DNA from: an uncultured Spirochaetota bacterium
Lineage (GTDB): Bacteria > Spirochaetota > Spirochaetia > SZUA-6 > Fen-1364
Length of the DNA: 64,000 nucleotides
NCBI GenBank assembly: GCA_963820525.1
Contig: CAWGAA010000001.1
Location: 1,600,001-1,664,000, forward strand
Direction of reading: 5' to 3'
The position numbers and the translations under genes were made by a program. The notes beneath the pieces are model-generated. The model did not search any database, was not told the origin of the DNA, and saw only the letters and a list, made by a program, of their open reading frames with translations. Position 1 is the stretch's first letter, and every line of letters starts with the position of its first letter. This document shows positions 1-64,000 of the stretch, piece by piece.

Positions 1-102
1 CAGGCAGGTCGCCGCCTGGACAATTCCGATCCTCCATGCTTTCTCCGCCGCTAGAAACGTTCGGCGGGACTGGAGGAACCTCTTCTCCCGGAGGAAGCCG
101 GA

Positions 103-279
103 ATGAAGCGGGATGCTGCTCTCAGCGCGCTCAAGGCCGTGAGCCGGAGCGGAATCGAAATCCCCCGCTATCGCGCGGATTGCCCCTGCACGAAGAAAAA
201 CTGCGAGCTTCATGGCCATTGCATAGAATGCAGGGAAAAGCACGGGAGGAAGGGCCAGCTTCCGCGCTGCGAGAGATGA
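103..279 (+). CDS. Small (58 aa) Cys/His-rich putative metal-binding protein, absent from the ORF track
   Basis: GGAGGA RBS at 90-95, ATG 103, TGA 277-279. Translation MKRDAALSALKAVSRSGIEIPRYRADCPCTKKNCELHGHCIECREKHGRKGQLPRCER has a CxC-x4-C-x2-HG-x-C-x2-C-x3-H...LPxC pattern. Confidence 0.75.
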   Translation: MKRDAALSALKAVSRSGIEIPRYRADCPCTKKNCELHGHCIECREKHGRKGQLPRCER

Positions 280-381
280 ACTGCCGGGCTCTGCGTGGAA
301 GCGGGCCGGGCTCGGCCCCGGTTCGGCTATGGCCCTGCGGCCCGCGGCGACTGACGAAACCGCCACCGGGGAATGCTTGAT

Positions 382-2754
382 TCAGTTCAGGCCCAGAACC
401 GTGAAATGCCGCTCCAGAAGCTCCCCCTCCTCGTCGATCAGGGTCAGGGTATGGTCGCCTGGAGGAACGGAGATGGCCAGCGCGTGGAGGTCTTCCGTTG
501 CGCCGAGATACCAGGAATCCAGGTGCCAGAAGATCCGTGCGACGCGGTTTCGATGGACCGCTTCGGCAACCAGGCGGCCCCGCGTGCCGTCCAGCTCCCG
601 CGGGATGTAGATCTGGCTCCCCTCATGGGGGTAGATGACGCTCATTGCGGAGAGTCCTTCTTCCGGCTCGGCGCCCTTCTTGTACGGCGGGAGCACCCGG
701 TAATCTGCGTTTCCCTGACGGTAGTACCATTCCATGGCCGGAGGCAGGACGAACCAGGAGACATTGCGCATCGGGCCGCCCCGCTCCACCGTGGCATTGG
801 TCCGCCATCTTCCCGTGAGGTCGAGGTGCGCGGTGACGCAATAGGGGCACGGCTGGGGCAGGTGAGCGGAGGCCGGGATCTCCACGGTCTTCGTCCGCTC
901 GCAGTTGGGTCCAGGCGGAAGGCCGCTCCAATAGCAGACCTCGGTTTTCTTCAGATCGTGCATCGGCTTGTCGAACCAGGGTGAATCGGGAAGCATGTCG
1001 AATACGGCGAAAAGGATGGGGGCCGCGGCCGCCGTCCCGCCAAGCTCAGGGCGAGGCTCGCCGTCGGCATTCCCCACCCACACTCCCACCGTGTATTCCC
1101 TGGTCACGCCGATTGCCCAGGCATCCCGAAAACCCTGGCTGGTTCCCGTCTTCCACGCGATCTTCTTGGAAGAGCCGAACTCCTCCCAGCTCTCCCCGCT
1201 TCCCGGCCGCTGGACCTCGAGCAGCGCCTCGAGGGTCAGGTACGCCGCCCCCTGCGAGAAATATCGCCTGCCCTTCTTCGCGGCATCCGCGTCCGCCAGG
1301 ATTGAAGAGGTGAAGTACGGCGCCTCGACCCCCAAGGCGCTGCGGGCAAGTCCCGAGTACATCCCGGCAATCTCCCACAGCGTTCCCTCGGCCCCGCCGA
1401 TGATCAGCGGAAGGCCGTACTCGGAGGCCTTTCTGAAGAGAGTGGTCATGCCCAGCTCCTTCAGGTCTCCATAGAACCTGTCCAGGCTGTACTCGCGAAG
1501 CAGGCGTATCGCGGGGACATTCAATGATCGCGCCAGGGCCATGTACGCGGGAACGGCCCCGCGGTAGGTTCGGGAGTTGTTTTCGGGGATGAATCCCGGA
1601 AACCGCGTGGGGATGTCGGCCACAAGCTGCTCGGGAAGGAGGAGCCCCTCGCTCATCATGGCCGCGTACAGGAAAGGCTTCAGGATGCTCCCCGTGCTCC
1701 TGGGCTGCCGCAAGATGTCAACGTACCCGCCCAAGGCCGAATCGACATCCGGCGAGTTGCCGACATAGGCCAGGGCCTTTCCCGTCCTGTTTTCAAGCAC
1801 GACAACGCATGCATTGCGCACACCGTTTGCCGCAAGGTGCTCCAGGTGCTGGCGCACGATGTCGGATGCCCTCTTTTGCCATTCCAGCCGCAGGGAGGTC
1901 CGGACGGCCCGCTTTTCGAGCGGGCCGAAAGCCCCGCTCTGTATCGAAAACACGAGATGAGGGGCGATCATCGGGATCGGGAATGGCTCGGGGGGCAGGT
2001 CCTCGGCCAGGGAAAGACCCAGGGTGGCGGCATCGAATGCGCCGGTTTCGTGAAGCCTGGCGAGCAGGAGGTCTCTCTTCTGCAAGAGGAGTCCGCGGTT
2101 GCGCTTGAGGTGAATCAGGGCCGGAGAATTCGGCAGGACCGCGAGGGTCGCCGCTTCGGCCCACGACAGCTCCTGGGGAGATCTGCCGAAGTACCGCCAC
2201 GATGCCGCTTCGAGACCCACCACGTTGCCGCCGAACGGAGCGTGGGAGACGAACATCCGCAGTATTTCTTCCTTGGAAAGGAACATCTCCAGCTTGAGCG
2301 CCACCACCACCTCGGCGCATTTTTCAAGCACCCCGCGCCGGGAGTTGCCCAGGGCAAGGCGCGCGGTCTGCATCGTGATGGTGCTGGCGCCGCTCACGAC
2401 CCGCCCCCGTGTCGCGTTCAGCCAGATCGCGCGCACCAGCGCGGCGACATCCACTCCGGCATGCCTGTAAAACCGCTTGTCTTCGAAGGCCAGAAGCGCC
2501 GCCGTGAATTTCGGCGGGACCTTTTCTATCGGAGGGAACCGCCAGGTCTGGTCGCGCGACAGGAGGGCGCCGAGGAGCTCGCCGTCACGATCCGTCACCA
2601 CCAGTGAGTAATCGCCCTTGAACAGATCGGTCGGGATGGCCAGCAGGAGGACGAGAACGGGAATCGCCGCCAGGAGCGGCGGCGATTCCTTCATGGTGAT
2701 CCGGTTGCGTACGAGCCCGAGAATCCTACTTGCTCGCTTTAGGAGCGGCTTCAT
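382..2754 (-). CDS. pbpC: Penicillin-binding protein 1C
   Basis: Transglycosylase motifs (EDKRFYRHAGVD, GASTITMQ), transpeptidase motifs (STGSILKP, SLN, KTGT), C-terminal BiPBP_C-like domain. Lies directly downstream of alpha-2-macroglobulin. Start could be the later ATG (MKESP). Confidence 0.95.
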   Translation of the reverse strand: MKPLLKRASRILGLVRNRITMKESPPLLAAIPVLVLLLAIPTDLFKGDYSLVVTDRDGELLGALLSRDQTWRFPPIEKVPPKFTAALLAFEDKRFYRHAGVDVAALVRAIWLNATRGRVVSGASTITMQTARLALGNSRRGVLEKCAEVVVALKLEMFLSKEEILRMFVSHAPFGGNVVGLEAASWRYFGRSPQELSWAEAATLAVLPNSPALIHLKRNRGLLLQKRDLLLARLHETGAFDAATLGLSLAEDLPPEPFPIPMIAPHLVFSIQSGAFGPLEKRAVRTSLRLEWQKRASDIVRQHLEHLAANGVRNACVVVLENRTGKALAYVGNSPDVDSALGGYVDILRQPRSTGSILKPFLYAAMMSEGLLLPEQLVADIPTRFPGFIPENNSRTYRGAVPAYMALARSLNVPAIRLLREYSLDRFYGDLKELGMTTLFRKASEYGLPLIIGGAEGTLWEIAGMYSGLARSALGVEAPYFTSSILADADAAKKGRRYFSQGAAYLTLEALLEVQRPGSGESWEEFGSSKKIAWKTGTSQGFRDAWAIGVTREYTVGVWVGNADGEPRPELGGTAAAAPILFAVFDMLPDSPWFDKPMHDLKKTEVCYWSGLPPGPNCERTKTVEIPASAHLPQPCPYCVTAHLDLTGRWRTNATVERGGPMRNVSWFVLPPAMEWYYRQGNADYRVLPPYKKGAEPEEGLSAMSVIYPHEGSQIYIPRELDGTRGRLVAEAVHRNRVARIFWHLDSWYLGATEDLHALAISVPPGDHTLTLIDEEGELLERHFTVLGLN

Positions 2755-5700
2755 CGACCGTGATCCATTTCCCTTCAGCCGCGGCGTTGATGGATGCGTC
2801 GTACATCGCCTCCACCTTGGATTGCGGCAGGTAGAACTTGCCGAGATAACTGGCGTTGAGCATGAGCTTCAGCGACTTCTTGCTCCGGCCTCCAAGGCCG
2901 AGGAACGTGAAGACGCGGTCATCCCGGATGTCCTGATATTCGAAGCCCTTCTCGCTGTCCTGGGACCAGCCCTCGAAGCGGGGATTGACTATCTCCCACC
3001 CCGCGGGGGCCATGTATGTCATGGCCAGCTCCTCGTAGCGGCGTGACGTGGGGTTTTCAACCTGGATCTCCGCTATGATATCCGTGCCCTGCGGCAGGGA
3101 GGAGACATCGAGCGGCTTGTTGTCCCTGTCGTAATAATTGACGCTGAGCGAGAGCCCGTTGGATGTCGCGGACTCCTTGCCCGGCGCGGGATTGCCGGTC
3201 TTGACGATCCTGACGTGGATGGGCTCCGCCGACTCGTTCGCGACCCGGATCGACTTCGCCCCGCTCTCGTCCTGGAGGGCCAGGGGCACCCTCTTCACAG
3301 GAGCGTCGCTCTCGACCGCCTCCCGTTTGCCGTTCCACTCGAAGGACATCTTCATGGCAGCCCCGGTCTTCCACGTCACCATGTACTTTCCGATAACCAG
3401 AAGGCTGTAGGCCGTGGTCTGCGTGCTGTACCACTGTTCCGAGGACAACGAATTGGCGATATCGTTGATCAAGGCCGCCGCGTGATCGATCTGGCCCGAC
3501 TCCAGGAGTCCCTCGGCGAGGATTGCCTTGTCCCTGAGGTCGGATCCGAAGGTCCCGCCGAGCTCGACGTAGGGGCTGAGCGGAGGGATCTCCCCCTGGG
3601 TCAGCCGCAATGCCTCCTGCTTCTGCCCCGCCAGGGAATAGGCGGCTGCCAGCTTGTAGCGGATCTCCACGGGCAGGCTCGGGCGCTCCCTCATACGGTT
3701 CATGGCGCCCAGGTCCGGCTCGCCGGCAAGGGCGAGATCGAAGAGGGCATACGCCTGCACAAAGTCGGAGCGGTCCACGTTCCAGCTCCACCTTCCAACT
3801 TGGGTTTTCAGGAAAGAGATCATGTTGCGTTTCATGGCCTCCGGCACGACGTAGCCCAGCCTTTCAGCCTCCAGGATGAAGTGGGCCGCGTACGTGGTGC
3901 TGTAGCTTGAGGCGGTGTCATCCCCCGGCCAATAGCCGAATCCGCCCGAGCTGGTCTGGAAGTGCTGAATCCTGTCGATGCCGGCCTGGACGTTGCGCTG
4001 GACTTCCGCGGCCTCCGCTTCGCTCAATTCGGTGATCTTGTTCAGGTAGAGCTGGGGGAAGGCTCCCGACGTGGTCTGCTCTATGCAGCCGTAGGGGTAG
4101 TGGATGAGGTACTGGAGGCGCCGCTCGAGGTTTATGGGTGCGATCTTGGAGACCTCCAGCACCGCGCTGTTGGTGCCCGGGAGCCCGGGGAGGACGATCT
4201 TCTGATCCCTTGTCTCGCCTTTTTTCAGGACCAGCGAATCCACCGTGGTGATGGAGGGATTCGGCACGCGCACGTCGATCTCCATTTTCTGGCTGGAGCT
4301 GATCTTTCCCGCGGAAGCCGTAATCTCGACCTCGGCGAAGCCGGGGCTGCTCAGGGCCGCGAGATCGAAGGCAACGAGCTGGTCTCCCGGCGACGCAAAG
4401 CTCACGGTCTTCGAGCTTTCACCCACAACCTTGATCTTCCCGCCCGCCTTGACCTTGACGGAGACGGAGGAGATTCCGTTCTCGAGGGCGAACACCGACA
4501 CGGGCAGGGCGAACTGTTCGGTCACGGAGACCACCCGGGGCAGGGTGCCGTACACCATCACCGGCTTCTTGACGGCAACTTCTTTCTCCGCGAATCCGTA
4601 GGCGCTCTCACTACCGGCTACAGCCATGACCCTGACTGCCCCGATGTACTGGGGGATGGAGACCTCGTGGGTCGCGGTCTTTCCCTGCGCCAGGGAGAAA
4701 GGCCCCATGAACCTCACCATCGGCGGGAAGCGGTTCGCCTTGCGGCCTTCCTTGCCCGCGCCCTCTTCCCCTCCACCGACGGCCAGGAGCTTTTCCAGGG
4801 TTCCGCCATATGCTGCAGCAACGAAACCGTACATGTCGAAGGTGCTCACCCCAATGGCATCCCGCTTGAAGAAGTGCCCCCAGGGGTCCGGCGTTGCAAA
4901 GCGGGTCAGGTCCAGGAGCCCGATGTCCACGACGGCCAGGGTGTAGGTCATCGGCTTTCCCGAGGCCTCGGAAACCGAAACCCGAACCGTGCTGTTCGGC
5001 TCGAACACGTTCGCGGACGAGATGACGGGCGAAAGACGCGTCGCGGGATCCTCCACCTTGATCGGGATGATTCCGAACATGCGGATGGGGCGGTCGTTCA
5101 CCGTCTGGCCGTGGGGCTGGACCAGGGAAACGTGGACATAGACGTTCGGCGTCATGGCCTGCGTTATGCGCAGGGGGTAGATGGTCTGGCCGGAACGGGT
5201 TTCGATCCACTCCGTGGAGATCAGCGTCCCGTTGTTCTCGATGGACACGAGGGCCTTCCCCTTCTGTGCCGTGGGAATGGTGATCTTGGCGGTTTCTCCG
5301 ACGGTATAGCTCTCCTTGTCCGCGGAGAAGACGAGCATGCTCGCGCTGTCGCCTCCGCCCTCGGGGCTGGAGTAGTACCAGCCGGGCCAGACCATGTAAA
5401 CGACCTGACCCGTTGCATGACCGCTTTTCATGTCCCGGACCCGAACGAGGTAGCGGCCCCAGACCCTCTCCTTGAACTTCAGGGACCACTCGGCTGCCCC
5501 TCCCTTCACCTTCACCTGCTCGGAGGACATGAGCCGGTAATCCCTGCTTCCGAGGTAGTCGGCGATGTTGTCGTCCTGGCGGTCCCACCACCACCTCCAG
5601 CCGATCTCGTACACGTCGATCCCGACCTCCCCAGAAGGAACGGGCTTTCCATTCGGAGTCACGAGCGCGATCTGGACCTTATGGGGCTGGTCCACGTCGA

Positions 5701-8320
5701 GCCACCCACGGTCCTCGGCGTCGGGGATGCTGATCCCGGCGTATTGCGTGAAGGGATGGAAGGGCATTGAGAAGGTATCCGAGTTGATGTTCCCTCCCGG
5801 CTCGTACACCCGCGTCTTGAAGCTCGCCTTGAGCTTTCCCGGCGCGATGCTGTTCGCCGTGAGGTTCATCGAGAACTGGGCCTTCCCCTCGGAGTCCAGA
5901 GAGCCCTTGAACACCTCCCTGCTCTCCGCCTTGAAGACGCGCACCGGATCGTCGAACGCGTACCCCCGATACGCGGGAAAAGCCGTGGGAATGGAGGTGA
6001 GCTGCACGCTCACGTCAGTGTCCATGTTGCCGGCCACGGCTCCGTGGAGCCACCGCACCTCGATGGAGCCCGCGGCCTCCTCCGTGGTCAGCTCCTGGAC
6101 GCTCCCGAACCCGATGGAGATTTTCAGCCGGTTGGGTTTCACGGTTTCAACGGGAAGCTCCTTGCTGAAGGAAATGCCGCCGACCGTGACCTTGGCCTGG
6201 TAGGTGCCCGTGGGCGCCTCCGCTCCCGTCTCGAGGGCGAAATGATAGAAGCTTCCCACGGGATCGTTCTTTCTTGCTGTTTTCACCAGTCTTCCCGACG
6301 GATCATAAAGCCTGAGGATGACGGGGTGGTCCGCCGGCAGGACCTTGTTCTTGTCTTGGAGAATGAACGTGAGATAAATGGGATCTCCGGGCCTCCACAC
6401 ACCCCTCTCGCCGTAGATGAATCCCTTGATCCCCTGCTGGACCTGCTGGCCCGTGACGTCGAAATGGCTGACGGGGAGATTGCTGGCGCCCTGGAGCTTC
6501 AGATACCCTTTGGTGCCCCTGGCCTCCGCGGTCACGATGAAGCCCTCGTCGGAGAGGGCCAGGGAAGCAAGTCCCGAGGAGTCCGTCCTTGCCTGGGCGA
6601 TCTTTTGAAGCTGATAGTCGAACACCGACACCACGGCATCCGCCACCGGCTCCGCGGTGAGGAGGTTCGAGACGGCAAGGGTGAGCCTGTTGTTGGCGTC
6701 GCTCTGGGCGATGATCCCCAGGTCCGAAACGAGGAAATTCCGCGCGGCGCGAATGGACTTTCCCTCGTAGTAGTAGTTGCTGTAAAAGGCGGGATGCCGC
6801 GGATTGTTCCTGTTCTGGTAGTAGTTGTCGTAGTCGCGCTCCCCCTGCGCGGATCCATAGTCGTCCCAGAACGAAGCGCTCAAGACCCTGAGGTTCGCGG
6901 AAGGCTCCAAGACTTCCAGGTTTTCCAGCGGGAACGACTTGAGCTCGGCCTCGGAGAGCTCAGGCCCCGGGTACTCGATGTGCCGGACGTCGAAGGAGAG
7001 GGTGATCCTGTAGAGGCTGTGCCTGTCGTCCTTCACAAGCGGGGACAGATCGAGCGCCGTCCTGATCCATTGATTGCGCCGATCCGCGGCGTAGGGAACC
7101 GGGACGATCTTCTTCCAAATAGTCTTTCCAACCCTGTTCAGCTCTCTGTCATCGGAAAGCTCGTTCACCTGGAGGAACTGGTCGATGTTGTCGGCGTAGA
7201 TCTTCTGGATCTCCACGATGATGGCGTTGAGGTTCACCGTCTCCACAGGCACCGTCACGCCCTCCTTCTGGGGGAGGATGACTCCATTGCCGATGAACCT
7301 GACTTCCGGGATGAGGGTCTTGAAGGAGATGCTCTGGACCGCGTCCGCGGACAGGACGTCCCCCACGGCGTTCTTGATCCCCTTCTTGACGGAGATCTCC
7401 ACCGTGTCGCCCCAATCAGAGAGGGAGTAGACCTTGAGCACGGTATCCTGGGCGGTGAACCGCAGGCCCCGCGGCGGGTTGGCGGTAATGAATCCACGAT
7501 AATCCTGGCGCGGAAGAAGCGGATCGGAGAAGCTCACCTCCACGAACCGTTCGGGGGACTCCACCGCCTTCACGGAGAGCACCTTGAAGACGCCCTTCTG
7601 GGGAATCTCGACTTCGACGGTCTCTCTCTTTGCGGCATCAACCGCCCCCCCGTCCAGGACGATCGTCAGCCGCTGAGGTTTGTCCCCCTTGACGATGCCC
7701 TTCACGGAAAAGCCATGCTCCACCTTGGAATGGCTCCACTCGATCTTCATGCGCTTCCCGTCCAGGGCAGCGGAAAGCGTTTTCTCGATGGCACTGGCAT
7801 CCGCGACGTCGGATGTCCGCAGGGTGCCGGTGTACTGAAGCTCGCTGATGTTCGATGTGCCCGCGCCCTGAAGCTGCCCCGACTCCACGGAGAGCGTCTG
7901 CGTCACGATCGAGAAGGAGAAGTGAAACCGGCTGGTGGAGGCGAAGCGCGCCGCGTCTATCTTTTGGGGAGATACCTCCACCGTGTATTTGACTCCGCGG
8001 GGAAGCGGCTTCGACGCGTTGCACTCGATGGTCCTTGTATCGGTCCAGACCCAGGAGCCCGGAAGTGAGGGGGAAACCGAGATGACTCCCCGCGCCGTCT
8101 CCTTTCCAACGAGGTCCCGCGGGATCGCCTCATTGACGAATCTCACCATGATCCTGCTTTCCGAGGAGATGGCCCCGGAAGAATGGGCGGAAACAATCTG
8201 GGCGTCCGCTGTGGACTCATAATCGAGATCCTTCCCTCCACCGCCCTTCCCACACGAGATGACAAGCAGGGTGAGGATGAAAACTGCCAGCGCACCGGTG
8301 AGACACGCTTTTTTCGTCAT
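2726..8320 (-). CDS. Bacterial alpha-2-macroglobulin (lipoprotein)
   Basis: Lipobox LVISC, MG2 motif ERGVWRPGD, thioester motif YPYGCIEQ, C-terminal DIRDDR and VEAMYD. Start moved to ATG 8320 after a GGGAGA RBS. Confidence 0.95.
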   Translation of the reverse strand: MTKKACLTGALAVFILTLLVISCGKGGGGKDLDYESTADAQIVSAHSSGAISSESRIMVRFVNEAIPRDLVGKETARGVISVSPSLPGSWVWTDTRTIECNASKPLPRGVKYTVEVSPQKIDAARFASTSRFHFSFSIVTQTLSVESGQLQGAGTSNISELQYTGTLRTSDVADASAIEKTLSAALDGKRMKIEWSHSKVEHGFSVKGIVKGDKPQRLTIVLDGGAVDAAKRETVEVEIPQKGVFKVLSVKAVESPERFVEVSFSDPLLPRQDYRGFITANPPRGLRFTAQDTVLKVYSLSDWGDTVEISVKKGIKNAVGDVLSADAVQSISFKTLIPEVRFIGNGVILPQKEGVTVPVETVNLNAIIVEIQKIYADNIDQFLQVNELSDDRELNRVGKTIWKKIVPVPYAADRRNQWIRTALDLSPLVKDDRHSLYRITLSFDVRHIEYPGPELSEAELKSFPLENLEVLEPSANLRVLSASFWDDYGSAQGERDYDNYYQNRNNPRHPAFYSNYYYEGKSIRAARNFLVSDLGIIAQSDANNRLTLAVSNLLTAEPVADAVVSVFDYQLQKIAQARTDSSGLASLALSDEGFIVTAEARGTKGYLKLQGASNLPVSHFDVTGQQVQQGIKGFIYGERGVWRPGDPIYLTFILQDKNKVLPADHPVILRLYDPSGRLVKTARKNDPVGSFYHFALETGAEAPTGTYQAKVTVGGISFSKELPVETVKPNRLKISIGFGSVQELTTEEAAGSIEVRWLHGAVAGNMDTDVSVQLTSIPTAFPAYRGYAFDDPVRVFKAESREVFKGSLDSEGKAQFSMNLTANSIAPGKLKASFKTRVYEPGGNINSDTFSMPFHPFTQYAGISIPDAEDRGWLDVDQPHKVQIALVTPNGKPVPSGEVGIDVYEIGWRWWWDRQDDNIADYLGSRDYRLMSSEQVKVKGGAAEWSLKFKERVWGRYLVRVRDMKSGHATGQVVYMVWPGWYYSSPEGGGDSASMLVFSADKESYTVGETAKITIPTAQKGKALVSIENNGTLISTEWIETRSGQTIYPLRITQAMTPNVYVHVSLVQPHGQTVNDRPIRMFGIIPIKVEDPATRLSPVISSANVFEPNSTVRVSVSEASGKPMTYTLAVVDIGLLDLTRFATPDPWGHFFKRDAIGVSTFDMYGFVAAAYGGTLEKLLAVGGGEEGAGKEGRKANRFPPMVRFMGPFSLAQGKTATHEVSIPQYIGAVRVMAVAGSESAYGFAEKEVAVKKPVMVYGTLPRVVSVTEQFALPVSVFALENGISSVSVKVKAGGKIKVVGESSKTVSFASPGDQLVAFDLAALSSPGFAEVEITASAGKISSSQKMEIDVRVPNPSITTVDSLVLKKGETRDQKIVLPGLPGTNSAVLEVSKIAPINLERRLQYLIHYPYGCIEQTTSGAFPQLYLNKITELSEAEAAEVQRNVQAGIDRIQHFQTSSGGFGYWPGDDTASSYSTTYAAHFILEAERLGYVVPEAMKRNMISFLKTQVGRWSWNVDRSDFVQAYALFDLALAGEPDLGAMNRMRERPSLPVEIRYKLAAAYSLAGQKQEALRLTQGEIPPLSPYVELGGTFGSDLRDKAILAEGLLESGQIDHAAALINDIANSLSSEQWYSTQTTAYSLLVIGKYMVTWKTGAAMKMSFEWNGKREAVESDAPVKRVPLALQDESGAKSIRVANESAEPIHVRIVKTGNPAPGKESATSNGLSLSVNYYDRDNKPLDVSSLPQGTDIIAEIQVENPTSRRYEELAMTYMAPAGWEIVNPRFEGWSQDSEKGFEYQDIRDDRVFTFLGLGGRSKKSLKLMLNASYLGKFYLPQSKVEAMYDASINAAAEGKWITVDEAAPKASK

Positions 8321-8396
8321 GAGACATCTCCCTTCTGAAGTTTTTATTGATTCGCGGGGGCGTCGGCGCCATTTTCCTCCACCTCGCGCCCCATAA

Positions 8397-8425
8397 AGTA
8401 TAGCCCGCCGCGATCCAGGCCGCAA
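8397..8425 (-). promoter_or_regulatory. Putative sigma-70 promoter of the a2m-pbpC operon
   Basis: TTGCGG-17 bp-TATACT on the minus strand. Confidence 0.5.
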
Positions 8426-8559
8426 TCACACGGCGGGGAGCGTGTGCACGCCGTCTGCAATCACTTGTCGTTCCGCCATGAATGATATACTCTGCGCCAG
8501 ATCCGCGATGCGGTCCCGCATCGGCTTTCACCGTCCGATCTGCGGAAAGGGGTCACCCC

Positions 8560-10074
8560 ATGGACGCAAGCTTCCAGAACAGGGATATCATCTCGATCAC
8601 GGATTTCTCCCGCGAGGAGATCCTCCAGCTCTGCGAGGCGGGAAAGCGGATGTACGAGCTGGAGAAGAGCGGAAAGCGCAACAGCCTGCGCGACGCCCTG
8701 AAGTACCGCACCCTCTCCTACATGTTCTACGAGCCGAGCACCCGCACCCGCACCAGCTTCAATACGGGGATGCGCGAGCTCGGGGGGCGCTACGACGGGT
8801 TCTCCGGCACGGAGGGCACCTCCGTGATGAAGAACGAAACGGTGCGCGACACGGTCACCATGATGTGCGCCAACCACTTCGACGTGATCGTGATGCGTCA
8901 TCCCCTCGACGGATCCCTCCAGTGGGCCGCGGACGTGGCCAACATCCCCGTGGTGAACGGCGGGGACGGAAAGAACGAGCACCCGACGCAGGCGCTGCTC
9001 GACGTGCTCACGCTCTTCGTCCTGAAAAACGGAAAGCTGGACGGCCTTCGGGTGGGATTCGGAGGGGACCTCTCCCACGGCCGCACGGTCCGCTCGCTCA
9101 GCCTTGCGCTCTCACACTTCGACCACATCTCCATCCGCTGGGCCGCCGAGGACTTCCTCGGGATGCCGGAGGACCTCGCGCAGCTCTTGTCGGCGCGGGG
9201 AGTGAAGGTGGCGCGGGAGAAATCGGTGCGCGACGTCATGGGCAACGTCGACTTCTACTACATGACCCGGCCCCAGCTCGAGCGCATGCCCGGGGTCACG
9301 CAGAAGGACATCATGGCCATGATGAAGCAGTACCGCATAGACCTGGACAAGGTAAGGGGGTTCGACGTGCACGTCCTGCACCCCCTGCCGGTGAACAGCG
9401 AGGTGGCGGAGATCGACTACCGCGTGTACTTCACCCCGGCGCAGGCCTTCTTCGCCCAGGCCGAGTTCGGCATCTTCCTCAGAAAGGCGCTCCTGTACGA
9501 GATGCTCCGCCAGGAGAGCTACCTCCGCTACGACAGCCGCCTCCCCGCGGAGCTTGAAAAGGGGAACAACCGCCTGCCGCGCGCTCTCCACGGGACCAAG
9601 CAGCAGGCCATGTTCATAGACAAGATCAACAACGGCACCGTGATCGACCATCTGGCGGAGGGTACCCTCCGCGCGGTGGATGCCGTCCTCGACCTCGAAA
9701 ACCGCGGCCATTCCTGCACCACGGCCGTGATCGCCGAAAAGAAGCACCCCTTCATCAAGACGAACCTCCCCGAGCTCACCGAGCGGGACCTGAAGCAGAT
9801 CGCGCTCATCTCCCCGGAACCGACCGTCAACTACATCCAGGACGGCAGGGCGAGGGAGAAGTTCGTCTACCTCCTCTGCCGGAACTCCAACTGCATCACG
9901 CGCACGATCAACGAGGACGTGCCGCCCAAGTTCTACGCCGACTCGGGCGCCATCCGCTGCCGCTATTGCAGACGGCCCTACACGGTTTCTAGCTCCAAGG
10001 TGAACGACGATGAAAGGCGCGCCTACCTGCGCTCCCTTCCCGGCGGCATCACGACGGTGGCCTACCCGGACTGA
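8560..10074 (+). CDS. pyrB: Aspartate carbamoyltransferase catalytic/regulatory fusion (PyrBI)
   Basis: FYEPSTRT, HPTQALLD and HPLP motifs, followed by a PyrI domain (NGTVIDH, CRNSNC...CRYC zinc site). Confidence 0.93.
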   Translation: MDASFQNRDIISITDFSREEILQLCEAGKRMYELEKSGKRNSLRDALKYRTLSYMFYEPSTRTRTSFNTGMRELGGRYDGFSGTEGTSVMKNETVRDTVTMMCANHFDVIVMRHPLDGSLQWAADVANIPVVNGGDGKNEHPTQALLDVLTLFVLKNGKLDGLRVGFGGDLSHGRTVRSLSLALSHFDHISIRWAAEDFLGMPEDLAQLLSARGVKVAREKSVRDVMGNVDFYYMTRPQLERMPGVTQKDIMAMMKQYRIDLDKVRGFDVHVLHPLPVNSEVAEIDYRVYFTPAQAFFAQAEFGIFLRKALLYEMLRQESYLRYDSRLPAELEKGNNRLPRALHGTKQQAMFIDKINNGTVIDHLAEGTLRAVDAVLDLENRGHSCTTAVIAEKKHPFIKTNLPELTERDLKQIALISPEPTVNYIQDGRAREKFVYLLCRNSNCITRTINEDVPPKFYADSGAIRCRYCRRPYTVSSSKVNDDERRAYLRSLPGGITTVAYPD

Positions 10075-10081
10075 AAGCGCG

Positions 10082-11152
10082 ATGATAGATCCTCACGTCC
10101 ATCTGAGGGACTGGAGCCAGGCCCACAAGGAAACCCTTCGCCACGGCCTGTCCGTTGCCTGGCGCGCCGGACTCGACGGCGTGTTCGAGATGCCCAACAC
10201 CGACCCTCCCCTCACCTCGCGGCAGGCCATCCAGCGGCGCATCGCGGACGCCGACTCCGCGATCTCCGCCCTCGGCATTCCCATCTTCCATGGGCTGTAC
10301 GCCGGGCTCACGCCCGAGCCCGCGCAGGTAGAGGAGGCGGTGCGCGCCTGGCGCGAGCTCTTCCCGCGGGTTGTGGGGCTCAAGCTGTTCGCGGGCCACT
10401 CCACGGGAAACATGGGAATCGTTGGACGCGAGGCGCAGGCGGTGATCTATCGACGGCTGGCAGAGCTGGAGTTCACGGGGGTCCTCGCCATCCACTGCGA
10501 GAAGGAGGAGCTCATTCGAAAGCGGCCGGATGGAAGCCAGGACTGGGACCCCGCTCATCCGTCCAGCCACGCAAAGGCCAGGCCGCCGGCCGCGGAGGTG
10601 GCATCGGTGGACGACCAGGTGGAGCTTGCGCGGCAGTCCGGTTTTGCCGGCACGCTGCACATCTGCCACATCTCGACACCCTTCGCCCTGGACCTGCTTC
10701 GCGGAAAGCACACGGGCGCTGCCAGCCTGCCGGCGTTTCGGCTGACCTGCGGACTGACCCCCCACCACGCCCTCCTCGATTCGGAGCTCATGGACGGCCC
10801 CGGCGGCCTGTTGTTGAAGACAAATCCGCCCCTGCGGCCCAAGCCGATGCCCACCCAGATGCACTCGCGGCTCATATCCGGAGAGATCGACTGGCTGGAG
10901 ACGGATCACGCGCCGCATTCATTAAAGGAGAAAACGGAAGCTTTCCCCTCCGGGATTCCGGGCCTGCCGTTCTATCCCCGGTTCGTGAAGCTGCTGCGAG
11001 ACAAGGGCGCCTCAGAGCAACGGATCGGCGAGCTGACTCACGGCGCGATATCCAGGGCGTTCGGGATCGCTGTTCCCGACAGGCGGCGGGCGCCGGACAT
11101 GGAGCTTTCCCGGGAATACGAGTTCGATCCCTTCGCGTCCCTGCGCGCTTGA
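10082..11152 (+). CDS. pyrC: Dihydroorotase
   Basis: IDPHVHLRD, MPNT, HCE, CHIS and TDHAPH motifs; follows pyrBI. Confidence 0.88.
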   Translation: MIDPHVHLRDWSQAHKETLRHGLSVAWRAGLDGVFEMPNTDPPLTSRQAIQRRIADADSAISALGIPIFHGLYAGLTPEPAQVEEAVRAWRELFPRVVGLKLFAGHSTGNMGIVGREAQAVIYRRLAELEFTGVLAIHCEKEELIRKRPDGSQDWDPAHPSSHAKARPPAAEVASVDDQVELARQSGFAGTLHICHISTPFALDLLRGKHTGAASLPAFRLTCGLTPHHALLDSELMDGPGGLLLKTNPPLRPKPMPTQMHSRLISGEIDWLETDHAPHSLKEKTEAFPSGIPGLPFYPRFVKLLRDKGASEQRIGELTHGAISRAFGIAVPDRRRAPDMELSREYEFDPFASLRA

Positions 11153-11174
11153 GCGATGCTCTCGGCCGGTCCCC

Positions 11175-11759
11175 TCATCCCGGCTTCTTGTTGAGCGCGG
11201 AGTTGCCCACCACTTTTTCTATCCTGCTTTTCCGTGTCTCGGGCTTCCTGGCGTCGGTCACCCAGCGGATGTACATGTTCCGGGAGCTCCTGGAAAACCC
11301 GTTGAAGTTCGCCCACGCTCCCTGATCCCTCATCAGGGCCGCCCTGAGGTCCCGCGGCAGGGCAAGCTCCTCCGCGATCACGTACGCATTGGCCCACGCG
11401 CCGCTCGCCTTGACCTGCCGCACCGAAGCGAGTCCGGATCCGTGCATCCGCCCGGCCTTTAGCAGGCGCTGGGCACGCTCCTTGTTTCCCTTGGACCAGA
11501 TGCTCTTGGGGCGGCGGGGAGAGAACCGAAGGAGAAACGATCCGCCGTCGTGGCTCAGGAGCTTGCCGTCGATCCAGCCGAAACAGACAGCCTCATCGAG
11601 TGCATCCTCGTAGAGAACGCCGGGGCCCGGCGCGCTCTTCTTGCGGAGGATGAGCCATACTCCGTCGGATGAGGAATGGTTCCTGACAAGCCAGCGCCGC
11701 CACTCTGCGGGAGTCTTCACCTGGAGAGGGACCGGCTCATCCACGCCGTCCCGGGACAT
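11175..11759 (-). CDS. YdeI/OmpD-associated family protein
   Basis: EWRRWL, EAVCFGWIDG, FSPRRPKSIWS and C-terminal AxKPETRxxRI pattern. Confidence 0.85.
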   Translation of the reverse strand: MSRDGVDEPVPLQVKTPAEWRRWLVRNHSSSDGVWLILRKKSAPGPGVLYEDALDEAVCFGWIDGKLLSHDGGSFLLRFSPRRPKSIWSKGNKERAQRLLKAGRMHGSGLASVRQVKASGAWANAYVIAEELALPRDLRAALMRDQGAWANFNGFSRSSRNMYIRWVTDARKPETRKSRIEKVVGNSALNKKPG

Positions 11760-11809
11760 CGCACTACCTCCTCGGCCTCGTTTTGTCGGCCGCCTTCGCC
11801 GCCGCGCCT

Positions 11810-12298
11810 CTAAAGAAGAAGCTGCATGAGGTGAACGTCCAAGAGCCTTCCGAACTTGAATCCCACTTCCTTCATCGTGCCCACCATGAAAAAGCCCGCC
11901 CATTCGTGAAGGCGGATGCTCACGGGATTGTCCTGGGCGATGCGCGCCAGGATTGCATGGTGCCCCAGCCGCCGCCCCTCTTCCACGATCGCTTTCATGA
12001 GCCGCTTCCCGATCCCCCGTCCCCTCTTCTCCTCCGAGATGTAGATGGAGATCTCGACCGTGCGCGAGTAGGCGGCCCGATCGGAGTAGGGGCTCAAGGA
12101 AGCCCAGCCGGATATGCGCCCTCCGTCTTCGGCTACAAGCACGGGATGCCGGGGCCCATGCTCCTCGAACCAGGCCCGCCTCTCCTCTGGGGATTTCGGT
12201 TCCGTGTCGAAGGTGGCGGTCGTCGTGGAGACCGCCTGATTGTAGATCTCGTTGATCCGGTCCAGGTCTCCCGGGGCCGCGCTGCGAATCGTCTCCAC
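11810..12298 (-). CDS. GNAT N-acetyltransferase (YncA/phosphinothricin acetyltransferase-like)
   Basis: IYNxAV..TTATFD, RGRGIG, NPVSIRLHE and VGFKFGRLLD motifs. Confidence 0.9.
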   Translation of the reverse strand: METIRSAAPGDLDRINEIYNQAVSTTTATFDTEPKSPEERRAWFEEHGPRHPVLVAEDGGRISGWASLSPYSDRAAYSRTVEISIYISEEKRGRGIGKRLMKAIVEEGRRLGHHAILARIAQDNPVSIRLHEWAGFFMVGTMKEVGFKFGRLLDVHLMQLLL

Positions 12299-12317
12299 GC
12301 CCGAATCCTCCCGCGCG

Positions 12318-13961
12318 TTAGAACAGGTAGTCGGTGTTGACGAAGTTCGACGCCCGCCCCCGAAGCATATCGCTCAACAGCCCCTTGTTGAGCTCGCTTT
12401 CCGGCGCCGCGACCATGGAGCGGATGGAGAAACAGCGAAGCGCATCCGAGACCGAAAGGGTGGCCTCCGCGCTGTCCTTGCGCCCCGTGAATGGGTACAC
12501 GTCCGGTCCCCGCTGGCATTGGGCGTTGAGGTTGACCCGGCAAACCTGGTTGGCGAACACGTCGATGAGGGGCCCGATCACCGCGGGGTTTCGCCCGAAG
12601 ATGCTCGCCTGCTGGCCGTAGCTGGAGGCCACCACGTAGTCGAAGACCTCCCGCACGTCGTCGAACACCGCGATGGGCACCACCGGCCCGAACTGCTCCA
12701 CCGAGTACAGCTCCATGTCCGCCCTCACGGGAAAAACAACGGATGGAAAATAAAAGCTTTCCCGGGCGAGCCCGCCATGGCGGTTCACTACCCGCGCCCC
12801 CTTGGAGACGGCGTCCGCAGCCAGCGCCTGCATCCTCTCCGCCTTTCCCGGCTCGGGAAGCGGCGTGATCCGCACCCCCTTTTCCCACGGCATGCCGAAG
12901 GGAAGAGCGTCCACAGCGTCGGAAAGCTTTCCCGCAAAGCTCTCGGCGATCTTCCTCTGGACGAAAAGCAGCTTGAGGGCCGTGCACCTCTGGCCGTTGA
13001 AGGAAAGGGCGCCCGTGAGGCACTCGGACACGGCGAGGTCGATGTCCGCGTCCTCCAGGACGATGGCCGGGTTCTTGGCGTCCAGCCCCAGGATGCACCG
13101 GAGACGGTTCGGCATCGGGTGCTGGCGCTTGAGGAGATTGGCAACGCGCGAGCTTCCGATGAAGGCAAGCGCCGCGATCTGGCCGCTTTCGACGATGGGC
13201 CCGGCCACCTCCCTGCCGTCGCCGTTGACGATGTTGATAACCCCGGGCGGGAAGCTTTCGGCGAAACAGGAGAGCAGCGGCGCCTGGCAGAGCGAGCCGA
13301 ATCGCGGCAGCTTGGCCACCACCGTGTTGCCCATGGCCAGCGCCGGAATCAGGGTGGTGAAGGTCTCGTTCAAGGGATAGTTGAACGGGCCCATACAGAG
13401 CACCACTCCCAGCGGAGCGCGCCGGATGTGGGCCATCACTCCGCCGTTTGACGAGAATCTGGAGCCGGCGCGGTCGGTCTCCTTGAGCGCCTCGATCGTG
13501 TCCGCGATGTATTGCACGGTCCTGTCGAACTCGCGCTCGCTGTCGGCGCGGCTCTTGCCGATCTCCCACATAAGGAGGCGCACCGACTCCTCCCTCACGC
13601 CCAGCATACGGCGGGTGAAGTCCTGGAGCCTTTCGACCCTTTCGCCGACGCGCATGGTAGGCCACCGGCCCCGGCCGTGGTCCCATGCCCGCGCCGCCGC
13701 ATCGAGGGCCGACAAGGCCTCTGCCTTGTCCAGCCTGGCCTGCGGACCGATCCGCCTTCGCGCGAGCGTCCCGTCGCCGGCAATGCAGATCGGGGACAGC
13801 ACCTGCTCGACATCGCCCGACCACCGGCGGATCTCTCCGTTTATCAGGTAGCTCACTCCCCTGTCGTAGCTGCCGCCTGCGGGCGCGAAATCGGCCTCGG
13901 GAGGGATCTCCTCCCGGCGAGGGAAAAGCGACGCCAATTTCTTTCTCACATCCACGCTCAT
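12318..13961 (-). CDS. gapN: NADP-dependent non-phosphorylating glyceraldehyde-3-phosphate dehydrogenase-like aldehyde dehydrogenase
   Basis: GPFNYPLNE, FIGSS, LGLDAKN, catalytic GQRCTA, EQFGP and QRGPD..PFTGRKDS motifs. Confidence 0.8.
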   Translation of the reverse strand: MSVDVRKKLASLFPRREEIPPEADFAPAGGSYDRGVSYLINGEIRRWSGDVEQVLSPICIAGDGTLARRRIGPQARLDKAEALSALDAAARAWDHGRGRWPTMRVGERVERLQDFTRRMLGVREESVRLLMWEIGKSRADSEREFDRTVQYIADTIEALKETDRAGSRFSSNGGVMAHIRRAPLGVVLCMGPFNYPLNETFTTLIPALAMGNTVVAKLPRFGSLCQAPLLSCFAESFPPGVINIVNGDGREVAGPIVESGQIAALAFIGSSRVANLLKRQHPMPNRLRCILGLDAKNPAIVLEDADIDLAVSECLTGALSFNGQRCTALKLLFVQRKIAESFAGKLSDAVDALPFGMPWEKGVRITPLPEPGKAERMQALAADAVSKGARVVNRHGGLARESFYFPSVVFPVRADMELYSVEQFGPVVPIAVFDDVREVFDYVVASSYGQQASIFGRNPAVIGPLIDVFANQVCRVNLNAQCQRGPDVYPFTGRKDSAEATLSVSDALRCFSIRSMVAAPESELNKGLLSDMLRGRASNFVNTDYLF

Positions 13962-14014
13962 GACAAAAGAGTGCGTTTCACCCGAAGCGGTGTCAAGGAG
14001 CCGGCCCGGGCGCC

Positions 14015-14043
14015 TTGACGCTCACCGCTCTCGTTATTATCCT
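14015..14043 (+). promoter_or_regulatory. Putative sigma-70 promoter of the XPB operon
   Basis: TTGACG-17 bp-TATCCT. Confidence 0.5.
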
Positions 14044-14062
14044 TTTCGCGCCCCAGAACCCA

Positions 14063-15787
14063 ATGACTTTAAACGAACAACAGCACCCGATACGAAACGA
14101 GAGAGGCTCGGCGGAAGAAACCGGCGGGGAGAGGCCCCTCATCGTCCAAAGCGACCGATCCATCCTGGTGGAGGTGGCGAATCCCGGATACCGGAAGGCC
14201 CGCGACCTTTTGGCCCGCTTCGCCGAGCTTGTGAAATCTCCCGAGCATATCCACACCTACAGGATCACGCCCCTTTCCATCTGGAACGCGTGCGCGGCGG
14301 GGGAGAGCGCCGAGGAGATCGTCTCGGGGCTCGTCTCCCTGTCCAAGTATCCCGTGCCCGAGCACATCGTCACGGAGATCGGGGAGTACGCCAGGCGATA
14401 CGGCAAGCTGCTCCTCGAGCAGGACGGCGGCACCCGGCTCGTCCTGCGCTCCCTGGACGCGGAGCTCGCACGGGAGATCGCGGCGGACCGCCACGCATCC
14501 CCGCTTCTCTCCCAGAAGCTCTCCGAGACCGAGTTCGCCGTGGACCCCCGGAACCGGGGCCGGCTCAAGCTCGCCCTGATCAAGCTCGGCTTTCCCGTGG
14601 ACGACCGCGCCGGCTACGCGGCCGGCGCCCCGCTTTCCTTCGGCCTGAGCCAAGCCATGCGAAGCGGCCTCCCCTTCATCCCCCGGCCGTACCAGAGGGC
14701 GGCGGCTGACGCCTTCCATGCCCGGGGCTCCGAGCGGGGAGGAAGCGGCGTGATCGTGCTGCCCTGCGGAGCGGGAAAAACGATCGTGGGGATGCTCTGC
14801 ATGGACCTCTTGAAGACTTCGACCCTCGTTCTCACAACGTGCGTCACCGCCGTGCGCCAGTGGATCGAGGAGCTCCTGGACAAGACCGATATCTCCCCGG
14901 AGCAGATCGGAGAGTACACGGGGCTGAAGAAGGAGGTGCGTCCCGTCACGGTGGCAACCTACCAGATCATGACGCACCGCGGCCGGGGTTCCGAGGACTA
15001 CGCGCATCTGGAGATCTTCAGCCGCGAAGACTGGGGGCTCATCGTCTATGACGAGGTCCACCTCCTCCCCGCTCCCGTGTTCCAGATCACCGCGGCGCTG
15101 CAGGCCCGCCGCAGGCTGGGGCTCACCGCCACGCTGGTGCGCGAAGACGGCAAGGAGGACGACGTGTTCGCCCTGATCGGGCCGAAGAAGTTCGACGTGC
15201 CGTGGAAGGAGATGGAGAAGCAGGGCTGGATCGCCAAGGCGCTGTGCACCGAGGTGCGCATCCCCCTGCCGCAGGACCTTCGCGCCTCCTATTCGGTGAG
15301 CGACGCCCGCGCGAAGTTCCGCATGGCCTCGGAGAACCGGGCAAAGGTGGACCACGTCACGGCCATCCTCGCCCGGCATCCGGGGGAGCCGGCGCTGGTG
15401 ATCGGAATGTACCTGGACCAGCTCAAGGCGATCGCCGGTCCCCTGGGGCTTCCCGTCATCACGGGCGCCACTCCCCAGAAGACGCGGGACAAGCTCTATG
15501 GAGAGTTCAAGGCGGGAAAGATCCGCATCCTGGCCGTCTCCAAGGTGGCAAACTTCGCCGTGGACCTTCCCGAGGCGAGCGTCGCCATCCAGATCTCCGG
15601 CACATTCGGCTCCCGCCAGGAGGAAGCCCAGAGGCTGGGAAGGATCCTCAGGCCAAAGAGCGCTTCGCGCCAGGCTTCCTTCTACTCACTGGTGAGCAAG
15701 GACACGGTGGAGCAGGACTTCGCCCTCAAGCGCCAGCTTTTCCTCTGCGAGCAGGGCTACGCATACACCATCGAGGCCGTCCCGTGA
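14063..15787 (+). CDS. XPB/Ssl2 (Rad25) family DNA repair helicase
   Basis: N-terminal PLIVQSD...KSPEHIHTYRITPLSIWNA, Walker A LPCGAGKT, DEVH, GLTAT and QRLGRILR. Confidence 0.93.
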   Translation: MTLNEQQHPIRNERGSAEETGGERPLIVQSDRSILVEVANPGYRKARDLLARFAELVKSPEHIHTYRITPLSIWNACAAGESAEEIVSGLVSLSKYPVPEHIVTEIGEYARRYGKLLLEQDGGTRLVLRSLDAELAREIAADRHASPLLSQKLSETEFAVDPRNRGRLKLALIKLGFPVDDRAGYAAGAPLSFGLSQAMRSGLPFIPRPYQRAAADAFHARGSERGGSGVIVLPCGAGKTIVGMLCMDLLKTSTLVLTTCVTAVRQWIEELLDKTDISPEQIGEYTGLKKEVRPVTVATYQIMTHRGRGSEDYAHLEIFSREDWGLIVYDEVHLLPAPVFQITAALQARRRLGLTATLVREDGKEDDVFALIGPKKFDVPWKEMEKQGWIAKALCTEVRIPLPQDLRASYSVSDARAKFRMASENRAKVDHVTAILARHPGEPALVIGMYLDQLKAIAGPLGLPVITGATPQKTRDKLYGEFKAGKIRILAVSKVANFAVDLPEASVAIQISGTFGSRQEEAQRLGRILRPKSASRQASFYSLVSKDTVEQDFALKRQLFLCEQGYAYTIEAVP

Positions 15788-17595
15788 AGCACTTCCCGGC
15801 CGACTGGCAGGGCTTTCTCGAGGAAGTCTCTCTCTGGGGACATCTGTCGATTCCCGCCAGGAGGACGTTCCTCGACGGCGTGCGGCCCCACCTCAGTATC
15901 GATGCCTCATCGGATGACCCCGCCGTGGACGAGCTTCGCGAAGCCGGCCTCCTCTCGGACTCGGACAACGCGGACTACCTTTCGGTGAGCCCCCGCTTCA
16001 TCCGCTTCCACCAGCTGGCCAAGGCGTTGGAGAGGATAGCGGTCTTCGAGGCCGCGGGGTTCGACGTGCTGCGCGACTACCTCTCGGAGCATTTCACACA
16101 GTCCGAGAGGTCCCTCCTTCACGAATCCCTTGCCTTCCACCCCGACGATTTCGGCCGGATCGCGAGCCTGGTCACCACGGTGGAGTGGATCGAAGACTTC
16201 CGTGCGCGCGACAGGACGCTCCGCCCCGACCGGGAAGCGGGGCAGTCCCACGTGAGGTCCCTGGAAACCGCGCGGAAGATCCTCTCCTTCTTCATGGAGC
16301 AGCGTGACCATGTGCCCATACATGACCTCGAGGAGTATTTCCCCGACACGGGCCGCCCCCTCCTCGCCTCGGCGCTGAAGCTCGGTGTCCAGGCCGCCGT
16401 GTTCTTCCTCTCCATCCGAAAGAGCGACCTGGAGCCGATAGTCGGGGTCTGGCCCTCGGCCGCGCGCAGGATCCGGCGGGCCCAGATCGCCCTCGCCCCC
16501 GAAGCGGTGATCCCGCAGAAGAGGTTCCGCCACCCCTTCCTCATCGAAGACATGGCCACGGTGCTCCTGGCGGCGCGGGCCGAGGCGATTCCCGTGCGTC
16601 GAAGCGACGAGAAACCCTTCTCGCGCTTCGAGGAGGAGCAGACCGCGGCGCTGCTCTCCCTCCCCGCATGGCTTGAGGAGTTCAGCGGCGCCACGCCTCG
16701 AATCAGGGTGGGCTCGGCGCTCGCCGCGCTGCGCTATTGCGGCCTCCTGGTGAGCGATCAGGAAGGGGACGCCCTGAGGCTGCGCCCCGGGGATGGGGCC
16801 GTGGAATGGGCGCTTGGAGGGCTCGGCGAGAGGCTGGAGGGGTTTCTCAAAAGGGCGGCCCCGGGGGCGAAGGGCGGCAAGAGCGGCGAGCATCAGGCGA
16901 GCCGCCCGACGGTGCTTCTCTCCCTGCTCCTGGGTCCGTGGGCATCATGGGCCGAGGCTGCAGCGGACATCCTGCCCCCGCTGACCCAGGCTTTCCTTTC
17001 GGCCCCGCGTTCTTCATTCATCCGATTCAAGGATTTTGCCCGTTACCAGGCGGCGATAGCGAATCCTCTCATTCCGCTTCGGGAGCGGGGGGGCGGCACA
17101 TCGCTGTGGGCCGGTCGGCCGTCCCTTCCCACGGACGAGCTCCTGGAGGACCTCTGGCAATCCTTCCTCCACGCGTACCTCGTTTTCGGCCTCTTCGCGC
17201 TGGGGGGAGCGGAGGCGGGCTTCGCCTCCGGCCAGCCCTGCTTCCTCCTGGGCTCCATGGGCCGCTACCTCCTCGAGGCCGCGGAGGGCTTCGATCCCGA
17301 TGAGGCAGCCTCCCAGCGGCAGGATGGAGAGACGGGGGACATCGTCGTTCAGCCCACCTTCGAGATCGCCTTCCTCGCCCCGTCTCCGGCCGCGGAAGCG
17401 GAGATCGCGCGGTTCGCCGAAAGGCTCGGCAGGGAGGTGGGGGTGCTTTTCAGGATTACCAAGGCATCCATCCTCCGCGCCGCGGCCGCCGGTCTGGCCG
17501 AGGGTCGGGTGATCGGCGTCCTTGCCCGCCTGTCGAAGAATCCTCTCCCGCCGAACGTCGAACACGAGGTCCGCGGGTGGTTCGGTCGAGCTTGA
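15784..17595 (+). CDS. Helicase-associated (XPB/Ssl2 N-terminal, Helicase_C_3-like) domain protein
   Basis: GTGA overlap with the XPB stop. C-terminal VVQPTFEI...FAE...FRITKASILRA...LPPNVEHEVRGW pattern. Confidence 0.75.
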   Translation: MKHFPADWQGFLEEVSLWGHLSIPARRTFLDGVRPHLSIDASSDDPAVDELREAGLLSDSDNADYLSVSPRFIRFHQLAKALERIAVFEAAGFDVLRDYLSEHFTQSERSLLHESLAFHPDDFGRIASLVTTVEWIEDFRARDRTLRPDREAGQSHVRSLETARKILSFFMEQRDHVPIHDLEEYFPDTGRPLLASALKLGVQAAVFFLSIRKSDLEPIVGVWPSAARRIRRAQIALAPEAVIPQKRFRHPFLIEDMATVLLAARAEAIPVRRSDEKPFSRFEEEQTAALLSLPAWLEEFSGATPRIRVGSALAALRYCGLLVSDQEGDALRLRPGDGAVEWALGGLGERLEGFLKRAAPGAKGGKSGEHQASRPTVLLSLLLGPWASWAEAAADILPPLTQAFLSAPRSSFIRFKDFARYQAAIANPLIPLRERGGGTSLWAGRPSLPTDELLEDLWQSFLHAYLVFGLFALGGAEAGFASGQPCFLLGSMGRYLLEAAEGFDPDEAASQRQDGETGDIVVQPTFEIAFLAPSPAAEAEIARFAERLGREVGVLFRITKASILRAAAAGLAEGRVIGVLARLSKNPLPPNVEHEVRGWFGRA

Positions 17596-17635
17596 CTTTT
17601 TACCCATCGCGCCGTAGGTTCATGGGCCGAAAGCA

Positions 17636-18613
17636 ATGAAGATCGCCGTCACGGGAGCCACGGGATTCATCGGAAGCCACCTCGTCGAAGCTCTCATCGC
17701 GAGGGGTCACGAGGTGACCTGCCTGGCACGAGACCCGCGGAAGCTGGGATGGATCGAGAGTCTCTCCGCGCGCATCGTCTATGGGGATGTCTGCAAGCCC
17801 CATACGCTCCCCGATTTCGTCTGCGGGCAGGAAGTGGTGGTGCACGCCGCCGCCCTCACCAAGGCCGTGGACCTGAACTCTTACAAACGTGTGAATGTCA
17901 CTGGCACGGAGAATCTGCTCGCAGCCATCAAGGCTCATGCCCCCCGCCTGCGGCGTTTCGTCCTCGTCTCCAGCCAGGAGGCCATGGGGCCGAGCCCCGA
18001 CGGCGAGCCCCTGGGGGAAGACGCCAGGCCGAACCCCCTCTCCATGTACGGAATCAGCAAATCCCTGGCGGAGAAGGCGCTTCGGGGCTTCTGGGACACG
18101 ATCCCCATGACGGTGATCCGCCCCCCTTCCGTGTACGGCCCTCGCGACAGGGATATCCTCGCCTATTTCAGAATCGCGGCGCGGGGGATCATGCCGATCG
18201 TGGGGGACGGTACTATCCTGAGCATCGCGTACGTGAAAAACCTCGTCGCGGGCATCTCCCTCTCCATCGAGCGGCCCCTGGGAGGCTTTCGAAGCTACTA
18301 TTTCACGGACGGGGCTCCCCTTACCTGGGGCGATATCTCACTGCTGATCTGCCAGGCGCTGGGAAGGCGGGCGATAAAGATCGCCGTGCCCCCATTCGTC
18401 GTGAGGATGGCCGGGGAGATTTCCGGGCTGTACTCCGCGCTGACGCATCGGGCCCTGCTCTTGAGCAGGGATAAAATAGAAGCGATGAAGCACCGCTACT
18501 GGCTTGTCTCGGATCAGCGGGCCCGATCCGAGCTGGGCTACCGCCCCCCCTACTCTACGGAGCAGGGGATAATCGAGACCGCCCGCTGGTATCGATCCGC
18601 GGGCTGGCTGTAA
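17636..18613 (+). CDS. NAD-dependent epimerase/dehydratase
   Basis: VTGATGFIG, YGISK (YxxxK) and RPPSVYGP. Confidence 0.9.
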   Translation: MKIAVTGATGFIGSHLVEALIARGHEVTCLARDPRKLGWIESLSARIVYGDVCKPHTLPDFVCGQEVVVHAAALTKAVDLNSYKRVNVTGTENLLAAIKAHAPRLRRFVLVSSQEAMGPSPDGEPLGEDARPNPLSMYGISKSLAEKALRGFWDTIPMTVIRPPSVYGPRDRDILAYFRIAARGIMPIVGDGTILSIAYVKNLVAGISLSIERPLGGFRSYYFTDGAPLTWGDISLLICQALGRRAIKIAVPPFVVRMAGEISGLYSALTHRALLLSRDKIEAMKHRYWLVSDQRARSELGYRPPYSTEQGIIETARWYRSAGWL

Positions 18614-18654
18614 AGCCGGGGCAGGGCCGCCGCGCTTATCCTGCAACCGCCTTC

Positions 18655-18745
18655 CAGCGGCCCTATGTCATGGACGACGAAGGGCCGCGGAGCCAAGGAG
18701 GGCGGCAGCGGCCCCAAGTCAAGGATGACGAAGGGCCGCGGAGCC
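18655..18745. repeat. Imperfect ~40-bp direct repeat with 51-bp period
   Basis: cagcggccctatgtcatggacgacgaagggccgcggagcc (18655-18694) vs cagcggccccaagtcaaggatgacgaagggccgcggagcc (18706-18745). Confidence 0.85.
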
Positions 18746-19681
18746 CTGCGGCGGTAGCCCGCCGCGTAAGGCGGCAGCGGCCTGGATATGCTCTGGGCTT
18801 GTTCCGCAGCATCCCCCCACCAGCGTCGCTCCGTTTTTCACGCAGAGCTGGATCCCGCGGGCAAACTCTTCCGGGCTCAGGTCGAAGACCGCCTTCCCAT
18901 TCACGAGCCTCGGTTTCCCCGCATTAGGCTGGGCAACGAGAGGCAGGTCAGTGTAGCGGCGAAACCGCGAAACCACCTCAGCCATCTCGAACGGATCGAG
19001 CTCGCCGCAGTTGGCACCCAGCGCATCAGCTCCTTCCTTGCTCAAGGCTAGCGCGCACTCTTCGACGCTGTTTCCCATGACCGTGCGGCCCCCATTGTTG
19101 AGGGTCGAAAAAGAAATGGAGGCTATGACGGGAAGAGCGCTCACCTGGCGGCATGCCCGGAGCGCGCACAGGGCTTCCCGCAGATCGACATAGGTCTCAA
19201 TGATGAAGCCGTCCACTCCCGAGGAGGCGAGGATCGAGGCCTGCTCCTCGAAACACTCGATGAGCTGCGCCTCCGTCGCGTCTCCGTAGGGCTGGAGGAG
19301 CTGACCGGTCGAGCTGATGTCGCCGATGACAAAGCGTCCGCCGTTGTCGTCGGAAGCGGCGGCGGACTTCGGCGCGCCGGCAGGCGCCGGAAGGCCGCGC
19401 GCGACTGAAAGGGCAAGCGCGGCCCCCGCACGATTCACTTCGGCGACATCGACGGAGCCCCTGCCGTGGGACTCCAGGAATATACGGTTCATCGTAAGGG
19501 TGTTCGTCGTTATGACCCATGAGCCGGCCCGGGCGTATCCCGCATGGATGGAGCGCACGGCCTCGGGGTGAAGGAGGTTCTGCTCGCCGCCGGGCTCCAG
19601 GCCCATGGCGGCAAGCTGTGTCCCGTTTGCCCCGTCCAGGAGGACGGGTCCGCGGTTCCGCAATACCTCATGCAGGCTCAC
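18719..19681 (-). CDS. Homocysteine S-methyltransferase family protein
   Basis: LLDGANGT, GANC, QPNAG and GGCCGT zinc motif. GTG start overlaps the upstream stop. Confidence 0.9.
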   Translation of the reverse strand: MSLHEVLRNRGPVLLDGANGTQLAAMGLEPGGEQNLLHPEAVRSIHAGYARAGSWVITTNTLTMNRIFLESHGRGSVDVAEVNRAGAALALSVARGLPAPAGAPKSAAASDDNGGRFVIGDISSTGQLLQPYGDATEAQLIECFEEQASILASSGVDGFIIETYVDLREALCALRACRQVSALPVIASISFSTLNNGGRTVMGNSVEECALALSKEGADALGANCGELDPFEMAEVVSRFRRYTDLPLVAQPNAGKPRLVNGKAVFDLSPEEFARGIQLCVKNGATLVGGCCGTSPEHIQAAAALRGGLPPQGSAALRHP

Positions 19682-20169
19682 GCGGTCTCCTTCTCCATGT
19701 AGCACACGGTAAAGGGAAGGTGGGGAAATGTCGCGGTCCGCGTCTGGTGAAAACCGATGCCCTGGTACCAGCGCTTGAGGATCTTTCCCTCGTCGATGAG
19801 GGCGATCGATATCTTCGAGCGGCCCCTTTCCCGGGCAAGGGAGAAGACAAAATCGATGAGCATCCTCCCGTAGCCCCGATGCCTGCAGGCGGGCAAGACC
19901 GAGAGCTTCTCGAGATAGAACACATCGGCGCCGGCCGGAAACGCCGAAACGAAACCGACCTGCTCCCCCCCGTCATACAGCCCGAAGCATTCGAGCCCCT
20001 CGGCCACGTGCGCCGTGAGCTTTTCCAGCGCAATGAAAGAGGGGTGCGTGGGGCAGTTCTCCCGCGTGAGCCCGAGCTCCTCTGCCACCGTGCGAAAAGA
20101 TTCCCGGATGACTTCGACGCTTCTGGCCAGAGCCCCTTCACCTTCGATTCGGCGGATCTCGATACCCAT
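19678..20169 (-). CDS. GNAT N-acetyltransferase
   Basis: LEKLSVLPACRHRGYG acetyl-CoA motif and WYQGIGF. Confidence 0.85.
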   Translation of the reverse strand: MGIEIRRIEGEGALARSVEVIRESFRTVAEELGLTRENCPTHPSFIALEKLTAHVAEGLECFGLYDGGEQVGFVSAFPAGADVFYLEKLSVLPACRHRGYGRMLIDFVFSLARERGRSKISIALIDEGKILKRWYQGIGFHQTRTATFPHLPFTVCYMEKETA

Positions 20170-20172
20170 GGC

Positions 20173-20886
20173 TCACCGCCCCCCGGGCAGAAGGCTGTCG
20201 ATCTGAACGACCTGCCTGCCCTTGCGGGCAAAGCGATGGACCTCTCCGCCGAGCGCCGCGACCGTCCTGTCGGGGCGCACCACCAGCGCCGAGCCCGAGA
20301 CGATCCCATAGCTCACCGTCCCCGCGCGTACGAGGGCCTGCAGGGCTCGAAGCTCCTCCCAGCCATCGGCCTCCCCATGCGTGTCGCAGTTCACGGGCGC
20401 GATTCCCAGGCAGGGAAAGATCTCGGAGCTGGCGTCGTCTGCGGGGTCCCTCCAGCGGATCCAGCTCCGCGCCAGCATGATGCTCCCCGCCGAGACGCCG
20501 AGATAGGGTTTGCCCTGGTTGTAGAGGTCTTTCAGGAAATCAATCATTGCGGTCCGCTCCAGAACCCGCATGCCTTCGTCTACATCGCCTCCGCTGATGA
20601 ACACGATATGAGAACTTTCAAGCACCGCTTTCGCCCTCTTGGCATCGGCGCGCTTGCCGCACAGCGGCGCGAGCTTCATCCCGCCCGCTCCCGCCTTCAC
20701 CAGGAGCCGTCCGATGATGGCGCGGAAAGCGGCGTTATCTCCCGACGCGGCGCCGACGTAGGCGACAAGCGGCCGCTCAACCCCCGCCTCCCGCAGCGCG
20801 GCCTGGATCATGGGGTCAGGGCCTCTCCTTGTCATGGCACCCCTGCCCCCCGCGATGAGGTATACGGGTTTTCTCCTAGCTGCCAT
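20173..20886 (-). CDS. Peptidase S51 (peptidase E/cyanophycinase-like), type 1 glutamine amidotransferase-like domain
   Basis: LIAGG, YVGAASGD, VFISGGD, GVSAGS nucleophile elbow and DTH. Confidence 0.8.
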   Translation of the reverse strand: MAARRKPVYLIAGGRGAMTRRGPDPMIQAALREAGVERPLVAYVGAASGDNAAFRAIIGRLLVKAGAGGMKLAPLCGKRADAKRAKAVLESSHIVFISGGDVDEGMRVLERTAMIDFLKDLYNQGKPYLGVSAGSIMLARSWIRWRDPADDASSEIFPCLGIAPVNCDTHGEADGWEELRALQALVRAGTVSYGIVSGSALVVRPDRTVAALGGEVHRFARKGRQVVQIDSLLPGGR

Positions 20887-22210
20887 ATCCGCCTCCGCCT
20901 TTTTGGAGAATCTCGGCTGAGAGGGGAAACCCCCGCTTCGCGAGGAGGAACTTTCCGGACGCCTCCGGAACAAGACGATCCACCTGTTCAACGGAGATCT
21001 CCACCTCGCTGCCGAACAGGTCATGAAGCGCATCGCAGGCGTCCCGCAGGGCCGCCGGCGCGTCGCGTTCGGCGATGACGGCACGAAACCGGACCGCGCG
21101 CGGAGTCTCCTGGTCGAGACGGTACTCTTCAATGCCCTCCACGCGGGCAACCACTTCGTCCAGCTCCCTGTGCGTGATGAGCCTTCCGTCCCCCGCCAGG
21201 CAGAGGCTGGCGAGCCTCCCCTCGATCGAGGAGAGGGTCATGCCGGTATCCCGGCTGCACGGACAGGGCTCGGCGGATACGCGGGCGAGGTCTCCGATCT
21301 CGAAGCGCAGGAGCTGAAACCAGGGGTTGCCGAAGGTCGTGGCCAGTATCCTGCCGATCTTCTCTCCCGGCTTGCCGCCTTCAACGGGGAGAAGGTCCAC
21401 GCGGCAGAACTCGCTGTTCTGGTGGAGGCGGCCGCACTCGCACTCCATGAACACATAGCCGGCCTCCGTTGAGCCGTACGAGCTCGCGATCGGTGTGTCG
21501 AACACGTCCCGGATGGCCCTGAGCTGGAGCTGAGAGGGAAACTCGTAGGTCAGGGTGATGAGGGGGGGCTGGAATACAAGCTCTCCCATGCGGCGGGCAA
21601 ACCGCGCAAGCCGCGCCAGAAGCGACGGATTGGCCTCCAGCACCGCAGGCTGGAATTCGGCGAGCTCCGCCAGGATTCGCAGCTCGTGGCCCTCCGGCCA
21701 CTGGGCGGTGCTTCCGTACTCGTTGAGGAAGAGAAACCGGCCCAGGATGCGCTCCGTGCGCGGGATAGGCCGGCCGTCGCTGAGCGGACCGACGGAGAGG
21801 GCGCTCGCGAGGATTGCCTCCCGATGGGAGCCTGAAGCAACGCGCGCCGCGGTGTTGTTGAGCGCCCACGACGCGCGTTCCGATGCGTCCCACCACCGCT
21901 GGTTCCAGATGTTCGTGAGAGATTCGTCCGCCGTGCCGCTGGTCTTGATGAAGCTGATCTCCCCGCGTGAAATGCCGGCGTCGACGTCGAGCCCGCGGGG
22001 AACCAGGCCATAGGGGAAATGCCTTCGGATGTCGTCTTTCGAGAGGGCCGGCAGCGCGGCGTAGCGCGCATCCAGCGCGCAGTCCTCCCCCGGATCGAGT
22101 GCGAGCCAGCTCTCGTACATCGGCGTGCTGTCAAGGGCCGCATGAAGGGCTTCCAGACAGCGCTGTTGGTAAGCGCGGCGCGCGCTCTTGCTTGAATCGA
22201 TTTCCTGCAT
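20876..22210 (-). CDS. Phenylacetate-CoA ligase-like adenylate-forming enzyme
   Basis: KTSGT, YGSTEAG, ECECGRLH, LRFEIGD, CPCSR, IEGR and SGKF. Confidence 0.8.
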   Translation of the reverse strand: MQEIDSSKSARRAYQQRCLEALHAALDSTPMYESWLALDPGEDCALDARYAALPALSKDDIRRHFPYGLVPRGLDVDAGISRGEISFIKTSGTADESLTNIWNQRWWDASERASWALNNTAARVASGSHREAILASALSVGPLSDGRPIPRTERILGRFLFLNEYGSTAQWPEGHELRILAELAEFQPAVLEANPSLLARLARFARRMGELVFQPPLITLTYEFPSQLQLRAIRDVFDTPIASSYGSTEAGYVFMECECGRLHQNSEFCRVDLLPVEGGKPGEKIGRILATTFGNPWFQLLRFEIGDLARVSAEPCPCSRDTGMTLSSIEGRLASLCLAGDGRLITHRELDEVVARVEGIEEYRLDQETPRAVRFRAVIAERDAPAALRDACDALHDLFGSEVEISVEQVDRLVPEASGKFLLAKRGFPLSAEILQKGGGGYGS

Positions 22211-22229
22211 GGGAATTGTCGACGCTACT

Positions 22230-22496
22230 CTACCCGATCCGGAAGGCCATGAGAAGCAGGCGGACGAAAATCAGCGCCCAACCCGCCACCAGGATCACGA
22301 AAGCGACCTTTCGGACGGTTGATGTGAGAACCACGAAGAGGGTGAGGAGGGCGAGGAAGCCCACCGGCTCGGCCAGCACTTCCAGGTCCTTCACCGACGG
22401 GAGGATGTACTTGACGGCGCCGATGATTCCGATTCCGAGGTAGCGCGCAGCCGAGTAGAGGAACCCAAAGATCTGGGTAAGCGTATCCGGTTTCAC
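22230..22496 (-). CDS. Small hypothetical membrane protein
   Basis: GGAGG RBS, GTG start, hydrophobic segments. Confidence 0.7.
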   Translation of the reverse strand: MKPDTLTQIFGFLYSAARYLGIGIIGAVKYILPSVKDLEVLAEPVGFLALLTLFVVLTSTVRKVAFVILVAGWALIFVRLLLMAFRIG

Positions 22497-22660
22497 GCGA
22501 GCCTCCCCCGCGCCACTATAAATGATCCCCGGCCTCGACGCAACCGCAATCAGCCGCCTGCGCCGAACACTTGAAAAACTGCGCTCGCTCGCGTACCCGG
22601 GAGACTGGCTGCGCGCGGCCCACGATGCGCCCCCCCTGCACGGCTCGTCATCAAAAACAC

Positions 22661-22718
22661 TTGCCTATTGCTAGGGCTGTTAATATATTAAGCCTGCTTA
22701 TTAATTAAGCAAGGTTAA
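22661..22718 (+). promoter_or_regulatory. marR-ABC promoter with tandem palindromic operators
   Basis: TTGCCT-17 bp-TATATT. TAAGC-CT-GCTTA (22689-22700) and TAAGC-AA-GGTTA (22706-22717) in an AT-rich patch. Confidence 0.65.
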
Positions 22719-22720
22719 CT

Positions 22721-23209
22721 ATGAGAGACGAAAAAGAAATCATCTCCATGATTCGCAAATGGATAGAGGCGTTCAGAGTCCGATCCATGGATGACTGGAA
22801 ACGATTCATCAAGGCATCGGGCCTCTCGTATCCGCAGCTCGGTCTTCTCACACACCTGTACTTCAGCGGCAAGCGCGGCGTCCACGACATCGGGGACCAC
22901 ATGGACATCACCAGCGCGGCCGCCAGCCAGCTCGTCGAGCGCCTGGTTCAGGCCGGGCTTGTCCAGCGCACTGAAAGCGCCGAGGACCGCCGGGTCCGCC
23001 AGATCGCCCTGACGGACAAGGGGCGGGCCCTGGTAGAGCGGGGAATCGAGGACCGGCATCGATGGGTGGAGCGCCTCGTATCGGGCCTCACGCCCGAGCA
23101 GCGCGAGGCTGTCCTGAAAGCTCTCCCGATCCTGCTCGAAGCCGAGGGCAAGCTCGAAGAGGTGAAAGGCGCCGCCGACAGAATCGTCCCCGCCGCCTCG
23201 AGGCAATAG
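22721..23209 (+). CDS. MarR family transcriptional regulator
   Basis: wHTH with ITSAAASQLVERL...GLVQR...EDRR...LTDKG. Confidence 0.92.
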   Translation: MRDEKEIISMIRKWIEAFRVRSMDDWKRFIKASGLSYPQLGLLTHLYFSGKRGVHDIGDHMDITSAAASQLVERLVQAGLVQRTESAEDRRVRQIALTDKGRALVERGIEDRHRWVERLVSGLTPEQREAVLKALPILLEAEGKLEEVKGAADRIVPAASRQ

Positions 23210-23247
23210 AACGGCCGGAATAACGACTCTCTCAATTGAGGTGAACA

Positions 23248-24975
23248 ATGCTGAAGCTTTTGAAATACCTGAAGCCCTACGCCCTGCCCGTGGGGCTGGT
23301 TTTGACCCTCGTTTTCCTCCAGGCCATGGCCAACCTGTACCTGCCCACCCTCATGTCCGGCATCGTTGACAGGGGAATCATGAGCGGGAATACGGCGTAC
23401 ATCCTGCGAATCGGCGCTTTCATGCTGGCGGTGGCCGGGGGAGGGATCCTCTGCTCGGTCATCGCAAGCTGGTTTTCGGCCCGCGCCGCCATGGGATTCG
23501 GAAGAGACCTCCGGGCGAAGGTCTTTTCGCACGTGGAGAGCTTCTCCCTGCACGAGTTCGACAGGATCGGGACTCCTTCCCTCATCACGCGGACCACCAA
23601 TGACATCACGCAGGTCCAGATGGTTACGCTGATGATGATGAGGATGTTCATCATGGCGCCCGTCATGGCGATCGGCGGCATCGTTTTGGCGCTCTCCGTG
23701 GACGCCGAGCTGTGGTGGACCCTCGTTGCCGTGGTGCCCGTCCTGGCCGGCATCATCGCGCTCCTCATGGGCATGGGACTGCCCCTGTTCAAGGCGATGC
23801 AGATCAAGATCGACAGGATCAACCTGGTGCTCCGCGAGAACCTCACCGGCATGCGGGTGATCCGGGCCTTCGACAGGATCGAAGACGAGAAGAGGCGTTT
23901 CGACGCCGCGAACCTCGACCTCACCCGCACCGCCATCACGGTCAACAAGCTCATGGCGATCATGTTTCCCGCCGCGATGCTCATCATCAACGTCGCAACG
24001 ATCGCCATCATCTGGTTCGGCGGGCTTCGCGTGGACGCGGGAAGGATGGAGGTGGGAAGCCTCATGGCGTTCGTGCAGTACGCCGCGCAGATCCTCTTCT
24101 CCCTACTCATGGTGTCCTTCATGTTCGTGATGATTCCCCGCGCCTCCGCTTCCGCGGCGAGGATCAACGAGGTCTTCGCCCTGGTGCCGGAGATCAGGGA
24201 CGCCAAGCGGCCGCGAAAGACGGACGGGCAGAGGGGCTACCTCGAGTTCCAGGGCGTCACCTTCAGCTACCCCGGCGCGGGGGAGCCCGCGATCAGCGAT
24301 ATCTCCTTCAGCGCCAGGCCGGGGGAGGTGACGGCGATCATCGGCGGCACGGGCGCCGGCAAGTCCACGCTGGTCAACCTCATCCCGCGGTTCTACGACG
24401 TGGACAGCGGCCGAATCCTGGTGGACGGGGTGGACATCCGCGAGATCTCCCAGGAAGACCTGCGCTCGAGGCTCGGCTTCGTTCCCCAGAGGGCGGTGCT
24501 CTTCAACGACACGATCGCCAACAACATCCGCTACGGGCGGGAAGACGCCACGGATGAAGAGGTGGCTCGCGCTTCGGAAACGGCCCAGGCCGCCGAGTTC
24601 ATCCTCGCCCTGAAGGAGGGCTACCAGCATCAGATCGCGCAGGGCGGCGGCAACGTCTCCGGCGGCCAGAAGCAGCGGCTGGCCATCGCGCGGGCGCTGG
24701 TAAGGAGGCCCGAGATCTACGTCTTCGACGACACGTTCTCGGCCCTCGACTTCAAGACGGACGCGAAGCTTCGCGCCGCGCTTCGAGAAGAGACGGCGGG
24801 CGCCACCGTGATCATCGTGGCGCAGAGAATCAACACGGTCATGGACGCGGACCGGATCATCGTTCTGGATGACGGCCGCATCGTGGGCATCGGCACCCAC
24901 AGGCAGCTCCTCGCCGCCTCGGATGTGTACCGCGAGATCGTATCTTCACAGCTCCCCGAGGAGGCCCTGGCATGA
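23248..24975 (+). CDS. Heterodimeric ABC exporter subunit (degenerate site; TM287-like)
   Basis: TMD plus NBD; GGTGAGKST, SGGQKQR, Walker B VFDD (no catalytic Glu) and AQR switch. Confidence 0.92.
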   Translation: MLKLLKYLKPYALPVGLVLTLVFLQAMANLYLPTLMSGIVDRGIMSGNTAYILRIGAFMLAVAGGGILCSVIASWFSARAAMGFGRDLRAKVFSHVESFSLHEFDRIGTPSLITRTTNDITQVQMVTLMMMRMFIMAPVMAIGGIVLALSVDAELWWTLVAVVPVLAGIIALLMGMGLPLFKAMQIKIDRINLVLRENLTGMRVIRAFDRIEDEKRRFDAANLDLTRTAITVNKLMAIMFPAAMLIINVATIAIIWFGGLRVDAGRMEVGSLMAFVQYAAQILFSLLMVSFMFVMIPRASASAARINEVFALVPEIRDAKRPRKTDGQRGYLEFQGVTFSYPGAGEPAISDISFSARPGEVTAIIGGTGAGKSTLVNLIPRFYDVDSGRILVDGVDIREISQEDLRSRLGFVPQRAVLFNDTIANNIRYGREDATDEEVARASETAQAAEFILALKEGYQHQIAQGGGNVSGGQKQRLAIARALVRRPEIYVFDDTFSALDFKTDAKLRAALREETAGATVIIVAQRINTVMDADRIIVLDDGRIVGIGTHRQLLAASDVYREIVSSQLPEEALA

Positions 24976-26924
24976 GCGACGGACGGAAACAGGACAGGTC
25001 GAAGGGCCCCATCGGATTCGGCGCCACCGGCAGGGGGCCGTTCGGACCGGGCCGCAGGGGCGGAGGCCCCATGGGCGGTCATGGATTCGGCATGCCCGCA
25101 GAGAAGCCCAAAAACTTCAGGAAGACCTTCAGCCGGCTCGTCGGATATCTGAAGCCCCGGCTGCCCCAGCTCATCGCCGTGTTCCTGCTGGCAATCTTGA
25201 GCACCGTGTTCTCCATACTCACTCCCAAGATCCTCGGCCAGGCGACGACGGAGCTCTTCAAGGGCCTCTCGGGAAAGCTCATGCACGTACCGGGGGCCAT
25301 GATCCATTTTGACCTCATCCTCCAGATCATCCTGAAGGTCGGGGCCCTGTACCTGGCGAGCTTCCTCTTCGGCTACATCCAGCAGTTCGTCATGGCGGGA
25401 GTGGCGCAGAAGACGGCCTACGACATGCGCCGCGACGTGAACGACAAGCTCTCCCAGCTGCCCCTGGCGTTTTTCGACTCGCGCACCCACGGAGAGATCA
25501 TGAGCCGCGTGACCAATGACCTGGACAATGTGGCGAGCACCCTCCAGCAGAGCCTCACCCAGATCATCACGTCGGTGGTCACGATCGCCGGGGTGCTCGT
25601 CATGATGCTCACGATAAGCCCCCTGCTCACCCTCATCACCGCCATGGTGGTGCCGCTCTCGTTCGTCATGACGGCCATCGTGATGCCCCGCTCCCAGAAA
25701 TATTTCGCCCAGCAGTGGGCAAGCCTGGGAGAGCTCAACGGCCACGTGGAGGAGATGTACGGGGGGCACGCCATCGTGAAGGCCTTCGGGCACGAAAGGA
25801 AATCCATCGAGAAGTTCGACGCCGTCAACGGCAGGCTCTACGAGGCAAGCTGGAAGGCGCAGTTCATCTCGGGGCTGCTCTTCCCGCTCATGAGCTTCAT
25901 CAACAACCTGGGCTACGTGGCGGTGTGCGTCGTGGGCGGAGTGCTCGTGACACGGCGCGCCATCCAGATCGGGGACGTGCAGGCCTTCATCCAGTACTCC
26001 CAGATGTTCACCCACCCCATCGCCCAGACCGCCAATATCGCCAACGTGCTGCAGAGCACCATGGCCTCGGCGGAGCGCGTCTTCGAGCTCCTCGATGAAA
26101 AGGAGGAGATTCCGGACGGCGCCGAGGCCCGGCTCATCTCACGGCCCCGGGGTGACGTTGCCTTCAGCGACGTGAGCTTCCGCTATAAGGAGGATGTTCC
26201 CCTCATCGATGAGATGAACATCGACGTGAAGCAGGGCCAGACCATCGCCATCGTCGGCCCCACGGGGGCGGGAAAAACCACGCTGGTGAACCTGCTCATG
26301 CGCTTCTACGAGATCCAGCGGGGAAAGATCACCGTGGACGGCGTGGACATCCGCGACATCAAGCGCGGAAACCTCCGGCGCGCATTCGGCATGGTGCTTC
26401 AGGACACGTGGCTGTTCAACGGCACCATCCGGGAGAACATCGCCTACGGAAAGGCCGGCGCCACCGAGGATGAGATCCGCCGCGCGGCAGTTGCCGCGCA
26501 CGCGGACCACTTCATCCGCACGCTTCCCGACGGCTACGACACCGTCTTGAACGAAGAGGCATCAAACATATCCCAGGGACAGAAGCAGCTTCTCACGATA
26601 GCGCGGGCCATTCTCGCGGACCCCGCGATTCTCATCCTCGACGAGGCGACTTCCAGCGTGGACACCCGCACCGAGCTTCAGATCCAGAAGGCCATGCTGG
26701 CCCTCATGCGGGGCGGCACGGCCGCCCGCCCCGCTGGCAGGACGAGCTTCGTCATCGCCCACAGGCTTTCCACGATCCGTGACGCGGAGCTGATCCTGGT
26801 CATGAACAACGGGCGCATCGTGGAAACGGGAACTCACAAGGAGCTTCTGGCCAGGGGCGGCTTCTACGCGGAGATGTACAACAGCCAGTTCACGGGAAGG
26901 GACCTCGTGGAGGAGGCCGTGTAG
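24972..26924 (+). CDS. Heterodimeric ABC exporter subunit (consensus site; TM288-like)
   Basis: GPTGAGKTT, SQGQKQ, ILDEATSSVD and AHRL; ATGA overlap with partner. Confidence 0.92.
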   Translation: MSDGRKQDRSKGPIGFGATGRGPFGPGRRGGGPMGGHGFGMPAEKPKNFRKTFSRLVGYLKPRLPQLIAVFLLAILSTVFSILTPKILGQATTELFKGLSGKLMHVPGAMIHFDLILQIILKVGALYLASFLFGYIQQFVMAGVAQKTAYDMRRDVNDKLSQLPLAFFDSRTHGEIMSRVTNDLDNVASTLQQSLTQIITSVVTIAGVLVMMLTISPLLTLITAMVVPLSFVMTAIVMPRSQKYFAQQWASLGELNGHVEEMYGGHAIVKAFGHERKSIEKFDAVNGRLYEASWKAQFISGLLFPLMSFINNLGYVAVCVVGGVLVTRRAIQIGDVQAFIQYSQMFTHPIAQTANIANVLQSTMASAERVFELLDEKEEIPDGAEARLISRPRGDVAFSDVSFRYKEDVPLIDEMNIDVKQGQTIAIVGPTGAGKTTLVNLLMRFYEIQRGKITVDGVDIRDIKRGNLRRAFGMVLQDTWLFNGTIRENIAYGKAGATEDEIRRAAVAAHADHFIRTLPDGYDTVLNEEASNISQGQKQLLTIARAILADPAILILDEATSSVDTRTELQIQKAMLALMRGGTAARPAGRTSFVIAHRLSTIRDAELILVMNNGRIVETGTHKELLARGGFYAEMYNSQFTGRDLVEEAV

Positions 26925-26982
26925 GGCTGCCGGAACGCCCGCATCAGCTGCCTGCGGCGCTCCGGCGCGCGCGCGGGCCGGC

Positions 26983-29692
26983 TCACTTCGTGGGCAGGAT
27001 GAACACGCCGTCCCACGAGTTTGCGGGCGGCTTGGCCTTGTTCTCCTCGCACCGCTTGGCAAAGCGCTTGGCCGGGCCGTCCTCGGGCAGGAGCGCGAGC
27101 ACCTGGCCGAAAAGCTTCTCCGCTTTCTTCCATTCCCTGGTCTCGAAAGCCTCCAGCCCCAGGTGGAAGATGCCGACGGCCTCCTCCACGGACTTCTCCA
27201 CCTTTCCTTTTTCCTCGATGAGTTCGTAGAGGCGGACCGGCTTGTTGATCCCCACAACCCTCACGCGGTCGAGCTTGCGCACGAAGAAGCCGTCTCCGCA
27301 GGCCTCCCGGGTGATCTCGCTCATCATGGTCCAGGTGTCGTACTGCTTGTTCACCCCCTCCAGGCGGGAGGCGAGGTTCACGGCATTGCCCATGATGGTG
27401 TAGTCCATTTTCTTCGGCGTTCCCATGTTTCCAACGACCATATCGCCCGTGTTGATTCCGATGCGGGCGTGAAGCGTGGTGGGCGAGAGCTTCTCCGCCA
27501 GGAACCGCTCGTTGAGCGAGATCTCGGTCCTCTTCATCTGCACGGCAGCCAGGCAGGCGCGGCGGGCGTGGTCCGCGAGGTCCACCGGCGCTCCGAAGAA
27601 GGACATGATGGCGTCCCCCTCGTACTTGTCGATGGTGCCCTTCAGGTCGAGGATGATGTCGCTCATCGCGCTCAAGTAGAGATTGAGCAGGTGGACCAGC
27701 TCCGGCGCAGAAAGGACCTCGGAAATCGTGGAAAAGCCCCTCACGTCGGTGAACATGGCCGTGAGGTTCTTCTCCTGTCCCCCGAGGGTCACCTTCTCGG
27801 GATTCTGCAGGAGGTCATCGATGACTTCTGAAGAAAGGTAATGGGCGAAGGTGCTGCGCACGAAGCTTTTCTCCCTTTCGGTGCGGAGGAACTTCAGGGC
27901 GGTGAGGACGAGGAAAGTGAGAAACACCGATGCCACGGGGGAAAGGGTGTCGACGTAGATGCCCGTGAGGAGAAAGAGACCCAGGAACAAGCCGATGAGA
28001 ACAATCACGGTTCCGCCTCCCACCAGGATGGAGCGCAGCGCATCCAGCGAGAGGATGGCCAGGGTGACGGCGAACGAGAGGATCAGGGCAAGCACCGCCC
28101 CGTACCACCAGGGGAGCTGATTGAGGAACTGCCCCTGGAGGATCGTGTTCACGACCGAAGCGTGAGTGCCGACGTTCGCGTACTGGCCCTGGAAGGGGTT
28201 CACGCCGATATCCGTCGTGGAGGTCGCCGCGTTTCCAATGATGCAGAAGGACCCCGGCAGATCTTTCGAAAGGATCTGGCGGGTTTTCATCAGGTTGCCG
28301 TAGATTCCGCGGGTTTCCTCGAACATGTTCGCGACCTGGTCCCTCACCTCCTCCGCGTTCTTCCTGTCCGCCTCGGAAAGGCCCTTGCCGGCCAGCGTCT
28401 TTTCGACATCGGAAAGGATGCGTTTCTCGGTATCGCCTCCCAGGAAGGCTCCAACGGAATCGAAGAACCCGAGGCGGGCCTTCACGTAGTCATCCATGCG
28501 TGAAAGGTGCCCCGCCGGCGAGCATCTCTTTTTTCAGCTGCCGGCAGAAAGAGTAAACGTCCAGGAGATTCGTCTCTCCCGTGTCGTAGGCAAGGTAGCT
28601 GTACTGGTTCATGAGCGAAAGGTTGTAGAGCAGGTCGTTCTCCAGCTGTCCGTGGTAGACGAGCTCCCAGAAGGAGAGGTGGCGGAAGCTCTCCATGTAC
28701 GGCTTGTGGGACCAGTTGATGAGGAACATCCCGTCCGAGGCCAGGGGGATCGAGATATCCCGCCTGCCCTTTCCCGGCACCTGGGCGCCTTTCAGCAGGA
28801 TCCCGCCCCTCTGGAGCACGACCTCGGGATCTCCCAGCCACTGGAGGAGGGGCCGAAGCGCGAGCTGCGCGAAATACTTGCCCTGGTACGATCTGACAAG
28901 GTCGATCCTCCGGCGCACTCCATCGTCATCCACGTATACGTCGGGAAAGCCGGCCCCCCGCGCGCCCCGCAGGATGGGGAGGATGCTCGGCTCAAGCGCA
29001 ACGGCCTTTCGAACGGGATCGAAGCGGACCGTCGGATTCTTCAGGGACAGATTGTCCATGGCGTATTGGATAAGCTTCGCATCCGCGGCTTCGGTCCCCG
29101 TCTGGTCGAGGGCGCTCACCGTGAGGAACGTGGAGCCGAAGAAACGGGCCGCCTGACCCAGGTACTCGTCGTTGTCCCTTTCCACGCTGCGGACCGTCTC
29201 CAGCAGCTTCTCCTTGCCCTGGGCGGTGAGGCCGTCGAGGTCCGAGATGTATCTGCCCGAGTCCCTGAGCGGAATACTCCCCGTGCGGATCGCCTCGAAG
29301 AGGGCGTCGATGTTGGTGCGGATCTGGGAGAACTCCTGGTCGAAGGCGTCGGGAACCGTCCGCTGGAGGGTGAATGTATCGACTCCGCGCGGGCTTTTAT
29401 CCACGTATGTGATATCGAAGACTGCATAGGCAACGCCGAACTCGCGCATCAGAATAAGGCCGTCCGCCATGATGTCCCTGCTCCACGGCCAGACCCCGAC
29501 CCTTGATATCGCCACGTCTTCCACGTCCAGAAAGAGGATGGAGGGGCTCTCCGGAACCTCGGGCTTGACCCTCAGGAAGATGTCGTAGATCCGCTGCTCG
29601 AATCGGTTCGTGGCCCCGGTCGCTCCCAGGAGGACGAAGACAGCCACGATGACCGCGGGAACGATGAAATCCAGACGGTTTTTCGCGAACAT
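26983..29692 (-). pseudogene. CHASE2-domain class III adenylate/guanylate cyclase split by a +1 frameshift (pseudogene or sequencing error)
   Basis: The N-terminal ORF has CHASE2 motifs (WPWSRD, DDDGVRRR). The C-terminal ORF continues CHASE2 (YANVGTHA), TM helices and cyclase (FTDVRGFSTISE, DKYEGDA, GNAVNLASRLE). Removing one base near 28509-28513 joins the frames. Confidence 0.85.
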
Positions 29693-29715
29693 GGAGGCCT
29701 CCGTTTCGAAATGAA

Positions 29716-29744
29716 TTGCACAATGGCGGCTCCCGCAGTATACT
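29716..29744 (+). promoter_or_regulatory. Putative sigma-70 promoter of the OMP-FecR operon
   Basis: TTGCAC-17 bp-TATACT. Confidence 0.55.
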
Positions 29745-29776
29745 CCAAAGCACATTTCTTCACAGGAGCGTCCGTC

Positions 29777-30244
29777 ATGAGAATCCAAAGGCTTTCCTCT
29801 GCCCTCGTGCTCGCGTTCTGTTTCATCGGCGCCTCTCCCCTCGCGGCCCAATCCAACCAGGCGGTGGACAGGCTTCTGGACGAGAAACAGGCGACGATCG
29901 CGGACGCCGGATACATCATCCTGGCCGCGTCGAACATCGTGACGGAGGACGCAAGCCCCGAACAGGTGATGGCCGCTCTGGCCGATGGAAAGCTCCTGGC
30001 TCCCGGCCGCACCGCGGAACAACCCATCACCCTGGGCGAGGTCTGCTACCTCGTCATGAAGACGACGGGGATGCAGGGCGGCCTCTTTTATTCATTGTTT
30101 CCCGGCCCCCGCTATGCGGCGCGGGAGATGGCATTCCTTCACATCGCAGCGGAAGGCAACACGCATCCCGGCCGAACCGTCTCCGGCCAGGAGGTCATGC
30201 ACATCCTCGGCGCCGCCCTCGACAGAAAGGCAGGCCGCACGTGA
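29777..30244 (+). CDS. Secreted hypothetical protein (possibly SLH-like)
   Basis: AGGAG RBS, signal peptide ending PLAA-Q, ITLGEV and GGLFYSLFPGPRYA motifs. Confidence 0.75.
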   Translation: MRIQRLSSALVLAFCFIGASPLAAQSNQAVDRLLDEKQATIADAGYIILAASNIVTEDASPEQVMAALADGKLLAPGRTAEQPITLGEVCYLVMKTTGMQGGLFYSLFPGPRYAAREMAFLHIAAEGNTHPGRTVSGQEVMHILGAALDRKAGRT

Positions 30245-31620
30245 AAACCCGAATACCCCTCTCTCTTCTCCTCCTCGTGGTCCTTTCCACGGCCCCCGCG
30301 TTCCCCGGCAGCATCGACTTCGGGGGAAGCGTGCTCAACTCCTCTGGGCTGGGCAACTACCCCAACCCGGGCGCCGCCGGCGCGTCCGCCGCCTTTGCGC
30401 AGAGGAACGTCGGCAGCCTCTGGTTTCAGGCCGCGTTCGACGACTTTCTGCTCTTCAATGCCCAGATCGGCTCGGCCTTCACCACCTATGCCTACGGCAC
30501 CCCACCTCAGTTGTTCTACGTCGATGCCGATCTCTTCAACCTCCAGGGCACCTTCCCCACCCCCCAGGAGGGATTGGCCCTGTTCCGTTTCACTCTGGGG
30601 CGCGCGCCCTTCTCGGATTTCACGGGCCTGGTGCTGAATCACAAGGCTGACGGCTTTCTCTTCGAGTTTCAGTACCCCGACTCCGCCCTGACCTTCTCAG
30701 CCGCTTATACCGGGCTGGTCAGCAAGGGCGCCTCCACGATCACGCTCTCCAAGGCCGACATCGCCGACGTGTCCAATGCATCCGTCATCTTCGCCCCCCC
30801 TCGCCTGGTGGAGATGGTCAGCTTCAGCGTGTTTTCACTTTTGGGACAGAAGGTGACCCTTTCGGCGATCTTCCAGGAGGACATGCGGGACACGGTCCTC
30901 GATCTCGCCTCCCCCGGCACCTCGAATATCGTGACGGCGGGGAGCACAACGTTCGACGCAGCCAAGGGAGGGGGGGTGAATACCCAGTATGCCGGGCTCG
31001 GGATGTCAGGAACCATCGTGAGCGCCCTGTACTACGACGTATACTCGTACCTCGAAGCCCTTCAGGAGCTCGCTTTCAGCGGTGGAGCCTACAAGAGCAC
31101 GACAAGCTTCGGGCTGATGGCCGGAGGGAGCCTCAGATATTACGCAAATAACCTGCTTTTTTCGGTTTTCGGTGCTAGAATCATCTATGTGAGCGGCGAT
31201 CCGGCATCTACAACGACGTACGAGGGAAACGTTGGGCAGTTCTCGGCTTTCGCGCCGATCTCCCGGCCGACCTTGAGCTCCGTGTTCTCCCCCCAACTGA
31301 CCAATATCCTCCTCGCCGAAGCCAGCTATTCCCTGAAGCCGCTCTCGTTTCTCGGGTCCGATATCGCTTCCAGCGTCGAGGTGCGCATTCTGGCCGACGT
31401 ATACTTCCGCCCGACGCCCGGCGCCATCAGCGAGCCCGGCATTCCCGCGGGCAACACGGATCTCTACCTGGGAACGGAATCCGACGTGAGCGTGAACTTC
31501 AGGCCCCTCTCCGACGTGACGCTCTCGCTCTGGGGCGGGCTGTTCTTCCCCGGCGCCGCTTTCGGTCCATCACCCGCAATGCAGTACAAGTCGGGCCTGG
31601 ATATCGCCCTCGCATTCTAA
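30241..31620 (+). CDS. Putative outer-membrane beta-barrel protein
   Basis: GTGA overlap, signal peptide, alternating aromatic beta-strands, C-terminal Phe (GLDIALAF). Confidence 0.7.
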   Translation: MKTRIPLSLLLLVVLSTAPAFPGSIDFGGSVLNSSGLGNYPNPGAAGASAAFAQRNVGSLWFQAAFDDFLLFNAQIGSAFTTYAYGTPPQLFYVDADLFNLQGTFPTPQEGLALFRFTLGRAPFSDFTGLVLNHKADGFLFEFQYPDSALTFSAAYTGLVSKGASTITLSKADIADVSNASVIFAPPRLVEMVSFSVFSLLGQKVTLSAIFQEDMRDTVLDLASPGTSNIVTAGSTTFDAAKGGGVNTQYAGLGMSGTIVSALYYDVYSYLEALQELAFSGGAYKSTTSFGLMAGGSLRYYANNLLFSVFGARIIYVSGDPASTTTYEGNVGQFSAFAPISRPTLSSVFSPQLTNILLAEASYSLKPLSFLGSDIASSVEVRILADVYFRPTPGAISEPGIPAGNTDLYLGTESDVSVNFRPLSDVTLSLWGGLFFPGAAFGPSPAMQYKSGLDIALAF

Positions 31621-31630
31621 GGAGGTGACA

Positions 31631-32281
31631 ATGAAAAGAGTAGCGCTCCTTTGCATATGCTTGATGGCGGCCTCCGCCGTTTCGATTTCGGCTCAGCTTA
31701 GGGCCGTCGTTCAGGAAGTCAGCGGCAAGGTCGAAGTGAAGGCGCCCAACGCGGACTGGACCCCGGCGGCAGTCGACATGGTCTTGAGCGACGGCACGGT
31801 GGTCTCCACGGGATTCGGCTCCCGCGCGGTTCTCCAGATCGGGCTCACCCGCGTCACCGTAAGCCCCCTCACGCGGCTCCAGGTGGAACAGATCCTGAAA
31901 CGGGAAAGCACGAACTCCGCCAACCTCACCCTGCGGGTGGGAAAGGTCAATGCGCAGGTCAAATCCGCCGGAGGGGAGCGCAGCGAGTTCACCCTGAAGG
32001 GCCCACGATCCACCGCCGCGGTTCGCGGCTGTCAGTTCGATTTCGACGGCTACTCTCTCGAGGTGACGGAGGGGGTGGTGGAGTTCATCAATCTCCTTCT
32101 CCAGCGCCGCAATGTGGAACAAGGAGAAACCAGCGACACGGACGGCGTCTCCTTCCCAAGCTCCGGCGAGTCGGGCAATGAGAATGATTCGTTGATCACT
32201 CCGCCGAGCGGGAGCGGGCTGTTGGGCGGCCAGGGCGGCGTCACCCCCGTGACGGGCACCTTCTCGGTCACGGTCAACTAA
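31631..32281 (+). CDS. FecR-domain periplasmic protein
   Basis: Signal peptide; VSGKVEV, TGFGSRA, TAAVRG, VTEGVVE FecR-type pattern. Confidence 0.8.
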   Translation: MKRVALLCICLMAASAVSISAQLRAVVQEVSGKVEVKAPNADWTPAAVDMVLSDGTVVSTGFGSRAVLQIGLTRVTVSPLTRLQVEQILKRESTNSANLTLRVGKVNAQVKSAGGERSEFTLKGPRSTAAVRGCQFDFDGYSLEVTEGVVEFINLLLQRRNVEQGETSDTDGVSFPSSGESGNENDSLITPPSGSGLLGGQGGVTPVTGTFSVTVN

Positions 32282-32292
32282 GGAGGGAGAGA

Positions 32293-33777
32293 ATGAAAAC
32301 GAGAATCCCGATAGTAATCCTCGCTGTGGCGGCCCTGTCCTTGATTGCCGCGGGCTGTTTCTGGCAGGCTCCCATGAAAGGAAGCTCGTTCTCCCTGACC
32401 TTCGCTCCCAACTCCTTCGGAGCAAAACACATTGATGGTACTGCTGACGCCTTGAGAGTCTATGTCATGACTGGCGGGGCGCTCTACCCCTTCGGCCCTG
32501 GCGCGCATCCCCTGTTTGACGAGGTGCCTTTCACAGCCAGCATGACGTATTCAAGTCCCGCAATACCCGCGGGCCTCACCTACTCCATCATGGTCGTGCT
32601 GGGCAACACGCAGAGCGGCGTCTTCACTCCCGTCGACTACGGAAGCCAGGACAATGTCGTGATCACGGCCGGCGGCGACACGAGCGTTTCCCTGACCCTC
32701 ACTCAGTCCAACTATACCCTGACCGCTCTCTGGGGCCAGAACGTGACGGGGGTGATCGGGATTGGAGGCACGGCGTACGCATCGACGGCGCAGGCGTGCT
32801 ATTCTGCAGCGGGTGGCAACCTTAGCACTCTTGGGTCGTCCGCCACCGCGATTTCCGGCTTCCCCCCGGCGTATTCTGTCAACCATATCTCATCCGGGCA
32901 GGAGTATGTCGGAACCTATCCCGGCGGCTATTATCAACCAGTACCATGGCTCGATACGGATAAGGGAATTCTCCCTTACAGCCTGAGCACGCCTGGTTTT
33001 GTTGAAGGTTTCACCAAAGATCCCAGCAACAAGAACGTCCTCGAATCGGTGAGCTTGAACGCACCCATTACGAGTTTTCTGGTTGCAGCATATCAGCGGG
33101 GAGCCGGTCTCGGGGGCGCCCTGGTGTTGCCCGACGGCACACCCCCGGAATGGATCGACATAGACCTCAGCCAGTTCCTGAAGGGAACGGCGATCTACGA
33201 TATCGCGGCCTATAACGGCTACATCTATATCGCCACCGCATTCGGGGCTTTCTCGATTCCCGCAACCGTCATTCAGCCCGGCGCAACCGCGGATGACGTG
33301 ATGAAAACCGCGGTGTTCTTCACGGCAGGCTCAGCCGAGACCGTCATCGAGTCGCTTGCCCTCGTTATCGACACCTCAGGAAACGGGGACCTGTTCATGG
33401 GCACGCCCGGAGGGATATATTCGGCAACGATCAATAGCGCGACGAACGCAATGGACACGCCGGTTCTACTCCCAGGCACCTCGGGAAAAGCCGCTGCAAC
33501 GAGCCTGCGGGCTATTCAGTACTACGATAACTCGATTTCCGCCTACATCACCGTCCTTGCCGCAGCAAGCGATTACGAAATCACTCTTTATTACATCGGC
33601 ACCGCGAATCTGCCTGTAACCCTGCCCTTCTATTCCGGTCTTCCCGCAGATCTTCCTGGCGAGATAAAGGATTTCGCCCTGTTTAACTATAGTAGTGGGA
33701 CTATCTACCTGCTTGTAGCAGGAAAGAAGGGACTCGTGATCTATCAAGCGGCGACATATACGCCGCTTCCGGCTTGA
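32293..33777 (+). CDS. Hypothetical lipoprotein, beta-rich
   Basis: GGAGGGAG RBS, lipobox IAAGC, Tyr/Thr/Gly-rich, visibly lower GC3 than neighbours. Confidence 0.8.
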   Translation: MKTRIPIVILAVAALSLIAAGCFWQAPMKGSSFSLTFAPNSFGAKHIDGTADALRVYVMTGGALYPFGPGAHPLFDEVPFTASMTYSSPAIPAGLTYSIMVVLGNTQSGVFTPVDYGSQDNVVITAGGDTSVSLTLTQSNYTLTALWGQNVTGVIGIGGTAYASTAQACYSAAGGNLSTLGSSATAISGFPPAYSVNHISSGQEYVGTYPGGYYQPVPWLDTDKGILPYSLSTPGFVEGFTKDPSNKNVLESVSLNAPITSFLVAAYQRGAGLGGALVLPDGTPPEWIDIDLSQFLKGTAIYDIAAYNGYIYIATAFGAFSIPATVIQPGATADDVMKTAVFFTAGSAETVIESLALVIDTSGNGDLFMGTPGGIYSATINSATNAMDTPVLLPGTSGKAAATSLRAIQYYDNSISAYITVLAAASDYEITLYYIGTANLPVTLPFYSGLPADLPGEIKDFALFNYSSGTIYLLVAGKKGLVIYQAATYTPLPA

Positions 33778-33795
33778 CGGAATCTCAAACACTTG

Positions 33796-33831
33796 AAAAA
33801 AAGACCCCGCGCCGCACATGGGGGCTTTTTT
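33796..33831. terminator. Bidirectional intrinsic terminator
   Basis: AAAAAAAGACCCC...GGGGCTTTTTT hairpin between convergent genes. Confidence 0.7.
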
Positions 33832-33872
33832 CTGTCCGTTGTCCTAGGGCCGCCAGGCGCTCCCCGGCGATC

Positions 33873-34856
33873 TCAGAACTGGGCGCCCAGAGCCGCTTCA
33901 GCGGCGGGAACGTTGGTCGCGGGATTGTAGCTTCCGCCAAGGGTGAGAACGAAGGCCCCAAGCTTCACGGCAAATCCCCCCGAGATGAGGAATGAGAGGC
34001 CACCCGTTTCCCCATGCGATAGCGGGCTTATGGAGTTTGTCGTAGGAACGATCGTCACGCTCAGGTCGGAGAGGGAAGCATCATAGGATCCCCACTGGTA
34101 CCAGGAAGAAAAGGTCAGGTAGGGCACGAAAACCAGCAGCCGCTTGGAAACGGTGAGATCGATTCCCGCCGTGTGGAGGGTGGCTCCAAGGCTGATCTTG
34201 GATGCGCTGAAATCGAGCGTGATGGGGCTGAAGGTGAGCGCGCCGACCTTGGAGAGGTTGTAGCCGAGATTGAAGCTGGAGTAAACGTACCCGGCGCCAA
34301 CCGAAAGAGCGGGGAATGGGCCTGAATCCGCCAGCAGGACCTTGCGGATTCGAAGGCCGGCGTTGAAGAAATTGGCCGTTGCGCCGGTAAGGATGGCATC
34401 GCTAAGCGCCTGCGGCCAATACGCTATCTGCCCCAGGACCTCGAATCCATCAACAATGCCAAACCCGAAGGAAAGCCGCGCGTGAGGGTAGAGAAAGAAC
34501 GAGCGCGTGCTGTTGTAGAGATTGGTGACCGTGGAGCTGTTGATTCCGGAAAGCGCGTCGTTCACGATTCCGGGCATGTTCAGGACCTGATATGTCCCTT
34601 TATCTACTATGGTAGCGATGCCTGAGGTAAAGACCGCCCCCGTGTCCAGGGTGAAATACATGTGTGGAAAGTCTCCGAGCTGGGCATCGCCGATCCCCTG
34701 CCCCAAAAGGGCGTTCTGCTGAAGCTGGCCGAGCACGTCGGACCCCAGCCCGCCGAGGAAAGTGGAAAGGTCGTCTTGAACCTGCGACAGATTCTGTGCG
34801 CCCGCGGAAACCACCGCGAGAACGAGCACAATTCCCACTACCGCCACGCGTTTCAC
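33873..34856 (-). CDS. Putative outer-membrane protein
   Basis: GTG start, signal peptide (VVSAGA-Q), amphipathic beta-strands, C-terminal Phe. Confidence 0.7.
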   Translation of the reverse strand: MKRVAVVGIVLVLAVVSAGAQNLSQVQDDLSTFLGGLGSDVLGQLQQNALLGQGIGDAQLGDFPHMYFTLDTGAVFTSGIATIVDKGTYQVLNMPGIVNDALSGINSSTVTNLYNSTRSFFLYPHARLSFGFGIVDGFEVLGQIAYWPQALSDAILTGATANFFNAGLRIRKVLLADSGPFPALSVGAGYVYSSFNLGYNLSKVGALTFSPITLDFSASKISLGATLHTAGIDLTVSKRLLVFVPYLTFSSWYQWGSYDASLSDLSVTIVPTTNSISPLSHGETGGLSFLISGGFAVKLGAFVLTLGGSYNPATNVPAAEAALGAQF

Positions 34857-35060
34857 GGCCGCTACCCCCTTTTTTCGATTCCATCGGGAGTTTACAGGCA
34901 CTCTCGCCCTCTGCGCAAGGTCCGTACCGCGAACTTGCGGCGCGGGGTCCCGGGACCATGGCCGCCGGTTTGTCGCCCCCTGCTGCGTCGCCCCGAGCCT
35001 TGACAAGGAAACAGGCGCCTGCATAGATAATGGGAATAGTGAAAAGCATGGAGGCTGCAG

Positions 35061-35561
35061 ATGAAAAGGTTTGCATTCGTTCTCGTGCTGTTCATCGCCT
35101 TATCTGAAAGCTCACCTTTCGCGCAAGGAATCGGTCCCACAGGGCCTTTCGAGGCCGAGACGCCTTTTTTCAGCTTCATTTCCATCGGCGTCGGATTGCC
35201 CGCAGTCAGCATCAACCTGGAAGATGGCGCCATCGGTTTTTTCGATTCCATCAGCCCGCTCACTCTGACGATCTCGCCGGAAAGATTTCAAGGGGCATTA
35301 CTGGCAAGCAGGGTGACGATCGACGGCAAGCCGGTTGAAACATGGATCCGGCTCTCCTACTGGAGCGTCGCATTCGGCCTTCAGGTTTCAAAACCTCAAG
35401 ACAGCTCGGAAGTGCGATTCGGCGCCACGCTCATTCCGTACCTGTTCAGGATAGGACCCCTCTCGATGGGCATCGGGGTGCTCTGGTCCGCAACGTCTCA
35501 TTTTTCGATGGAGTTGAAGACGTGGAACATTATCCTGCCATTGACTTACACCGTGGGATGA
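35061..35561 (+). CDS. Secreted hypothetical protein
   Basis: GGAGG RBS, MKRF signal peptide. Confidence 0.65.
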   Translation: MKRFAFVLVLFIALSESSPFAQGIGPTGPFEAETPFFSFISIGVGLPAVSINLEDGAIGFFDSISPLTLTISPERFQGALLASRVTIDGKPVETWIRLSYWSVAFGLQVSKPQDSSEVRFGATLIPYLFRIGPLSMGIGVLWSATSHFSMELKTWNIILPLTYTVG

Positions 35562-35666
35562 CAACGGGCTCCCGCCGCACCGTGCGGGCATCCCGCTGCG
35601 GCCTCCTCAGTTGTACAGCAAGCCCGGCGATGCTATGCTCCACAGGCTTGAGAGAGGAGGTCGAGC

Positions 35667-37001
35667 CTGCGCGCCGTCTTTCGGGTTCTCGCGGTTGTCC
35701 TTCTCACCGGCTCCGGCATCCGGAGCTTCTGCCAGAGCTCTTTTTCCGATGCTCTTGCCGCACAGGGACGGCTCGGAATAAGTCCTGCCGCGGCGCGTGA
35801 CATCGAGGGAAAGCTCGGCCAGCTTCTCATCGTGAACGTGGACGGCTTCGACTATAAAGGCCCCCTGGCCGTTCACCCCGAGTTTATCGCAATGGTCGAG
35901 CGGCTCCAGGTGGGGGGCGTGATCCCGCATTACGGCAGCACTGATCCGCGGAAGATCCAAGGAACCAACCGCGCCCTGGCAGGCCTGACCAGGCTTCCGC
36001 TTCTGGTCTGCTCCGACATCCTGAAGCTGAAGGGGCCGGCCTCGGGGGGCGCGGGAACCGGGACGGCGAGCTTCGGAGACGGCTACGTGGGCGGATTCAT
36101 CGGAAGGTACAGGGGGCTGCCGGAAGAGAGCTTCCGAGCCTTATGCGAGCTCAACGCCTTCACCTTCGCCGCGCTGGGCGTCAACACGGCCCTCGGCCCC
36201 ACCGTGGACAACAGCACGGCGGATCCGCGAACGGCGGCGCGGGCGCGGATAATCATCGATGCCCTTCGCAGGTTCGGCATCGAGCCGGTCCTCAAGCACT
36301 ATCCGTTCCTTCCGTTGGACAGAAACCTCCACAGAGAATCGCCGGACACGGCTCTCCCGCCGGAGGAGGCGGCGAGGCGCTCCGGAGTGTTCCACGAGCT
36401 CGCGGGAGAATCGGGCATCCTCATGACGACCCACCTCTTCGACTCGCTCGTGGATGGGAAAAGCATCGTCACGTTCTCCACCGCATGGCACAAGCGCCTG
36501 CTCGTGGAGACGGGGTTCTCCGGCCTTGTGATGAGCGACGGCCTCTTGATGCTTCGAAACTACGCGGACAGGCGCGTTCTCGGGGATGAGCAGGCGCGCG
36601 GGTCATCGCGCGCAGGGGCCCTCGGCGGACCGGGCAACTGCCTCGCGGACAAGGCGGCCGACTGGGCATTGCGCGCCATCCTCGCGGGTCACGACATGGT
36701 CATCGTGGAGGGCAGCGCCGCCATCACCTATGGCGTATTCACGGGGCTGCTCTCAGCCGCGTGCGCAGGCACGGATACCGGCGCGCATCTGCGCAGGCGT
36801 ATCGAGGAATCGTATCGTAGAATCGAGCGGTTCAAAGACGCGCGAAGGGAAGAGCTCTCGCGCCACATCGAAGTGCCTATCCAGGATATCCGCGCCGCGG
36901 TTTCCCTGGTTTCGGGAAGCGCCGAGCCGTCCAGCTTCCGGATCGACCCCGAAGCGCTGTCGGCGCTCCAGCCGGTCTTCCAGCGAACGGCTGTGAGGTA
37001 G
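35667..37001 (+). CDS. Glycoside hydrolase family 3 N-terminal domain protein (NagZ-like), probable CTG start
   Basis: GQLLIV, LGPTVD, LKHYP, MTTH and MSDGL motifs. The frame is open back to CTG 35667, preceded by AGGAGG and encoding a signal-peptide-like stretch. Confidence 0.75.
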   Translation: MRAVFRVLAVVLLTGSGIRSFCQSSFSDALAAQGRLGISPAAARDIEGKLGQLLIVNVDGFDYKGPLAVHPEFIAMVERLQVGGVIPHYGSTDPRKIQGTNRALAGLTRLPLLVCSDILKLKGPASGGAGTGTASFGDGYVGGFIGRYRGLPEESFRALCELNAFTFAALGVNTALGPTVDNSTADPRTAARARIIIDALRRFGIEPVLKHYPFLPLDRNLHRESPDTALPPEEAARRSGVFHELAGESGILMTTHLFDSLVDGKSIVTFSTAWHKRLLVETGFSGLVMSDGLLMLRNYADRRVLGDEQARGSSRAGALGGPGNCLADKAADWALRAILAGHDMVIVEGSAAITYGVFTGLLSAACAGTDTGAHLRRRIEESYRRIERFKDARREELSRHIEVPIQDIRAAVSLVSGSAEPSSFRIDPEALSALQPVFQRTAVR

Positions 37002-37052
37002 AACCGAGGTATTGTCCCGCCGGAAGAACCGGTGGTAGAATCCTGATTCCTT

Positions 37053-37757
37053 ATGCTTTCCGTCTCACCCTGGACCATTCTCTCCGTCTCTTTCCTCATG
37101 GCGCTCTCCGGCGCGCTCATGCCGGGTCCCCTCCTCACCTACACCATCGCGCGCACCGTGCAGACCCGCAGGAACGGATTCCTCGTGGGTCCGCTGGTGA
37201 TCGCGGGACATGGGGCCCTGGAGATGCTCATCCTCTGCGGACTCGTTCTCGGAGTGACGGGGTTCCTCAAGGAACCCACCGTCATCAAGGTGATCGGCGT
37301 TCTGGGCGCCCTGCTGCTCGCCTACATGGGCATCGGGCTCATCCGCGAAGCGGTCCGAAAAAGGGCTCCGGCCGCGGCCGCCGTCTCAGAAGCGGCGCCG
37401 CTCGATGTGAATCGACAGGGGCCGGATTCTTCACGCACTCTCGTGAGCCGGATGAGCCCGGTCCTGGCGGGGATACTTCTTTCTCTGAGCAACCCCTACT
37501 GGTGGGTGTGGTGGGTCACGGCCGGGTCCGCAACTCTGATCCGTTTCAACGTTTCCATTTCGGCATGGCAGGGGCTGCTCGTATTTTTCATCGGGCACGA
37601 GGCGGGAGACCTGGCCTGGTATTTCACCGTCTCCACCCTCACCCATTTCGGAAAGAGAAGCTTCTCGCCCGGGATCTATTCCGGAATCCTCGCCGTGTGC
37701 GGAGTGGCGATCATGGCGTTCGGAGCATATCTCGGCATTTCGCCGTTCGTGAGGTGA
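37053..37757 (+). CDS. LysE family translocator
   Basis: ALSGALMPGP, GHGALE and SNPYWWVWW. Confidence 0.88.
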   Translation: MLSVSPWTILSVSFLMALSGALMPGPLLTYTIARTVQTRRNGFLVGPLVIAGHGALEMLILCGLVLGVTGFLKEPTVIKVIGVLGALLLAYMGIGLIREAVRKRAPAAAAVSEAAPLDVNRQGPDSSRTLVSRMSPVLAGILLSLSNPYWWVWWVTAGSATLIRFNVSISAWQGLLVFFIGHEAGDLAWYFTVSTLTHFGKRSFSPGIYSGILAVCGVAIMAFGAYLGISPFVR

Positions 37758-37759
37758 GC

Positions 37760-39490
37760 ATGCCTATTGGATTCATCCAGATCTACAATCCATTGGGAAA
37801 CAGCGCGCTCTCCGCTCTCGTTGCCGCGGCGCCGCTTCTTGCGCTGTTCGTCCTTCTGGCCACCGGCCGCGCCCCCGGTTGGGCCGCCGCCCTCGTCTCG
37901 ACGATCGCCGCCCTCGTGCTCGCCGTCTCCGCGTGGAGAATGCCGCCCGCAGCGGCCATATCCGCGGCCGCGTACGGCATCGCTTTCGCGGTCTTCCCCA
38001 TCCTGTGGATAGTCGTGGCGGCGCTCTGGGTCTTTTCCCTGAGCGTGGAGTCTGGCCAATTCTCGATCATCAGGGCCACCCTCGCGGGCATGACCTCGGA
38101 CCGTCGGCTCCAGGCGCTGTTCATCGCGTTCGCCTTCGGGGCCTTCCTCGAGGGCACCGCCGGATTCGGGACTCCCGTTGCCATCACCGCCGCAATGCTC
38201 GTCGGCCTGGGCTTCGATGCGCGCTACGCGGCCGCCATCTGCCTGATCGCCAACAGCGCTCCCGTCGCGTTCGCCGCCGCGGGGGTTCCCGTGGCAGTCG
38301 CGGCCCAGGTCAGCGGGCTGGACGTCCTTGCGATAAGCAGGGTCCTCGGCAGGCAGGTACCGCTGCTCTCCCTTGTCGTGCCGTTGTGGCTCTCCGTGAT
38401 CCTCTGCGGATGGAGGAGAAGCCTCGAAGTGCTTCCGGCCATCCTCGTGGCCGGCCTCGCAATGGCGGCTACGCAGTTCGTTCTCGCCAGCTTCAGCGGG
38501 CCTTTCCTGACGGGGGTGGCCTCCGGGCTCGTCACCACGGCGGCGCTCGCGCTCTTCCTCCTGATCTGGAAGCCGAAGAGGATCTGGGACTTTGGGGCCG
38601 GGAGCACGCGGGGCGGCGCGCAGAGGGCGAGCGGAAGCGGCGAGCCGGCACACCGGGGCGCTGCGCCGGCCGCGGGCAGCCGCGGCACGGCAGAAGACGG
38701 CAGGACACATCCTGCCGCGGGCAGCCCCGAACCGGCCGGATTGCCGCGCACGATCCGGGCGTGGTCGCCCTTCCTGCTCATGTCTCTCCTCATCCTGGCG
38801 TGGGGCACCGGCCCCGTGAAACACCTCCTGGATCCCCTGGGATGGCAGATCCCGTGGCCGGGCCTGCACAACGCCATGGTGAAAGCGCCTCCGATCGCCT
38901 CCTCCCCGACGGCGTATCCGGCGGTCTTCGGCCTGGCGCTTGCATCGTCTCCGGGAACCGCCATCTTCCTGGCGGGGATCGTCTCGGCATTCCTTCTCCC
39001 CGGCCTGGGCGCAAGAAAGGCCCTGCGGTGCCTGGCGGGAACGCTTTGGAGCCTGCGCTCGACAATTGCCACCGTCTGCCTGGTCCTGGCCACCGCGTAC
39101 ATCATGAACTACGCCGGCATGAGCTCGTCCCTCGGCCTGGCCGTCACGGCCACGGGGATCCTCTTCCCCCTTTTCTCGCCCCTGCTGGGATGGTTCGGAG
39201 TGCTCCTGACGGGATCCGACACATCGTCGAACGCCTTGTTCTGCGGTCTTCAGAGAACCGCGGCGGAACAGCTTGGCCTGAACCCCTCCCTCACGGTGGC
39301 GGCGAACGCGGCCGGCGGGGTGACGGCCAAGATGATCTCGCCCCAGAGCATCGCGGTGGCCACCGCATCGGCGAGGCTCGGGGGACAGGAGGGCTGGCTC
39401 TTCCGGTTCACCGTCTGGCACAGCGTGGCGATGGCGCTGATCGTCTCCCTGATAACCCTTGCCCTGGCATACCTTTCACCCGGGCTTTGA
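37760..39490 (+). CDS. lctP: L-lactate/glycolate permease (LctP family)
   Basis: FLEGTAGFGTPVAI, ANSAPVAF, GSDTSSNALF and KMISPQSIAV. Confidence 0.9.
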   Translation: MPIGFIQIYNPLGNSALSALVAAAPLLALFVLLATGRAPGWAAALVSTIAALVLAVSAWRMPPAAAISAAAYGIAFAVFPILWIVVAALWVFSLSVESGQFSIIRATLAGMTSDRRLQALFIAFAFGAFLEGTAGFGTPVAITAAMLVGLGFDARYAAAICLIANSAPVAFAAAGVPVAVAAQVSGLDVLAISRVLGRQVPLLSLVVPLWLSVILCGWRRSLEVLPAILVAGLAMAATQFVLASFSGPFLTGVASGLVTTAALALFLLIWKPKRIWDFGAGSTRGGAQRASGSGEPAHRGAAPAAGSRGTAEDGRTHPAAGSPEPAGLPRTIRAWSPFLLMSLLILAWGTGPVKHLLDPLGWQIPWPGLHNAMVKAPPIASSPTAYPAVFGLALASSPGTAIFLAGIVSAFLLPGLGARKALRCLAGTLWSLRSTIATVCLVLATAYIMNYAGMSSSLGLAVTATGILFPLFSPLLGWFGVLLTGSDTSSNALFCGLQRTAAEQLGLNPSLTVAANAAGGVTAKMISPQSIAVATASARLGGQEGWLFRFTVWHSVAMALIVSLITLALAYLSPGL

Positions 39491-39496
39491 GTTTGC

Positions 39497-39525
39497 TTGA
39501 CTTTTCGGAAATCCGGATTTACCGT
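39497..39525 (+). promoter_or_regulatory. Putative promoter of the isomerase-araB operon with an imperfect palindrome in the spacer
   Basis: TTGACT-17 bp-TACCGT; TTCGGAAATCCGGA in the spacer. Confidence 0.45.
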
Positions 39526-39561
39526 AGTGGAAAAAGCAATCGATCTCCGAAGGAGACATCA

Positions 39562-40989
39562 ATGACGACCCTCGGCGTCCTTGTGGGAAACCGCGGTTTC
39601 TTTCCCGCCGAGCTTTGCGAGCGCGGCCGAAAAACCATTCTCTCCGTCCTTGCTGAGGAAGAGCTTCAGGCCGTTTGCCTGGGCACGAAGGACACGCACT
39701 ATGGCTCCGTGGAGACCTGGGAAGACACGAAAAAGTGCGCGCAACTGTTCGCCTCGCACCGCGACGCGATAGACGGGATACTGGTGACGCTGCCCAACTT
39801 CGGTGATGAACGGGCGGTTGCGGACGCCATCCGGCTGTCCGGCCTCCAGGTTCCCGTTCTCGTGCACGCCTTCCCCGACGAGCCGGGGAGGATGAACATC
39901 GAGAAGCGGAGGGACAGCTTCTGCGGCAAGATGTCGGCCTGCAATGTCCTCTCCCAGTACGGCATCCCCTTCACCCTCACGTCGTTTCACGTCATGGACC
40001 CCGAGTCGGAGGCCTTCCACGCCGATCTCCGCGATTTCGGCGGGGTCTGCAGGATCGTCAAGGGAGTGAGAAAGGCCCGCTTCGGGCAGATCGGCGCGCG
40101 GCCCGCCGCATTCGCCACGGTGCGCTACAGCGAGAAGCTCCTGGAGCGCATCGGCGTCAGCGTGGAGAGCATCGACCTCTCGGAGATTTTCGGCCGCGCA
40201 TGGAATCTCAAGGACAAGGATTCGGCCGTGGTCTCCAAGCTCGACGAGATCCGGGGCTACGTGAAAACGACGAAGATCCCCAAGGACTCGCTCTCCAAAA
40301 TGGCGAAGCTCGCCGTGGTGCTGGAGCAGACCATCGCGGAGCGCGAGCTTGCCGGCACGGCCATCCAGTGCTGGACCTCGATGGAGGAGAACTTCGGCGT
40401 CGTGCCCTGCACCGTCATGAGCATGCTCTCCAATGCGCTGTCGCCCAGCGCCTGCGAGGCCGACGTCATGGGGCTGTTAGGCATGCACGCAATGATGCTC
40501 GCCTCGGGAAAGCCGAGCGCGCTCGTGGACTGGAACAACAACTACGCCGAAGACACGGACAAGGGCGTCATCTTCCACTGCAGCAACATCCCCCAGGACC
40601 TGCTGGGCAAGAAGGGTACCATGGACTACCAGGAGATCCTCGCGGGAACGGTGGGAAAGGAACGGACCTACGGCGCCATCACGGGCCGCATCCGGCCCAC
40701 CGAGATAACCTACTGCCGCCCATCCACCAACGACGAGGCGGGGGCGGTCCGCTGCTACGTGGGGGAAGGGGAGATCACCAAGGACCCCATGACGACCTTC
40801 GGCGGCTTCGGGGTCGTGAAAGTTCCCCGCTTCCAGGCCCTGCTGAAGCACATCTGCAGGAACGGCTTCGAGCACCACGTCGCAATCAACCCCTCGCGCA
40901 TAGCGGCGGTCCTGGAAGAGGCTTTCTCGCGCTACCTGGGATGGGACGTGTACAATCACGATCGGGATGCGACCGGCGCGTCCGGCTGA
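39562..40989 (+). CDS. L-fucose/L-arabinose isomerase family protein
   Basis: GNRGFFP, LPNFGDE, RRDSFCGK, QCW, ACEAD, FHCSN and GFEHH; AGGAG RBS. Confidence 0.85.
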   Translation: MTTLGVLVGNRGFFPAELCERGRKTILSVLAEEELQAVCLGTKDTHYGSVETWEDTKKCAQLFASHRDAIDGILVTLPNFGDERAVADAIRLSGLQVPVLVHAFPDEPGRMNIEKRRDSFCGKMSACNVLSQYGIPFTLTSFHVMDPESEAFHADLRDFGGVCRIVKGVRKARFGQIGARPAAFATVRYSEKLLERIGVSVESIDLSEIFGRAWNLKDKDSAVVSKLDEIRGYVKTTKIPKDSLSKMAKLAVVLEQTIAERELAGTAIQCWTSMEENFGVVPCTVMSMLSNALSPSACEADVMGLLGMHAMMLASGKPSALVDWNNNYAEDTDKGVIFHCSNIPQDLLGKKGTMDYQEILAGTVGKERTYGAITGRIRPTEITYCRPSTNDEAGAVRCYVGEGEITKDPMTTFGGFGVVKVPRFQALLKHICRNGFEHHVAINPSRIAAVLEEAFSRYLGWDVYNHDRDATGASG

Positions 40990-41004
40990 GGAGGAGAGAA
41001 GCGC

Positions 41005-42696
41005 ATGGCGATTCAGGCGAAGGGTTCCCTCATCATCGGGATCGACTACGGCACCGACTCCGTTCGATGCCTGCTCATCGATGCGGCCGGCGGAAAGGAA
41101 GAAGCGGTCGAGACTGCAAGCTACCAACGGTGGGGCGCCGGCAGGTACTGTGACCCCGCGAAGAACCTCTTCCGCCAGCATCCCCGGGACTACACGGAGG
41201 GCCTGGAGAAGGCCGTCAAGGGCGCCCTGAAGCAGCTGCCCAAAACGGCGGCGCGCCGCGTTGCGGCCATCGGCATCGACACCACGGGATCCACCCCCTG
41301 CGCCGTGGACAGGAGCGGAACTCCCCTCGCCCTCACGAAGGGCTTCGAGGAGAATCCCAACGCCATGTTCGTGCTGTGGAAGGACCACACGGCGGTGCGG
41401 GAAGCTGAGCGGATCAACGAGGTGGCCCGGGGATGGGGAGGCACCGACTACACCAAGTACGAGGGAGGCGTCTATTCCTCGGAATGGTTCTGGTCCAAGA
41501 TCCTGCACATCCTCCGCGAAGATCCCCGGCTGCGGAAGGCCGCCTTCTCCTGGGTGGAGCACTGCGACTGGATGCCGGCCCTCCTCACCGGCACCACGGA
41601 TCCCCTCACCATGAAACGGAGCCGCTGCGCTGCGGGTCACAAGGCCCTCTGGCACGAGGAATGGGGCGGGCTTCCTCCCGACGATTTCTTTGCCCGCATC
41701 GACCCTCTCCTGAAGGGGCTTCGCGAGCGGCTGTACACCGAGACCTCTACCTCGGACGTCAAGGCGGGAGACCTCACGGCGGAGTGGGCGAAGCGGTTGG
41801 GCCTGGAGCCGGGGATCGCCGTCGCCGTCGGGGCGTTCGACGCCCACATGGGCGGGGTGGGAGGCGGAATCACGGAGAAGACCCTGGTGAAGATTATGGG
41901 CACCTCCACCTGCGACATGATGGTGGCGCGCCGCGCCGCCATCGGGACAAAGTGCGTCTCGGGAATCTGCGGGCAGGTGGACGGCTCCATCGTGCCCGGC
42001 ATGATCGGAATCGAAGCGGGGCAGTCCGCATTCGGGGACGTGTACGCCTGGTTCAAGGACGTGCTCTCCTGGCCCCTGGAGACGGTCCTCCCGCGCACCC
42101 GCCTCCTGAAGGCATCGGCCGCATTGGCGCTGCGAAAGGATATGGAATCCCGGCTCCTTGATACCCTGGCTGAAGAGGCGGAGAAGGTGGACCCGGGTGA
42201 TTCCACCCTTGTGGCGCTGGACTGGCTGAACGGGAGGCGCACCCCCTTCGCGGACCAGACCCTCAAGGGAGCAATCGCCGGGCTCAGCCTCGGCTCCACG
42301 GCCCCGAAGATCTATCGTGCGCTGGTGGAATCCACCGCTTTCGGCTCGCGCGCGATCGTGGATCAGCTCAGGAAGGAAGGTCTTGCCATCTCGGAGGTGA
42401 TCGCCCTGGGAGGGGTGGCGAAAAAGGGAGGATTCGTGATGCAGGTAACGGCCGACGTTCTGGGGATGCCCATCAAGGTGGCCGCCTCCGAGCAATGCGT
42501 CGCCCTGGGAGCCGGCATGCTTGCGGCTCGAGCGGCCGGAATCTACTCAAGCGTTACGGAAGCCCAGAAGAAGATGGGAAGCGGGTTCGACAAGAAATAC
42601 ACGCCGGACAAGAAGCGCGCCGCCCTCTACAACAAGCTCTACGGCGCCTACATGGATCTGGGAAAGAGCCTCGAGGGGCTTTTGCGCCGGCTGTGA
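41005..42696 (+). CDS. araB: Ribulokinase
   Basis: GIDYGTDSVR, LWKDHTA, YSSEW, RCAAGHK, MGTSTC, EAGQSAFGD and DWLNGRRTP. Confidence 0.93.
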   Translation: MAIQAKGSLIIGIDYGTDSVRCLLIDAAGGKEEAVETASYQRWGAGRYCDPAKNLFRQHPRDYTEGLEKAVKGALKQLPKTAARRVAAIGIDTTGSTPCAVDRSGTPLALTKGFEENPNAMFVLWKDHTAVREAERINEVARGWGGTDYTKYEGGVYSSEWFWSKILHILREDPRLRKAAFSWVEHCDWMPALLTGTTDPLTMKRSRCAAGHKALWHEEWGGLPPDDFFARIDPLLKGLRERLYTETSTSDVKAGDLTAEWAKRLGLEPGIAVAVGAFDAHMGGVGGGITEKTLVKIMGTSTCDMMVARRAAIGTKCVSGICGQVDGSIVPGMIGIEAGQSAFGDVYAWFKDVLSWPLETVLPRTRLLKASAALALRKDMESRLLDTLAEEAEKVDPGDSTLVALDWLNGRRTPFADQTLKGAIAGLSLGSTAPKIYRALVESTAFGSRAIVDQLRKEGLAISEVIALGGVAKKGGFVMQVTADVLGMPIKVAASEQCVALGAGMLAARAAGIYSSVTEAQKKMGSGFDKKYTPDKKRAALYNKLYGAYMDLGKSLEGLLRRL

Positions 42697-42829
42697 CGCG
42701 CCGCAGGGGCGTGACCCGGGAAATAAGCCGGGCCGCACAGCGCGGTTTGCTGAAGGAGCGGCCAGGCCGCAGGGGGGCAGAGAAGGAGAGGCGGCCGCGC
42801 CGCGTCATGCTGCCCCGGGAAGGAATGCT

Positions 42830-43300
42830 ATGAGGATTCTGGGATTCGGCAAATCAGACACGGAGAGCGTTTCGGAGTTCTGGAGCCGCACCGCTGAAAA
42901 GCGCGGCGGCCAGATCGGCCTGTGCACCTACGCAAATTACCTCGGCAGGACGCAAGACCAGATCCTCGAGCTTCCCGGCCTGCTGTACACGGTGGGCGAT
43001 ATGGTGTGGTTCGAGGACTTCGAAAAGAACAACTGGCTTGCCAGGCTGATTAACGTGGGCTCCAAGTATCAGAAGACCGAGCTGGGATTCCCCAGGAGCG
43101 AGGTGGAGTACACCCGCGTCGTGTCCCGCGGCGCCGCCCTGCGGTGCATCCGAGGGAGCGTCGACGCGAAAAACACGCGACCCCTCCTCTCGGCCGCAAA
43201 AATCTTCTTTACGCCCGTCGTGCAGATCAGCTTCACGGCGGGACACAGCCTCTTCTTCGAAGTTCTCAGGCAGAAGGAGCTCTTGGGCTTCCTGAAATAG
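42830..43300 (+). CDS. Hypothetical protein
   Basis: Native codon usage from ATG 42830, GGAAGGA upstream. Confidence 0.7.
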   Translation: MRILGFGKSDTESVSEFWSRTAEKRGGQIGLCTYANYLGRTQDQILELPGLLYTVGDMVWFEDFEKNNWLARLINVGSKYQKTELGFPRSEVEYTRVVSRGAALRCIRGSVDAKNTRPLLSAAKIFFTPVVQISFTAGHSLFFEVLRQKELLGFLK

Positions 43301-43343
43301 CGGGGGCGTGAGCCGCAAGCGCACTCGCGCCCCCATTGCGATA

Positions 43344-44468
43344 TTACTTTGCCCGAGCGGCCTGCTCGGCGATGATCTGGGACACCTTCTCATCGAACGA
43401 GTCCTCTATGCGCGATGCTGCCCTCTTCCTTGCCTCGCTTTCGAGGTAATCGGCACGGCTTAGCACCAGCTTGGAAAGCTTCGCGTTCAAGGCATCACGG
43501 GCGGCCTGCTGCTTTTTGACGTATGACTTCCGCTCGGCGGGGCTCAGGGAGCGCATCTCCGGCGGAAGCTCATCCGCCTTCAGCTTGGCCATGTCCACGG
43601 TCCCTTGAGCCAGGTCCGACACCAGGTCACCGCTTCCTTGAATGGCCTTTCCGCCGCTTTTCAGGTTGTACGCCGCGCGGTCCGCGGCCACGGAGGCGGG
43701 CGCGGCGGAGGCATTGGCCATCTTCGCCCTCGCCTCCTCCTGCCTCTCTCCCGTTCCGTAGGCGACGACGGTCCGGGAGATCTCGCCGCTCACCCGCGAG
43801 ATCTCGTCGTCGAACGGCGTGGTAACCATGGCCATGTTTCCGCTCTGGGCCAGGGCGACGTACGAGCCCTCGGAAAGCCGGGCAATCTCCTGCCAGATGG
43901 GCATTGTGTCGAGGTTGTCGCCGCACTGCACCGTGTCGATGATGAGGCCGCGCTTCACGGCCTCCTTGCATACCGCGGGGTAGGCGACGTCATTGACGTA
44001 GTCCATGTGAGGAGGAGAGTCGCCGACAAGGAAGACGATCTTTAAAACCACCGTGCCCTTGGTCCAGGACATCCTGGTCACCGCTTCGCGAAGCGCCTGG
44101 TTGACGCTCTCCGGGGTATCTCCGCCCCCGTCTGCCTGGAACGACTGGAGGTTGGCGAACACGGTGTCGATGTCGTCCGTCAGGTCGAAAAGCCTGGTCA
44201 CGTATTCGTCCCCCAGGTCCCGGTACGTCAAAAGGCCTATCCTCACCTCCGGGGTGGGCTTGCGGGAGATGATGTCGTTGGCGATGGACCAGATCTTCTG
44301 CTTTGCCCCCTCGATCAGGCCCGACATGGATCCCGTGGAATCCAGCACGAACGCCACCTCCACGCGCGGCCGCGCGGCCATGGGGTCCGCCGCAGCGCGC
44401 CCCGCGGGAACGGTAAGCGCGGCCGCTATGGCCACGGCCGCCCACGCACTACGAACGTTCATCCTCAT
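43344..44468 (-). CDS. Secreted VWA domain protein
   Basis: Signal peptide, MIDAS DSTGSM, GGGDTPES and VGDSPPH. Confidence 0.88.
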   Translation of the reverse strand: MRMNVRSAWAAVAIAAALTVPAGRAAADPMAARPRVEVAFVLDSTGSMSGLIEGAKQKIWSIANDIISRKPTPEVRIGLLTYRDLGDEYVTRLFDLTDDIDTVFANLQSFQADGGGDTPESVNQALREAVTRMSWTKGTVVLKIVFLVGDSPPHMDYVNDVAYPAVCKEAVKRGLIIDTVQCGDNLDTMPIWQEIARLSEGSYVALAQSGNMAMVTTPFDDEISRVSGEISRTVVAYGTGERQEEARAKMANASAAPASVAADRAAYNLKSGGKAIQGSGDLVSDLAQGTVDMAKLKADELPPEMRSLSPAERKSYVKKQQAARDALNAKLSKLVLSRADYLESEARKRAASRIEDSFDEKVSQIIAEQAARAK

Positions 44469-44481
44469 ACTGATTCTCCTC

Positions 44482-46827
44482 TCACTCTTCCCGAATGCTG
44501 TAGAGAGTATCGTCGACGACGATATCGATATTGTTTCCCAGGGAAAGCCAGCGCGAGGCCTTGGGGTGCGCGGCCAGAAGGGCGAAGAACTCCGGCGCCG
44601 CGAAGCGGATGTTTTTCTGCGTGAGCCTTGCCCGGCCTTGAGCCGTGGAATCCGTCCACACGCTGCCGTTCTGGTAGAACGCTCTCCCCTCGAGGACGCG
44701 GACCTGGCTGGCGTAGTTTCGAGATTGCTCTTCCCTATAGCCCAGGCGGGCCGAAGGGGAGGCGGGAGGCCGGGACGAGCCGGCGGGAGCCGATTTGGCA
44801 AGGCCGGCGCCGCTCGAGGTCTGGCCCATGTTCCAGCTGTCCTTCATCTGCGCAACGGCACGGGCGTTGTCAACGGCGGAGCGGCCGCTTCGGTTCGCCT
44901 CGGATGCCGCTTCCCTTCGCACGGAATCGATCTTTTCCTTTGCCGTATCGAGCGCCGCGCGATCCCGCTCCAGCTCCTGGAAGCTCCTGAGGTTGGCGGC
45001 CACGCCCCGGCGCTCCTCGTCTTCCACGATCAGGAGGGCCGTGTACGGGGTGACGATTCCATACTGCCGGGCAAGGCGGATGATCTCGTCCCGCAGCTCC
45101 GCGGATTCTCCGTGCAGGCGGACCTCATCGAGGAGCCATCCCACGCGCCGCGCCGCCCACAACCGGGGGATGAAGTCATTGGCGCTCCTGCTTTCGGGGA
45201 AGCTCACCTCGGCGGTGAACTCCCGCGCCTTGCCGTTCACCGACCCGCTTATCTTCGCGGCTGCCGGGCCTTTTCCCGAATAGCGGCCGAGCACAACCAG
45301 CATGTCGCCATTGAACAGGTCGGGAAGCTGGGCGGGGTACACTCCCGTCAGACGGATGGCCGGGTTGGAGAAGCTCAAGGCAAGCCCCGTGAGAACCGGC
45401 TCCCTGATTTTGGCTGCGAAGCCGGAAACCTTCAGTTCAATGTTCTCATCGGGAAGCACGTACTGGCTCACGGCGCGGGTAAGGCCGGAGATCCGATCCA
45501 GAAGGTGCGCGTTGACGTCGGTGCCCACGCCGAAGGCGAAGATGCGCACGCCCCTGCCGTCCCTTCGGACCCGCTCGACGATTGCATCCTCGCCCGTCTC
45601 TCCCACCGTCGGGAGGCCGTCCGTGATGAAGATCGTGTAGGAGGGACGCGAGCCGGTCTTGCCGGCGGCATCGCTTGAGGCGAGCGCCCGTGCCAGGGCG
45701 CCGTCGATGTCCGTGCCTCCGGCGGCGCGAAGAGAGTCGATGAACCGCCCAGCTTTCTCGAGGTTCTCTCGGGAGGCGGGGACGAGCGAATCGAAGAGGG
45801 AATCCGATTCGGTGGAGAATCGAACGATCGCGAACCTGTCCCCCTCATTCATGTTTTCCAGGCATTGCCGCAGCGCGCTCTTGGCCTGCGCGAGCTTCTC
45901 TCCCGCCATGGAGCCGGACGTGTCCAGCACGAAGCACAGATCCTTGGGGGTGACGGCGGTCTTGGAATCCGCTACGCCGGGAGAGGCCAGGAGCATGAAG
46001 TATCCATCCTCCCCGGGAAGCCGGTTCGCCATGAAGTCGATCGCGATGGGAGCGGGAGTGCGGGAGAAGATCACCCGGAAATCCGAGTCGGGCCTCACGT
46101 CCCTGGCCTCCCAGCCCACAACGGCCCTCCTCTCCCCATCCCGCCTCACTTCGGCGTCGTGGCTGGGGCAGTACACGCTTTTCAGCGCCTGCTCTCCGTC
46201 GATCGTCACGACGAGCGATACCTCGGCAAGGGGCGCCGAGCTGAACTTTTCCGTGTTCAGGGGGTAGACGTACTCGATGAGTCCCGCGCCGCTTTTCAAG
46301 AGCTGCGTATAGCCGATGCGGATGCGCTTTCGCGAGCGGGGCTCGATGGGGAACACCCGGACCTTGAACGCGCCGCGGCCGGCGTACTCCAGCAGGGCGG
46401 GATCCCGCATCTTCCTGACAATGCTCTCATACAGTGAGCGCGCCTGGTCCGCGGGAAGGAGCTCCGCCTCCAGGGGCTTTCCGTTCACGTCCATGGAGAA
46501 ACGGTCGATAGCCGCCCCTTCCGGCAGCGGGAAGATGTAGGTTCCCTCCAGCCGCGCGTCCGTGGGGTTGTAAAACTCCTCGTCCACGGAAGTGGATGCG
46601 ACAAGGCCCGTGATATTGGTCTTCACCCGGTGGTAGCTCACCGACAGGGGCGCGAAGGGGAAATGCCCCGGGATGCGGTGGGCCGGATCGTCGATGACGA
46701 TCAGCCCATCTGCGGAAAGCGGGGCCGGAAAAGCGAACGCCAGGAACAGCACGGCAGCGAACAACGAACAGCGGTCCGTGCCCGCGCGCCGGCTTTCCCG
46801 GTCGAAGAGATTCTTTCTTGCGCTCAT
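44482..46827 (-). CDS. Secreted VIT + VWA domain protein (inter-alpha-trypsin inhibitor-like)
   Basis: VIT (FYNPT..EGTYIFPLP, DPALLEY), MIDAS DTSGSM, FITDG, RLWA and IVTPYT; AGGAGG RBS. Confidence 0.9.
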   Translation of the reverse strand: MSARKNLFDRESRRAGTDRCSLFAAVLFLAFAFPAPLSADGLIVIDDPAHRIPGHFPFAPLSVSYHRVKTNITGLVASTSVDEEFYNPTDARLEGTYIFPLPEGAAIDRFSMDVNGKPLEAELLPADQARSLYESIVRKMRDPALLEYAGRGAFKVRVFPIEPRSRKRIRIGYTQLLKSGAGLIEYVYPLNTEKFSSAPLAEVSLVVTIDGEQALKSVYCPSHDAEVRRDGERRAVVGWEARDVRPDSDFRVIFSRTPAPIAIDFMANRLPGEDGYFMLLASPGVADSKTAVTPKDLCFVLDTSGSMAGEKLAQAKSALRQCLENMNEGDRFAIVRFSTESDSLFDSLVPASRENLEKAGRFIDSLRAAGGTDIDGALARALASSDAAGKTGSRPSYTIFITDGLPTVGETGEDAIVERVRRDGRGVRIFAFGVGTDVNAHLLDRISGLTRAVSQYVLPDENIELKVSGFAAKIREPVLTGLALSFSNPAIRLTGVYPAQLPDLFNGDMLVVLGRYSGKGPAAAKISGSVNGKAREFTAEVSFPESRSANDFIPRLWAARRVGWLLDEVRLHGESAELRDEIIRLARQYGIVTPYTALLIVEDEERRGVAANLRSFQELERDRAALDTAKEKIDSVRREAASEANRSGRSAVDNARAVAQMKDSWNMGQTSSGAGLAKSAPAGSSRPPASPSARLGYREEQSRNYASQVRVLEGRAFYQNGSVWTDSTAQGRARLTQKNIRFAAPEFFALLAAHPKASRWLSLGNNIDIVVDDTLYSIREE

Positions 46828-46920
46828 GGCCACCTCCTACCCCCAAGACTCTACTTCACGGGTTTCACGGAGGTGTCACCGAAAGGAAAAAGGAATGTAA
46901 AAAGAGTGTAAAACGCCCGC

Positions 46921-48318
46921 TTACAACCGGTACTTCTTCAGCTTCTGCGTCAGGGTCTTTCGCGTGATGTCCAGGTCCCGGGCAGTCTTGGACTTGTTGC
47001 CGCCGTTTCGCTTCAGGCACTCGGCGAGGATCCTCCGCTCGTAATGCCCGACCACCTTTTCCAGCGCGTCCTTCAGGGACGCCACGGAAGCCGGATCCGG
47101 CACGAGGTCCGCGGCGGGCCGTCCCCCGGACATTGCGGCGGGAAGCAGCGACGGGGCCGCCGGCGGCGAACCCGCGGCGAAGCTCCTTTCCCCCAGGAGC
47201 ACGATCTGATTGATCACGTTCTCAAGCTCCCGCACGTTGCCCGGCCAATCGTGGGACATGAGAGCCGAAAGGGTATCGGGGCCGAGGGGCACGGGCTCTC
47301 GCGCATACAGGGCGCCGTACTTGCTCATGAAGTGCTCGATCAAAAGGGGTATGTCGGCTTTCCTCGCTCTCAAAGGGGGAAGCTGGAAGGAGACGACATT
47401 GAGTCGATAGAAAAGATCCTCACGGAACCGGCCGTCGCGGATGAGGGTGGAGAGGTCCTTGTTGGTGGCGGCAATGATCCGAACGTTCACCTGGATCCGC
47501 TTTACCCCACCCAACCGCTCGAAGCTCGACTCTTCGATGACCCGCAGCAGCTTCGCCTGGGTTTCCAGCGACATATCGCCGATCTCGTCGAGGAACAGGG
47601 TGCCCCCGTCGGCAAGCTCGAACTTGCCGCGCTTTCTCTCCACGGCTCCCGTGAAGGCGCCCCGCTCGTGTCCGAACAGCTCGCTCAACAGGAGGCTCTC
47701 GGAGAGGGCCGCGCAGTTGATGCCGACGAACGTCGCCTCCCGCCTGTTGCCCGTGAAGTGGATATACCGGGCCAGAACCTCCTTGCCCGTGCCGCTCTCT
47801 CCCATGATGAGCACGGTGACGGGGTTGTCCTTCACCTTGTCCGCCTTGTCCAGGAGCTCCAGGAGGGCGGGGTCCCGCGCCACGAACCGGTAGGGAATGC
47901 TGCGGCCGACGAGCTCCTCCTTGAGGAAGCGGTTCTCCGTCTTCAAAGAGCGCAGCTCGAGGTTTTTTTTCACGGCCTCCAGGAGCTTCTTGTTGTCGAT
48001 GGGCTTCTGGAAGTAGTCAGCCGCGCCGCTTTTCAAGGAGGTGACGGCAGTGTCGACGCTGCCGTATCCCGTGATGACGATCACCACGAGGTCCGGCTCC
48101 AGGCGCTTGAGCTCCAGGAGCAGGTCGATGCCGCCCTTCCCCCCCTTGAGCCTGAGGTCCACCACGGCGGCGTCCAGCGGAAAGCGGGCCGCCTCGGCTA
48201 CCGCCGCGTCGAAGCTCGCCGCGGAATGGACGGTGAACCCGACCCTGGCGAAGAGGTTTTCAAGCCCATGCCGCAGCCCCTCCTCGTCGTCCACGATCAG
48301 GATTGAAGCGCCCGTCAT
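46921..48318 (-). CDS. Sigma-54-dependent response regulator (NtrC family)
   Basis: REC domain, GESGTGKE, GAFTGA, FLDEIG, WPGNVRELEN and Fis-type HTH. Confidence 0.95.
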   Translation of the reverse strand: MTGASILIVDDEEGLRHGLENLFARVGFTVHSAASFDAAVAEAARFPLDAAVVDLRLKGGKGGIDLLLELKRLEPDLVVIVITGYGSVDTAVTSLKSGAADYFQKPIDNKKLLEAVKKNLELRSLKTENRFLKEELVGRSIPYRFVARDPALLELLDKADKVKDNPVTVLIMGESGTGKEVLARYIHFTGNRREATFVGINCAALSESLLLSELFGHERGAFTGAVERKRGKFELADGGTLFLDEIGDMSLETQAKLLRVIEESSFERLGGVKRIQVNVRIIAATNKDLSTLIRDGRFREDLFYRLNVVSFQLPPLRARKADIPLLIEHFMSKYGALYAREPVPLGPDTLSALMSHDWPGNVRELENVINQIVLLGERSFAAGSPPAAPSLLPAAMSGGRPAADLVPDPASVASLKDALEKVVGHYERRILAECLKRNGGNKSKTARDLDITRKTLTQKLKKYRL

Positions 48319-50483
48319 GTCGCGGCTCCTTGCAGGAGGGGAAGGGAGACCTCCAGGCGCGCGCCTGCCCCTTCCCTGCTCCTCACCCTGATGGCCCCGT
48401 TGTGCTTGGCCACGATTCCGTACACGACGGAGAGGCCCAGCCCCGTGCCCTCGCCGTTTCCCTTGGTGGTGAAAAAGGGATCGAAGATCCGGGGGATGAT
48501 CTGGCGGGGTATCCCGGCGCCCGTATCGGCAATGGAAAGGAGAATCGCCTCCGCCCGGCTCGACAGGCGCGTGCATACCAGGATCCTGCCCGATCCCTCG
48601 ATGGCCTGGATCGAGTTCTTCAGCAGATTGATAACGACCTGCCGCAGCTCGTCGGGGTTGAAGGCGGAGAGGGGGAGATTCTTCCCCAGGCGCGTGGCGA
48701 TGGTGATCCTCTTCTCGTGCGCGAGCGATGTGCGCAGGAGCCCCACGGTCTGCTCCACGGCCGCGTTCACGTCGGAGCCCGGCGCTGGGCCGGACTCGGG
48801 TGAGGAGAACTTGAGGAGCTCCGTCACGATGCGGGCGATCCGCCTCGTTTCCTGCTCGATCCATTTCAGCGACACCTGGCGGTCGGGGTCCGTCTCCTCG
48901 TCGAGGAGATTCTGCACGTTGGTGAGGATCGAGCCCAGCGGATTGTTGATCTCGTGCGCCATCCCCGCGGAGAGCATGCTGATCGAGGCGAGCTTCTCCG
49001 CCTGGAAGATCTTCTGCTCCAGCTCCGTCTTGGCGCTGATGTCCTCGGCAATGAATACGCACCCCGTCGCTTCCGCCGAGGCGCCCTCGAAGCTGGAGAA
49101 GGGGTAGAGCTTGATCTCGTAGACCCTGCCGTTGGCGCTCCTCTTGACCTCGGTAAAGGATTCCTTCTCCTTGCGCAGGACGGCTAAGATTTTTTCCACG
49201 ATGCCCTCGTCCACGATGTCGATATCGAGCCACGTGAGCGGGGCTCCGATGATGTGCTTTCCGTCCAGGGCAAAACAGGAGATGAAGGCTTCGTTGGCCT
49301 TCTCCACCACCAGGCTCCTGTTGACGATGGCGATCCCGGCCTGGATGGAATGGATGATCTTCTCGTTGTACTCCTTCAGGAGCACCGTCTCGCGCAGATA
49401 CTCCTGCATCGCGGCCCTGTTCTGGGAGATTTCCCGCGCCATGTCGTCGAAGCCCGCCGTGAGCCTGCCGATCTCGTAGCCGCCCCGTTCTCCCACCTGG
49501 GTGTCATACGCGCCGCTCTTGATGCGGACCATGGCGGCGAGGAGGTCCGCAATCGGACGCGTGATGTTTCGGGAGAGAAAGAGGCTCACCACGATGGTGA
49601 GAAGCGCCCCTGCTACGGAGACCAGAAAGAGGGCGCGGCTCACCAGGAAGATCCTCTGGTTGTAGGGGTCGTTGGAGAGGAAGGTCCCGAGGTGGATTTC
49701 CCCCCCCATGGGCTGCCACGGCGCCGCCGCGTCGTTCGGCGCCCTTCCCAGCGCGCCGGTCCACTGGACGGCGATGTTGTAGCGGGCGCCGCCCACCTTC
49801 TCGTTGTACTTCTCCATGTACGCGCCCCGTATCCCCATCCCCTGGAGTGTGGGAACGGGGAGGTCTGATGGGAGGGAGCTGGACACGCAGCCGCCGTCCA
49901 GAAAGACGGCAACGCCCGACTTCCTGTTCAGGGTGAGCTGGTCGCAGAACTCCGAATCGATGCGCTTGAGGAGGAAGACGTTCATGCTGACGTTCGGCCT
50001 CACGTCGATGGTGGTCGCGCCCAGCATGCACAGAACGCCCCGGATGAGGGCGAACTCGATATGGGAATACTGCGGAACCGCGGAGAGGCCCTTGAAATCA
50101 CCCAGGTCGAAGGTGCTGTAGGTGACGGGGATGATGTGCAGGCTTCTGCTGCGGGGATAGCCGAGGATCACGTAGTCCACCTTGGACACGAAGATGAACT
50201 CCTTCAGCGCCCCGGTGAAATCCTCGCGCGGAGGGTAGCCCTGGAAATCGGCCAGCACGCGCGCCAGGCGGCGGTCATTGCTGATGCCCATGAGGCTGAT
50301 CCAGATCTGGCGTTTCCAGGAGTTGAAGCTGTCGTAGAGGATCGATGCCTCCCCGTCGAGCTCGCGCCGGGCGTCCGAAAGGTCCGCCTGCCGCGTCACG
50401 TTGGCCACCAGGAGAAGAGTCAGGATGGATTGAAACGCGATAACGCCGACGAAGAAGAGAAGCGTCTTTGAAAAAAGCTTCAT
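48315..50483 (-). CDS. Sensor histidine kinase (periplasmic sensor, HAMP, PAS)
   Basis: AHEINNPL, N box (NLLKNS), DTGAG and FFTTK..GTGLGL. Confidence 0.93.
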   Translation of the reverse strand: MKLFSKTLLFFVGVIAFQSILTLLLVANVTRQADLSDARRELDGEASILYDSFNSWKRQIWISLMGISNDRRLARVLADFQGYPPREDFTGALKEFIFVSKVDYVILGYPRSRSLHIIPVTYSTFDLGDFKGLSAVPQYSHIEFALIRGVLCMLGATTIDVRPNVSMNVFLLKRIDSEFCDQLTLNRKSGVAVFLDGGCVSSSLPSDLPVPTLQGMGIRGAYMEKYNEKVGGARYNIAVQWTGALGRAPNDAAAPWQPMGGEIHLGTFLSNDPYNQRIFLVSRALFLVSVAGALLTIVVSLFLSRNITRPIADLLAAMVRIKSGAYDTQVGERGGYEIGRLTAGFDDMAREISQNRAAMQEYLRETVLLKEYNEKIIHSIQAGIAIVNRSLVVEKANEAFISCFALDGKHIIGAPLTWLDIDIVDEGIVEKILAVLRKEKESFTEVKRSANGRVYEIKLYPFSSFEGASAEATGCVFIAEDISAKTELEQKIFQAEKLASISMLSAGMAHEINNPLGSILTNVQNLLDEETDPDRQVSLKWIEQETRRIARIVTELLKFSSPESGPAPGSDVNAAVEQTVGLLRTSLAHEKRITIATRLGKNLPLSAFNPDELRQVVINLLKNSIQAIEGSGRILVCTRLSSRAEAILLSIADTGAGIPRQIIPRIFDPFFTTKGNGEGTGLGLSVVYGIVAKHNGAIRVRSREGAGARLEVSLPLLQGAAT

Positions 50484-50507
50484 GCCAGTCCGCTTGCCGG
50501 CCACCGG

Positions 50508-51260
50508 CTATTTTGTAACCGTTTCCGCTCCCACGATCAAGCTCACCACCTCGTCGGGGTTCGTCTCTTTCGTGATAAGCTCTCCCACCTTCTCCCCGCG
50601 GCGCATGATGACCAGCCGGTCCGCCACGGAGAACACGTCATGCATCTGGTGGCTGATCACGATGATCCCGATCCCATGGGACCGGAGCGTCTTCACGATA
50701 TCGAGGACCTTCTTCTGCTCCGCAACCCCGAGGGCCGCCGTCGGCTCGTCCATGATGAGGAACTTGGCGTTCCAGTAGATGGAGCGCGATATCGCCACGG
50801 CCTGCCGCTGCCCGCCGGAAAGCGCGCGGATGCGGTTCCGAAGCGACGGGATGAGGATGTCGAGCTTTTCCAGGATCTTCCTGCTCTCCCCCTGCATGTA
50901 GTCGTGGTCGAGGACGGGCAGGACCCCCATGAACTTTTTCACCTTCTCGCGGCCGAGGAAGATGTTTGCCGGGGTGTTGAGGTTCTCTGCAAGGGCGAGA
51001 TCCTGGTAGATCGTCTCGATGCCCATTGCCAGGGCGTCCATCGTGGATTCGATGTTCACCTCCCGGCCCTCGAAGAGGATCGTGCCCGCGTCCGGCTTGT
51101 ACACCCCCGAGACCACCTTGATCAGGGTGGACTTTCCCGCGCCGTTGTCCCCCAGGAGGCCGACAACTTCTCCCGCGCTCACCCCCATGCTCACATTGTT
51201 GACCGCCGTGAGCCCTCCGAACCGCTTGACGATGTTCTTGACCTCCAGCAGGTAGCCCAC
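50508..51260 (-). CDS. Sugar ABC transporter ATP-binding protein
   Basis: GDNGAGKST, LSGGQRQ and MDEPTAAL. Confidence 0.92.
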   Translation of the reverse strand: MGYLLEVKNIVKRFGGLTAVNNVSMGVSAGEVVGLLGDNGAGKSTLIKVVSGVYKPDAGTILFEGREVNIESTMDALAMGIETIYQDLALAENLNTPANIFLGREKVKKFMGVLPVLDHDYMQGESRKILEKLDILIPSLRNRIRALSGGQRQAVAISRSIYWNAKFLIMDEPTAALGVAEQKKVLDIVKTLRSHGIGIIVISHQMHDVFSVADRLVIMRRGEKVGELITKETNPDEVVSLIVGAETVTK

Positions 51261-51262
51261 CG

Positions 51263-52315
51263 CTAGTCCTCCTTGTGTATCAGCTCGGGGAAGAATTGAT
51301 CTATCAGCACGGCGAGAATCAGGATCACCCCCACGGCGATGAACATGTCGAAGGGCTGGATCCCGGCCATCCGCAGCCCGTTCTCCAGCACGGAGAGGAT
51401 GAGGCAGCCCAGCATCGTGCCCCCGAGGCTCCCGATCCCTCCATAGAGGCTCGCCCCTCCTATGACCACACCGACGATGGAGAAGATGAGGAAAGAGACT
51501 CCCGCGTCCGCCTTTCCCGTAACGTACTGCAGCATGTAGATGATGCCGGCGAGCGTGGCGAAGAACGCGGAGATCATGTAGACGGCCAGGAGGTGCCTCT
51601 TTGTCCTGATCCCCGCCCTCACCGCCGCGTCCATGTTGCCGCCGATGGCGTAGTTGTGCCGGCCGAACCGCGTGCGGTGCAGGAGGAACGCGGCTACGAG
51701 GATGAACAGGGCGGTCACAACCACCATTGTTGGGATGATCTGGATGACACGGGTGCCGCGCTCGACGATGGGATAAACGAAGAACGAAAGCCCCTTGCCC
51801 TGCGCCCAATAGAGGAAGTAGCTGTTTCCGATGTCATTGGCCAGGATGGGCACGTCCTTTGCGGCGACCCCGCCGATCATGATGAGCGATGTGCCATAGA
51901 CGATCGAGCCCGTGGAGAAGGTTGCAAGGAACGCGGGGACCTTCAGGACCCCAACCAGGAATCCGCTTATCACGCCGGGGATCAGGCCGACGGCGAGGGT
52001 GATTGCGATGGACGCCATGATTGCGGCGGCCGGCGCCATGCCGGCCTTCGCGAACGCGGCGGCGAGCTTTGCGGACACGATTGTCGATAAGCCCATCAGG
52101 TAGCCGAGCGAAAGATCGACCCCGCCCGTGATGATGACGAAGGTCTCGGCCGTGGCCATGAGGAAGAGAAACGTCCCGTAGAAAAGCACGATCTGGATGC
52201 CGTTCAGGCTGAAGAATCCCTGGCCGATGAAGCTGAAGACGACGAGCTCCAGCACCAGGAACATCAACGCCCAGCGTTGTCCGATGAAGCTCACAACAGC
52301 GTTTTGCCGTCTCAC
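51263..52315 (-). CDS. Sugar ABC transporter permease
   Basis: VIITGGVDLS, FGRHNYAIGGN and VIGGASLYGG. Confidence 0.92.
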   Translation of the reverse strand: MRRQNAVVSFIGQRWALMFLVLELVVFSFIGQGFFSLNGIQIVLFYGTFLFLMATAETFVIITGGVDLSLGYLMGLSTIVSAKLAAAFAKAGMAPAAAIMASIAITLAVGLIPGVISGFLVGVLKVPAFLATFSTGSIVYGTSLIMIGGVAAKDVPILANDIGNSYFLYWAQGKGLSFFVYPIVERGTRVIQIIPTMVVVTALFILVAAFLLHRTRFGRHNYAIGGNMDAAVRAGIRTKRHLLAVYMISAFFATLAGIIYMLQYVTGKADAGVSFLIFSIVGVVIGGASLYGGIGSLGGTMLGCLILSVLENGLRMAGIQPFDMFIAVGVILILAVLIDQFFPELIHKED

Positions 52316-52333
52316 GATGCGCTCCTTGCCCGC

Positions 52334-53434
52334 CTAAAAAAGGTCGGGGAACAGCTGGTCGATCACGACCGCCCCGATCAGGATGACTCCCGTGGCTATG
52401 AAACGGTAGAAGGGATCGAAGCCCGAAAGGTTCAACCCGTTGTCCAGGATCTGCAGGATCAGGACGCCCACTACGGACGCCAGGATCCTTCCCTTGCCGC
52501 CCATGAGGCTCGCCCCGCCGATAATGACGGCCGCAATGGCGAAAAGCTCGTAGTTCGCGTTGAACGGGGTGTAATCTCCCGTGCCGCTCATGAAGACCTT
52601 CACGATCCCCGCAACGCCCGCAAGCATCGCGGACAGGACATAAACCAGGATCAAGTGCCTGCCGGTGTTGATCCCCGCCCGGACGGCTGCGTCCATGCTT
52701 CCGCCGATGGCGTAGGTATGCTGCCCGAATCGCGTATGCTTCAGGACGTACCACAGCACCGCCACGAACACCACCGTGAGGATGAGGGAGTCGGGGAAGA
52801 CCCGCACGAGGTCCTTGATCTCGGAGCCCAGGGTGCCTGAGGGCATGGTGAAAAAGCTCGAAAGACGGCTGTGGGGATTGAAGTAGTAGACGAACCCGTT
52901 TCCGATCCGGGTCAGGCTATCGGGGAGAAAGGCGATGGGAAAGCCGCCGTCGCTTGCATGCAGCGTAACCCCGTATGCCACGCTCCAGACCCCGATCGTC
53001 GCGATGAAGGACGGCACCTTGAAGCGGGCCACCAGCACCCCGTTGGCGAGGCCGCAGAGAAGGCTCGCGCCCAGCGCCACGACGACACCCACGGCCACCG
53101 CGGGAGCAGCAGACCACTGCACGCCGAACTGGGAGGCGTAGAGGTCACGGATGATCCCAGCGGAGGCGATCGCCGAAAGGCCCATGACGTAGCCCACCGA
53201 GAGGTCGATGCCCCCCGAGACGATGACGAAGGTCTCGGCGCACGCCAGGAGGATGTAGATGCCGGCCGAGGAGAGGATGTTTTCGAAGTTGTTGAGGCTG
53301 AAGAAGTTCTTCCCCGTGAACGCGAACACCGCCACCATCAGGAGGAGGAAGACGAGAGACCAGTTCTTCCCGAGCACCGAGACCGCCCGCGACTGCGGCG
53401 AGCCGTTTCTTACGACCGCGGATCTGTCCCCCAT
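52334..53434 (-). CDS. Sugar ABC transporter permease
   Basis: VIVSGGIDLSVG, FGQHTYAIGG and IIGGASLMGG. Confidence 0.92.
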   Translation of the reverse strand: MGDRSAVVRNGSPQSRAVSVLGKNWSLVFLLLMVAVFAFTGKNFFSLNNFENILSSAGIYILLACAETFVIVSGGIDLSVGYVMGLSAIASAGIIRDLYASQFGVQWSAAPAVAVGVVVALGASLLCGLANGVLVARFKVPSFIATIGVWSVAYGVTLHASDGGFPIAFLPDSLTRIGNGFVYYFNPHSRLSSFFTMPSGTLGSEIKDLVRVFPDSLILTVVFVAVLWYVLKHTRFGQHTYAIGGSMDAAVRAGINTGRHLILVYVLSAMLAGVAGIVKVFMSGTGDYTPFNANYELFAIAAVIIGGASLMGGKGRILASVVGVLILQILDNGLNLSGFDPFYRFIATGVILIGAVVIDQLFPDLF

Positions 53435-53494
53435 TCGCGCTACCCTCTTCTCACCTGGATTCTAAGCGACTGCCGAGTTTCAATCAATGAGAGA

Positions 53495-53529
53495 GGGGGG
53501 ATCGCCGTGAACAGCCCCGGCGACCCCCC
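53495..53529 (-). terminator. Intergenic stem-loop after the binding-protein gene (mRNA stabiliser or partial terminator)
   Basis: GGGGGG-A-TCGCCG...CGGCGA-CCCCCC inverted repeat. Confidence 0.55.
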
Positions 53530-53543
53530 GGAGCATCACGCTT

Positions 53544-54542
53544 CTATTTCTTGTAGATCCACTGCTGCATGTTGGGATCGCTCACGTTGTCCTTCGTGAA
53601 GAACTCGAACCCGGGGATGACTTTCTTGGGGATTTCGGTTTTCGCGGTCAGGAACTTGTAGCCCCAGTCCACCGCGAGGGAGCCGATCTCGCCGGGCTTC
53701 TGCGCAAGAACCAGGTCCACCTTGCCGGCCTTGAGCGCCTCGATGAGCGTCTCCGTGGCATCCCAGGAGGCAATTTTCACTGCGCCGGTGAGGCCCTTGT
53801 TGACCACGGCCTGGTTGGCGCCCTGCGCGCTGAACACGTTGGTCCCGAAGATCCCGACGATGTCGGGGCTCTTCTGCAGCGCCGCGGCCACCTGCTCCTG
53901 GGCCTTCTGTTGAACGTCGAGGCACCAGTCCACGCCGACCAGCTTCATGTTAGGGAACTCGGCGATTCCCTCCGTGAACCCCTTCACGCGCCCAACCACG
54001 GATGAGGTGTCGGGGTTGGTCGCCTCGCAGAACACCTTGCCCTTCTCTCCCACGAGCTTGGCCACGTGCTCGGCCACCTGCTTGCCGCCCAGCTCATTGT
54101 CGGAGCCGATGTACGCCAGGGGGAAGGAGTAGTTGCTCTGCTTGGAGTAGTCTCCGTCGCCGAGGAACGTGTCCACCGTGATGACCTGCACGCCGCTGTC
54201 GTAGATCTTCTTCAGCGGAGCGATAAGGGCGTCGACCGATACCGGCGCGATCAGGAGCATGTCGATCCCTCCCTTGGCCATCATGGCCTGGAGGATGGGA
54301 ACCTGTGCCTCGGGGCCCCAGGTGGTGGGATAGTCGCCGACGATCAGGGTGACCCCCAGCTCCTGGGCCTTTGCCCGGATGCCGCGCTCCATTGTGAAGT
54401 AGAACGGGTCAGCAATCCCGGGCATGAAGGCCATGGTCACGGTCTTCTTTGCCGCCGCCTTTTTCTGGCAGCCGGTGAATACCATCAATACCGCGAGCAG
54501 GGCCACGGCTACGACGAGGGCGATCCTCAGACTCTTCTTCAT
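53544..54542 (-). CDS. Sugar ABC transporter substrate-binding lipoprotein (RbsB-like)
   Basis: Lipobox FTGC, DPFY, IGSDN, RVKGF and AQKP; AGGAGG RBS. Confidence 0.92.
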   Translation of the reverse strand: MKKSLRIALVVAVALLAVLMVFTGCQKKAAAKKTVTMAFMPGIADPFYFTMERGIRAKAQELGVTLIVGDYPTTWGPEAQVPILQAMMAKGGIDMLLIAPVSVDALIAPLKKIYDSGVQVITVDTFLGDGDYSKQSNYSFPLAYIGSDNELGGKQVAEHVAKLVGEKGKVFCEATNPDTSSVVGRVKGFTEGIAEFPNMKLVGVDWCLDVQQKAQEQVAAALQKSPDIVGIFGTNVFSAQGANQAVVNKGLTGAVKIASWDATETLIEALKAGKVDLVLAQKPGEIGSLAVDWGYKFLTAKTEIPKKVIPGFEFFTKDNVSDPNMQQWIYKK

Positions 54543-54589
54543 ACGTACCTCCTATTTAATGGGAAATGGTTAACAACCGCAGTAATAAG

Positions 54590-54605
54590 AGCAAAGGGCG
54601 TGCCA
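54590..54605 (-). promoter_or_regulatory. Sigma-54 (-24/-12) promoter
   Basis: TGGCACGCCCTTTGCT matches TGGCAC-N5-TTGC, ~48 bp upstream of the SBP start. Confidence 0.85.
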
Positions 54606-54735
54606 ATAATTCCTCGGGTTATTGAGCCTGTCGGGATTACAGTCTTGTGCAACTTTATATTTGGCATAAAATTAAAATGACCCATGAAATCAAGTGATTT
54701 GGAGTCGCTGTTGCGTACCCGAACTGGCTACCCTG

Positions 54736-54754
54736 GTATCCACTAAGTGGATGC
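54736..54754. promoter_or_regulatory. Palindrome, candidate upstream activator site
   Basis: GTATCCAC-TAA-GTGGATGC, ~130-150 bp upstream of the sigma-54 site. Confidence 0.4.
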
Positions 54755-54869
54755 TTTAATATCCAGGCGACGGGCAGAATCGATTGCCTGAGAGGTCCGT
54801 CCTGCACAGTCCGCTACTTCGGGCCGCCCGCTGCTGCCAACCCAAGGCTAAGGACCATTAGTAGATCCA

Positions 54870-55897
54870 CTATGATGATCGTCAAGCCGCCGGTCGATCC
54901 TCCTTCACTCTCTTCAGCACGCGCTCATACTGCCTGAGCTTCTTCTCGTACAACCGCCGGTCCATCCATCGGTACTGCTCGCCACTGAGCAACATCCTCC
55001 TCATCATCCCGCAGAGCTTGCGGATCACGGCGATGCGGGCTCGGCCGGTTCCTCGCTTGTCCCTCAGCTCACTGGTAGTAACGATCCAGGGACACCGAGG
55101 ATGCGGCGACATAGTGCACGCACTGCGTGAGGATCGTCCGAGTCAGCTTCCGGGACTCGCGAGTAATGTGGCCAGGCCGACTCTTGCCTCCACTGTTGCT
55201 CGCCCGCGGCACGAGCCCCAGATACACGCGTTCATCTTCCGGAGGGTCCTGAACCTCCGGATGTCTGCCACATCAGCCAGGAAGGCGAGCGCGATCAAGG
55301 GTGTGACCCCCTTGATGCTGATCAGAAGCTCCACCTGGCTCCGCAGCGGTTCCCCAGCGAGCAGGATCTCCGTGGCCAGCCGCTCCTTCGCTTCCTCCAC
55401 CTTCCATAGTACGTGCAGCGTCAGCTCCAGGCAGACGCGACTGGCCGGGGAGACGTTCATCTCCTTCAGCAGCTCCAGCCCGCTCTCCGGCGCGAACAGC
55501 CGACTCTTGAGCTCCTTCTTCAGCTCGACCCCGTTCTTCACGAGGATCGCCTGGGCGTTGTTCTTGTGCGTCGCGATCTGCCGGTTCAGCAGGCAGTATT
55601 GCGCGAACAACTTCCTCAGCTCTCGCACCACCCCTGTCGGCTTGCACACCGTCGGAATCCCGAACTCCCCCGTCACCACGTGTACCCACAGCGCCTTCGC
55701 CAAGTTGCGCGCATCCTGCTTGTCCGTCTTATTCCACGAGTCCTTGATGATCCGGAACTTGCGCGGATCCACCACGAAGCACCTCGCCCCCTTCGCCTCG
55801 ATCTGATCCGCCCAAAAGAAGGCCCCCGTCGAAGCCTCCAGGACCACTGCGTCCGTTGGTCCCAGACCCTCCACGTACTTCACAAACTCCCGGCAGT
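54870..55897 (-). mobile_element. IS110-family element remnant (5'-truncated, two frameshifts)
   Basis: VVLEASTG and KTDKQDA (DEDD domain, first Asp lost); IKGV; YLGLVP..SNSGG and AVIRKL after frameshifts at ~55225 and ~55075; ends CTTGACGATCATCATAG. Confidence 0.88.
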
Positions 55898-56009
55898 GTA
55901 GTTGCCCGCTTTCTAGTCCGCGGGACTCCCGCGCTCTGGTTTCAGGAATGACCCGCGTAGTTATCTCAAATCCCGCAATGATATCATTTTTCATTTCCGC
56001 CAATAAAAT

Positions 56010-56035
56010 GGAGTGCGAAGCGGTACTCGCACTCC
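56010..56035 (-). terminator. 9-bp perfect hairpin, possible terminator
   Basis: GGAGTGCGA-N8-TCGCACTCC, followed on the minus strand by ATTTTATT. Confidence 0.45.
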
Positions 56036-56110
56036 CGGATTCTGTACATCTGATTTGCTTAGCGCTGAATGACGGCCTGGACATGTTCGGCTTCCACTTG
56101 AGCGCTGTTT

Positions 56111-56208
56111 GCGTCCTATGACTATCGGCTATTCATTTAATATGCCCTTCCGTATTGCATGCACGGAATGCGAATGTACGGTGTCCTATTACATCTGCAC
56201 AACGTAGC
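56111..56208 (+). repeat. Direct repeat copy A (pAgo 3' end plus AbiEii-like 3' end)
   Basis: About 80% identical by hand alignment to 60092-60190. Encodes ASYDYRLFI* on + and YVVQM** on -. Confidence 0.9.
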
Positions 56209-56305
56209 TGGATCGGGAAGAGTGGGGTTTCTATCGCCTGCTCTGCTTGTCCCTTCTTCTGCGGAACGCTATTCTATGCACAATAGACAGGGGTAAACTG
56301 GGCAC

Positions 56306-59300
56306 ATGTACAAGGAGGGAGAGACTCTCCGCTTGGCAGCGACCGACATCGGGAATCACTTGGCGTGCCGACACCTGACCCAGCTCGATCGCGCCGTTGC
56401 CGAAGGTCGGCTTTCAGTCCCTATCTGGAGGGACCCGGAGCTCGCCCTCCTTCAGGAGCGGGGCCTGGCCCATGAGAAGGCGTATATCGAGCATCTGCGC
56501 GCCAGCGGTCTCCAGGTCGCCGAGGTGCGGACCGAGAACGGTGGGTCGCCCGTTGAGAGAACCATCTCCGCGATGCGCGCAGGTACCGACGTGATCGTCC
56601 AGGCGGACCTAGGTGAGGGCCGGTGGATCGGTCGCGCCGATGTGCTCCTCAAGGTCCCCGAGCCCAGCGATTTGGGTGACTGGTCTTATGAGGCGGCGGA
56701 TACAAAGCTCTCCCAGGAAACGCGTGCCGGAACGGTGCTACAGCTTTGTCTGTACTCCGATATAGTTTCGCATGTGCAGTGTCGAACGCCAACCCTGATG
56801 CATGTGGTGAAGCCAGGTCCGGAGTTCCCGCGGGAGAGCTTTCGCTTCGATGACTTCAGTGCCTACTTCCGCCTTGTTCGGCGGCGCCTGGAGGAAGCCG
56901 TCGCGACGCCGCCATCCCAATCGACGTACCCCAACCCCGTACCCCACTGCGATATCTGCCACTGGTGGAAGGAATGCGACACTCGCAGACATGACGATGA
57001 TAATCTCTGTCTGGTCGCGGGCATCCGTCCCCTTCATATCGGAGAGCTTGAGCGCCAGGGGATTCACACGCTCCAGCAGTTCGCAGAAGAGCCGAAGCCG
57101 TTCAGGGAGAAACCTGCGCGCGGGAATCCAGAGACATTCGCCAAAGCCCAAAGGCAAGCGCAGATCCAGCTTGCGGGCAGGAAGGCGGGTAGACAACTCC
57201 ACGATATCCTGGATCCAGAGCCGGGGATGGGCTTTGAACGGCTCCCTGAGCCGGACACGGGCGACCTTTTTTTCGATATCGAGGGAGATCCGTTTGCAGG
57301 TGAAGGCGGCCTGGAGTACCTGCTCGGCGTGGCGTTCGCGGGGAAAGACGGTACGCTTGAATACAAGGCCCACTGGGCGCTGAATCGAGCGGAGGAGCGC
57401 AAAGCCCTCGAGGGCTTCATCGATTTCGTCATGGACCGCTGGCAGGCGCACCCCGGGATGCATATTTATCATTTTTCTCCCTATGAGCCCGGCGCAGTGA
57501 AGCGCCTCATCGGTCGGCACGGGACGCGGGAGACGGAGCTGGACCGCCTGCTGCGCGCAGAGCGGTTTGTCGATCTGTACGCAGTGACGCGCCGGGGACT
57601 GCGCGTGAGCGTGGAAAGCTATTCGCTCAAGTCTCTGGAGGAGAGTTACAGCTTCGTTCGGGCCATGGACCTTCGGGCGGCGGGGACCGCGCTTCGCCGC
57701 ATTTCCCGAGTGCTGGAGCTGGCCGTGTTCGATGAAATCTCAGCCGCGGACCGCGCAACAGTAGAGGCGTACAACCGGGACGACTGTCTTTCGACAGCAG
57801 CGCTCCGAGTCTGGTTGGAAGAACGACGAACCGAGCTGGAAACAAATGGACGGCCGATTCCCCGGCCCGAAGCGAAAAGCGGCGATGCCAGCGAGGCTGT
57901 AGAAGAAAAAGCCGCGGACGTGAAGCTCGTCTATGCTCAGCTGACTTTGGGCCTGCCGAGAGATCGGGAAAAATGGGGACCAGCGGAGCGGGCGCGGTGG
58001 CTTCTCGCTCACCTGCTGGAATACTTCAGGCGTGAAGACAAGTGCGCGTGGTGGGAGTTCTTCAGGATCCATGGGCTTGATCACGACGAGCTGTTGGAGG
58101 AGCGAAAGGCGATATCCGGACTCCAATTCGTCGGAGATGAGGGAGGCTCGGCGCGGGCCCCCGTCCATCGCTACAGCTTCCCCGACCAGGAAGCTGCCAT
58201 CGATGACGGGGATGAGCTGTACGAGATCGGTGGAGAGAGAATCGGGAAGGTTGGCGCCGTGGACCTGTACCATCAGATTCTTGAGATCGTGAAGAGCTCC
58301 AAGTCAAAGGATATCCACCCGTCCGCCGTGATGGTCAGCGAACGCGTCCCGCCGAAGCCCGTGGACAGCGCTCTCCTTCAATTCGCAGCCTCCGTGGCGT
58401 TGACGGGTGTTGATGGAAATGGTCCGTATCGCGCTGCGCGCGACCTGCTTATGAGAAGTAATCCTCGACTCCGGATGCCGATGCAGGGTTCGTTGCGCAA
58501 AGCCGGGGAAGAAATTGTCGATACCGCGGTGCGGCTGGTGCGCGCCCTGGACAACAGCATCCTGCCCATCCAGGGACCACCCGGCACTGGCAAAACCTAT
58601 ACGGGGGCTCGGATGATCGTTGCCCTGGCCAGGGAAGGTAAGCGGATCGGCGTGACTGCCGTGAGCCACAAGGTGATCCGAAATCTCCTGCACGAGGTCA
58701 TACACGCTGCTAGCGAGGAGCGCATGGCGCTTCAGGGCATCCACAAGCTCAGCAAGTTGAGCGGAGATGCAGCGCCGGGCATAGAAGAGACGGATGACAA
58801 TGCGGAGGCGCGCGCAGGGCTCGGTGCAGGCAAGGTGGCCGGAGGTACCGCCTGGTTCTGGTCGCGTGAGGACATGATCGGCTCCGTCGACTATCTCTTT
58901 ATAGACGAGGCCGGGCAGATGTCCCTTGCGCACGCGCTGGCCGCGGGTCGGTCCGCGAGAAACCTTGTACTTCTAGGAGACCCGCAGCAGCTGGAACAGC
59001 CCCAGCGCGGCGTGCACCCGGAAGGCGCCGAGGTGGCCGCGCTCGTGCACATCCTGGGAGCCCACAAGACTATTGCGGATGAGGCGGGCCTATTCCTGGA
59101 CGAGACCTGGCGATTGCATCCCAAGATCTGCCGGTTCACCTCCGAGCTTTCCTACGAAGGACGGGTGCACACTCACGCTGGACTCGACAAGCAGGCGCTG
59201 AACGGCGACACGCACTTTGCGGGAAGCGGTCTTTTCTACGTGCCGGTGGATCATGAAGGGAATCAAAACAGCTCATGCGAGGAAGTTGAGGTCGTTGCGC

Positions 59301-59716
59301 GTATCGTCGAAGACCTGCTCAAGGCCGGAGTGACATGGACCGATGCGAGTGGAAAAACACTGAGGCTGGAAAAGTCTAACATCATGGTTGTCGCTCCGTA
59401 CAATGCCCAGGTAGCCGCTATTACAAATCGCCTTCCGCGCGAAGTACGGGTGGGCACTGTTGATAAATTCCAAGGCCAAGAAGCACCGGTGGTTGTCTAC
59501 TCTATGACAAGCTCTTCCGCGGCGGATGCGCCGCGTGGCATGGGGTTCCTCTACAACACCAATCGCCTCAACGTGGCCACAAGTCGCGCGCGGTGCGTCA
59601 GCATCCTCGTGGGCACACGCCGGCTGCTGGAGCCGGAGTGCAACAGCCCAGACCAGATGCGCTGGGCGAACGGCCTGTGCCGCTATCGGGAATTAGCTGC
59701 GGAGATTGTTATATAA
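56306..59716 (+). CDS. TM0106-family RecB-like nuclease / RNase H-like / SF1 (Dna2/Upf1-like) helicase fusion
   Basis: N-terminal C..L, ADVLLK..YEAADTK..Q..LY, HCDICHW..C; FFDIEGDP, YNRDDC; helicase QGPPGTGKT, DEAGQ, GDPQQL, GTVDKFQGQE and RLNVATSRAR. Confidence 0.9.
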   Translation: MYKEGETLRLAATDIGNHLACRHLTQLDRAVAEGRLSVPIWRDPELALLQERGLAHEKAYIEHLRASGLQVAEVRTENGGSPVERTISAMRAGTDVIVQADLGEGRWIGRADVLLKVPEPSDLGDWSYEAADTKLSQETRAGTVLQLCLYSDIVSHVQCRTPTLMHVVKPGPEFPRESFRFDDFSAYFRLVRRRLEEAVATPPSQSTYPNPVPHCDICHWWKECDTRRHDDDNLCLVAGIRPLHIGELERQGIHTLQQFAEEPKPFREKPARGNPETFAKAQRQAQIQLAGRKAGRQLHDILDPEPGMGFERLPEPDTGDLFFDIEGDPFAGEGGLEYLLGVAFAGKDGTLEYKAHWALNRAEERKALEGFIDFVMDRWQAHPGMHIYHFSPYEPGAVKRLIGRHGTRETELDRLLRAERFVDLYAVTRRGLRVSVESYSLKSLEESYSFVRAMDLRAAGTALRRISRVLELAVFDEISAADRATVEAYNRDDCLSTAALRVWLEERRTELETNGRPIPRPEAKSGDASEAVEEKAADVKLVYAQLTLGLPRDREKWGPAERARWLLAHLLEYFRREDKCAWWEFFRIHGLDHDELLEERKAISGLQFVGDEGGSARAPVHRYSFPDQEAAIDDGDELYEIGGERIGKVGAVDLYHQILEIVKSSKSKDIHPSAVMVSERVPPKPVDSALLQFAASVALTGVDGNGPYRAARDLLMRSNPRLRMPMQGSLRKAGEEIVDTAVRLVRALDNSILPIQGPPGTGKTYTGARMIVALAREGKRIGVTAVSHKVIRNLLHEVIHAASEERMALQGIHKLSKLSGDAAPGIEETDDNAEARAGLGAGKVAGGTAWFWSREDMIGSVDYLFIDEAGQMSLAHALAAGRSARNLVLLGDPQQLEQPQRGVHPEGAEVAALVHILGAHKTIADEAGLFLDETWRLHPKICRFTSELSYEGRVHTHAGLDKQALNGDTHFAGSGLFYVPVDHEGNQNSSCEEVEVVARIVEDLLKAGVTWTDASGKTLRLEKSNIMVVAPYNAQVAAITNRLPREVRVGTVDKFQGQEAPVVVYSMTSSSAADAPRGMGFLYNTNRLNVATSRARCVSILVGTRRLLEPECNSPDQMRWANGLCRYRELAAEIVI

Positions 59717-59934
59717 CGGCTATTACTGCTATGCTTCGTTAAGAGCCGGCTGCCTGAGGATGCTATAGCGGTTATGGCTGGGGGATGCCTTCCGGCAGGA
59801 AACGCGAATGAGCGATTGACTTTTCCGATTCCTTCTTGCCTTCACCGAAGTTTGCCGATACTGTGAAGGCATATCGAGACTGAACTTTCTCTATTTCAAA
59901 TGGTATATCCACGCATGCTCAGAGGAGCAGGTGT

Positions 59935-60121
59935 CCTCGGTCGTAAGGCTTTGAAGCAAATCTGCTTTGAAATACTCGGCCTGTCGAAAATGAACTGGAA
60001 TACCTTCGACCTTTACACCAAAGATCCGGCGACACTTCATTCCTCAAATGAGATCGCGCGCATCGGTTCTCTGTTACAGCGGTTCGGCGGCGCGTCCTAT
60101 GACTACCGGCTGTTCATTTGA
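59935..60121 (+). pseudogene. C-terminal fragment of a prokaryotic Argonaute (PIWI domain)
   Basis: EILGLSKMNWNTFDLYTKDPATLHSSNEIARIGSLLQRFGGASYDYRLFI* fits the PIWI ending (EILxLTKxNWN...PxT...YxxxI/M). No upstream Ago coding sequence is visible. Confidence 0.88.
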
Positions 60122-60190
60122 TATGGCCCTTCTGTATTACTTGCACCGAGTGCGAGCGGGTGGTGTTCTACTACAACTCCACAACGTAGC
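60092..60190 (+). repeat. Direct repeat copy B
   Basis: Spans the pAgo stop and the AbiEii stop; matches 56111-56208. Confidence 0.9.
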
Positions 60191-61403
60191 GAGGCTGGAA
60201 TGCCCTCTCTGTGATTCGAGCTGCTTGGATCTCGCTTACCTTATATGCTTTCATTGTTCCGCTAGGTATTCCTCCCCGTAGATTTTCATAGACGTAGAGG
60301 AGCAGGTTTCCTGTGCCGCGAATCCGCAATGAATAAGGCTCAGTCAGGCGTGGCACGTCGTGATACATGATTTCCGCGCATAGTCTGTTCCTGGCCGCGT
60401 ATCGGACCCGGTCAAGAGGACCATAGATCTCAAAGGCTCCACGCCCCAATGAAGCTGCCCGTGTGATTCCGATGTGCTGCATCTGTGGGAAGGCAACTCG
60501 CGGTATTGCCGCCTCTCCCATTTCTAATGGAACACGGGGCAGCCTTTCGACGATCGGGCTAGCTTCCATCCATAATAACGCGCTTTCCCGTAGCTCATCG
60601 AAGTAGGACTGCGCGGGAGGCAGGACCGGGAGCTGGTGTTTGAGTTGCTGATCCCAGTTCTCTTCGAGAGTCGAGAAATCTATTGAGCTTATGAACCCTT
60701 CCAAAGAAGGCAGAGTCAGCGCCTTGAATTCGAACTTCCTCTTGAGGACGATGAGAGCGCGCTGGGGATCTATCTCCTCGCGATGGTTGCGGCTGATATT
60801 CACTACGTCATAAACGTCACGGGCTCTGCCTTGTCGTTCATAAAGCGCCCGCGTCTTCTCGGCGAGGATCTCATTCACGGAGTAGCAGAGAATGGAGATA
60901 GGCGGGATCGGAGCATCGCTGAAAAAGTGACGAATATACCGCTTCTCGGGGTTCTCAACGATTATTTCGTGTTGCGTGAGGTCTATAGTTATTCTCGGTA
61001 ATGTTTTCGCCTGTTGCTTGAGAGGCCCGCGATAAGAGATCTTTCCAGAGAAGGTTGTGCGGCCTTGTTTATCGTGACTTTCGATTACTTCAATACCGGG
61101 TTCGGGAAATTCGATACCTGTTTCTTCAGATATCAAGCGCGTGCACTCAAGAAGCGCGTTCCTGTATGCATCGGTTTCGTAGACCATCTCATTGGGCACC
61201 GTGAAGTCAAGATCTTCAGAAAAGCGGTAGGTTTCAAAGAAACATTTTTTCAAGCTCGTCCCGCCTTTGAAAACCCATCTGCTCAACAGCGGGTGTTGGG
61301 CTATTCCCATAAGAACCCACCCCAGTACATAATCCTTCTCGACAACGTTCTGGAGCAGCCCTTCCGAGGTAGCTATTTCTCTTATCTCTTCGCTTGGTAT
61401 CAC
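60171..61403 (-). CDS. AbiEii/AbiGii nucleotidyltransferase toxin with C-terminal WYL-like domain
   Basis: VEKDY, FKGGTSLKK, RFSEDLDF, EK..AL..R and ARDVYD. The last ~85 aa follow a WYL pattern. Confidence 0.88.
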   Translation of the reverse strand: MIPSEEIREIATSEGLLQNVVEKDYVLGWVLMGIAQHPLLSRWVFKGGTSLKKCFFETYRFSEDLDFTVPNEMVYETDAYRNALLECTRLISEETGIEFPEPGIEVIESHDKQGRTTFSGKISYRGPLKQQAKTLPRITIDLTQHEIIVENPEKRYIRHFFSDAPIPPISILCYSVNEILAEKTRALYERQGRARDVYDVVNISRNHREEIDPQRALIVLKRKFEFKALTLPSLEGFISSIDFSTLEENWDQQLKHQLPVLPPAQSYFDELRESALLWMEASPIVERLPRVPLEMGEAAIPRVAFPQMQHIGITRAASLGRGAFEIYGPLDRVRYAARNRLCAEIMYHDVPRLTEPYSLRIRGTGNLLLYVYENLRGGIPSGTMKAYKVSEIQAARITERAFQPRYVVEL

Positions 61404-62227
61404 ACGTATTCCTCCAAGGGCACGTTGATCCGCAATTTCCAGCGTGTAAGTATCTTGCCTTTGTTTGCCCCAGAAGGATCGAGCTTGCTAATTCCGGCGG
61501 ATATATTTTTCCTGCACGCTTCAAGCCATTCTTCATTCACATCACCCCATAATTCACCGCTGAACCCCAAGCGCTTGAAGATGACTCCACGGTTCAGCTT
61601 CTTGGCGTACTGGACAAGTTTTTTCGGTTCCGCTTTTCCGCTTTTCCAATACGCGTGGGCAATGTCCAGAACGTGGCGGCCGCCACCACCCAATTCGGGG
61701 TAATCAAGCACGTCGATTAGGGTTCGATGTCTGTCGGCCACCAGCACGGGGATGTTGTTCCGCCAGACCTTGCTCGTTCCGAATAGACGGCTCTCGGAGA
61801 TCCTATGAGTGCGAAAGGTGATGTTTGCCAGCTTTTGGGTTGCCCTTCGCTGGGCGTGAGTCGTAAAAACGACAATCGCGTTGAATATTTGTTCAGTAAG
61901 CTCCCAGTGTTCTGCGGCCGTGAATCCCGAGATGTAGCATGGCTTGAAGAGCTCCATGGCGAGTGCCCATGGATCGTCAGGCATTGTCTCTGGCGTTGTC
62001 GATGTGAGAGGAACGAATATATAAACGCCTCTCTTGCTTCTTTGCAGCCAGCCTTTTCGTTCCAACCTCAGGAGAATTTTGTTCGCGAGAGGGCGATTAA
62101 GATCGAATTTATTTGCGACATCCCTTCCCTCTATGGTTACTCTCCCTTTCCGTAAGAAATCGCTGAGGATAATGCGTTCCCGGGTGCTCAATCCCTTGTT
62201 TGCTTTGCTTATTTTTGATCTGCCCAT
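61400..62227 (-). CDS. AbiEi family type IV antitoxin / transcriptional regulator
   Basis: wHTH (LLRLERKGWLQR..RGVY), YISGFTAAEHWELTEQ, RTLIDVLD.PELGGG and KRLG. Stop overlaps the toxin GTG. Confidence 0.88.
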   Translation of the reverse strand: MGRSKISKANKGLSTRERIILSDFLRKGRVTIEGRDVANKFDLNRPLANKILLRLERKGWLQRSKRGVYIFVPLTSTTPETMPDDPWALAMELFKPCYISGFTAAEHWELTEQIFNAIVVFTTHAQRRATQKLANITFRTHRISESRLFGTSKVWRNNIPVLVADRHRTLIDVLDYPELGGGGRHVLDIAHAYWKSGKAEPKKLVQYAKKLNRGVIFKRLGFSGELWGDVNEEWLEACRKNISAGISKLDPSGANKGKILTRWKLRINVPLEEYV

Positions 62228-62289
62228 GGCCTGTCTCACGTATGTTATATTCTGATTGCAGATAAGGACACAATATGTCTTTAAATACA

Positions 62290-62318
62290 TTTATAGTATA
62301 ATATATTTGCGCTGTCAA
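62290..62318 (-). promoter_or_regulatory. Sigma-70 promoter of abiEi-abiEii
   Basis: TTGACA-17 bp-TATAAA. The near-palindrome ATGT-C-TTTAAA-T-ACAT just downstream is a candidate operator. Confidence 0.7.
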
Positions 62319-62422
62319 TAACTTTCTTTATTCCTCCTAAACGATAGTGCCTTTCTCAGCGATTGTCTTAGGGGGGGTTTTTAGCTTGGTGCTTGCAATC
62401 CTCTTTGCTCGCTGAGATCAAT

Positions 62423-62515
62423 CCATAACTTCGCCGTAGCCTCTTCATTCAGTCCACGATCCTGCGCAAGATGCTCGACCGTATAGAGCTCTCGAATGAA
62501 CTCTAGAGCCTCGTG
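62423..62515 (-). mobile_element. Possible IS66 transposase (TnpC) scrap
   Basis: HEALEFIRELYTVEHLAQDRGL resembles the IS66 EALxxIxxLYxIE motif. Confidence 0.45.
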
Positions 62516-62534
62516 CGTATGAGAGCTGCTTCCA

Positions 62535-62580
62535 GGCATCCACCTCGTAGACCTTTGCGATCAACCGAGCCCCCATGGGC
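62535..62580 (-). mobile_element. Possible IS91-like transposase C-terminal scrap
   Basis: (W)ARLIAKVYEVD matches the WARLIxKVYEVDPL motif. Confidence 0.55.
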
Positions 62581-62610
62581 GGCAGCCGTTTCTGGTCCCG
62601 GAAGGCGACG

Positions 62611-62694
62611 CTCATCGAGGAACCCTTCCATGTCATCCAGCACGCGCATCGAAATCTCGATTTGCTCAATGACGAGCTGCGGATCCGCGCTCAT
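62611..62694 (-). pseudogene. Truncated 5' end of a probable HEPN (HepT-like) partner gene
   Basis: ATG with GGAGAA upstream overlaps the MNT 3' end. About 28 codons precede the transposase-like sequence; the identity is inferred from context only. Confidence 0.4.
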
Positions 62695-63067
62695 ACACTA
62701 TTCTCCCTCTGCGACGTATTGCCTCCGCATGGGCGGGATGAATGTGTTCAATCTGCACGATATCGAGGGGGAAATGGGTGAGCTTTTCTGCCATCCAAAG
62801 AAGCTCGAAAAATGCGCGCGCCGCCGTTATCCCTTCGACTGTGATATCGATATCCGATATCTCTGAAAACTGCTTTCCATCGATAAGCGATCCCCACTGG
62901 TAGATTCGAGCGGGGTCATATCGTTTTACGATTTGCGCCACGATAGCTTCGAAGTCACTGCGCGCTTCAGCCAAACTAGATGAAAGGGTGCGCGCTCTCT
63001 CATGGCGCTTCCTGGCTAGAAAGGCGTGAGTTGCCTCGACGTCGGCTTTTTAATATCGAACGGCCAT
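62666..63067 (-). pseudogene. Minimal nucleotidyltransferase (MNT) antitoxin with a premature stop at codon 6
   Basis: RIYQWGS..SDIDI..EG and PLDIV motifs. In-frame ATG 63067 followed by TAA at 63050-63052; could restart at TTG 62974. Confidence 0.7.
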
Positions 63068-63169
63068 GCTTGTGAGTATGCCCGGCCGATGACAGATCGA
63101 AAAGATCAATTTCCGCCCGCCCTTGCCCTTCCGCGGCCGCCATGGCATCCTTTTCCCGCGAAACTTGCC

Positions 63170-63853
63170 ATGGCCAGCGACTCAAACGCTTCGGAGCCCC
63201 TCACTACCCGTTTCCGCTTTCCTCACCCCAACACGGCGGATGAAGAAGGGTTTCTCGCCATTGGCGGCGACCTCAAGCCCGGCACCCTGCTTCTGGCGTA
63301 CAGAAACGGAATCTTCCCCTGGACCACGCACCCCATCACGTGGTGGTCTCCCGACCCCAGAACGATCATCGAGATTGACGGCCTACATGTTTCGAAAAGC
63401 CTCAAACGCTTCATAGCCAGGGACGGGCTTTCCGTAAGCTTCGACCGCGCGTTCCGCCAGGTCATGGAGGGATGCGCTGCATCGCGGCCGGGCAGGGAGG
63501 AGACGTGGATCAGCCCGGCCTTCATCTCGGCATATTCACGGCTTCACTCCCTGGGCTATGCCCACAGCGTGGAGTGCTGGAGGGGAGAGAATCTGGTCGG
63601 AGGGCTCTACGGGGTTTCAATCGGGTGCTTCTTTGCCGGTGAATCGATGTTTTCGGCGGAGCCGAACGCCTCCAAAGTGGCCATGGCTGGCATATTCGAG
63701 AGGCTCCGTGCCCGCGGCTACCTGCTGTTCGACTGCCAGATGATGACGCCCCATCTTTCCTCGATGGGCGCCGTGGAAATCCCGCGCTCCGAGTACCTGA
63801 GGAGGCTGGCGGAAGCGGTCGAGGGCCGGTGCAGCTTCGGGGACGCGGGCTAG
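63170..63853 (+). CDS. aat: Leucyl/phenylalanyl-tRNA--protein transferase
   Basis: GGDL..LL.AY.NGIFPW, WWSPDPR, AHSVE, GGLYGV, FAGESMF and NASK. Confidence 0.95.
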   Translation: MASDSNASEPLTTRFRFPHPNTADEEGFLAIGGDLKPGTLLLAYRNGIFPWTTHPITWWSPDPRTIIEIDGLHVSKSLKRFIARDGLSVSFDRAFRQVMEGCAASRPGREETWISPAFISAYSRLHSLGYAHSVECWRGENLVGGLYGVSIGCFFAGESMFSAEPNASKVAMAGIFERLRARGYLLFDCQMMTPHLSSMGAVEIPRSEYLRRLAEAVEGRCSFGDAG

Positions 63854-63981
63854 GAGCCTGTCGGACTTGCCTGCTTTTGTGTATGTTCATGCACAACAAC
63901 CCGAGGAAACCTGCATAAACATACACCGGCGGCCTGTCTGCTGAATTTTTATGCAGGAAACGGCCAAAGTCCGACAGGCTC
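63854..63981. mobile_element. 128-bp MITE with 15-bp perfect TIRs flanked by CTAG
   Basis: GAGCCTGTCGGACTT (63854-63868) / AAGTCCGACAGGCTC (63967-63981); CTAG at 63850-63853 and 63982-63985. Confidence 0.88.
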
Positions 63982-64000
63982 CTAGATCTTCTGATCCAGC

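Follow-up and report, generated by a model that had tools for sequence, protein, structure and literature searches.

An AbiE-family toxin–antitoxin operon whose AbiEii toxin ends in a diverged WYL domain

The AbiEii toxin encoded in the 64-kb stretch of DNA analysed here (the window) ends in a genuine but diverged WYL domain, which comprises residues 327-410 and is referred to below as the tail. The locus was read as a horizontally acquired toxin–antitoxin or abortive-infection module of the AbiE family (COG5340/DUF1814) in which the tail is most likely a built-in regulatory sensor, a composite reading to which we give about an even chance. The features of the locus are collected in Table 1.

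Table 1. Position of the abiE operon and of its parts within the window.
Feature	Position	Strand	Remarks
abiE operon, including promoter, abiEi and abiEii	60171-62318	minus	
Promoter-like site of the abiE operon	62290..62318	(-)	TTGACA-17 nt-TATAAA; consensus match only
Palindrome ATGTCTTTAAA/TTTAAATACAT, candidate AbiEi operator	62275..62290	.	just past the -10 box; from a repeat search, 91 % complementary
abiEi, antitoxin and putative wHTH autorepressor	61400..62227	(-)	275 aa counted from M22
abiEii, toxin gene	60171..61403	(-)	410 aa plus stop; GTG start
MenT/AbiEii-type pol-beta nucleotidyltransferase core and helical subdomain	60504..61403	(-)	residues 1-300
Motifs I/II	61206..61265	(-)	G47-G48 ... 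R60-F-S62-E-D64-L-D66
Variable disordered linker	60426..60485	(-)	residues 307-326
Diverged WYL domain, helix and five-stranded Sm-like barrel	60174..60425	(-)	residues 327-410

The abiE operon and the catalytic core of its toxin

Behind a consensus-like promoter, abiEi and abiEii are arranged as a bicistron with overlapping genes. The GTG start of abiEii and the TGA stop of abiEi share a 4-nt overlap (GTGA), with a GGAGG sequence 5 nt upstream, and in all of the 80 related loci the toxin gene had an AbiEi homologue directly upstream. The TTGACA-17 nt-TATAAA site was the only one of its kind within the window, and no match appeared in 100 dinucleotide shuffles. A stricter sigma-70 scan did not return this promoter-like site because the last -10 position must be T in that scan. 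The palindrome next to the -10 box is a candidate operator for AbiEi, by analogy with the AbiEi protein of S. agalactiae, for which autorepression through inverted repeats in the promoter is documented in the account given in PMC3985639.

The open frame of abiEi extends as far as 62290, giving an ORF of 296 aa (61400-62290, minus strand). M22 (ATG at 62227; 275 aa) is most likely the actual start rather than the ATG at 62290, because the latter overlaps the -10 box; the alignments with AbiEi homologues likewise start at M22. The antitoxin was matched by the PADLOC AbiEi model PDLC02271 with an E-value of 2.6e-78 and by Pfam AbiEi_4 with 22.8 bits, under the 25-bit cut-off of this family. A HepT partner for an MntA-like gene was also sought in the small ORFs at 62381-62694 (minus strand), in which no Pfam match was found at E <= 0.1.

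The nucleotidyltransferase core of AbiEii is intact and of the MenT/AbiEii type. Pfam AbiEii (PF08843) matched residues 30-270 with 125.8 bits (cut-off, 22.5), the PADLOC AbiEii model PDLC02317 matched residues 1-410 with an E-value of 1.5e-107, and the full-length alignment with homologues began at residue 1. PF08843 was also the sole precomputed family for all 120 homologues among the matches listed. When the AF2 model of the full protein (pLDDT 87.3, pTM 0.84) was used in a Foldseek search, MenT3/TglT (6j7o) was the best match, with an E-value of 1.9e-7 and a TM-score on the target of 0.60, followed by JHP933, MenT4 and MenT1.

The motifs described by Dy et al. (2014), as given in PMC3985639, consist of hG[G/S]-x15-DhD together with an Arg (motifs I/II), a Lys/Arg motif III and the +DxxD motif IV. 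In AbiEii they are spelled F45-K-G47-G48, 15 residues and D64-L-D66, plus R60, for motifs I/II, K183 and R190 for motif III, and R195-D196-V-Y-D199 for motif IV. None of the residues of these four motifs fell below 90 % conservation across 34 aligned sequences: G47, G48, S62 (34/34) and D66 were invariant, and R60 and D64 were conserved in at least 90 %. Judging from the offsets to the DhD aspartates, S62 would be equivalent in position to T65, the phospho-acceptor of S. agalactiae AbiEii according to a preprint (bioRxiv 10.64898/2026.01.19.700257). T49, the threonine of the G-G-T in motif I, was ruled out as the phospho-acceptor, as the same offsets give S62.

An earlier note, made from the letters alone, had described an intact AbiEi/AbiEii operon with its own TTGACA/TATAAA promoter and a full set of nucleotidyltransferase motifs, and this description is borne out by the ORFs, the PF08843 and PADLOC matches, the uniqueness of the promoter-like site and the conservation of the four motifs. 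The "type IV" label used in that note is not supported as it stands, as the class is under revision to type VII, defined by a toxin whose auto-phosphorylation the antitoxin induces, in the same preprint (bioRxiv 10.64898/2026.01.19.700257).

The AbiE module is accessory in the lineage of the window. The G+C content of the operon was 0.44-0.54 compared to 0.59-0.64 in the flanks, and a full-length copy was present in one of 25 genomes of the same family, that of the window itself. The DNA of the operon was matched in none of 12 same-family genomes and in one of eight same-order genomes. Apart from the question of the WYL tail, this is a defence module of the ordinary accessory kind.

Fold, homology and distribution of the C-terminal domain

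The linker that precedes the tail (residues 307-326) was modelled with a pLDDT below 50 and had no conserved columns, and the stretch matching residues 301-326 varied between 19 and 32 aa among 34 homologues. The tail itself, whose sequence of about 85 aa had been quoted in the earlier note, is present and strongly conserved, being the most conserved stretch beyond the catalytic core in the 34 aligned homologues, and its AF2 model reached a pLDDT of 91 when it was modelled alone. In a VIA-align comparison with 48,161 chains, ranks 1-9 were all occupied by WYL proteins (PafBC, CapW, DriD, BrxR) with Z-scores of 9.4-10.9, the next row being at 7.8; these matches had rmsd values of 1.9-3.5 A over 75-81 residues. 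Foldseek also placed DriD, BrxR, PafBC and CapW on top, with TM-scores on the query of 0.61-0.75 and E-values of only 9e-3 or weaker.

Homology was detected at the level of profiles as well. With hhalign, a 34-sequence profile of the tail was aligned over 74 columns to 31 WYL domains that Pfam recognises in same-order genomes, with a probability of 96.5 % and an E-value of 1e-9, and these values became 97.2 % and 4e-11 when 64 tail sequences were used; the controls, 30 column shuffles and one reversal, gave at most 1.9 %. A phmmer search with the tail retrieved 323 proteins at E <= 1e-3. PF13280 was found at the aligned place (E <= 0.01) in 30 of the 35 relatives that were scanned, 23 of them reaching the cut-off of 21.8 bits, and in 26 of a further 73 relatives at E <= 1e-4. 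In the alignment, canonical RxYRxDRI forms bridge to the KAYKVxEI of the window type. The tail was also submitted to the ESM Atlas, revealing small clusters, one of them with PF13280 in 11 % of its members, which is taken as a lead only.

Direct family searches did not detect the domain. In the Pfam scan, residues 271-410 and 326-410 gave no family at E <= 10 and residues 322-410 none at E <= 0.01, and the NCBIfam scan of the tail gave no match. In searches against PDB sequences, phmmer with the tail yielded no row at E <= 10, and hmmsearch with two tail profiles yielded nothing significant (lectins, PafBC at 0.7, DriD at about 2), the PafBC and DriD rows serving only as a consistency check on the residue mapping. 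These blank Pfam and NCBIfam scans and the non-significant hmmsearch would fit a chance resemblance, the tail then being an unrelated family-specific extension, but such an explanation is very improbable given nine WYL proteins at the top of 48,161 chains, the gap between 96.5 % and the values of the 31 scrambled controls, and the presence of PF13280 in relatives of the tail. The failure of Pfam reflects a detection threshold and not a structural criterion. The WYL-like tail proposed in the earlier note is supported by the fold search named there as its check, which gave a WYL/Sm-like fold with nine WYL proteins first (Z 9.4-10.9) and with profile support from hhalign (96.5 %).

In the hhalign mapping, the WYL motif corresponds to L367-L368-L369 and the RxFRxxRI motif to K385-A-Y-K-V-S-E-I392, with a 5-residue insertion at 379-383 relative to canonical WYL domains. 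The WYL motif was treated as variable, and its absence as not excluding, because it is degenerate in accepted members of the family: the motif is NYL in DriD, as described in PMC9186387, and WHV, an accepted WYL variant, in CapW/BrxR.

The WYL-bearing architecture is dominant in the AbiEii clade of the window, with Pfam WYL called in 55 of the 76 related toxin ORFs and a CxxC...H...C zinc ribbon following the WYL domain in 49 of 74 intact ORFs, architectures being sorted by a Pfam scan plus a loose zinc-ribbon pattern. Pfam WYL was called in none of the eight loci of the window type, which formed one supported group in a quick IQ-TREE analysis (SH-aLRT 98). This tree has SH-aLRT support only and a midpoint root, and excludes three broken loci (L008, L010, L014) and three loci at contig ends (L022, L034, L067). 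The window toxin lies in a clade from which the C-terminal zinc ribbon and the canonical W/Arg motif residues have been lost, and annotation therefore misses the WYL domain there. Because Pfam is blind to the domain in the window type, surveys of WYL-effector fusions under-count this form. Two tail-less AbiEii proteins, L046 (275 aa) and L076 (282 aa), were nested in WYL-bearing clades and were accompanied by an AbiEi of the same type.

Possible roles of the tail

The tail is basic (net charge +5, pI 9.7; mean charge +4.9 over 34 sequences), compared to a charge of -12 for the core. On strand 2, Y357, S358 and R360 show little or no variation, and strand 4 has a conserved K385 and a conserved aromatic residue at 387. 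DriD contacts phosphates and bases of ssDNA with residues of like kinds on like strands, as described in PMC9186387, the mapping of the tail onto DriD being taken from the hhalign alignment and not from a superposition. On the basis of this charge and these residues, and of the zinc ribbon that follows the WYL domain in most relatives, binding of a nucleic acid or another ligand by the tail is plausible. The positions of the motif Tyr, of the arginines in contact with ssDNA in CapW and of those flanking the motif correspond in the hhalign alignment to L368, N366, Y370 and E391 of the tail. As these Tyr/Arg positions are replaced, canonical ssDNA binding may be lost or changed, and, with the W and Arg of the canonical motif replaced, the tail may have another ligand than canonical WYL regulators. 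The WYL domain, the WCX domain and a linker jointly make up the ssDNA pocket of DriD and CapW (PMC9186387 for DriD, as described there), and AbiEii has neither the WCX domain nor that linker.

In the proposed mechanism, which for AbiEi is modelled on S. agalactiae AbiE and mycobacterial MenAT, AbiEi would repress the abiE promoter and would keep the toxin inactive by making it auto-phosphorylate, probably at S62. By analogy with the same systems, the active toxin would add pyrimidine nucleotides to tRNA 3' ends, halting translation. The ligand of the tail would be a nucleic acid in single-stranded form or a nucleotide-like compound. The tail would make either the activity of the toxin or the toxin's escape from the phosphorylation that AbiEi induces dependent on a nucleic-acid cue stemming from phage replication or DNA damage. 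The position of the tail-less L046 and L076 inside WYL-bearing clades argues for an add-on regulator and not for a catalytic need. Characterised AbiEii/MenT toxins without the tail still modify tRNA in the account of the 2026 preprint (bioRxiv 10.64898/2026.01.19.700257), and the solved WYL regulators, among them DriD as described in PMC9186387, are all allosteric ligand sensors.

A more specific form of this mechanism is put forward only tentatively: binding of phage- or damage-derived single-stranded nucleic acid to the tail would trigger the toxin, either by activating the nucleotidyltransferase or by blocking the AbiEi-induced phosphorylation of S62, and the ligand of the zinc-ribbon-less clade would have shifted, for instance to RNA or a nucleotide. 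The gating of the toxin by phage or damage ssDNA or ssRNA had been suggested in the earlier note, and it is kept here as a conjecture that has substrate binding as a serious rival. If the sensor reading were true, the toxin itself would read the infection signal, without reliance on antitoxin decay. The way in which AbiE/MenT-type toxins become active in the course of infection is presented as unresolved in the 2026 preprint (bioRxiv 10.64898/2026.01.19.700257), and a toxin of this type with its own WYL domain constitutes a natural experiment on toxin triggering.

The tail, together with the zinc ribbon in relatives, could instead bind a single-stranded part of an RNA substrate, for example its 3' end, without any sensing, raising the affinity or setting the target choice of the nucleotidyltransferase. 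This is possible, though we doubt it. MenT/AbiEii toxins target tRNA 3' ends (bioRxiv 10.64898/2026.01.19.700257, as stated there), and WYL domains take short ssDNA without base specificity according to PMC9186387. The WYL domain of PIF1 is called an accessory ssDNA-binding module in a title (bioRxiv 10.1101/163188), which favours substrate binding, and WYL1 is described as boosting Cas13d on RNA. The contrast between the basic tail and the acidic catalytic core points the same way, as does the fusion of one relative of the tail subtype to DarT, an enzyme with ssDNA as its substrate. Nevertheless, tRNA is already modified by tail-less AbiEii/MenT enzymes, as reported in the preprint (bioRxiv 10.64898/2026.01.19.700257), tail-less forms are nested in WYL-bearing clades, and a disordered linker of 19-32 aa fits a tethered regulator as well as a substrate clamp.

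It is improbable that ligand binding has been lost and that the tail acts as a protein scaffold, oligomerising the toxin or docking AbiEi or a host factor. The replacement of W, Y and Arg at their canonical places in the motif and the absence of the WCX partner domain would agree with such a role, and Sm-like barrels often oligomerise. However, the conserved surface is basic, polar and aromatic (R334, R338, N339, Y357, S358, R360, N366, Y370, K385), as is typical of nucleic-acid binding faces, and an AbiEi of the same type partners the tail-less toxins. A complex prediction of AbiEi (28-row alignment) with an 89-aa tail construct (34 rows) gave scores of 0.27 and 0.02, with the mark at 0.32, and weighs neither way on contact. 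The regulatory sensor stays our preferred reading of the tail.

Comparison with known systems

The AbiEii-WYL fusion is a widespread family, known since 2014, and is not new. Pfam calls WYL in 55 of the 76 ORFs, and an "AbiGII-like nucleotidyltransferase (DUF1814)+WYL(+zf-C2H2)" type with the domain order of the window toxin was already listed by Makarova, Anantharaman, Grishin, Koonin and Aravind (2014; PMC4012209). Three entries of the corresponding supplementary group of five have 486, 476 and 407 aa (PMC4012209), and a ligand-sensing WYL domain is proposed there to regulate abortive infection (PMC4012209). Unlike the type as listed in that work, the window protein belongs to a zinc-ribbon-less, Pfam-WYL-negative clade. 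The earlier note had stated that it knew of no functional characterisation of the fusion, and the literature search agrees, with no experiment or ligand data found on any AbiEii-WYL protein. The PADLOC profile PDLC02317 spans the window AbiEii from end to end, tail included.

The AbiE systems of S. agalactiae and L. lactis and the mycobacterial MenAT3 (TglT/TakA) combine a COG5340 antitoxin with a DUF1814/COG2253 nucleotidyltransferase toxin. The window locus has in common with them the overlapping abiEi-abiEii bicistron, the wHTH antitoxin, motifs I-IV, a MenT3-like fold and the R-x-[S/T]-x-D-h-D segment with the phospho-acceptor position, although identity to solved toxins in the fold matches is low (12-20 %). 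The solved MenT3/TglT chains, of about 290 aa, end after the helical subdomain, whereas the window toxin adds the linker and the WYL domain.

The WYL domains of PafBC, DriD, CapW and BrxR resemble the AbiEii tail in their N-terminal helix and five-stranded Sm-like barrel and in profile homology, and a defence-system context is common to these regulators and the window locus. In contrast to them, AbiEii has neither a wHTH nor the WCX dimerisation domain, which forms half of the ssDNA pocket in DriD and CapW (PMC9186387 for DriD, as described there). The WYL domain of AbiEii is attached to an enzyme and that of the regulators to a DNA-binding domain, and the tail has LLL and KxYKxxEI where the regulators have WYL and RxFRxxRI. 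In the C-terminal WYL domain of Thermotoga elfii PIF1 and in Cas13d WYL1, as they are described, a WYL domain likewise serves a nucleic-acid enzyme and not a transcription factor; PIF1 and Cas13d are enzymes other than AbiEii, and are likened to it by description and not by sequence.

Organization of the abiE operon and its neighbourhood

The minus strand of 60171-62318 contains two overlapping ORFs. The downstream one matched Pfam PF08843 over residues 30-270 (125.8 bits, cut-off 22.5) and was covered end to end by the PADLOC AbiEii model (residues 1-410 against profile positions 1-387 of 396, E 1.5e-107), and the upstream one matched PADLOC AbiEi (E 2.6e-78). The GTG start of the toxin, preceded by GGAGG, overlaps the TGA of the antitoxin by four bases. 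The TTGACA/TATAAA arrangement was the sole such site within the window and was found in none of 100 shuffles. The intact operon described in the earlier note was recovered, with its promoter-like site.

Since the -10 box shares bases with the ATG at the head of the 296-aa AbiEi frame (62290), and homologue alignments start at M22, the sequence most likely encodes a 275-aa AbiEi starting at M22 (62227). This start leaves a leader of about 55 nt (62227-62290) containing an 11-nt palindrome. In S. agalactiae, autorepression by AbiEi through inverted repeats at the promoter is documented (PMC3985639).

Features of the abiE region
Feature	Position	Strand	Remarks
IS110-like transposase ORF	55143-56084	-	both Pfam matches below curated cut-offs
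RecB-like nuclease/helicase protein, 1136 aa	56306-59716	+	TIGR03491, 238 bits
abiEii toxin ORF	60171-61403	-	410 aa; Pfam PF08843 and PADLOC PDLC02317
Palindrome, candidate operator	62275-62290		directly after the -10 box
Promoter-like site TTGACA-17 nt-TATAAA	62318-62290	-	consensus match only
MntA-like minimal nucleotidyltransferase gene	62666-62974	-	Pfam Polbeta, 28.3 bits

The G+C content of the operon is 0.44-0.54, compared to 0.59-0.64 in its flanks, and the operon lies within a small variable stretch that contains, in order, ABC-transporter, IS110-like transposase, RecB-like nuclease/SF1 helicase, abiE, MntA-like and aat genes. Among 25 same-family genomes, a full-length copy was detected only in the window's own; two others matched in part, one over residues 1-263 (an internal TGA is present) and one over residues 1-70. 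The operon DNA had no match in 12 same-family genomes, and a single same-order genome matched it, at 66 % identity; as many compared genomes are incomplete, these misses mean "not found" and not "absent".

The MntA-like gene reached 29.7 bits with NCBIfam MntA, under the cut-off of 60. No HepT toxin gene was recognisable downstream of it, and the small ORFs at 62381-62694 (minus strand) had no family match; together they may represent a decayed HepT/MntA pair beside the abiE promoter. The 1136-aa protein comprises a TM0106-family RecB-like nuclease, RNase_H_2 and an SF1 helicase (AAA_11/AAA_12), with weak PADLOC matches to MkoA/MkoC, and DNA about 70 % identical to its gene was present in 6 same-family genomes. 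Contigs of three related genomes share the DNA of 54867-55897 at 87-92 % identity, which makes the IS110-like region (54867-56084) a mobile element common to the family. A stretch of about 140 bp at 63847-63992 has three further copies in the genome (99-100 % identity), on contigs C4, C3 and C1, the last near 1,680,970.

The toxin core and its C-terminal WYL domain

In an alignment of 34 homologues (47-74 % identity to the window protein), the nucleotidyltransferase motifs I/II (G47-G48, 15 residues, D64-L-D66, plus R60), III (K183 and R190) and IV (R195-D196-x-x-D199) were (near-)invariant, in agreement with the full motif set first read in the 410-aa protein; mutation of this set abolishes AbiEii toxicity (PMC3985639). 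The full-length AF2 model (pLDDT 87.3, pTM 0.84) matched MenT3/TglT (E 1.9e-7), JHP933, MenT4 and MenT1. AbiEii has been described as a pyrimidine-specific tRNA nucleotidyltransferase in which AbiEi binding leads to auto-phosphorylation on T65, two residues ahead of the first DhD aspartate; this would place AbiE in type VII, and its trigger during infection is reported as unknown (bioRxiv 10.64898/2026.01.19.700257). Judging by offsets to DhD, and without aligning the two proteins, S62, invariant in 34/34 sequences, would be the counterpart of T65 here.

In the full-length model, predicted disorder at residues 307-326 (pLDDT below 50) gives way to a helix (327-338) and then five strands; modelled alone, residues 322-410 reached pLDDT 91. 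Pfam gave no match on this tail even at E <= 10. The proposal that it follows the WYL pattern was nevertheless right, by three independent lines: fold, profile-profile homology and recognised relatives. When 48,161 representative chains were compared with the tail by a method independent of Foldseek, ranks 1-9 were WYL proteins (lowest Z 9.4), including PafBC 6sj9_B (Z 10.9, rmsd 2.8 A, 77 aligned residues), CapW 9c5g_B (Z 10.9, 1.9 A, 75 residues), DriD 8tp8_A (Z 10.7) and BrxR 7qfz_A (Z 10.6). Next in rank came a designed SH3 barrel (Z 7.8), with Hfq/Sm proteins after it at around 7. Foldseek, suggested with the original reading, placed the same families on top with weak E-values (best 8.8e-3, none <= 1e-3).

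With hhalign, a 34-sequence tail profile was compared with 31 WYL domains that Pfam recognises, drawn from the genome of the window and from same-order genomes. The result was 96.5 % probability (E 1e-9) over 74 columns, covering the helix and all strands, and a 64-sequence profile gave 97.2 % (E 4e-11), compared to <= 1.9 % for the controls (30 column shuffles and one reversal). With residues 271-410 as the query, phmmer retrieved 323 proteins at E <= 1e-3 from 1.84 billion representatives. Among 35 that were scanned, PF13280 was detected at the aligned place in 30 (E <= 0.01; 23 at or above cut-off) and AbiEii in 24; a further 73 relatives gave matches at E <= 1e-4 to PF13280 in 26 cases, to AbiEii in 19 and to no other family. 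When short tail sequences were aligned, the canonical R-x-Y-R-x-D-R-I grades into K-A-Y-K-V-x-E-I of the window, and the hhalign mapping places the W-Y-L motif at L367-L368-L369 and a five-residue insertion at 379-383. The W-Y-L motif is also degenerate in accepted members, reading NYL in DriD and WHV in CapW/BrxR.

Distribution and previous record of the fusion

Lengths of 395-427 aa were found in 114 of the best 120 of 5,814 homologues, and precomputed Pfam assigned PF08843 alone to all 120. In a survey of one genome per species (80 loci, many phyla), an AbiEi homologue was encoded directly upstream on the same strand in 80/80 loci. The 74 intact toxin ORFs comprised 49 (463-495 aa) in which a CxxC...H...C zinc ribbon follows WYL at the C-terminus, 15 with WYL and no ribbon, 8 of the window type, which are 396-414 aa long and end in ...VEL, and 2 short tail-less forms. 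Of 76 ORFs scanned with Pfam, 55 gave WYL at E <= 1e-3 (50 at or above cut-off), and none of the 8 window-type ORFs did. For the nucleotidyltransferase part, a quick tree rooted at the midpoint, from which six broken or cut loci were left out, united the window-type proteins in one group (SH-aLRT 98), its sister being three zinc-ribbon proteins likewise without a Pfam WYL match, and both tail-less forms were placed within WYL-bearing groups.

The conserved ribbon ends most AbiEii-WYL relatives (loci L011-L080 of the survey, e.g. L075:4001-5470). It gave sub-threshold matches to Zn_ribbon_8 in metagenomic relatives and to zf-C2H2_6 in locus L029, and 22.2 bits with zf-BED in locus L055 (cut-off 20.6). 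By the quick tree it disappeared on several occasions, the ribbon-less class requiring at least 10 changes. Apart from AbiEii, this tail subtype was seen joined to one partner only, a DarT-like domain (PF14487, E 1.2e-25) at the N-terminus of P0164, a metagenomic protein of 285 aa with a tail 51 % identical to that of the window; as a single protein, it could be a chimera.

The fusion is not novel and is already in print: Makarova et al. 2014 (PMC4012209) list an "AbiGII-like nucleotidyltransferase (DUF1814)" as a WYL fusion partner, and their supplementary file 7 contains a group of five "AbiGII-like-nucleotidyltransferase+WYL+C2H2", three entries of which are of 486, 476 and 407 aa. That paper alone treats the fusion among the full-text search matches, judged mostly by title and start of abstract. 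As in the first reading, no functional study of an AbiEii/DUF1814/AbiGII plus WYL fusion was found in the openly accessible literature searched. The window toxin adds a member whose WYL domain escapes annotation to a catalogued architecture of putative function, and the locus is well suited to studies of the triggering of AbiE toxins.

Putative role of the tail

The tail has a charge of +5 and a pI of 9.7 (mean charge +4.9 over 34 sequences), and the core a charge of -12 and a pI of 5.1. Surface-type residues R334, R338, N339, Y347, R352, Y357, S358, R360, N366, Y370 and K385 are (near-)invariant; to this conserved set strand 2 contributes Tyr/Ser/Arg and strand 4 a Lys/aromatic pair, the same kinds of residue on the same strands as the ssDNA contacts of DriD. 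From this basic charge, the conserved surface and the DriD-like sets, a ligand-binding role appears most likely.

By analogy, AbiEi would repress the operon promoter and neutralise the toxin, probably via S62 phosphorylation, and the free toxin would tail tRNA 3' ends. The tail could act as a clamp that binds the substrate, a reading that we consider less likely than a sensor. The WYL of PIF1 provides a precedent for substrate binding, the toxin has no WCX domain, the part of DriD and CapW that completes their ssDNA pocket, and the positions of the contact arginines of CapW and of the motif tyrosine are occupied by N366, Y370, E391 and L368, all of which speaks against a sensor. However, tail-less family members already act on tRNA (bioRxiv 10.64898/2026.01.19.700257), tail-less forms fall within groups of tailed ones and are paired with an antitoxin of the same type, and the solved WYL regulators are allosteric sensors. 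For these reasons a regulatory sensor is favoured over the clamp, at roughly even odds.
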